Shown piece by piece: positions 1 through 30,910 of a stretch of DNA of 30,910 nt. Numbering within the stretch: the stretch's first letter is position 1; each line of letters begins with the position of its first letter. Under the pieces are notes generated by a model. It was not told where the DNA came from. It made no database searches and was given only the letters and a program-made list of their open reading frames with translations. Where the stretch lies: the IMG/VR virus record IMGVR_UViG_3300044545_000147. The stretch is one strand, 5' to 3'. Both the position numbers and the translations under genes were made by a program. The DNA is from an uncultured virus (IMG/VR IMGVR_UViG_3300044545_000147) (taxonomy: Duplodnaviria > Heunggongvirae > Uroviricota > Caudoviricetes).

Positions 1-34
1 GGTACCTTGAACGGATGATATGTGAGGTGGAATC

Positions 35-268
35 ATGGACAAGACAAGATATATAGAAAAGAACATCAATAGATTACGTATCATGCATGACCAATATTTA
101 AAGAAAATGGGAATGTCAAAAACTGAATGGGATAATCTTTCTGCGCTGGGGTATGCAAAAGAAATATTGGAAGAAATGTTAAAGCTTCAAAAAATATATC
201 CAGAAAGAGATTTATATACCATATTGTTTCAAGTTAGAATGCAGGAGGCATTATGGGGAAAAAGGTGA
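35..268 (+). CDS. Hypothetical phage protein (77 aa)
   Basis: GAGGTGG RBS upstream of ATG; overlaps next gene; no recognised motif. Confidence 0.7.
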   Translation: MDKTRYIEKNINRLRIMHDQYLKKMGMSKTEWDNLSALGYAKEILEEMLKLQKIYPERDLYTILFQVRMQEALWGKR

Positions 269-465
269 ATTTTCCAACTGAAGAAATATTAAAAAAGTGT
301 CCGTTTTGCGGCGGCACAGCAATATGGGAGCAATCATTTGATCTTTTTTCAAAAGGCAGTATTTGTTATTCAATTAGCTGCAATAATTGCGGAATCAGCA
401 CTCTTCCAATGAATAACAGGGTGAAAGTCATTCAAATATGGAATAAGAGAGACACACACAAATAG
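253..465 (+). CDS. Lar-family (restriction alleviation-like) zinc-finger protein
   Basis: LKKCPFCGG...CNNCG...IWNKR matches the Lar_restr_allev pattern; AGGAGG RBS. Confidence 0.8.
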   Translation: MGKKVNFPTEEILKKCPFCGGTAIWEQSFDLFSKGSICYSISCNNCGISTLPMNNRVKVIQIWNKRDTHK

Positions 466-489
466 GGAAAAAAGGAAGGAGGGATTGAT

Positions 490-753
490 ATGGGAAAAGA
501 GGGAATGCGGCAAATAGTAACTATAGATCCGGATCCTACATACAGAGAGGCAGCAGCGAACATCCGAAAAGAAGCACGGGCAGCGGAGCGAGAACGACTG
601 GCAGCGGAACAGAAAAAGAGAGCGTTGAAAGCAGTGAGAATAATATTGGCAATCAAGGCCATGGCAAAGAATCATGACTTTGAGATAGTAGGCCATCTCA
701 TTCTGCGGGACCATAACTCAGGGAAAGAATATAGGGAAGGAGGGATTCGATGA
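490..753 (+). CDS. Hypothetical phage protein
   Basis: GGAGG RBS; PDPTY..A and FEIVGHLILRDHNSGKEY resemble small conserved Firmicutes phage proteins; ATGA coupling to next gene. Confidence 0.75.
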   Translation: MGKEGMRQIVTIDPDPTYREAAANIRKEARAAERERLAAEQKKRALKAVRIILAIKAMAKNHDFEIVGHLILRDHNSGKEYREGGIR

Positions 754-1220
754 AGAGAACCGCAGAAGAACGGAAGAAAATAGATCAGACAAAGAAATAC
801 CTCTCCCAGGCGTATATGCTTTCGGAAAGGATTGAAACGCTTAAAACAGACCTGGCCAAGGCGGCGCAGCCGTTGTCAGGGATATCTTATGAGTCAGAAC
901 CTGTCAGCTCTTCAAATATCAGCGATCTGGCGGATCGTATGAATAAAGAAGATAATGTGCAGCTGAAATTGCAGGCTAAAATCACAGAGCTGGAAACGAC
1001 GCTGAACCGGATCAGAGATCAGATCAATGGACTGGAAGACAATGTCCAGGCGACGCTTCTGTACAAGCGCTACGTGCTCATGGAGGACTGGGTGACGATC
1101 AATATTGAGATGAAAAAAGTAGCTTGGAGAAATATGTTTCGTGTTCATGATTCTGGATTAATTCACTTTTTTGAAAAATATTTAGAGAAAGTGTCATCAA
1201 ATGTCACTAAATGTCACTAA
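750..1220 (+). CDS. ArpU/RinA-like late transcriptional activator
   Basis: KKYLSQAY...LLYKRYV..W..I...M..AWRNMFRVHDSGL sigma-region-4-like HTH; lies just upstream of the packaging module with repeats at its 3' end. Confidence 0.8.
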   Translation: MKRTAEERKKIDQTKKYLSQAYMLSERIETLKTDLAKAAQPLSGISYESEPVSSSNISDLADRMNKEDNVQLKLQAKITELETTLNRIRDQINGLEDNVQATLLYKRYVLMEDWVTINIEMKKVAWRNMFRVHDSGLIHFFEKYLEKVSSNVTKCH

Positions 1221-1228
1221 ATGTCACT
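1189..1228 (+). repeat. Tandem 10-bp repeat AAATGTCACT x3 plus one degenerate copy; likely late-activator binding sites
   Basis: Exact copies at 1199-1208, 1209-1218, 1219-1228; degenerate AAGTGTCATC at 1189-1198. Confidence 0.9.
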
Positions 1229-1256
1229 TGCATGCATTAAAAATTTTGTTTATGAT
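1228..1256 (+). promoter_or_regulatory. Putative sigma-A late promoter
   Basis: -35 TTGCAT (1228-1233), 17-nt spacer, -10 TATGAT (1251-1256), abutting the phased repeats. Confidence 0.7.
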
Positions 1257-1278
1257 AAAATCAAGAAAATATGAAGAG

Positions 1279-1303
1279 AGCCGTCCAGTAGGACGGCTTT
1301 TAT
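1279..1303 (+). terminator. Terminator/attenuator-like hairpin
   Basis: AGCCGTCC-AGTA-GGACGGCT perfect 8-bp stem followed by a short T tract (TTTAT). Confidence 0.6.
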
Positions 1304-1340
1304 GATACTATGATAGCATATAGAGAGGAGAGATATCATA

Positions 1341-1904
1341 ATGGATAATCAAATTATGACGATAAATGTAGCTTTAATTAGTGCATGTATATCTGCAATG
1401 GCTGTGATAATTACTGGAGGCATATCATACATGGCATTAACGAAGACGAAAAATATTGATTATAAGCATTCGTATTATGAGAAGATATTGCAAAAAAGAA
1501 TAGAAGCATATGAATTTATAGAGCAAATGATATTTGTGTTTTCATGGACAACCGTTACGTCAGATCAAAAACCTTACTATCCGTCGATTGCAACTCAGGA
1601 ACAGATTCTTGAACGAGAAAAGACAATGTTGCAAATCGCAGCATATTCTATTTGGATAAGTCCTGAAATGAATCAGCTATTAGAAAAACTCAACATTATG
1701 CTTTATAAATTAGAAAATATAAAAGATGCAGAATTAATTAGAATTATAGTAAAAAAATATAATGATTTTGGAGAAATAAAAACAAGGATGAAGAACCAAT
1801 TGAATAAAGACATGCTAAATTTATATGATATAGAGTCATTCTTGAAAAATAAAAAGACTGAAAAATTGACTCAAAGATTGGTAGACTTAAGTTCATATCA
1901 TTGA
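1341..1904 (+). CDS. AT-rich moron, membrane-anchored hypothetical protein
   Basis: GAGGAG RBS; N-terminal hydrophobic helix VALISACISAMAVIITGGISYMAL; markedly more AT-rich than flanks. Confidence 0.8.
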   Translation: MDNQIMTINVALISACISAMAVIITGGISYMALTKTKNIDYKHSYYEKILQKRIEAYEFIEQMIFVFSWTTVTSDQKPYYPSIATQEQILEREKTMLQIAAYSIWISPEMNQLLEKLNIMLYKLENIKDAELIRIIVKKYNDFGEIKTRMKNQLNKDMLNLYDIESFLKNKKTEKLTQRLVDLSSYH

Positions 1905-1964
1905 GTCTCAGAAAATGATTTTTTAAAAACAAAACAGAACAATAGGGCGGTGGTGAACATGTAA

Positions 1965-2684
1965 ATGACCGATAGAGATCGAGCCTATAATGACTATCTG
2001 AAAGGCCTGACATACAGGGAAATTGCGGAGAAATATGGAGTCTCCGTGAATACGGTGAAGTCATGGAAACAACGGAATAACTGGCAGCGGGACCAGGCAA
2101 AAAAGGGTGCATCCAAATCAAAAAAGGGTGCACCCTTTCACAATGATAATGCAAGGGGACATTTGCCCAGTACGCCGATGCGCAATAACCGGGCGGAAAA
2201 GCACGGACTCTTTTCCAGATACCTTCCTCCGGAAACGCTGGAAATTGTAGAAGAGATAGAACATCGGTCTCCGATTGATCTATTATGGGATAACATCTGT
2301 CTGAAATATGCAGCTATTCTGCGTGCGCAGAAACTGCTTTATGTCAAAGACCGTGATGATCATACAGGAATCCACAACCGGCATGGTAAATCAGGAGATG
2401 GATATGCAGTTCTCTTTTCACAGGATAAAGAGACTGCATTTCTTTCTGCTCAGTCCCGGGCTATGCAGGTACTTACAGGCATGATTAAGCAATATGAAGA
2501 AATGTGCCATTCCGGACTGGCCACGAAGGAGCAGAAATTACGGATTAAGAAGCTGAAGATGGAGATCAGAGGACCGCAGGCAGCGGGTGAAGATGACGGA
2601 TTAGTGGATGCACTGAAAAAATCAGGAGATCATATTTGGGATGATGACGATAAACAGGATAATGAAGCCGGTGATCCGGTTTGA
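1965..2684 (+). CDS. terS: Terminase small subunit
   Basis: N-terminal HTH (YREIAEKYGVSVNTVKSWKQRNNW), GAPxxNxNA and KHGLFSRYLP motifs; precedes terL. Confidence 0.92.
   Translation: MTDRDRAYNDYLKGLTYREIAEKYGVSVNTVKSWKQRNNWQRDQAKKGASKSKKGAPFHNDNARGHLPSTPMRNNRAEKHGLFSRYLPPETLEIVEEIEHRSPIDLLWDNICLKYAAILRAQKLLYVKDRDDHTGIHNRHGKSGDGYAVLFSQDKETAFLSAQSRAMQVLTGMIKQYEEMCHSGLATKEQKLRIKKLKMEIRGPQAAGEDDGLVDALKKSGDHIWDDDDKQDNEAGDPV
2098..2138. repeat. 14-bp direct repeat and 16-bp perfect palindrome inside terS
   Basis: CAAAAAAGGGTGCA at 2098-2111 and 2119-2132; AAAGGGTGCACCCTTT at 2123-2138 is self-complementary. Confidence 0.85.
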
Positions 2685-3969
2685 GAAGTTCTCAACGAAA
2701 CAAATGCAGGTATTTACCTGGTGGTGCAAATCCTCGCCATACAAAGACCATAACGGGATCATAGCTGACGGATCCATCCGCGCGGGGAAAACCGTATCTA
2801 TGGCGGTATCCTTCATTATATGGGCCATGGACACCTTTGACCGGCAGAATTTCACCATGTGTGGTAAGACAGTGGGAGCTTTCCGCAGAAATGTATGGAA
2901 ATGGCTGAAACCAGTGCTCCTTCTCCATGGATATGGAGTGGAAGAATCGCGGACGGAAAACCTGTCCACCATCCGTAAAGGAGATAAAGAGAATTACTTT
3001 TACATTTTTGGAGGCCGGGATGAAAGCTCTCAAGATCTGATTCAGGGGATCACCTCAGCCGGCACATTCCTGGATGAAGTGGCACTCATGCCGGAATCAT
3101 TCGTGAATCAGGCGACAGGGCGGTGTTCTGTAGAAGGGGCCAAGCTCTGGTTTAACTGCAATCCGGAAAGCCCGCTTCACTGGTTCTTGAAAAACTGGAT
3201 TGAAAAAGCTACAGACAAGAAACTTCTTCATCTGCATTTCCTGATGGATGATAACCTGTCATTGTCGGAAGATACCCGGCAGCGGTACCGATCCATGTAC
3301 AGCGGAGTGTTTTTTCAGCGGTTTATCCAGGGATTGTGGGTTATTGCAGAAGGCGCAATCTACAAAGATGCCTGGGACGATGAGCATAACCTGTTTGGAG
3401 ATGAGAAGCTGGAATGGATTCGGCTGAATAAAGATAGTATGAGGCGGTACATTGCCATTGACTACGGCACAGTCAATCCCATGGTGTTCCTGGATATCTA
3501 TGATGACGGAGATGTAGCCTGGGTCACCCGGGAATACTATTATGACAGCCGTGCAGTGGGTAAAGAAAAAGATAATTCACAATATGCAGAGGATCTTGAA
3601 GAGTTCGTAAAGAGCGGATTCAAGAATCCTCTTTTTATTATCATTGATCCGTCTGCTGCCAGTTTTAAAGTAGAACTTCGGGTAAGAGGAATGCGGTCCA
3701 AAGAAACACCGGAGACCATTAATGCGGATAACTCGGTGCTGGAAGGGATAAGAAATGTATCAACAATGCTGACCAAACGAAAGCTGAGGTTCCACAAAAA
3801 GAACTGTCAGAATACCATCAAAGAAATGAAATCCTATGTATGGGATGATAAAGCGCAGCAGAAAAGCGGGAAAGAGAAACCGCTCAAAGTAAATGATCAC
3901 GGACCGGATGCGATCCGGTATTTTGTAAATACAATTATTCCGGTAAGGAGGCTGGCAAATGCATCGTAA
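2641..3969 (+). CDS. terL: Terminase large subunit, PBSX family
   Basis: Walker A GSIRAGKT, Walker B FLDEVAL, NCNP coupling motif, RNase H-like nuclease IDYGTVNP...DHGPDAIRY. Confidence 0.96.
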   Translation: MMTINRIMKPVIRFEKFSTKQMQVFTWWCKSSPYKDHNGIIADGSIRAGKTVSMAVSFIIWAMDTFDRQNFTMCGKTVGAFRRNVWKWLKPVLLLHGYGVEESRTENLSTIRKGDKENYFYIFGGRDESSQDLIQGITSAGTFLDEVALMPESFVNQATGRCSVEGAKLWFNCNPESPLHWFLKNWIEKATDKKLLHLHFLMDDNLSLSEDTRQRYRSMYSGVFFQRFIQGLWVIAEGAIYKDAWDDEHNLFGDEKLEWIRLNKDSMRRYIAIDYGTVNPMVFLDIYDDGDVAWVTREYYYDSRAVGKEKDNSQYAEDLEEFVKSGFKNPLFIIIDPSAASFKVELRVRGMRSKETPETINADNSVLEGIRNVSTMLTKRKLRFHKKNCQNTIKEMKSYVWDDKAQQKSGKEKPLKVNDHGPDAIRYFVNTIIPVRRLANAS

Positions 3970-5884
3970 CAACAATCGAACACGAAACAGGCAGCGGGCA
4001 TCCTCTGAACCGGTGGTACGGACATCGGTAAGAGATGCCTTTCAAAATGCATTGGCACGGTTGGGAGCGGGAATGCCAAACCTGTTGGAAGGAACTTCCT
4101 ATCCAATGACCAGGCTGACAAGAAACTTCAATCTTCTGAATAGTCTATACCGGTCCCACTGGGTGGTACGCCGTATTGTGGATACTATTCCCCAGGACAT
4201 GTGTAAAAACTGGATACAAATCACATCCAAACTGACACCACAATTATTGGACAAAGCCATAGCGGAAGAAAGACATATCCAGCTGTCCAGGAATATCCTA
4301 AAGGGACTTCGGTGGGGGCGCCTGTATGGTGGAGCTATCGGGTTAATGCTCATTAAAGGACAGGGAGATGATTTGTCCCAGCCGCTGGATCTTGATCGAA
4401 TTATGCCGGGAGACTTTGTAGGGATTATGGTATTGGACCGGTGGAATGGCTGCTATCCATCCATGGACGTATGCAGTGATATTAGTGACCCGGAATTCGG
4501 GCTTCCTGAGTATTACTATGTGACGGATCCGGAAACACAGATGAATATCAATATCCATCACAGCCGCATACTCCGGTTTGAAGGATTGGAACTTCCCTAC
4601 TGGGAATCTCTGGCGGAACAATATTGGGGTGCATCCGTAGTGGAAGTGGTATTTGATGAATTGAGGAAGCGGGATAATGTCTCCTGGAATATTGCACAGC
4701 TGACTTTCATGGCGCAGATGAGAGTCATGAAAGTCAAGGATCTGGATCAGATGTTGTCCACCCTTGATCCGGAAGCGGTGAAGCAGATATATTCCACAAT
4801 GGAAATGCAGAATTGGCTGCTGTCTAATTCCGGCATGCAGCTGATGGGGACTGATGATGATTTTGTAACGCATCAGTATACCTTTTCCGGAATTGCGGAT
4901 GTATATGATAAGTTCATGCTGGATGTATCCGGCGCAGCTGAAATACCTGTTACTAAATTATTTGGAAGATCTCCGGCAGGCATGAACGCTACAGGAGAAT
5001 CAGATCTGCAGAATTACTATGACATGATTGAGGAGAAACAGGAATCAGTCATGCGGCCGATTCTGGATAAAGTAATGCCGGTTCATGCCATGTCATCATG
5101 GGGATTTATTCCTGATGACATGGACTATAAATTTAATCCGGTGCAGAGAACGACACAGGAGAAGCTGGCCAATATCGTTCAGCAGAGGACAACAGCCGTT
5201 CTGGATGCATATAATGCAGGATTGATTGGACGGCAGACTGCACTGAAAGAACTGCAGCAGATGAAGGATGAAACCGGTATGTGGTCTAATATCACCGACG
5301 ATGAAATAGAAGAGGCTGATGACAGACCCCAGATCACTGCAGGAGAGAGTGAATCAGATCCGGCACCGACATTGGAAGAAGCATTGCAGAAAAAGGTGAA
5401 TGACGCTGACTGGGAAGAGAGCAAACATTCCCGGAGAGATGACGGGAAATTTGGGGCAGGCAGCGGAGCGGGTGAATTGGATAAAAAGCATTGGAATTCA
5501 CAAATATCCAGTCGGGTCTTGGGAAAAGAAATTAAGGGGGTAAAAGGAGAAAATGCCGTTAATGCATTATTGAAACAGAAGTCTGGATATGTAAAAGATG
5601 CATTTACGAGGGATGATATCGGTGGTATTGATTTGATGTGGGGAAATGATTGCTTTGGACTCCAACATATTATTAAAAGGAGATCAGAACAACACGAAGA
5701 TATCCAGGCGGTTTTAACTCATTTAAGTGATGTAGTAGAAAAAGGAGAATTGCATCGTGGAATTAAGGGGAAAATGATTATTGAGAAAGATGGACAAAGA
5801 GCTATCATAGCCCCTGATTTTTGTGGGGAAGATATTCGATTTCTTATATCATCTTACGAAATGACCAATAAAAAAAGACTTTGA
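3959..5884 (+). CDS. Portal protein (DUF1073/HI1409 type) with C-terminal KHxRxxxGKF linker and putative BECR-fold (PBECR1-like) endoribonuclease domain
   Basis: LYRSHWVVRRIVDTIPQDM, GRLYGGA, IHHSRILRF, AAEIPVTKLFGRSPAGMNATGESDLQNYYD portal motifs; extra ~160 aa with AFTRDDIGGIDLMWGN..GLQHII. Confidence 0.9.
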   Translation: MHRNNNRTRNRQRASSEPVVRTSVRDAFQNALARLGAGMPNLLEGTSYPMTRLTRNFNLLNSLYRSHWVVRRIVDTIPQDMCKNWIQITSKLTPQLLDKAIAEERHIQLSRNILKGLRWGRLYGGAIGLMLIKGQGDDLSQPLDLDRIMPGDFVGIMVLDRWNGCYPSMDVCSDISDPEFGLPEYYYVTDPETQMNINIHHSRILRFEGLELPYWESLAEQYWGASVVEVVFDELRKRDNVSWNIAQLTFMAQMRVMKVKDLDQMLSTLDPEAVKQIYSTMEMQNWLLSNSGMQLMGTDDDFVTHQYTFSGIADVYDKFMLDVSGAAEIPVTKLFGRSPAGMNATGESDLQNYYDMIEEKQESVMRPILDKVMPVHAMSSWGFIPDDMDYKFNPVQRTTQEKLANIVQQRTTAVLDAYNAGLIGRQTALKELQQMKDETGMWSNITDDEIEEADDRPQITAGESESDPAPTLEEALQKKVNDADWEESKHSRRDDGKFGAGSGAGELDKKHWNSQISSRVLGKEIKGVKGENAVNALLKQKSGYVKDAFTRDDIGGIDLMWGNDCFGLQHIIKRRSEQHEDIQAVLTHLSDVVEKGELHRGIKGKMIIEKDGQRAIIAPDFCGEDIRFLISSYEMTNKKRL

Positions 5885-5962
5885 GAAACCCAAAGACTCT
5901 TGACTAATTGGATTTTATGAGCAAATAGGACATTTCTTCTGCTCAACTCAAAGACTTTTCTT
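5870..5962 (-). ncRNA. Candidate ~95-nt antisense small RNA downstream of the portal RNase domain
   Basis: Minus-strand extended -10 at 5977-5969, internal hairpin 5945-5918, terminator hairpin 5898-5876 followed by the U7 run (5876-5870); both stems gain G-U pairs only on the minus strand. Confidence 0.5.
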
Positions 5963-5968
5963 ATTTAT

Positions 5969-5977
5969 ATTATACCA
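5969..5977 (-). promoter_or_regulatory. Extended -10 promoter (TG-G-TATAAT) on the minus strand
   Basis: Plus strand ATTATACCA = minus TGGTATAAT, perfect consensus; no good -35. Confidence 0.6.
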
Positions 5978-5991
5978 CGGAAGGGAACGAC

Positions 5992-6819
5992 ATGAAGCTT
6001 GATAAATGGAGCCTGCGGCAGCGGATTGAAAAAGACTATGCCAATGCCATAAAAAAACTGACAGACCGGCTGCTGCATAAAATGGGTACTGAAACAGATC
6101 CAACGGCCTTCAAACAAAAAATCCGAGCCATGGCCCGATCCCCTACCTTTACAGAGGCAGCGGAGAAAGCGGCACTGGCCATGCTGACACAGCTGGCGGA
6201 AGACAATGCCCGCACATGGAGGGAAGCTGCCCGGCATAGTTCTAAAGGTCGGATTCTGTACGATGCCATACAGAATGAACTTCATAAAAAATTGGACCGG
6301 CAGTATTGGGAGATTATTTCCAGAAATGCAGACTATATCAAATCACTTCCTGATGAACTGGCGGAAATAGCCAGCCGGCGGGCAGCGGAGAATGCTCTGT
6401 CAGGAAGAAGAGCATCGGATATTATTCCGGAGATTATGGAAATGTATCCCGGACTTGCAAAAAGCCATGCCCGCCTGATAGCCCGGACAGAGACCAGTAA
6501 GGCACAATCCGCGTTGACACGGACACGGGCGGAAAGCATCGGTATCAATTGGTATGAATGGAAAACATCGGAGGACAGCCGGGTGCGCAGCAGTCACCGG
6601 CATATGGATGGAGTACTGATCCGTTTTGACAACCCTCCGGCGCCGGAAACTTTGATTGGTATGAAATCCCAGGGACATTATAACGCCGGGGATATATATA
6701 ACTGTCGATGCTACGCGGCTCCGCTGACAGAAATTGATAACGTCAGTTGGCCGCATAAAGTCTACTATGGCGGACGTATTGTGAAAATGACACGGGTACA
6801 GTTTCAGAAAATTGAATGA
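5992..6819 (+). CDS. MuF/SPP1 gp7-like minor head protein (short form, no toxin extension)
   Basis: ARLIARTETSKA, WKTSEDSRVRSSH, AGDIYNCRC motifs. Confidence 0.93.
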   Translation: MKLDKWSLRQRIEKDYANAIKKLTDRLLHKMGTETDPTAFKQKIRAMARSPTFTEAAEKAALAMLTQLAEDNARTWREAARHSSKGRILYDAIQNELHKKLDRQYWEIISRNADYIKSLPDELAEIASRRAAENALSGRRASDIIPEIMEMYPGLAKSHARLIARTETSKAQSALTRTRAESIGINWYEWKTSEDSRVRSSHRHMDGVLIRFDNPPAPETLIGMKSQGHYNAGDIYNCRCYAAPLTEIDNVSWPHKVYYGGRIVKMTRVQFQKIE

Positions 6820-6835
6820 AAGGATGTGATGCTAT

Positions 6836-8071
6836 TTGTCTGTTGCATATTACGGGTCCCGTATATCAGACCACATTACAATGACTCCGGAGGGATATCT
6901 TGTCTGCCATGATGTACCTATAGCCAGAACGGGGACTCAGAACTATTTGGGAAGAGAGACACCAGACCCGGAAATTAATCCAGAAGCCATTGTGCCGGTA
7001 AACCGTCCGGACGAGGAAGTCTTTTCAAAAGCGGCACTGGCATCTTTTGAAGGAAAACCGGTTACGGATAATCATCCGATGGAAGACATTACATCCCAAA
7101 ATGTATCTGTATACATGAAAGGGATTGTTAAAAATGTTCATCACGGGGCCGAAGAATTCCAGGACTGCATTGTAGGGGATTTGATTATTTATGATCCTAT
7201 GCTGGTCAAATCTATTCAGAATGGAAAACGGGAAATTTCCTGCGGATATAACTGCCTGTGGGATCCAGACGGCAAAGGATATACGCAACGGGAAATCAGA
7301 GGCAATCATGTGGCCATAGTGGATAAAGGAAGGGCCGGTGCAAAAGTTTCAATTCATGACTCAAAACCAGAAGGAGGAAGAAAAAGAATGGGTAAAAAAA
7401 GTTTACTTGGGAGGATTTTATCATCTTTCGCCAAAGATGCAGATCCGGAAGAACTGGCTGAAGCCAGCAAAATGCTTCATGCAGCGGATGAACTTCCGGA
7501 AGCGGGTGCTCCTGCGCCGACCACGAAAGAAGAACCGAAGGAAGTACAGGATGAAGGTCCTGATATCAATGCCCTTATGGAAAAAATTGATGCTCTGTCT
7601 GCTAAGGTGGATGCCATTGTGTCTGCCGAAAAGAAAGAGCCGGAACATCAGGATGATGAAATAAGCACTCTTGATGCATTGGAAGGAGAACTGACCGGAG
7701 AAAGGAAAGAGTCTGCTGCGGAACAGGAAAAGAAAGAAGAAGTCCCTGTTGAGGATGTGCAGGATGAAGAGCCGGCAGCGGAATCTGATCTTCCTAAAAA
7801 TCCGATGACACAGGAAGTCAAAGACGCCGCCATTCAGACAATCCGGACAATGAAGCCTCTGATTGCCGGGATTCAGGATAAAGCGCAGAGGAAAGCAGCG
7901 GCTGACTCTCTGGCTGCATTGATTCGCGGACATGCCCAGGATGCGCAGTATCAGACAGTACTGCATGCGCAGAAAAAGAAAAGTGCGCACGATTCTGCGG
8001 AAGCTGATCAGAGAAACCTGGGAAGAAATTGGATGAAAGAATTTAATCCGCATTATAAGAACAGGAAATAA
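6836..8071 (+). CDS. DUF2213 prohead protease/scaffold protein (TTG start)
   Basis: TPEGYL...VPIARTG, SFEGKPVTDNHP, REISCGY, IRGNHVAIVDKGRAG; acidic scaffold-like C-terminal half. Confidence 0.9.
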   Translation: MSVAYYGSRISDHITMTPEGYLVCHDVPIARTGTQNYLGRETPDPEINPEAIVPVNRPDEEVFSKAALASFEGKPVTDNHPMEDITSQNVSVYMKGIVKNVHHGAEEFQDCIVGDLIIYDPMLVKSIQNGKREISCGYNCLWDPDGKGYTQREIRGNHVAIVDKGRAGAKVSIHDSKPEGGRKRMGKKSLLGRILSSFAKDADPEELAEASKMLHAADELPEAGAPAPTTKEEPKEVQDEGPDINALMEKIDALSAKVDAIVSAEKKEPEHQDDEISTLDALEGELTGERKESAAEQEKKEEVPVEDVQDEEPAAESDLPKNPMTQEVKDAAIQTIRTMKPLIAGIQDKAQRKAAADSLAALIRGHAQDAQYQTVLHAQKKKSAHDSAEADQRNLGRNWMKEFNPHYKNRK

Positions 8072-8084
8072 GGAGGAAATCAAT

Positions 8085-8600
8085 ATGCCTGGATATGCAA
8101 TTGGAAAAAGTATGAATTACGGATTTCCCGGCACTTTTGCCCGGACTCCGGATGATGTCATTATGTCACGGCCGGTTGCTTCTGACAGCGCGGATATCGC
8201 GTTTGGAGCACCGGTCATTTTAAATGCAGGAAATACGTACACAGCCGGAGGCTCTGCACTGACAGCGGATAATTTTGCCGGTGTCGCAGTCAGAATCGTT
8301 CAGCAGGCAACAGCATATGCTGCACAGGATGAAGGCGCTTATAAGGCCAATCAGGCTGCCAGTGTCCTGGAACGGGGAAATGTTATGGTGACATGCAACG
8401 TGGGCACGCCTACCGCCGGAGGAGATGTATATATCCGCACTGCGGCCAATGCCAGTATTGCGGCTGGAGTGGTAGGAGGATTTGAAGCGGCAGCCGATGG
8501 GGATAATACGGTCAAGCTGACGAATGCAAAATGGGCAACCGGATTGATGGACGGGAACAATGTGGCGGAACTCTGCCTGCTGACCCGGAACAATCCTTAA
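8085..8600 (+). CDS. Capsid cement/decoration protein
   Basis: AAGGAGG RBS; Ala/Gly-rich beta protein (FAGVAVR, ASVLERGNVMV, PTAGGDVYIR) between DUF2213 and capsid. Confidence 0.8.
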   Translation: MPGYAIGKSMNYGFPGTFARTPDDVIMSRPVASDSADIAFGAPVILNAGNTYTAGGSALTADNFAGVAVRIVQQATAYAAQDEGAYKANQAASVLERGNVMVTCNVGTPTAGGDVYIRTAANASIAAGVVGGFEAAADGDNTVKLTNAKWATGLMDGNNVAELCLLTRNNP

Positions 8601-8620
8601 AGAATAGGAGGAATAAAGAC

Positions 8621-9670
8621 ATGGGATTTCTTGATTTGAGTGGAAACGTAAGTCCGAATCTGGCTGCATCAGTGAACGCAGCCATGCTGGCGGGAGGCGG
8701 AAAAGCGTTATACGGCGGTGCCTATGATGCAGCTACCGCAGGCGGAATGGCATTTCTTGTCGGTGAATTGGAAAAGCTGGATCCGAAGATCCGTGAGCCG
8801 TTGACAGCTGTCACATGGCCCCGAGATGTACCGGTGAAGACCGGAGGCGGATGGGTGGATTACACCTCCATGTACAATGTCAATTACGGAACAGCCGGAG
8901 CCAATCATAACGGTGTCCAGGGAGGTTCTTCGACAGCCATTCCGACAGTCCAGGTTGACCTGTCCAAAGATATTTACAAAGTATTCACATGGATGAATGT
9001 CTTGAAAGTGGGGATGGTGGATCAAAACAAACTGCAGCAGATTGGACGCAGTCTGGAAGATCTGCTTGATAAAGGTCTCAGGCTGAATCACCAGAAGGCA
9101 TTGGATGAAAACTGCTATACCGGATTTTCTGATTATGGAACAACCGGACTGATTAATAACCCAGCGATTACCACAGGACTGGCAGCGGCTGCCGGGACAG
9201 GGAGTTCTACTGCATGGACATCTAAGACAGCGGACCAGATTCTGGCCGATGTGAATACCGCCATGACAGATGCATGGGAGACATCGGAATATGATCTCCG
9301 CGGCATGCCGAATCATATCCTTCTGCCTCCGCAGCAGTATGCCTACCTGGTCAATCAGAAAGTGTCAGAAGCGGGGAATGTATCTATCCTTGAATATCTG
9401 CTGAAAAATAACATTGGTGTGAATCAGGGAGTGGACCTGGCTATTGTTCCCTGCCGGTGGTGCATCGGTGCAGGTACATCCGGGAAAGACCGTATGGTTC
9501 TCTATAACAACGATGAGGACATGCTGTATTTTGATATGACAGTGCCGCTGACCCGGGCCATGACACAGCCATCTGTGGGAGATGCGGCTTATCTGACACT
9601 GTATGCGGCGCAGTTCGGCCAGGTGAAGTTCTCTTTCACACAGCCGGTACGCTATGTTGACGGTATTTAA
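8621..9670 (+). CDS. Major capsid protein (DUF2184 family)
   Basis: Start moved to ATG 8621 after AGGAGG; ELEKLDPKIREPL, TGLINNP, PNHILLPP, DRMVLY, YVDGI C-terminus. Confidence 0.9.
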   Translation: MGFLDLSGNVSPNLAASVNAAMLAGGGKALYGGAYDAATAGGMAFLVGELEKLDPKIREPLTAVTWPRDVPVKTGGGWVDYTSMYNVNYGTAGANHNGVQGGSSTAIPTVQVDLSKDIYKVFTWMNVLKVGMVDQNKLQQIGRSLEDLLDKGLRLNHQKALDENCYTGFSDYGTTGLINNPAITTGLAAAAGTGSSTAWTSKTADQILADVNTAMTDAWETSEYDLRGMPNHILLPPQQYAYLVNQKVSEAGNVSILEYLLKNNIGVNQGVDLAIVPCRWCIGAGTSGKDRMVLYNNDEDMLYFDMTVPLTRAMTQPSVGDAAYLTLYAAQFGQVKFSFTQPVRYVDGI

Positions 9671-9685
9671 CGGGGAGGAGATCCT

Positions 9686-9979
9686 ATGCAGATTTTATCT
9701 AAAAAACGCTTCCAGTTCGGTTCTGGGAGCACCAAATTTGTGACGGCAGGGGGCATGGTCATTGAGACCGCCCCTGATTGGATTACGAAAGATCCGCTGT
9801 ATGCGTTGGCAGAAGCAGACGGAGACATTACAGTCATTCAGCCTGCAGCTTCCGCAGCGGGTTTTTCAGGAAAAGATGAAGGAGTTAAGACGGATTCCAG
9901 TTCTGCTGAAGATAAAGCACAGACTGAGACAGTTAAATCTGACACGGCGGAAAAAGGAGTTTCACGGAAGGGGAATTGA
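9686..9979 (+). CDS. Hypothetical head-associated protein
   Basis: GGAGG RBS; position after capsid; low-complexity C-terminus. Confidence 0.75.
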   Translation: MQILSKKRFQFGSGSTKFVTAGGMVIETAPDWITKDPLYALAEADGDITVIQPAASAAGFSGKDEGVKTDSSSAEDKAQTETVKSDTAEKGVSRKGN

Positions 9980-9990
9980 GGTGATGACTG

Positions 9991-10434
9991 ATGCCGGATG
10001 CATCAAACATAGTAGGTGGTGTAAATCCGTCCTATACCATTGATGATTTTCTGTCCATGTATCCGCAGTTTACGGAAAATGTCCCTGATGCAGCGGTATC
10101 GGCTTATTTAGACTATGCCCATACTTGTCTGAAATATGATCGGTATAAGGGACACTGGAAGATCTGCATGGGTTTATTTATCGCCCATTTCCTCACACTG
10201 TATCTGCAGACACTGGGAGACGGCGCCTCTAGTGAAGCGTCTGATGTGGTATCGGCAGCGGAAGCTCATGGTGTAGTCGTATCAGAATCAGCCGGAGGAG
10301 TTTCCTACAGCCAGAATATCAACGTTGTGACGGATGATCTTAACGGATGGGCCCAGTGGAAATTGACACAGTTCGGAATTCAGTTTGCAAGTATCGCCCG
10401 GATGGTGGGGAAGGGAGGCATGTACATATGGTGA
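9991..10434 (+). CDS. Head-tail adaptor (DUF4054 family)
   Basis: FLSMYPQF, LFIAHFLTL, SESAGGVSYS, WKLTQFGIQF motifs. Confidence 0.85.
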   Translation: MPDASNIVGGVNPSYTIDDFLSMYPQFTENVPDAAVSAYLDYAHTCLKYDRYKGHWKICMGLFIAHFLTLYLQTLGDGASSEASDVVSAAEAHGVVVSESAGGVSYSQNINVVTDDLNGWAQWKLTQFGIQFASIARMVGKGGMYIW

Positions 10435-10994
10435 CGGGATCTGTATCATCCAGAGACAACACAAAAACATTCAAAGATCTGATGAAGATCATTCAGAAAA
10501 CCAGGGTGTTGGTGGGCATAACGGAAGAAACATCAACCCGGGAACACTCCGGAGACATTAACAATGCTGAACTTCTTTTTATTCATTCAAATGGAGTCCG
10601 TGCTCCATCTATGAGAGCGGATATGCAGCCGGATCTTGACGCAGGGAAAAAATACAGCAAAGCATATGCGCTGTATATCCAATCCCATGGATCACCGCTT
10701 TGGCAGTCTCCTCCGCGGCCGGTCCTGGAACCAGCTGTGGAAGCCAATAAAGAATCCATATCTACTAAGCTGAAAACAGCCTATAAGGCAGTTTTATCAG
10801 GCAATTCAGGTTATAGGGATAAGTATGAGGCAGCGGGACTTTTCGCCCAGAATAAAGCCAGAGATTGGTTTGCAGACTCCCGTAATGGATGGGCTCCGAA
10901 TGCTCCAAAGACCATCGAGAGAAAAGGCAGTGACCGGCCATTGATTGATACAGGTGAAATGAGAAAGTCCATCACCTATGCAGTGAGGGACTGA
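10428..10994 (+). CDS. Neck/tail completion protein
   Basis: Start moved to ATG 10428 after GGGAGG; VLVGI, NNAELLFIHSNG, PPRPVL, PNAPKTIERKGSDRPLIDTGEMRKSITY. Confidence 0.85.
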   Translation: MVTGSVSSRDNTKTFKDLMKIIQKTRVLVGITEETSTREHSGDINNAELLFIHSNGVRAPSMRADMQPDLDAGKKYSKAYALYIQSHGSPLWQSPPRPVLEPAVEANKESISTKLKTAYKAVLSGNSGYRDKYEAAGLFAQNKARDWFADSRNGWAPNAPKTIERKGSDRPLIDTGEMRKSITYAVRD

Positions 10995-10996
10995 TC

Positions 10997-11362
10997 ATGA
11001 GAATCAATGTGGGTCGTGTCATTCAATCACCTCATATGGTGCAGACCTATCAGGTGACCCGTACCTTTGGAAACTGGGTCAGGGGGGATTTTGTGGCCGG
11101 CAACCCTAAAGTATTTAAAGTCAGAGGCATTGTTACGGTATTATCCGCCAAAGAACTACAGTTTCTTCCGGAAGGAGACCGTGTGATGGGAACCATGGCT
11201 TTTTACAGCCGGGAAGAACTATATGTTACCCATTCCGGTGAAAATCCCGGTTTGAGCGACACGATTCTGTGGCATGGAAATCAATATAAAATCATTCAGA
11301 CAAATCCATGGACGGATTATGGATATTACCAGAATATCGGAGTCAGAATGGAGGGCGTATGA
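10997..11362 (+). CDS. Head closure/head-tail joining protein
   Basis: ELQFLPEGDR, DTILWHGNQYKI, WTDYGY; position in neck module. Confidence 0.8.
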   Translation: MRINVGRVIQSPHMVQTYQVTRTFGNWVRGDFVAGNPKVFKVRGIVTVLSAKELQFLPEGDRVMGTMAFYSREELYVTHSGENPGLSDTILWHGNQYKIIQTNPWTDYGYYQNIGVRMEGV

Positions 11363-11952
11363 CGTTAGCGGATATAGAAAACCTGTTCTATGCCGATCTT
11401 ATGACAGCACTAGGATATGATCCAGATAAAAATTATGGGAACAGCAGCCCGCCGGTCAGAAAATCCTGGCCAACGGGAGGAGCGCCTTCCTGGACAATTA
11501 CGGAAAATGTGTTGTTCTTGAAAATATTTGATCAGCAGGGGCAGGATATCTCCATGCCGATTGACACGGTCATGGAAGACGATGGAGATGATCTGAAGGC
11601 TTATAAAGGGCAGACACGGGTGATTCGGATGAATCTGGTGGCGTATGGCCCTCATTGTTATGACAACCTGGTAACAGTCCGCCGGTATTATCAGACGGCA
11701 AAGAATTCATCTGTCCGGGCAGCGGGTATATACCTGATACCCGGGACTGATACACCGCAGCGCCTTCCGGAATTATTTTCCGGGCAGTGGTGGGATCGGG
11801 CTGATCTTGATCTGTATTTTAATGCACTGATGGAATGGGATGAAACAGTCAAGGCAATCAAGGAAGTTCCGGTTACTGTGGCTAAAAACTCACAGGGAGG
11901 AACAAAGCAGGACAGCAGTGATTTTGATGTAAAAAGGAGTGATGGAACGTGA
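11359..11952 (+). CDS. Tail terminator/neck protein
   Basis: ATGA-coupled start at 11359; position directly before the sheath; PELFSGQWWDRADL. Confidence 0.75.
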   Translation: MTLADIENLFYADLMTALGYDPDKNYGNSSPPVRKSWPTGGAPSWTITENVLFLKIFDQQGQDISMPIDTVMEDDGDDLKAYKGQTRVIRMNLVAYGPHCYDNLVTVRRYYQTAKNSSVRAAGIYLIPGTDTPQRLPELFSGQWWDRADLDLYFNALMEWDETVKAIKEVPVTVAKNSQGGTKQDSSDFDVKRSDGT

Positions 11953-13124
11953 CAGTTAAATCGTTAAGTCTTGATTCGGTAGTTGATGTCCTTGTCAGTC
12001 TGAGCCTGAAATCAGCTACCAGAAAGGCATTTAATCTTGGACTGATTATTGGAAGCTCAACGAAAGCATCGGGAGAAACGACATCTCCGGTTATCCCGAC
12101 AGCTGAGCGCGTCCGTATTTATACGGATACGGATGATATGCTGAACGATGGGTTTACGGCTGATAGCGCTGAATATAAAGCCGCCCTGCTGTATTTTGCA
12201 GCCTCTCCCCTGTCTCCCCGGCGTCTGGCGGTGGGGTGCTGGGATAAAGGCAGTTCAGAAACCGCAGTGGCTGCTGTTCAGGCATGCCGGGAAGCAAACA
12301 GTGAATGGTATGCCGTCACTGTCTGCGGTGCAGTTAATTCGGATATAGAAGCCATCGCGGCTTATGTGGAATCGGCATCACCGACGACGGTATATTTCTA
12401 TACAGTAACATCCGCCGATGTTTTATCCGTCACAGGAGAATCCACTGATATATTTATTGCATTGAAAGGGAAGCTCTATAAACGGAGCATAGGACAGTAC
12501 TGCGGACAGGGAGATACACCGGATGCGGCAGCGGCAACAATGGGATATGCCATGGGAAATAATACATCTCTGGCCAATTCTGCCTATACTCTGGCTTACA
12601 AGACATTGACCGGGGTAACTCCTGACAGCCTGACAGAAACACAGTTGGAATACGTCAAGGGAAATAATGGAAATGTCTATATTCAGAGGGGCGGATACTA
12701 CAATGTATTCGAGCAGGGATACATGGCCAATATGGACAGTTTTGATGAAGTCATCAATCTGGATATGCTGGCCAATGACATTCAGCTGAACGTGATGGAT
12801 CTTCTCTATGGAAATCCTAAAATTCCCCAGACGGATGCCGGCATTACGCAGATTATGAATGTGATCAATCAGGCCTGTGATAAATATGTGAAAATTGGAT
12901 TTGTGGCCCCGGGCACATGGAATGGATCAGCCATTTTAAATGATGATGGAAAAGGACTTGCCACCGGGGATACATTAACCAAAGGCTATCTGGTACTGTC
13001 AGAAAGTCTGTCCAGCCAGTCACAGGCAGACAGAGATGCACGGAAAGCGCCTCCTATCTACGTGGCGGTGAAACTGGCGGGAGCTGTGGAATTTGTGACG
13101 ATTCAGGTCGATGTCAACCGCTGA
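11949..13124 (+). CDS. Tail sheath protein (DUF3383 family)
   Basis: SAEYKAALLYF, YTLAYKTLTGV, NPKIPQTDAG, QSQADRDARKAPPI..AVKLAGAVEFV. Confidence 0.9.
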   Translation: MTVKSLSLDSVVDVLVSLSLKSATRKAFNLGLIIGSSTKASGETTSPVIPTAERVRIYTDTDDMLNDGFTADSAEYKAALLYFAASPLSPRRLAVGCWDKGSSETAVAAVQACREANSEWYAVTVCGAVNSDIEAIAAYVESASPTTVYFYTVTSADVLSVTGESTDIFIALKGKLYKRSIGQYCGQGDTPDAAAATMGYAMGNNTSLANSAYTLAYKTLTGVTPDSLTETQLEYVKGNNGNVYIQRGGYYNVFEQGYMANMDSFDEVINLDMLANDIQLNVMDLLYGNPKIPQTDAGITQIMNVINQACDKYVKIGFVAPGTWNGSAILNDDGKGLATGDTLTKGYLVLSESLSSQSQADRDARKAPPIYVAVKLAGAVEFVTIQVDVNR

Positions 13125-13141
13125 GAAAGGAGTGATGAAAT

Positions 13142-13582
13142 ATGGCAAGAACAACAACCTACAGCTTTCTGGATATGACTGGAAGTCTGTCACATCCGAC
13201 TATCGGTGATTATGTATTTACCGGGGAAGGCGTGGGACAGATTACAGTCACCTACGCAACAGAACGGACAGCGCATGATGTCGCCGCAGACGGATCCGTC
13301 ATGGTATCCAAAGTGGCGGGGAACAATGGAACGATTACTATTGAGTGCCAGCAGACAAGTGCCGTTCATAAATGGCTGCTTGCATGGTATAACGCATTGT
13401 GGGAACTTCCTACTTCAGAATGGGCGACAACAGCCATTATGATGAGAAACTCTTCTACAGGAGGCCATGAATACGCAACAGGCGTTTCTCCTCAGAAAAT
13501 TGGAGATAAACCGTATCATGCCCAGGGCGCACGCGTGACGTGGGTACTCATGGCAGCGGATATTGTTTCAAGCCCTGTATGA
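13142..13582 (+). CDS. Tail tube protein (DUF3277-like)
   Basis: TYSFLD, VAADGSVMVS, GTITIECQQTS; follows sheath. Confidence 0.85.
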   Translation: MARTTTYSFLDMTGSLSHPTIGDYVFTGEGVGQITVTYATERTAHDVAADGSVMVSKVAGNNGTITIECQQTSAVHKWLLAWYNALWELPTSEWATTAIMMRNSSTGGHEYATGVSPQKIGDKPYHAQGARVTWVLMAADIVSSPV

Positions 13583-13586
13583 TTTT

Positions 13587-13613
13587 GGGGGCGGTTTTTA
13601 CCGCCTCTTTTTT
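13587..13613 (+). terminator. Rho-independent terminator after tail tube
   Basis: GGGGCGGT-TTTT-ACCGCCTC stem followed by T6. Confidence 0.85.
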
Positions 13614-13637
13614 ATTGATTTGTCAGGAGGAAATTAT

Positions 13638-14063
13638 ATGAAAGACCGGTATAAATTCATTGAATTAGATGGACAGAAATATAGAATTGAAAAGATGTCT
13701 GCCAGAACGGCACTGTATATTGGGTCCCAGCTGGCCATGGTACTTATGGGAGGAGCCAGTAAAGAACAGAGTATTAACTCAGAAGCGGTACAGTCAGCAC
13801 TGAGTTCTCTTTCCAAAGAAACTTTTTTCGGTATTCTGAATGACTGTCTGAAAACGGTAAATAAGATTACGGAAGCCAACGGGGCCCAGATGCCGGAACC
13901 AGTTTTGAAAACAGATGGATCTTTTGTGGACCCGGATATGGAATATGATATTTCAGCGGTTCTTCGTCTTACAGTGGAGGTGTTGATGTTCAATGTATCC
14001 AGTTTTTTCGGCGGAAAAGGGTTGTCGAACCTGAAGACGTCCCTTTCCCGGATTACGAAGTAA
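13638..14063 (+). CDS. Tail assembly chaperone (lambda gpG-equivalent)
   Basis: Start moved to ATG 13638 after AGGAGG; between tube and TMP; ends ...FNVSSFF with slippery site. Confidence 0.85.
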   Translation: MKDRYKFIELDGQKYRIEKMSARTALYIGSQLAMVLMGGASKEQSINSEAVQSALSSLSKETFFGILNDCLKTVNKITEANGAQMPEPVLKTDGSFVDPDMEYDISAVLRLTVEVLMFNVSSFFGGKGLSNLKTSLSRITK

Positions 14064-14248
14064 AACATGCTGAAAATATTGATGAATATTTATGGCGCCC
14101 TGTGCAGGAAGGATTATGGAGGCAGCATGAACTCTGGGATGGGACTTATGATTTAGATGATTTAATGGATATACACGAAATGCTGGATGTAAAAGCCATT
14201 AATGAATGCCGGGCAAGGAAGTCCGCTGAAGAAAGAGAGGTGAAATGA
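14003..14248 (+). CDS. -1 frame extension of the tail chaperone (gpGT-equivalent; DUF6889-like), absent from the ORF track
   Basis: -1 frame open from T TTT TTC (14003-14009) to TGA 14246-14248: RRKRVVEPEDVPFPDYEVKHAENIDEYLWRPVQEGLWRQHELWDGTYDLDDLMDIHEMLDVKAINECRARKSAEEREVK. Confidence 0.8.
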   Translation, partial: FFRRKRVVEPEDVPFPDYEVKHAENIDEYLWRPVQEGLWRQHELWDGTYDLDDLMDIHEMLDVKAINECRARKSAEEREVK

Positions 14249-16326
14249 TGGACAACGATGTCATAAAGGAATACCTGGTAGCGTTGGGTGCTGCAGTCAA
14301 TAAATCTCAGTTTTCGGAATTTTTTTCCACAATAAATAAAGCAGACAGCTCCATATTAAAAATGCGGGACTCTCTGCTGCAGAACAACGCGGCTGCCATG
14401 ACGGTAGTAAAAGGTCTGGGAGCCGTAGCATCCGGATTGACAGCCGTTACAGTAGCAGTAGGAAAGATGATACGGAATGCGGCTGATCAGGATATGTCCT
14501 ACAAAATTATGGCCAAAAATATGTGGACGACGCAGCAGAATGCCAAAAGTCTTTCCCTGGCATTATCTGTCATGCACCAAAACCTGCAGGATGTAGCCTG
14601 GATACCGGAACTTCGGGAGCAGTTCATGAGGCTCCGGGAAGAGTTCCAGCAATTTGGACCGCCCCAAGAATTTTATGATCAGATGAGAGCTGTCCGCCAG
14701 ATGGGGTATGAATGGCAGTCTTTTATGCTGAAATTCCGGCTTCTGAAAGAATGGGTTTCTTATTATCTCATCAAATATCTGGCGGATCCATTGGCGAAGA
14801 TCAATGGTTATCTGAAAAAATTAAATGAGCGATTTGGTTCGGAAATGCCTTCCTGGGGGAATAAAATAGCCAGGGTCCTGGCTATGATGGTGACAGCGGC
14901 GATCAATGTAATTCGGTTTGGCCGTGACATATATCGGGAATTTAAACGCATTTTTGACATGCTGCCGGAAGGCGCCCAGAAGTTCATAAAAATTTTGACT
15001 GTAATTGGAATAGCTATTAAAACAAATCCATTTGTCGCAGCCATTCTTTTTGCTATTCTTTTGATTGATGATTTCTATGCCTATCTGGATGGCCGTAAAT
15101 CTTCAAAAACATTTACGCCGTTATGGGAGAAGCTTCTAAACGGTTGGAAATCAGCCGCGGGATATTTAGAAAAAATACGCGGGTATTTATCGGATATTGC
15201 TGATAATATTCGGAGTGACCAGGAACTGGAAGATATTTGGAGATCTATCAAACAGATAATGGCGGATGTGAACAAGCTGTTTTCAGATCTTATATCTCTG
15301 GTTATTTATATGTTCAGTGATTATGACATCAATTATGATTTAGGACTGACATGGCAGGCTGTTAAAGATATAGGGAAAGGAATACTCGATGTTATCGATG
15401 CCATAGTAGTGCTTTTAGATAAATTGTTTGGAGGAACGGGAACCTCAAGACACTTTTGGAAAATTTTTGCGGAAGGGGTAGAGAAGGCGATTCGTGTTGT
15501 TGCTAGACTTGGATCTATGATAGGGAAACTGTTTTCTGCATTGGCAAAGGCATTAAAAGGAGACTTCAAAGGTGCTTTGGAAGAGGCAAAATCAGCTTTT
15601 ATGGGATTTGTAAAGGGTGTTGTAGGAGACTCCACGGATGATGCTCGTTCTGAAAGAGCACAGTATGTCATGAAACGATTGGTGGCAATGGGATATACAC
15701 CTGAACAGGCTGCTGGAATCACAGGAAATCTTATTCAGGAGTCAAATCTAGATACATCTGCAAGATCTCAGGATGGGAACGATTCTATTGGAATTGGGCA
15801 ATGGACAGGAGAACGGGAAACAGGATTATTCAATTTTGCATCAAACGCAGGCAGAGATCCTTATGATTTGGATACACAATTGGATTATCTGAATTGGGAA
15901 CTTATGAATAATGAAAATTCAGCCTTTCATAAACTGCAGGATAATTCCGATACGGCATCAGAAGCCGCAGTCATTTTTGGACAGACATACGAACGCCCAG
16001 CGGATGAATATGCTAATTGGGGTAATCGGACATCAAAGGCAGAGACAGCCCTCGATGAATATAATAAACACCGTTTTGTATTCAAAAGACCCAATATTGA
16101 TTCTGACAGTGTAGCGTCTTCTACTACAAGCGGTTATACGGCACCTTCTTATGGATCGAAATATACTTTTGCACCAGGAGGGCTTACGGTTGGAAATATT
16201 AATGTAAATGTAGCTGGAACTAATGCAACTCCGCAGCAGATAGGCGAAGCCGTTGCAGGGTCTCTGTCTAATTACAATCGAAAAAATCTTATTGGAGTCC
16301 GTATGGCAGGAGGTGTGATCTCATGA
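14245..16326 (+). CDS. Tape measure protein with C-terminal phage tail lysozyme domain
   Basis: VIKEYLVALG start, long amphipathic helices; QAAGITGNLIQES...GIGQWT..R...LDTQLDYLNWEL lysozyme-like motif. Confidence 0.9.
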   Translation: MMDNDVIKEYLVALGAAVNKSQFSEFFSTINKADSSILKMRDSLLQNNAAAMTVVKGLGAVASGLTAVTVAVGKMIRNAADQDMSYKIMAKNMWTTQQNAKSLSLALSVMHQNLQDVAWIPELREQFMRLREEFQQFGPPQEFYDQMRAVRQMGYEWQSFMLKFRLLKEWVSYYLIKYLADPLAKINGYLKKLNERFGSEMPSWGNKIARVLAMMVTAAINVIRFGRDIYREFKRIFDMLPEGAQKFIKILTVIGIAIKTNPFVAAILFAILLIDDFYAYLDGRKSSKTFTPLWEKLLNGWKSAAGYLEKIRGYLSDIADNIRSDQELEDIWRSIKQIMADVNKLFSDLISLVIYMFSDYDINYDLGLTWQAVKDIGKGILDVIDAIVVLLDKLFGGTGTSRHFWKIFAEGVEKAIRVVARLGSMIGKLFSALAKALKGDFKGALEEAKSAFMGFVKGVVGDSTDDARSERAQYVMKRLVAMGYTPEQAAGITGNLIQESNLDTSARSQDGNDSIGIGQWTGERETGLFNFASNAGRDPYDLDTQLDYLNWELMNNENSAFHKLQDNSDTASEAAVIFGQTYERPADEYANWGNRTSKAETALDEYNKHRFVFKRPNIDSDSVASSTTSGYTAPSYGSKYTFAPGGLTVGNINVNVAGTNATPQQIGEAVAGSLSNYNRKNLIGVRMAGGVIS

Positions 16327-17093
16327 ATACAGTGGGTACACTGAATACATTAAGTGCTTTATATCAGGCAAATAAAATCAAAGTTAGTCGATTGAAAGGC
16401 GGGACCGGAGTATTTTCGGCAGGATACCGTCCCAGGCAATGGGATGGAACATCTGATTTACCAGAATTATTAAATATAAGTCCGCCATGGGCAGAAGCAA
16501 TAGAATCGGCCACAGGGACAACACTGACCGGATTAATTAGCAATAAGTTGGGTTTATCCGGGATATCATCTTCCGAAATGGTATATGTCAAAACCAATAT
16601 CGGGGGATATTTTTTTGATGCCGTATTGAGTTCGGATCATCAATCTGAATTGTCCATTACCCAGCATCCGGTACAGACAGGAGCAGCAGTCACTGATCAT
16701 GCGGTTGTGCAGCCGGCGGTTTTGACTATGACTGTAGGCATGTCTGATGCTATGGCCACGATGGTGGAAGGACAGTTTACAGAAGCCTATACAAAATCAG
16801 TATCTGCTTACCGTGTATTGAAACAACTTCAGCAGCTCCGTATTCCGCTGCAGGTGGTAACGAGGCTGGATACATATCAGAATATGCTGATTCAGTCCAT
16901 TGATGCACCTGATGACTATAAGACACTTTATGGACTCCGGTGTACGGTTACTTTACAGGAAATATTTGTGGTCAATGTGGAAGAAACAACAGTATCCGCA
17001 CGAAACTGGTCTACCGGCAGTACCAACCGGGGGCAGGTTCAGCCCGAACCGGTATCTGATAATGGTTCTATCATGGCACAGGCCGGATTGTGA
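16323..17093 (+). CDS. Baseplate/tail tube initiator (Dit-like) protein
   Basis: FDAVLSSDH...ITQHPVQTGAAVTDHA..P, YQNMLIQSI. Confidence 0.8.
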   Translation: MNTVGTLNTLSALYQANKIKVSRLKGGTGVFSAGYRPRQWDGTSDLPELLNISPPWAEAIESATGTTLTGLISNKLGLSGISSSEMVYVKTNIGGYFFDAVLSSDHQSELSITQHPVQTGAAVTDHAVVQPAVLTMTVGMSDAMATMVEGQFTEAYTKSVSAYRVLKQLQQLRIPLQVVTRLDTYQNMLIQSIDAPDDYKTLYGLRCTVTLQEIFVVNVEETTVSARNWSTGSTNRGQVQPEPVSDNGSIMAQAGL

Positions 17094-17102
17094 GGTGATT
17101 AG

Positions 17103-17447
17103 ATGAGTTTGTCCATTATTCCTTTAACTGCATCACCGAATCAGACACTGAATTTCAAAATTACTATAAGAGGAGAGAATAAGCATCTTCAGCTGTTTCT
17201 CCGCTATCTGCAGGAATACAAACACTGGATTATGGATTTATCTGATGCTTCCACGGGAGATACATTGATTGCTGGAATTCCTCTGGTACCGGGTACACAG
17301 CCGGCATCGAACATTTTAGCCTCTTATGCCTATTTGAATATTGGAGAAGCCTATTTGGTGAAATATGGGGAACCGGATAATGAATATCCGGATGCAGATA
17401 CATTAGGAACATCGTGGCTGCTATTGTGGGGTGAGCTGGAGTCATGA
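17103..17447 (+). CDS. Small baseplate protein
   Basis: IPLTASPNQ, W.MDL, LIAGIPLVPG, LG..W.L.W; conserved position. Confidence 0.75.
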   Translation: MSLSIIPLTASPNQTLNFKITIRGENKHLQLFLRYLQEYKHWIMDLSDASTGDTLIAGIPLVPGTQPASNILASYAYLNIGEAYLVKYGEPDNEYPDADTLGTSWLLLWGELES

Positions 17448-18526
17448 GCAATTATTTATATTTAAGAAAATATCAGATCCTGGTGTCTTCGGAGTCAACC
17501 AAGTCCTCTGATGGGAAAACGGAAAAAGCTCTTGATGTGTCTTATTTGCACTGCACATTCAATGTCAGACGGGGAATGGATTTTAATAACTATGCCATTG
17601 TCACCATCTATAATTTGAACCGGGAAACGGAGAATCAGATTATCAATGAAAGTGACCGGCTGATCATCAATGCCGGCTATGAAGGATATCTCAATGCGGT
17701 ACCTTATGATCCGCAGACATCGAACCAGGCAGCGGGAGCTGGATCAAAGTTCAATGTATCGTCCGGATCATCTGAAGTGACACAGATTCAGGAAGGCAGT
17801 CCGAAACAATATGGCAAGATTTTTGATGGAGCTATTATTCAGACGGTGCGGGGGAAGGAAAACAATACTGACTATACTCTGACCTTGGTGGCCATGGATG
17901 GAGACTTATTTGCAAACAATAATTTTATTGCTCTTTCATGTGTCCGGGGGCAAAATCCCCGGGCTGTTATTGAAACAGTAACAACCAAAGCTGAGACACC
18001 TACGACAGTTGCAAAAATATCCCCTGATATTAGTGGACAGACACTCCCCCGGGGGAAGGTTTATTTTGGACGTCCCCGTGATTATCTTCAGGATGTGGCC
18101 CGGTCCAACAATGCCAATGCATGGATACAGGATGGAGAAGTTCATATTACCAGGGTCACTGATAATTATACGGATGAGGCATTGGTTCTCACTCCGCAGA
18201 CCGGGCTGATCGGGTGGCCGCAGCAGATTCAGTATGGAGTATCTTTCCGATGCCTGATGAATCCGCAGATTACCGTCATGAGCATGATTCAGCTGAAAAA
18301 TTCTGAAATTAATGGGATGCAGATCCAGACCAATACACCGGGACAGACACAGCCTCAGACTCTGCAGATGGATCCGAATCAGATGTACCAGGCTTATGAA
18401 GTGGAACATATAGGGGACACCCGGGGAAACGACTGGTACACTCAGATATCGGGATACAGCCGGTATGGAAAAGATGTGGTGCCAGCACTCATGAAATATT
18501 CCGGACAGAATCCGAATTCGGTATGA
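17444..18526 (+). CDS. Baseplate hub protein
   Basis: AIVTIYNL, INAGYE, IFDG.I, LPRGKVYFG, TGLIGWP, HIGDTRGNDWYT. Confidence 0.85.
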   Translation: MSNYLYLRKYQILVSSESTKSSDGKTEKALDVSYLHCTFNVRRGMDFNNYAIVTIYNLNRETENQIINESDRLIINAGYEGYLNAVPYDPQTSNQAAGAGSKFNVSSGSSEVTQIQEGSPKQYGKIFDGAIIQTVRGKENNTDYTLTLVAMDGDLFANNNFIALSCVRGQNPRAVIETVTTKAETPTTVAKISPDISGQTLPRGKVYFGRPRDYLQDVARSNNANAWIQDGEVHITRVTDNYTDEALVLTPQTGLIGWPQQIQYGVSFRCLMNPQITVMSMIQLKNSEINGMQIQTNTPGQTQPQTLQMDPNQMYQAYEVEHIGDTRGNDWYTQISGYSRYGKDVVPALMKYSGQNPNSV

Positions 18527-18538
18527 AAGGGGGAAGAA

Positions 18539-19174
18539 ATGCAGAAATTACAGGAAAGTTTTTTTAACCAGACACAAAAAGAAGAAATGCTGCAGAGAAA
18601 TACGGGAATTGGAATCCGCGTAGCCATGCCGGGTATTGTTCAGTCTTTTAATTCTGAAGAACAGACAGTAACGGTAAAGTGTGCAGTCAGAGAAAAAGTG
18701 GATCTGAATGGAATACAGACATGGACAGAGATTCCGCTGCTGCTGGATGTCCCTATTGTGCTTCCCCGGGCCGGCGGATATGTTCTGACCATGCCGGTAC
18801 AGCGGGGAGATGAATGCCTGGTCATATTTTCCGACAACTGCATAGATGGTTGGTGGCAGTCTGGAGGAGTACAAAACCAGGTGGAAATACGCCGTCATGA
18901 TCTGTCCGATGGTATAGCTGTTATGGGTTTATGGTCACAGCCAAATATTGTTCCTGGATATAGTACGGAAGGAGCTCAGCTTCGTTCTGTGGACGGTGGG
19001 GCCAGTATAACCATTTCAGGCGGTTCTATCAACATAAAAGCATCCAGTGTGAATATTGATGCAGCCAATGTCAATATTGGATCTTCTACCGTGATAGATG
19101 GGCATAACTTTGTGGGGCATACTCATGGAGGAGTGACCTCTGGGGGCAGTAATACAGGAGGTGTAAGCGGATGA
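18539..19174 (+). CDS. Baseplate central spike (Gp138-like)
   Basis: VAMPGIVQSF, GDECLVIFSD..ID.WW, RRHDLSD, C-terminal HTHGGV metal-binding apex. Confidence 0.9.
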   Translation: MQKLQESFFNQTQKEEMLQRNTGIGIRVAMPGIVQSFNSEEQTVTVKCAVREKVDLNGIQTWTEIPLLLDVPIVLPRAGGYVLTMPVQRGDECLVIFSDNCIDGWWQSGGVQNQVEIRRHDLSDGIAVMGLWSQPNIVPGYSTEGAQLRSVDGGASITISGGSINIKASSVNIDAANVNIGSSTVIDGHNFVGHTHGGVTSGGSNTGGVSG

Positions 19175-19530
19175 TTTACCGAAGACTGTCAGGCAGCGGG
19201 GATTATCAATTCGGGCGCAGCAGCCAGGATTTTCTTTCTGATATAGAAGCCGTGGCGCAGGCCATTCAGACCAGGTTGAAGCTGCTTTATGGAGAGTGGT
19301 GGGAAAATGTGACAGACGGGCTCCCTCTTTGGCAGAAAATTATTGGGACATCAGGCAGTGAAAAAAATAGAAATGCTATTGATTTAATTATTAAAGACCG
19401 GATACAGGGAACAGATCATGTGCAGTCTGTATTAAACTATTCCAGTTCTTTTGATAATGCAAATGGACGGAAATATACATTCGAATGCCTGGTTGTGACA
19501 GATTATGGGACTGTCACAGTCAGTTCATAA
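19171..19530 (+). CDS. Baseplate wedge/sheath initiator protein
   Basis: YRRL...GDY.FG, AVAQAIQTRL.L..GEWW...GLP, V.TDYG. Confidence 0.8.
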   Translation: MIYRRLSGSGDYQFGRSSQDFLSDIEAVAQAIQTRLKLLYGEWWENVTDGLPLWQKIIGTSGSEKNRNAIDLIIKDRIQGTDHVQSVLNYSSSFDNANGRKYTFECLVVTDYGTVTVSS

Positions 19531-19541
19531 GGGGTGAGTTG

Positions 19542-20732
19542 ATGAGTTATTTCAAGCCTTATATTGACAGTATGGGTATCCATATACCGACTTATAATGA
19601 TATTTTGGAGAAGATGGAAGAAGATGCAAAAACAATATTCGGATCAGATATATATTTGGAAAATGATTCCGCCGATTATCAGTGGATCAGCGCGAATGCG
19701 CTGCGGGAGTCAGATGCACTGGAATCCCTGGCCTATGCCTATAATAGCCGGTCTCCGGCTACGGCGATTGGATCCGGGTTGGATGCTGTGGTAAAAATCA
19801 ATGGACTGGTGAGAAAGTCGGCATCATACAGTACCTGCAGCGTAAAGCTATCCGGTACGGCCGGTACTGTGATTGCAGGAGGAATTGTACAGGATAACTC
19901 CGGATATAAATGGGATCTTCCAGATACAGTGACCATTGGAAATTCAGGGACGGTCATTGTCACGGTTACCTGCGAAACACTGGGGGCCATTATAGCCATG
20001 CCGGGAGATATTAATACGATTGTGACGCCTTCTTACGGGTGGGCATCGGTCACTAATGATTCTTCTGCTTCAGTAGGGAATGCAGTGGAAACAGATGCGG
20101 AACTGCGCGCTCGCCAGGCGTTGAGTACAGAAATTCCCTCTCAGACACTTTTGGATGGAACTATTGCAGGAATTCTGTCCGTGCCGAATGTCTCCAGACA
20201 GAAGTGTTACGAAAATGATACTAACTTATCAGATGTATCAACGGATAATCCTTATGGACTTCCGGCACACAGTATCACGTGTGTTGTGGAAGGCGGAACA
20301 GATGCAGAAATTGCCGAGCAGATTTATTTAAGAAAAGGAATTGGATGCTATACGAATGGAACGACCGAGGTCAGCATAGCCGGAAAATATGGAATTAACA
20401 GCAACATCCGCTTTTATAGACCTTCATACGTGTCAGTGGATGTGACGGTCAACATTAAGAAATATTCCGGATATACCACAGCTACAGCAGATGTGGTCAA
20501 GGACCTGATCTATAGCTATCTGAACTCTCTGGGAATAGGAGATGACCTGGCGGTTGGGATATTATGGAGCACGGCTCAGTCTGCCAATGCCGATTTGACC
20601 AATCCCACCTATGCTGTGACTTCTCTGACAGTGGCCAAACATGGGGGAACTGCCGGCACAGCTGATATTGTGACGGCGTTTAATGAGGTGATTCAGGGCA
20701 ATGCAGATTATATTACAGTCAATGTGTCGTGA
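19542..20732 (+). CDS. Baseplate J-like wedge protein
   Basis: Start moved to ATG 19542; SPATAIGSGLD, G...ETDAELRARQ, PAHSI.CVVEGG. Confidence 0.92.
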   Translation: MSYFKPYIDSMGIHIPTYNDILEKMEEDAKTIFGSDIYLENDSADYQWISANALRESDALESLAYAYNSRSPATAIGSGLDAVVKINGLVRKSASYSTCSVKLSGTAGTVIAGGIVQDNSGYKWDLPDTVTIGNSGTVIVTVTCETLGAIIAMPGDINTIVTPSYGWASVTNDSSASVGNAVETDAELRARQALSTEIPSQTLLDGTIAGILSVPNVSRQKCYENDTNLSDVSTDNPYGLPAHSITCVVEGGTDAEIAEQIYLRKGIGCYTNGTTEVSIAGKYGINSNIRFYRPSYVSVDVTVNIKKYSGYTTATADVVKDLIYSYLNSLGIGDDLAVGILWSTAQSANADLTNPTYAVTSLTVAKHGGTAGTADIVTAFNEVIQGNADYITVNVS

Positions 20733-20740
20733 GGGGAATT

Positions 20741-21313
20741 ATGGATAAAAGTTATTATGAAAATCTCATCACATCAGAATATCGGCTGCAGCCCCATTTT
20801 ATGGGATGGGTGGATGCCGGTATAGAAGCATTAAATGATATGCAGAGCACAGCGGAAAACATTATCCGGGCATTTCATATTGATTCCGCTGTAGGAGTTC
20901 AATTAGATGTTCTTGGGGTCATTCTGGGACGTGCCCGGATTATCAATTTTGAACCTTCTGATGGATCTTCCCAAACGCTGGATGATGATTCTTACCGTTT
21001 GTTGCTGAAGGCTAAAATTGTGCAGAATCAATGGGATGGGGAGATTACATCACTGTACACCATGTGGGCTGACCTGTTCCCGGATACAGAATTGCTGTTG
21101 ATTGATAATCAGGATATGTCTATGAATGTATTGATCATTGGGAATTTTTCTGATTTGGAAAAAGACTTTATCAGTCACGGGTACATTATTCCAAAACCAG
21201 AAGGAGTGCGGATTAATTTTGCTACGATTTCAACAGCGGTGTTCAGTTATGGATATGACAATGATGTGCTGGCTGGATATGGATCACCGTGGATTAATTC
21301 CACTGTCTTATAA
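20741..21313 (+). CDS. Baseplate wedge protein (DUF2612-like)
   Basis: AVGVQLDVLG, LDDDSYRLLLKAKI..N.WDG, DNQDMSM, PKPEGVR; ATG 20741 follows GAGGGG (GTG 20729 is an alternative start). Confidence 0.85.
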   Translation: MDKSYYENLITSEYRLQPHFMGWVDAGIEALNDMQSTAENIIRAFHIDSAVGVQLDVLGVILGRARIINFEPSDGSSQTLDDDSYRLLLKAKIVQNQWDGEITSLYTMWADLFPDTELLLIDNQDMSMNVLIIGNFSDLEKDFISHGYIIPKPEGVRINFATISTAVFSYGYDNDVLAGYGSPWINSTVL

Positions 21314-21325
21314 AAGGGGGAAGAC

Positions 21326-22378
21326 ATGGCAACTTCAAATTTTAAAATATTTAATGAATCATACAGCAATATTATGGGGGATACGGATTACTCTTCCAAT
21401 ACACAGAGGTCTGGAGGAGTTCAGAATGGGATTGCAGATCCGACGCTTCATAATAAATTGTATAGACAGGTTTCAGTCATGGCCGCCTCTCTGGCGGCTT
21501 TTGTTGTAAACAATGGCTATGATGCATCAGATAAAGATCTGTCTACATTGACATCCAATTTTCAGAATGCGATTTTATCCGTCATAAAGAACATCTATCA
21601 GGGAAGTATTAATGATACCGTATCGCCCACGCTGGATAAAGCAGTATTAAATACATTGCTTTCTGAATTGGCTTATCAGATAAAAGCTATTACGGGGGAA
21701 ACAGGATGGAAAACAAGCCCGGTGCAGGACTTGAAATCAATTCCAGCGACCTATGCGCTGATATCCAACATGACATTGGTGAAGCGCAGTACTGCCTATA
21801 GTGCAGGCCAGATAAGACTAGACCCGGGTATCCCCTCATGGGCTTATCTGGAATGTACTACCGCCGGAACAACGGCCGCGGTGGCACCATCATACGGTGA
21901 GACAGAAAATGCTGCTGTTGCAGACGGATCCGTTGTCTGGACAATGCGCAGCTTTAAATCGGCCCAGTTTGCTCCGATCACTCCAAGTGTATCTGACAGC
22001 AGTCTGAAGGCGGCTAATACAAATTGGGTAAAATCTCTTCTATCCAGTATTGGACTGAGTACAGGGGCTTTATCCAGTTATGACTTCAGTAATGCGCCTG
22101 CCAGCTGGTGGGCTAAATTTGGAGGAGATGGAGGATTGCTTATCCAAGGAGGACGCATAATATCCCCCTCTTCAACCGGGAATGCTACTACGGTTGTTTT
22201 TCCATTGGCTTTTCCAACGGCTGTATTTGGGTCAATAGCAACATTGAATTCGAGCGATCGTCTTATTATTACAAGAACCAATCTTACTAAAACAGGAATG
22301 AATTTAAACTTTTATTGGTCAGATGGTGGGAATGTTTCTATTTCTTCTGGTGCTGACTATGCAGTGGTTGGAAATTAA
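21326..22378 (+). CDS. Tail fibre protein with gp53-like C-terminal domain
   Basis: N-terminal baseplate anchor (NKLYRQVSVMAA), CTTAGTT..DGSVVW module, GGLLIQGG...VFPLAFP C-terminus. Confidence 0.85.
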   Translation: MATSNFKIFNESYSNIMGDTDYSSNTQRSGGVQNGIADPTLHNKLYRQVSVMAASLAAFVVNNGYDASDKDLSTLTSNFQNAILSVIKNIYQGSINDTVSPTLDKAVLNTLLSELAYQIKAITGETGWKTSPVQDLKSIPATYALISNMTLVKRSTAYSAGQIRLDPGIPSWAYLECTTAGTTAAVAPSYGETENAAVADGSVVWTMRSFKSAQFAPITPSVSDSSLKAANTNWVKSLLSSIGLSTGALSSYDFSNAPASWWAKFGGDGGLLIQGGRIISPSSTGNATTVVFPLAFPTAVFGSIATLNSSDRLIITRTNLTKTGMNLNFYWSDGGNVSISSGADYAVVGN

Positions 22379-22391
22379 TGGAGGAAACAGC

Positions 22392-22856
22392 ATGACATAT
22401 CTTGATATATTTGATTCAAGCGGGGATAGGATTACATCTTATGTGGTTAATATACACGGAGAAACTTTAGAGGCACTGAAAAAATTAGCAATGGAAAATT
22501 ATCCCGACAGTACTGCAGTAGAAACTGATGAAGCAGAGCATGTCCAGTATTTATCGGGGAAATATAAATATGATGTAACAACAAAATCTGCTGTAGAAAT
22601 TCAAGAAACGGATTTGGGAAAATTAGAGACTATAAAATCATCTAAGCTGTCTGAAATACAGTCGCTTCTCACACAAACAGACTATCAGGCGATCAAGTTT
22701 GCAGAGGGGATCATTAATGAGGAACAATATAACTCTTTAAAAACACTCCGAGAGTCTTGGCGATCGGCATATAATTCCATTCAATCAGCTCTTACGCTAG
22801 ATGCAGTTAATGCAGTGACTTATTCAACAGAGATCCCAGTCATAGAGTCAATATAA
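22392..22856 (+). CDS. Putative tail fibre assembly chaperone
   Basis: Start moved to ATG 22392 after GGAGG; LTQTDYQAIK...LRESWR motif; follows fibre gene. Confidence 0.7.
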   Translation: MTYLDIFDSSGDRITSYVVNIHGETLEALKKLAMENYPDSTAVETDEAEHVQYLSGKYKYDVTTKSAVEIQETDLGKLETIKSSKLSEIQSLLTQTDYQAIKFAEGIINEEQYNSLKTLRESWRSAYNSIQSALTLDAVNAVTYSTEIPVIESI

Positions 22857-22876
22857 GCAAGGGAGGAGGAACACAT

Positions 22877-23206
22877 TTGTTCAAAACAGCGCAGAATAAT
22901 ATTTATATGACACGGGGAGACAGTGCGGTGTTCCATTTGGACATATTAGATCCATCGAGCAATCCATATGATATACCAAATGGGACATCACTTCTTTTTA
23001 CTGTGAAGTCTGATACGGAAACGACAGCCATTATGCTACAGAAATCAGTCATTGATGGAAATATTACAATCAATCCAGCTGATACCAGTGCGCTGGATTA
23101 TGGAGACTATGTTTATGATGTGCAGATGGTGTTGCCGGATGGATATACTTCTACCATTATTTCTCCGTCTTTATTCAGGCTGATGCAGGAGGTGACATTT
23201 CAATGA
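22877..23206 (+). CDS. BppU-N-like fibre adaptor protein (TTG start)
   Basis: GGAGGAGG RBS; IYMTRGDS, FTVK, INPADT..L..G.YVYDVQ, F...EVT. Confidence 0.7.
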   Translation: MFKTAQNNIYMTRGDSAVFHLDILDPSSNPYDIPNGTSLLFTVKSDTETTAIMLQKSVIDGNITINPADTSALDYGDYVYDVQMVLPDGYTSTIISPSLFRLMQEVTFQ

Positions 23207-23457
23207 GTGCTAATCTGACGGGAAAGATCAGTGGGGGGAACGCATTATCAGGGAAATTGTCTACACAGATTAAGGATGTGACGGAAATTATGCAGTATGG
23301 ATCGATCTATGAATTTCCGAATCGGGGAGTTTCTTCTACTTTGTATATTACATCTGATGAAAACGCAGCATACCGGTGGGATGAGACGGGAAGCAAATAT
23401 TTCTGTATAGGCCGTGATTACAAGGAAATTGAAAATATTTTGGGAGGAGCATTATGA
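23203..23457 (+). CDS. Small fibre-associated protein
   Basis: ATGA-coupled at both ends; FPNRG..TLYI...AYRWD motif. Confidence 0.7.
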   Translation: MSANLTGKISGGNALSGKLSTQIKDVTEIMQYGSIYEFPNRGVSSTLYITSDENAAYRWDETGSKYFCIGRDYKEIENILGGAL

Positions 23458-24509
23458 GTAAAACACTTCAAGCGACACTGCAAATCAAGAATGGAACAAA
23501 AGCGAATTGGATATCACAGAATCCCGTTTTGGCCAAAGGGGAACCAGGTCTCGAAATTGATACAGCGCATTTTAAATTTGGAGACGGTGTATCAGAATGG
23601 AATGATCTGTCCTATGCGGGAACCATTGTAAAAGTCAGTTCTACCAATGGACATCTGACGATTGATGGGACGGATGTGACAATATATGCACTTCCGACAG
23701 CAACATCCTCTGTAGTGGGCGGTGTTAAATCCCAGTCTGCAGGATCTGGGAAAATAGTTGTAGGATCTGACGGGACTATGAGTGTGTCTGATGTTCCTAC
23801 AGCGGATGCACTATCCAATGCAAGAAAGTTGACTTTTTCTGGCGATGTATCCGGTAACAACACATTTAATGGATCTCAGGATGTCACTTTTGCCCTGGCA
23901 TTGGTTTCATCGGGAGTTACTGCGGGAACATATTCTAAAGTTACGGTGACTGCAAAAGGTATTGTGACTGCGGGGACATCATTAACAGCTTCTGATATTC
24001 CGACACTCACATTATCCAAAATATCTGATGCCGGATCTGCTGCATCCAAATCTGTTGGTACAGCCGCCGGAAATGTGCCTTTGCTGGATTCCAATGGAAA
24101 ATTGGATACCAATGTGCTTCCTGCACTGGCCATATCAGAAACTCATGTGGTAGCGGATCAGGCGGCTATGCTAGCATTAGATGCTCAGGAAGGAGATATT
24201 GCAATCAGGACTGACGGTACAGGTAGTTGGATACTAACAGCTTCTCCTGCATCAACATTGGCAAATTGGAAACAATTATCGGCACCGACGGATCTGGTCA
24301 CGAGCGTGAATGGAAAGACAGGCACCGTGACTTTGACTACCGGAGATATTGCCGAAGGAGTCAATCTGTATTTTACAACTGCCAGGGCAACTACAAATTT
24401 CAATACAAATTTTGCGGCAAAAAGTGTTACAGGACTTTCCGATGGCAGCCATGTAGTGTTGGATACCGATTCTATTATTATTGACTGTGGGACGGTGTCT
24501 GGATCATGA
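23454..24509 (+). CDS. Fibre/receptor-binding protein with Mtd-N/hyaluronidase-N-like N-terminal domain
   Basis: NPVLAKGEPGLEIDT..FKFGDG..WNDL; fibre repeats LPTAT..VVGGVK, GVTAGTYSKVTV.AKG.VT, VTSVNGKTG.VTL. Confidence 0.85.
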   Translation: MSKTLQATLQIKNGTKANWISQNPVLAKGEPGLEIDTAHFKFGDGVSEWNDLSYAGTIVKVSSTNGHLTIDGTDVTIYALPTATSSVVGGVKSQSAGSGKIVVGSDGTMSVSDVPTADALSNARKLTFSGDVSGNNTFNGSQDVTFALALVSSGVTAGTYSKVTVTAKGIVTAGTSLTASDIPTLTLSKISDAGSAASKSVGTAAGNVPLLDSNGKLDTNVLPALAISETHVVADQAAMLALDAQEGDIAIRTDGTGSWILTASPASTLANWKQLSAPTDLVTSVNGKTGTVTLTTGDIAEGVNLYFTTARATTNFNTNFAAKSVTGLSDGSHVVLDTDSIIIDCGTVSGS

Positions 24510-25345
24510 GCAGAAAACTGAGTGGAGTGCTAATACAGCATAAAACAGGAACTGCTTCACAATGGACATCTGTTAATCCTACGCTGGCAAAAGGGGAAAT
24601 AGGATTTGAAACGGATACTGCTAAGGTGAAGATCGGAGATGGTGTTGCTTCATGGGAGAACCTTGCTTACATAGCATCAGGACGAGCAATCATAAACTTT
24701 CATTCATTCAATCAATTTATTATGGATGCCTCTGCAGGAAATAAAACAGCTTCCATTACCGCATTAAATAACCCATTTACTGGCAGCGGATCAATTGCAG
24801 TTACATTAGATATTTCAACTTCTGGAGTAAATGGGTTAGATACGGGAAGTGTGACATCGGGCTGGTATTATGTATTTCTCTGCTATGGTACATCAGGATT
24901 ATGCTGCTTGGCATCTGCGTCATCTACAATGCCGACGCTTCCTTCTGGATACGCACAATTTGTAAGAGTCGGCGCATTAAGATATGGAAGTTCTAATGCC
25001 TTCCAAGCATCAATTCAGCATGGAACATATTCGAAATATATAGGGAACATGTATCAGTTCGCATCCGGTTCAACTGGGGGAGAATCTACTTTTGTTGGCT
25101 ATGATATTTCGACTTATATTCCAGAAACTTCATATATTGTGGAATGTATTTTATATAATTCTTCAAATAGTGGAGGACATTCATGTAAGTTAGCATCTGA
25201 AGCATCTGTATTTACTGCTGAACTACAGGCTTTTCAATACAATCGTTTACATGCATTTATTCATCTAAATTCCCACAGTATCTATTATGCCTCAAATGAT
25301 GGTGGTTCATGGGCATCCTGTGATGGATGGATTGATAATTTATGA
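24506..25345 (+). CDS. Second Mtd-N-like fibre/receptor-binding protein
   Basis: NPTLAKGEIGFETDT.KVKIGDG..WENL; GVNGLDTG....WYYVF, PTLPSGY..RVG. Confidence 0.8.
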   Translation: MSRKLSGVLIQHKTGTASQWTSVNPTLAKGEIGFETDTAKVKIGDGVASWENLAYIASGRAIINFHSFNQFIMDASAGNKTASITALNNPFTGSGSIAVTLDISTSGVNGLDTGSVTSGWYYVFLCYGTSGLCCLASASSTMPTLPSGYAQFVRVGALRYGSSNAFQASIQHGTYSKYIGNMYQFASGSTGGESTFVGYDISTYIPETSYIVECILYNSSNSGGHSCKLASEASVFTAELQAFQYNRLHAFIHLNSHSIYYASNDGGSWASCDGWIDNL

Positions 25346-25358
25346 AATGGGGTGAGTC

Positions 25359-25628
25359 ATGGACAATGATTTTGAGCGGGATATGATTGACCGCACGGCC
25401 CGCATTGAAACCAAACTTGATATTATTCTGGAAACACAGCATAAACAACAGGATAAGCTGGACGTGGTGGATATCAGAGCCACAGAAGCTCTGCAGTCTA
25501 CAAAATCTGCTCATCATCGGATTGATGAGATCAAAGTGACAGTCATCAAAATAGCGGGGGCGGTTAGCACAGTAATTGGGCTGCTTATCGGGTTTGCCCA
25601 AGTATACATTCAGCTAAAGCACTGGTGA
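25359..25628 (+). CDS. XhlA-like/holin-associated membrane protein
   Basis: RIETKLD coiled coil, KSAHHRIDE motif, single C-terminal TM helix. Confidence 0.8.
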   Translation: MDNDFERDMIDRTARIETKLDIILETQHKQQDKLDVVDIRATEALQSTKSAHHRIDEIKVTVIKIAGAVSTVIGLLIGFAQVYIQLKHW

Positions 25629-25644
25629 GGGTACCAAAAATAAA

Positions 25645-25968
25645 ATGACAGAAAAAATACGAGAGCTTATAGCAGGGGCGCAGCGGAAGCTGAGCTCCTT
25701 TTCTATTGCACAGGGGGCCATGAAATACATACTCTGGTATGCGTTGACACTGATCTTCACGGTGAGTCTGTATTTGATTGCGTGGATATATGAAGCTTGG
25801 TCGACCGGGAAACCAGACATGGCGGAATTGAGGAATTTTATCCATGAGATTGCATCGTCGCCCTGGGTAGCGGCCATAGGGTTTGTCGCGCAAATGTTAG
25901 TAGACCGGAACAATGATGGAATCCCGGATTCTATAGAAAACAAGGAGGAAGAAAATGGAAAACACTGA
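25645..25968 (+). CDS. Putative holin (two hydrophobic segments)
   Basis: YILWYALTLIFTVSLYLIAWIY and PWVAAIGFVAQML; C-terminal VDRNNDGIPD; in lysis cassette. Confidence 0.65.
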   Translation: MTEKIRELIAGAQRKLSSFSIAQGAMKYILWYALTLIFTVSLYLIAWIYEAWSTGKPDMAELRNFIHEIASSPWVAAIGFVAQMLVDRNNDGIPDSIENKEEENGKH

Positions 25969-26371
25969 TGAAAAAACAACGGAACAGAATACAGAATTTG
26001 TAAATGCAGTAGCTGAGAATGTTTCCACAGAAGAAAATCAGACAGAACTGGACAAGGCGAAAGCTCTGGAAGATAAAACGGATGAAGAACTGGCAGCGGC
26101 ACAAGAGACATTGTCCAATGCCCTGGCAGCACTTCCGGAAGCGGCTGAGGGGCTCTTGGCTTCTGCACGGTCTGCTCTGGAAGCGGATCTTAATCTGATA
26201 CAGACTGAGATTAAATCCCGGACCGATCAGGCAGTGGATACAGTACAGGAGGCAGTCAATAATGCAGGATCCGATGTGGATAATTTTTGGAGTAAACATG
26301 GATCCAAAATCAATGAGGGAGCCAAGTGGGCTGTATTGGCTGCCATTGTATATCGGTTGTTCATTTTTTAA
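25955..26371 (+). CDS. Acidic helical tail-anchored membrane protein
   Basis: AAGGAGG RBS; E/A-rich helices and a single C-terminal hydrophobic segment WAVLAAIVYRLFIF. Confidence 0.75.
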   Translation: MENTDEKTTEQNTEFVNAVAENVSTEENQTELDKAKALEDKTDEELAAAQETLSNALAALPEAAEGLLASARSALEADLNLIQTEIKSRTDQAVDTVQEAVNNAGSDVDNFWSKHGSKINEGAKWAVLAAIVYRLFIF

Positions 26372-26407
26372 AGCCAAAGTTTCGGAAAAAGGAAGTGCAG
26401 ATCTATT

Positions 26408-27040
26408 ATGTCGAATGTAATTGATTTATCGGATTTCCAAGGGGACAGCAACAATAATCCCCTTATTGATTTCGGAAAATCTCCTATCGACCTGTCCGGC
26501 TGTATTGTCAAGGTATCTGAAGGCTGCAGCCTTCAGCAGATGTACCCGGTTTTCATTCAGATGGCACAGCAGTATAATGTGCCGCTGGGTGCTTATTGCT
26601 ATACTCATGCGCAGACAACAGACAGGGCAAGGCAGGAGGCACAGGTATTAATTGGGGCTCTTCAGTCCCAGGGGATTACTTCTCTTCCCCTGGGAGTTTT
26701 TATTGACATAGAGGCGCCGGAAGTGCTGACCATGGATAAGGATGATATTACGGCTTGCGCATCGGCTTTCATTAATCAGTGCGCCAATATGGGATTTACC
26801 AACGGAGGAATCTATGCTTCGTCCGGGAGGTTGTTGTCTGGATACAGCGGATCGCGCGTTGGATGGATTGATATTTCCCAGTTGGCGGACTATGTACCCT
26901 ACTGGGTGGCGCAGTACAGAGGTACCTTTACATGGCAGCAGGATAACCCCGGCAAAATCTGCGCAGGACATCAATATACGGAATCTTTTGATTTCAATGG
27001 AACTCAGGTTGATATGAGCGAATGGTTTAGCCGAATTTGA
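26408..27040 (+). CDS. Endolysin, GH25 muramidase, catalytic domain only
   Basis: IDLSDFQG, IVKVSEG, GAYCY, DIE catalytic motif, WVAQY, HQYT, VDMS. Confidence 0.92.
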   Translation: MSNVIDLSDFQGDSNNNPLIDFGKSPIDLSGCIVKVSEGCSLQQMYPVFIQMAQQYNVPLGAYCYTHAQTTDRARQEAQVLIGALQSQGITSLPLGVFIDIEAPEVLTMDKDDITACASAFINQCANMGFTNGGIYASSGRLLSGYSGSRVGWIDISQLADYVPYWVAQYRGTFTWQQDNPGKICAGHQYTESFDFNGTQVDMSEWFSRI

Positions 27041-27170
27041 CATTGATTTCATATATCATGTGATGATTTTATTACGATAACGGAGAAATCGCTTAAAAAC
27101 AGCCTTTTTATTCGATTTCGCAATAAATCCCATTCATTATCAATTATGAGCACTGAAAGGGCATGATGAC

Positions 27171-27743
27171 ATGCAAAAATATCAGAAATACATTGCCATA
27201 GCGAAAAAGGCAGGTTATGTGATAGTCCTCCTGTATATCCTGATCTCCGGATATCTGCTGTATACGAAATATCATGCTGGTGGAAGCAATAATACAGTTA
27301 AGCAATTAACAGAGAAGCAGGTGACAGATCAGTCCAGCGTGAAAAAGGCACTAGATGTGTCTGGAACTGAAGCGAAAGAAATTGTAGAGAAAGTGGAGAC
27401 AGTGAAGGAACCGGAAGCGATCTATACAGTAGAGGCATCGACGGTGGCCTCCGCAGCAGAAAAAGTAACGGACCAGATCAAGAACAATGATTCTGCAATA
27501 CCTAAAGCAGCTACGGAAAAAACAGACCGAACCGCCGTTGTGGCAAACCAGACAGAACAGAAAGTAGATGTCTACAAAATTAACCTCCGCAATAACCACA
27601 AAATCAAGGCCGGCGTATCCTATATAGATCATAAAACTTATGCCAACGTGGGATACCAGGCCGGAAAGGTAGAGGTCATCGGGCATTACGGCGGAGAAAA
27701 TAGGAAGGGAGTGTCGGTGATGTACACGCTGAAGGAGTGGTGA
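27171..27743 (+). CDS. Membrane protein, candidate spanin-like lysis protein
   Basis: N-terminal TM (GYVIVLLYILISGYLLY), hydrophilic linker, C-terminal beta-strands ending in W; follows endolysin. Confidence 0.7.
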   Translation: MQKYQKYIAIAKKAGYVIVLLYILISGYLLYTKYHAGGSNNTVKQLTEKQVTDQSSVKKALDVSGTEAKEIVEKVETVKEPEAIYTVEASTVASAAEKVTDQIKNNDSAIPKAATEKTDRTAVVANQTEQKVDVYKINLRNNHKIKAGVSYIDHKTYANVGYQAGKVEVIGHYGGENRKGVSVMYTLKEW

Positions 27744-27765
27744 GCAGGAGGTGATCCGAATCTAC

Positions 27766-27791
27766 GAGGGGTTAATAGCCCCTCTTTTTTT
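27766..27791 (+). terminator. Rho-independent terminator ending the late operon
   Basis: GAGGGGTT-AAT-AGCCCCTC stem followed by T7. Confidence 0.88.
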
Positions 27792-27918
27792 ATTGTGTGC
27801 TTATGTGATAAACTATGGTCAATATGAATATTTTGTACTGAATAGAGTGTGAATTAATTTAGCGGATCAATGATCCTGTCCTGCACAGCCGGGTTTAGTA
27901 TAAGAAGGTGGAGGATTG

Positions 27919-29847
27919 ATGGCAAAGAAAGAAGTGCGAACCGATCTTTGGGTTGCAAAGCAACTCGATGAATGCGGCATTAAATTTGATGCTCAGGGAA
28001 GCGATGTAAAGGAGCTTGATGAAGCTCTGAAGACGGCATCCAAGCGTGGGACGGGGAAGGTAGGATACCCAGAATACGTAGCCGTCATCGGTGATTTTGT
28101 CCTCGTCATCGAGGACAAGGCCGCATTGGACAAGCAGGCGAACCTGACAGAGAAGGGAATCATCGCGACGGACACGAAGTCCGTTACAGACTACGCGGTG
28201 AACGGGGCTTATTTTTATGGCAAGCATATCGCACAAAATAGCTCTTTTAAGAAGGTGTTTGCAGTTGGCGTTTCAGGTGATGAAAAACATCATATAATTA
28301 CACCATTATGGGTTGATGATCGTGAAGGATATGAACAATTGCCTAATGTGGAATCGTTCTTCTGGTTCTCGCCTGGCAATATTCGTGAGTATTACACACG
28401 TTACGTTTTAGAGGAGGCTACTGACGTTGAGAAGACAACGGAGCAGATCCTGAAAGACGCAGCGGAGCTTCACGAGTACCTGCGTACATACGGAACGTTG
28501 AAAGATCAAGATAAGCCTCTAGTTGTTGCGGGTATTCTTCTAGCTCTCGATGAAATCGAGTATGGTGGGTTCAACATTGATTTGCTGACTGGTGACCAGA
28601 TTGCGGGAAATCGTGACGGCGACAAGCTGATGAACGCCATTAAGACGCGCCTCACGCGTTCCAATGTTGGGCCGGATGCAAAGAAGGACAAGCTTCTTGC
28701 TGAGTTTGCAATCTTGCAGACCAGCTTCCGCCTGAACGAGGTCAACGGCGCGCTGGGCAAGACGCCGCTGAAGTATTACACGGAGTTCCTGTACGAGCAT
28801 GTCTTCAAGAACATCAAGTACCAGAAGACCTCCGAGGACTTTATTGGACGCTTCTATGGCGAATTCATGAGCTATTCCGGTGGCGACGGTCAGACTCTCG
28901 GAATTATCCTGACACCGCGCCACATCACCGAGCTCATGTGTGAGCTAGTGGACATTCATTCCGACGACGTGGTGCTCGACCCGACGTGCGGAACGGCGGG
29001 ATTCCTGATTTCTGCCATGCACAAGATGCTTTCCATGGCGGACAGCGAGCTGCAGCGCAAGAACATTAAGAAGGAGCAGCTTCACGGTTTCGAGCTTCAG
29101 AGCAACATGTTCGCGGTTGCCGCCGCGAATATGATTTTGCGCCGCGACGGTAACAGCAACATTGAGTGCAGTGACTTTCTGGCCAAGAACCCGGCACAGG
29201 TGCAGCTGAAGGGTGCCACGGTCGGCTTGATGAATCCTCCGTATTCACAGGGCACCAAGGCTGACCCGAGCCAGTACGAGCTGTCATTCATCGAGCACAT
29301 GCTGGATTCATTGACGGTCGGAGCCCGTGCCGCTGTCATCGTCCCTCAGTCATCCATGACGGGCAAGTCCAAGGCTGAGCAGGCGTTCAAGTACGCAATC
29401 ATGAAGCATCATACGCTTGAGGGCGTCATTACCTGCAACACGGACACATTCTACGGAGTCGGCACGAACCCGGTAATCGCCGTGTTCACGGCGCACGAGC
29501 CGCACGACAATGAACACGTATGCAAGTTCATCGACTTCCGAGACGATGGTTACGAGGTCAGGGCGCATGTCGGTCTGGTCGAGGGAGACTCTGCCAAGGA
29601 CAAGCGTCAGCACATGCTGGATGTCTGGTTTGGACGCGTCGAGGCACCATCGAAGTTCTGCGTCGAGTCAACGGTCGAGCCGGACGACGAGTGGCTGCAC
29701 AGCTTCTACTACTTCAATGACGAGATTCCGACCGATGCAGACTTCGAGAAGTCCATCGGCGACTACCTGACGTTCGAGTTCTCTATGGTCATGCAGAACC
29801 GCGAGTATCTGTTCGAGGGAGGCACTGACGATGGAAAGACTGAGTGA
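27919..29847 (+). CDS. Fused endonuclease/N6-adenine methyltransferase, BcgI-alpha-like (Type IIB-like RM)
   Basis: N-terminal GYPE...VIEDK (PD-(D/E)xK-like), motif I LDPTCGTAGFL, motif IV NPPY, LTPRHIT; about 640 aa. Confidence 0.88.
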   Translation: MAKKEVRTDLWVAKQLDECGIKFDAQGSDVKELDEALKTASKRGTGKVGYPEYVAVIGDFVLVIEDKAALDKQANLTEKGIIATDTKSVTDYAVNGAYFYGKHIAQNSSFKKVFAVGVSGDEKHHIITPLWVDDREGYEQLPNVESFFWFSPGNIREYYTRYVLEEATDVEKTTEQILKDAAELHEYLRTYGTLKDQDKPLVVAGILLALDEIEYGGFNIDLLTGDQIAGNRDGDKLMNAIKTRLTRSNVGPDAKKDKLLAEFAILQTSFRLNEVNGALGKTPLKYYTEFLYEHVFKNIKYQKTSEDFIGRFYGEFMSYSGGDGQTLGIILTPRHITELMCELVDIHSDDVVLDPTCGTAGFLISAMHKMLSMADSELQRKNIKKEQLHGFELQSNMFAVAAANMILRRDGNSNIECSDFLAKNPAQVQLKGATVGLMNPPYSQGTKADPSQYELSFIEHMLDSLTVGARAAVIVPQSSMTGKSKAEQAFKYAIMKHHTLEGVITCNTDTFYGVGTNPVIAVFTAHEPHDNEHVCKFIDFRDDGYEVRAHVGLVEGDSAKDKRQHMLDVWFGRVEAPSKFCVESTVEPDDEWLHSFYYFNDEIPTDADFEKSIGDYLTFEFSMVMQNREYLFEGGTDDGKTE

Positions 29848-30910
29848 GAAGGAATGGGGGCATTTTCTCATTCCTGACGTTTTCCCGATTATACGGCGCG
29901 GGAAGCGCCTGAAGAACGCCGACCATGTGCCGGGCATCATTCCTTATGTCTCATCGACTGCAAAGAACAATGGCGTTGATGATTACATTGAAGCAATATC
30001 AGGCACGCGTTCGTTCAGCGACTGCATTAGCCTCGCGAATAGCGGGAGTGTGGGAACAGCGTTCTATGAACCGTTTGAGTTCGTTGCGAGCGACCATGTG
30101 ACGAGCTTGAAACGTGAGAGAACGTCAAAGTTCGTGTATCTCTTCCTTGCGACGACAATCGATCGTCAGGGGTCGAATTTCAACTTCAACCGTGAGATAA
30201 ATGACGCAAGAATCAAGAAGATGCAGGTGATGCTTCCTGTCGATGACAAGGGCGAGCCTGACTATGCCTACATGACGATTTACTCCACTAAAGTGAGGCG
30301 GGGTATGCTCATGCGTTATAAGAACTTTATCGCTGCGCAACTCTCCCGGCTGGAATACAAGGACATACCGGCTCTTGTCGAGAAGGAATGGGATGAATTT
30401 TTCATTGGTGATTTATTCACAGTGAGCCGCCCAAAGGCGAGAAACAAGGATGATTACGATTTCGGCGATACACCATTCGTGGCTTCTGGCGCTTTGAATA
30501 ATGGCGTGATGAAGTGCTGTGATGTAAAGCCAGATGAATCATTGGACGCTGGCAATTGCATTACCGTAAGCCCTGTAGACGGTAGAGCTTTCTATCAACC
30601 GATGGATTTTCTTGGGCGTGGTGGCGCTGGGTCGTCAATTTTGATGCTGCGTAGTGATTGGCTTAATCTTTATTTGGGACAATTCATCGCAAGAACAGTG
30701 CAGCAAACCTGCTCGAAGTATACCTATGGGCACATGGGCAACAAAGACAGCATCAAAAGGGAACGTATTATGCTACCTGCGACCGATGCGGGAAAGCCTG
30801 ATTACGAGTATATGGATCAGTATGTGAAGAATACGATGCTACGCAAGTATGAGCAGTATTTACGGTTCATAAATATAATTTCAAGCCATAAGAAAAAATC
30901 GAATAAATAG
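29831..30910 (+). CDS. Two-TRD specificity subunit (BcgI-beta/HsdS-like)
   Basis: Duplicated EKEW..F.I.D.F ... MLP..D.G.PDY.YM halves; overlaps the MTase stop; stop codon is the last codon of the window. Confidence 0.88.
   Translation: MERLSEKEWGHFLIPDVFPIIRRGKRLKNADHVPGIIPYVSSTAKNNGVDDYIEAISGTRSFSDCISLANSGSVGTAFYEPFEFVASDHVTSLKRERTSKFVYLFLATTIDRQGSNFNFNREINDARIKKMQVMLPVDDKGEPDYAYMTIYSTKVRRGMLMRYKNFIAAQLSRLEYKDIPALVEKEWDEFFIGDLFTVSRPKARNKDDYDFGDTPFVASGALNNGVMKCCDVKPDESLDAGNCITVSPVDGRAFYQPMDFLGRGGAGSSILMLRSDWLNLYLGQFIARTVQQTCSKYTYGHMGNKDSIKRERIMLPATDAGKPDYEYMDQYVKNTMLRKYEQYLRFINIISSHKKKSNK

Follow-up and report, generated by a model that had tools for sequence, protein, structure and literature searches.

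A conserved small RNA gene convergent with the PBECR1 domain of a phage portal protein, possibly an RNA inhibitor of this predicted nuclease

The question raised by this locus is what a phage places directly behind a predicted nuclease domain that is carried on its portal protein. For the MuF toxin genes of temperate phages, immunity consists of a small protein ORF in 89.4% of 191 cases (PMC5576092). The window, i.e., the whole stretch of DNA analysed, comprises 30,910 nucleotides of an uncultured virus of the Caudoviricetes (IMG/VR record IMGVR_UViG_3300044545_000147). Similar phage DNA was not found in GenBank, and at the protein level only distant polyvalent proteins of Helicobacter and Campylobacter prophages were retrieved as relatives. 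The features on and around the portal gene are as follows.

3959..5884, plus strand: portal protein gene, 641 amino acids, with a C-terminal PBECR1 domain (ORF and Pfam)
5600..5872, plus strand: PBECR1 domain, a predicted BECR-fold RNase, amino acids 548-638 (Pfam)
5992..6819, plus strand: MuF-like head protein gene (Phage_Mu_F, E 1.1e-16), context outside the module
5386..5980: low-GC cassette of linker, PBECR1 domain and RNA gene up to the -10 box (GC content and contigs of run X8)

Pfam analysis of the portal protein returned a portal domain (Phage_portal_3, amino acids 60-414, E 2.3e-114) and PBECR1 (PF18809; 42 bits against a curated cut-off of 27.6, E 1.4e-10) alone, and no ToxN/AbiQ, CptN, or TenpN family. 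According to family alignments, the invariant His570 is present, Arg575 is kept, and a serine occupies the nearly invariant C-terminal Thr/Ser column. The predicted structure of the domain (pLDDT 86.7) had CdiA-CT and RelE/HigB toxins as top fold matches, with weak scores, and a sequence search of solved structures gave a CdiA toxin (7m5f_C, E 0.32) as sole match. Fusions of portal and PBECR domains had previously been pointed out by Iyer et al., in whose text the RNase activity of PBECR1 is a prediction and whose passages on the PBECR domains do not mention an immunity partner (PMC5512222). The gap between the portal and MuF genes measures 107 nt and contains no credible ORF. A small protein encoded by this region was considered and rejected, as its only candidate, a 30-aa TTG frame (5854-5946), lacks a ribosome-binding site by eye and is not conserved in relatives; the earlier claim that no protein immunity ORF lies between portal and MuF was thus borne out. 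The GC content of 0.345-0.375 over positions 5500-5999, a drop from 0.43-0.53 on either flank, agrees with the AT-rich composition that domain and gap had been said to share.

On the minus strand of this gap, a preliminary description of the DNA had read a promoter, a folded RNA, and a terminator. There is indeed an RNA gene on this strand, with a promoter, a fold, and a terminator of its own, and it is linked to PBECR1. Its parts are listed below.

5870..5962, minus strand: predicted small RNA of class A, about 92 nt, inferred to start near 5962 and ending with the U-run (model R1)
5969..5977, minus strand: extended -10 promoter box TGGTATAAT
5991..5996, minus strand: weak -35-like hexamer TTCATG, 16 nt upstream of the -10 box, overlapping the MuF start codon
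5947..5962, minus strand: 5' arm of helix P1, AAGAAAAGUCUUUGAG
5918..5945, minus strand: P2 hairpin, UGAGCA...UGCUCA
5887..5914, minus strand: P3 hairpin, its 14-nt loop opening with the invariant UUAGU
5870..5885, minus strand: 3' arm of P1 plus U7 (5876-5870), the terminator, over the portal stop codon and last codons

The perfect extended -10 box is present as described (5977-5969, minus strand). The hexamer TTCATG matches TTGACA at three of six positions, and the promoter in the window depends on its TGn extension, given this weak -35. Across the whole window, the extended -10 box occurred once, with 1.43 occurrences expected and at least one in 77 of 100 shuffles; taken alone it is within chance, and what gives it weight is that relatives keep a box in the same position. 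The minus strand folded with -31.7 kcal/mol (z -5.35; equalled by 0 of 200 shuffles), and its minimum-energy fold consists of P1, P2, and P3, matching the helices of the covariance model described below. The two arms of P1 belong to a 19-nt inverted repeat (I1; 5867-5885/5947-5965), and the 5' stretch AGUCUUUGAG repeats AGUCUUUGGG (direct repeat D7). The capacity of the 5' end to pair with the 3' arm, previously put forward as an alternative pairing, turned out to be P1 itself, the main conserved helix. Two successive hairpins, as formerly proposed, can both be found in the window, the local one (5895-5879) running into the U7 tail and being picked up by a terminator scan as well; the two-hairpin fold was rejected as the conserved structure, as relatives keep a three-way junction and not this local hairpin. 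The U7 tail and the overlap with the last codons of the RNase-domain ORF were confirmed, the RNA covering 15 nt at the end of the portal ORF (stop codon TGA at 5882-5884). No tandem repeats were found in the portal-MuF gap by a repeat search. Among the sequencing runs on record, no RNA run contained this stretch; two runs labelled RNA-Seq, which are probably DNA (X19 and X20), gave contigs over 4951-5636 and 6807-6966 only, i.e., parts of the portal and scaffold genes and not the RNA gene.

The fold is conserved across diverged phages. The covariance model R1, which defines class A, was built from 12 relatives and matched the window at 5872-5960 on the minus strand (71 bits, E 6e-15). What is conserved is a three-way junction, with P1, formed by the 5' end and the 3' arm, closing P2 and P3. 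RNAalifold predicted 25 pairs from the 12 sequences, 23 of them with compensatory changes. When 15 sequences were aligned to the model, changes on both sides were seen in all 25 pairs, and 94.0% of the cells were paired, compared with 63.1 +/- 1.7 in shuffled alignments (0 of 500 as high) and 36.9-48.6% in slid-alignment controls. Every stem takes part in this covariation, both-side changes occurring in 10/10 pairs of P1 (helix 1), 6/6 pairs of P2 (helix 3; 95.6% of cells paired), and 7/7 pairs of P3 (helix 4; 96.2%). All 12 invariant columns lie in loops or in the junction. Invariant bases are found in GGUCUG at the end of the P2 loop, GUAA in the junction, and UUAGU at the start of the P3 loop, where A-UUAGU is invariant in 12/12 sequences. 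The promoter region, which lay outside the R1 model, is conserved too. Indeed, a -10 hexamer with at least five of six matches was found for 18 of 20 RNA copies, in 16 of them at 3-8 nt upstream of the start of the model match, and 12 copies additionally possessed a -35 hexamer (at least four of six) or a TGn extension. Hence, both the reverse -10 box and the covarying stems that the preliminary description had proposed to look for in homologues are there.

These data bear on the possibility that no separate RNA gene exists, the element being instead a DNA hairpin at a recombination joint, a relic of the donor, or part of the sense message, where it would serve as a terminator, attenuator, or processing site between portal and MuF. 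Its position at the cassette boundary would suit such a role, the plus strand has a U-rich tract after P1 as well, and the plus strand also folds (-21.6 kcal/mol, z -3.14), because the fold is nearly symmetric. The strand is nevertheless marked. Among 375 pair cells of the relatives, 18 G-U pairs were counted versus 2 A-C combinations, in line with the claim that G-U pairs favour folding of the minus strand, and with filters off R1 scored 17.8-28.8 bits on the plus strand where the minus strand reached 54-96 bits. The fixed spacing of the minus-strand -10 box, often with a good -35, argues in the same direction. Furthermore, a generic unit of promoter, closing stem, and T-run was found antisense in 25 of 42 cluster representatives and sense in none of the 42, and the covariation seen between diverged loci rules out a relic in decay. 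A role without an RNA gene is accordingly considered very unlikely.

The RNA gene accompanies the nuclease domain rather than the portal, as the preliminary description had inferred from a single locus. In a search of 95 sources (365,460 bases, both strands), all 30 R1 matches (E <= 0.01) were antisense to a PBECR1 ORF, their coordinates placing the match starts within about 180 nt behind the PBECR1 stop. Matches beyond the training set included L008/L100 (75.5 bits), L101 (65.5 bits), and L096 (54.1 bits), L008 having been retrieved via MuF and not via PBECR1. Among the portal-PBECR1 fusion clusters checked with Pfam, 17 of 18 carried an R1 or R2 match (R2 being the model of a second RNA class). 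The cassette of RNA and PBECR1 occurs on two unrelated portal families, one locus (L073) having it on portal family PF04860, and also with stand-alone PBECR1 genes. Conversely, in three related phages whose portals lack the nuclease (L006, L009, and L013), the portal gene runs directly up to MuF without a gap, and no RNA match was obtained. In addition, contigs of a related phage (run X8) match the window on both sides, up to position 5385 and from 5981 onwards, and differ from it exactly over 5386-5980; together with the GC content, this indicates that 5386-5980 is exchanged as one unit. On the PBECR1 tree, the RNA class changed 8 times versus 23.5 times in shuffles, a clustering that simple linkage would give and that is therefore no demonstration of co-evolution.

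The association is not universal, as 18 of 44 PBECR1 clusters had no match to either RNA model. PBECR1 was present in 7 of 401 genomes searched from the class of a Megasphaera genome, and neither RNA class occurred at these seven loci; of the four loci inspected, three were intact and had a domain that is not C-terminal, and the fourth had a broken frame. The class A model matched none of 151 genomes of that class, which shows the specificity of the model and not absence. One class A copy (L114; 71.7 bits) lies beside a serine recombinase in a 27-kb record (53% complete) without PBECR1; by eye, this copy has no clear promoter or U-run.

Class B has an architecture similar to that of class A, with 98.0% of cells paired versus 74.9 in shuffled alignments and covariation in 15 of 19 pairs, and all 23 R2 matches were antisense to PBECR1. 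Relatives with several units carry two to four in tandem, each of 75-100 nt and likewise convergent; L025, for example, has four, all of class B, L022 has two, and the order in L043 is A-B-A. Both classes are present at the L031 and L043 loci, which a model of one RNA per toxin leaves unexplained. This co-occurrence, as well as the multi-unit arrays, would suit an RNA that is a partner of PBECR1 rather than its inhibitor, be it a substrate, a packaged cofactor or chaperone, or a decoy against host defence or rival nucleases, in which case the linkage would reflect joint deployment and not self-protection. Linkage and conserved loops are expected equally under both readings, the lone L114 copy beside a recombinase would fit a protective decoy carried without the toxin, and the passages of Iyer et al. 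on PBECR domains propose that these domains answer RNA-based defences of the host (PMC5512222). Nothing points to a specific target, and the class A alignment shows no variable single-stranded segment able to serve as a guide. Similarity or complementarity to 23S rRNA was not above shuffles; mimicry of or pairing with this rRNA, a sarcin-ricin-loop idea raised by a short class B motif, was rejected, as alignment scores equalled those of shuffles. By eye, certain P2 loops looked like the decoding-site region of 16S rRNA; this likeness was dropped too, as the motif is not conserved across members. Overall, a partner role seems quite improbable.

The RNA travels with the nuclease domain and occupies the usual position of a protein antidote, so that it may be an RNA antidote. 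The best explanation of the portal-MuF gap is that it holds the gene for a small RNA, from a conserved family not described before, which inhibits the PBECR1 RNase; this is advanced tentatively, with confidence a little short of even. The minus-strand unit comprises a sigma-70-type promoter, the RNA of about 92 nt folded as a three-way junction, and an intrinsic terminator made of the closing helix P1 and the U-run, which overlaps the convergent PBECR1 ORF at its stop codon. RNA and PBECR1 domain form a two-part cassette moving between phage genes. The RNA, presumably transcribed, would bind PBECR1 through its invariant loop and junction bases (GGUCUG, GUAA, and UUAGU) and inhibit it. The bound RNase would thereby be kept from acting in the cell that makes it, up to the incorporation of the protein into the capsid, and the RNA would serve as an immunity factor or antitoxin in the position held by protein immunity genes behind other phage toxins and polymorphic toxins. 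A precedent for this mode of action is the phage AbiF toxin, which, in the parts of PMC12373285 devoted to it, is neutralised by a structured non-coding RNA via direct binding. An action in the lysogen, as once suggested, has no support from the window, where a structural module is seen and lysogeny genes are absent.

The main rival is a cis-antisense regulator, which would pair with the complementary portal-MuF late message, or with the 3' end of a stand-alone PBECR1 message, and limit expression of the nuclease, either because the duplex triggers cleavage or decay or because the convergent promoter interferes with transcription, as for 3'-overlapping type I antitoxin RNAs. The arrangement of the locus is compatible with this. 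Indeed, RNA and PBECR1 gene converge, and in most loci the RNA terminator either overlaps the PBECR1 stop or lies directly against it, the T-run of the unit nearest to the ORF lying roughly -17 to +11 nt from that stop. Moreover, the promoter in the window overlaps the ribosome site and start codon of MuF, and the sense message of portal fusions must contain the full complement of the RNA. The UUAG at the start of the P3 loop also fits the YUNR U-turn motif known from loops of antisense RNAs. An antisense RNA is complementary whatever its sequence, however, so that this role leaves unexplained the 12 invariant loop and junction positions amid covarying stems across diverged phages. The RNA extends over no more than about 15 nt of the coding sequence, the adjoining gene differs between fusion and stand-alone contexts, and the fit with tandem arrays and with the L114 copy away from PBECR1 is poor. 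Finally, pairing in trans with the PBECR1 coding region was rejected, as it was not above shuffles in 11 loci (z -1.65 to +1.41) by an unrestricted, crude duplex method. The invariant loops and junction, the covarying stems, and the tandem arrays support direct binding over plain antisense pairing, and a cis-antisense role is rated unlikely.

A broader proposal, which is rather doubtful at present, is that phages widely guard against their own capsid-borne BECR-fold RNases by structured RNAs of at least two classes that replace immunity proteins. If so, units could be stacked, or stand alone in the manner of orphan immunity genes, and might render prophages immune to nucleases injected by rivals. 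The range of RNA antitoxins, with three type III families and AbiF as its members, would then be widened to the large superfamily of BECR toxins and to effectors delivered by virions. PBECR domains are among the commonest predicted effectors of phage virion and polyvalent proteins, and a conserved RNA partner offers a direct experimental handle on them. Classes A and B add two covarying RNA families that are new to Rfam, and a toxin domain without a downstream immunity ORF should prompt a search for an RNA.

A search of Rfam 15 with positions 5500-6300 of the window (E <= 10) returned only two chance rows for snoRNAs, far below their gathering scores, and ten related loci gave no match at E <= 1. 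A description of an RNA partner of PBECR domains was not found in the literature. The pRNA of phi29 is a phage RNA with a three-way junction that is linked to the portal, and the RNA studied here shares both traits. It differs in having no Rfam match, in following PBECR1 to stand-alone genes and to two portal families, and in being absent behind the three nuclease-less portals examined. Type I pairs with overlapping 3' ends, such as par of pAD1, txpA/RatA, and bsrG/SR4, many of them in prophages, likewise consist of a toxin gene and a convergent RNA with its own promoter, whose 3' end and terminator lie over the 3' end of the toxin gene. Type I toxins are small hydrophobic membrane peptides and their RNAs act by base pairing. 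In contrast, the partner here is an RNase-fold domain of about 130 aa in a portal protein of 641 aa, the overlap with the ORF amounts to only some 15 nt, and it is loops, not paired regions, that are conserved.

The locus is also similar to polymorphic and MuF toxins (PMC5576092 and PMC5512222). In these, a conserved head protein bears at its C-terminus a toxin domain that varies and is exchanged as a cassette, with a protective determinant directly after it. The differences are that a structured RNA gene stands here in place of a small immunity ORF and that the trunk is a portal protein. A parallel in mode of action may be AbiF and RCd22 of a Clostridioides difficile prophage, an RNA motif that was known from comparative genomics before its function (PMC12373285). 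As presented in the relevant part of that paper, this system pairs a phage toxin with a structured, non-repeat RNA, as proposed here, and toxin and RNA are in direct contact. The protein belongs to Abi_2/AbiD/F and not to PBECR1, the RNA and its placement are different, and the Rfam search gave no match to the RNA described here. The abiF motif should be among the Rfam families.

Lastly, the best reading is that the RNA resembles the antitoxins of type III toxin-antitoxin systems (ToxIN, CptIN, and TenpIN) without belonging to them. In the accounts of type III systems drawn on here, the adjacent non-coding RNA is upstream of the toxin gene, on the same strand and co-transcribed with it, whereas the present RNA is convergent, downstream, and under its own promoter. 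Similarly, the type III RNA is an array of short tandem repeats, as opposed to a single three-way junction of about 92 nt, and the protein is here a BECR-fold domain on a virion protein and not ToxN, CptN, or TenpN. What the two would have in common is an endoribonuclease and, next to it, a non-coding RNA thought to neutralise it by binding, the type III accounts being the source for the latter, together with a link to phages and, in relatives of the present locus, two to four RNA units in tandem.

The predicted RNA of the window lies in a tailed-phage structural module, with all genes on the plus strand and Pfam families for the small and large terminase, portal, MuF, scaffold (DUF2213), cement and major capsid proteins, neck, a DUF3383-family protein, baseplate, tail fibres and a GH25 lysin, followed by type I restriction-modification genes. 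In the tail-fibre region, two neighbouring ORFs (23454-25345) both have Mtd_N (major tropism determinant) at their N-terminus, which hints at a target of a diversity-generating retroelement; the methylase and specificity subunit genes of the type I system (27916-30910), which come after the GH25 lysin where the structural/lysis module ends, could be phage cargo or host flank. The portal protein ends in PBECR1, a predicted BECR-fold RNase domain (PMC5512222).

Features of the window around the end of the portal gene
3959-5884, plus strand: portal gene, with a C-terminal PBECR1 domain (Pfam)
Amino acids 548-638 of the portal protein, plus strand: PBECR1 domain, 42 bits versus a cut-off of 27.6 (Pfam)
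5977-5969, minus strand: -10 promoter box TGGTATAAT, read from the sequence
5945-5918, minus strand: hairpin (helix P2), read from the sequence
5895-5879, minus strand: local hairpin, then U7 at 5876-5870 (sequence and terminator scan)
5992, plus strand: start of MuF, after a gap of 107 nt

The portal-MuF gap contained no credible ORF, in agreement with the preliminary description, which had seen no protein immunity gene there and had proposed an antisense RNA unit with two successive hairpins as a candidate RNA antitoxin. Indeed, all elements named in it were retrieved on the minus strand (-10 box, both hairpins, U7), including a 5' stretch of the RNA that, according to a repeat search, repeats the 5' arm of the local hairpin. 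The low GC content that the RNA gene was said to share with the RNase region was found as well (0.345-0.375 across 5500-5999 versus 0.43-0.53 on both flanks), as was the preference for minus-strand folding (-31.7 kcal/mol, z -5.35, versus -21.6 kcal/mol, z -3.14, on the plus strand). The promoter box by itself occurred at chance level (one match in the window versus 1.43 expected).

Searching with the PBECR1 domain retrieved 783 homologues from the protein library plus 85 additional viral loci; two viral contigs were identical to the window at this region and added no information. Reading of the regions downstream of the PBECR1 ORFs in relatives revealed a common antisense layout, consisting of a -10 box, about 6 nt, the 5' arm of helix P1, P2 with a loop ending in GGUCUG, a GUAA junction, P3 with a loop starting with UUAGU, the 3' arm of P1, and a U-run at the ORF stop codon. 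This layout indicates that the conserved fold is a predicted three-way junction closed by P1, hereafter class A. P1, P2, and P3 are also helices of the minimum-energy fold of the window, in which the class A covariance model R1 had a single match (5872-5960, 71 bits). Hence, the P1 pairing, mentioned initially as an alternative, is the conserved closing helix, whereas the two successive hairpins are not the conserved fold, and what was taken for the 5' arm of a terminator is in fact the P3 loop and 3' arm. Because of a direct repeat in the window (5887-5901 and 5945-5959, 87% identical), the P1 3' arm has two possible partners, namely the RNA 5' end (conserved P1) or, locally, the loop and 3' arm of P3; the local pairing, not seen in relatives, could represent a switch or be accidental.

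The stems of the conserved fold covaried. RNAalifold predicted 25 pairs for 12 sequences, with compensatory changes in 23 of them. When 15 sequences were aligned to R1, an alignment fitted to the model and thus biased toward the structure, 94.0% of the cells were paired versus 63.1 ± 1.7% in shuffles and 36.9-48.6% in slid controls, and all 25 pairs displayed changes on both sides; a plain MAFFT alignment agreed with this picture. The 12 invariant columns were all located in loops or the junction. Concerning the strand, the argument from G-U pairs held across relatives (18 G-U versus 2 A-C pairs among 375 cells), and R1 with filters off scored at most 17.8-28.8 bits on the plus strand at sites where the minus strand reached 54-96 bits. 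The reverse -10 box, a region left out of R1, was conserved too, with at least 5/6 matches to the hexamer in 18 of 20 RNA copies and a position 3-8 nt upstream of the model match in 16; a -35 box with at least 4/6 matches or a TGn extension occurred as well in 12 of 20. One copy lacking a promoter came second in a tandem pair of units. That the element, despite such helices and promoters, is a structure other than a gene is highly improbable.

The RNA appeared to be co-inherited with the nuclease, as initially suggested. First, R1 was run on both strands of 95 sources (365,460 bases); every one of its 30 matches at E ≤ 0.01 was antisense to a PBECR1 ORF and, by coordinates, started no more than about 180 nt past the stop of that ORF, those beyond the training set (L008/L100, L101, and L096 among them) included. 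Second, among relatives found through MuF, the three portals without PBECR1 (L006, L009, and L013, the last being the same as L015 of Megasphaera cerevisiae) adjoin or overlap MuF without any gap, whereas L008 possesses a PBECR1-bearing portal and a gap before MuF. Third, the 86 PBECR1 loci form 44 clusters, of which 14 contain class A alone, 10 a second RNA class (class B) alone, two both, and 18 neither, and an RNA match was present in 17 of the 18 Pfam-confirmed portal-PBECR1 fusion clusters; the L024 fusion had a 25.8-bit match alone, with filters off. Many clusters with neither class contained, by eye, other promoter-RNA-terminator units, and a generic test for such units in 42 representatives found an antisense one in 25 and a sense one in none. 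Further, the cassette of PBECR1 and class A is joined to a portal of PF04860 instead of PF06381 in L073:13-1857, and the cassette accompanies stand-alone PBECR1 genes too, which indicates, as judged from these arrangements, that the RNA goes with the nuclease and not with the portal. In sequencing run X8, contigs of a co-occurring related phage agree with the window as far as 5385 and resume agreement at 5981, with different sequence between these points (read over 30 letters at each loose end); a divergence confined to 5386-5980 indicates that linker, nuclease, and RNA gene behave as one swappable cassette. In two other MuF-related phages (L010:1645-1835 and L011:1467-1757), portals with long C-terminal extensions without Pfam family are separated from MuF by 190-290 nt of gap plus an uncharacterized ORF of 389-415 aa; neither RNA model matched there.

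Class B has a three-way-junction architecture like that of class A, with different loops, at the equivalent position in other loci. It was 98.0% paired, versus 74.9% for shuffled sequences, with covariation in 15 of 19 pairs, and all 23 matches of its model R2 were antisense to PBECR1 ORFs. It is characterized by an invariant GACA.CAGAAA motif, together with a short P2 and a P3 rich in G. Like class A, it is a structured RNA family not described before; of the 10 loci searched against Rfam, five were of class B, and none of these had a match.

Class B loci and tandem arrays
L025:1923-2278, minus strand: class B; also in L026, L034, L040, L044, L045, L047, L082, and L097
L031:2005-2093 and L043:2008-2096: class B, structured RNA behind PBECR1 ORFs
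L025, 1923-2278: array of four class B units, one weak (24.5 bits)
L022, 1858-2031: two class-A-like units, the second without its own promoter
L043, 1872-2235: array in the order A-B-A
L031, 1872-2093: array in the order B-A

Some results count against a strict pairing of RNA and nuclease. When viral contigs were scanned for the pattern irrespective of any protein, 54 matches resulted; the model confirmed eight loci, of which seven were known PBECR1 loci and one was new (L114). The latter has a full-length class A copy (970-1061, minus strand, 71.7 bits) some 260 nt away from where a serine recombinase gene ends, with no PBECR1 match in its 27-kb viral record (53% complete) and no clear promoter or U-run by eye; it could be an orphan in a lysogeny module. 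In the class to which the Megasphaera genome belongs, class A was found in none of 151 genomes and PBECR1 in seven of 401, with neither RNA at these seven loci; in the four inspected, PBECR1 was away from the protein end in three and its frame broken in one. In L106:1649-1850, from the same class, a 548-aa ORF with internal PBECR1 is directly followed by three copies of a repeat of about 29 nt and spacers, an arrangement resembling CRISPR; PBECR domains have been speculated to target CRISPR RNAs (Iyer et al., PMC5512222). Finally, members of one RNA class grouped together on the PBECR1 tree, with 8 changes versus 23.5 in shuffles, which linkage alone would be enough to produce.

As to function, alignments showed that the conserved His and the C-terminal Ser/Thr are kept in PBECR1 of the window. 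Its structure model (pLDDT 86.7) matched best the CdiA-CT toxin 7m5f_C (E 5.4e-3, TM 0.40), followed by the RelE, HigB, and YafQ toxins, every score being weak, that of CdiA-CT included. Judged by their titles, most of the matched structures are complexes that include an antitoxin or immunity protein; in the window, the place behind the toxin domain is occupied by the predicted RNA gene. A protein-binding RNA fits better than a plain antisense RNA because of the conserved loops with covarying stems, the unit arrays (four in L025), the constitutive-type promoter, and the lack of an ORF. Cis-antisense control is rather unlikely. The RNA might also serve as partner, substrate or decoy, which is quite improbable. 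The best reading, still a tentative one, is that the predicted structured RNA would inhibit the PBECR1 nuclease.

No Rfam 15 match was found for the window or 10 related loci, no RNA or immunity partner of PBECR domains is described in the PBECR literature consulted, and a literature search found no paper linking type III or RNA antitoxins with BECR. An inhibitor RNA would resemble type III toxin-antitoxin systems, although the RNA-PBECR1 pair of the window differs from these in their defining repeat array, orientation, and toxin family, and it would likewise resemble AbiF/RCd22 (PMC12373285).
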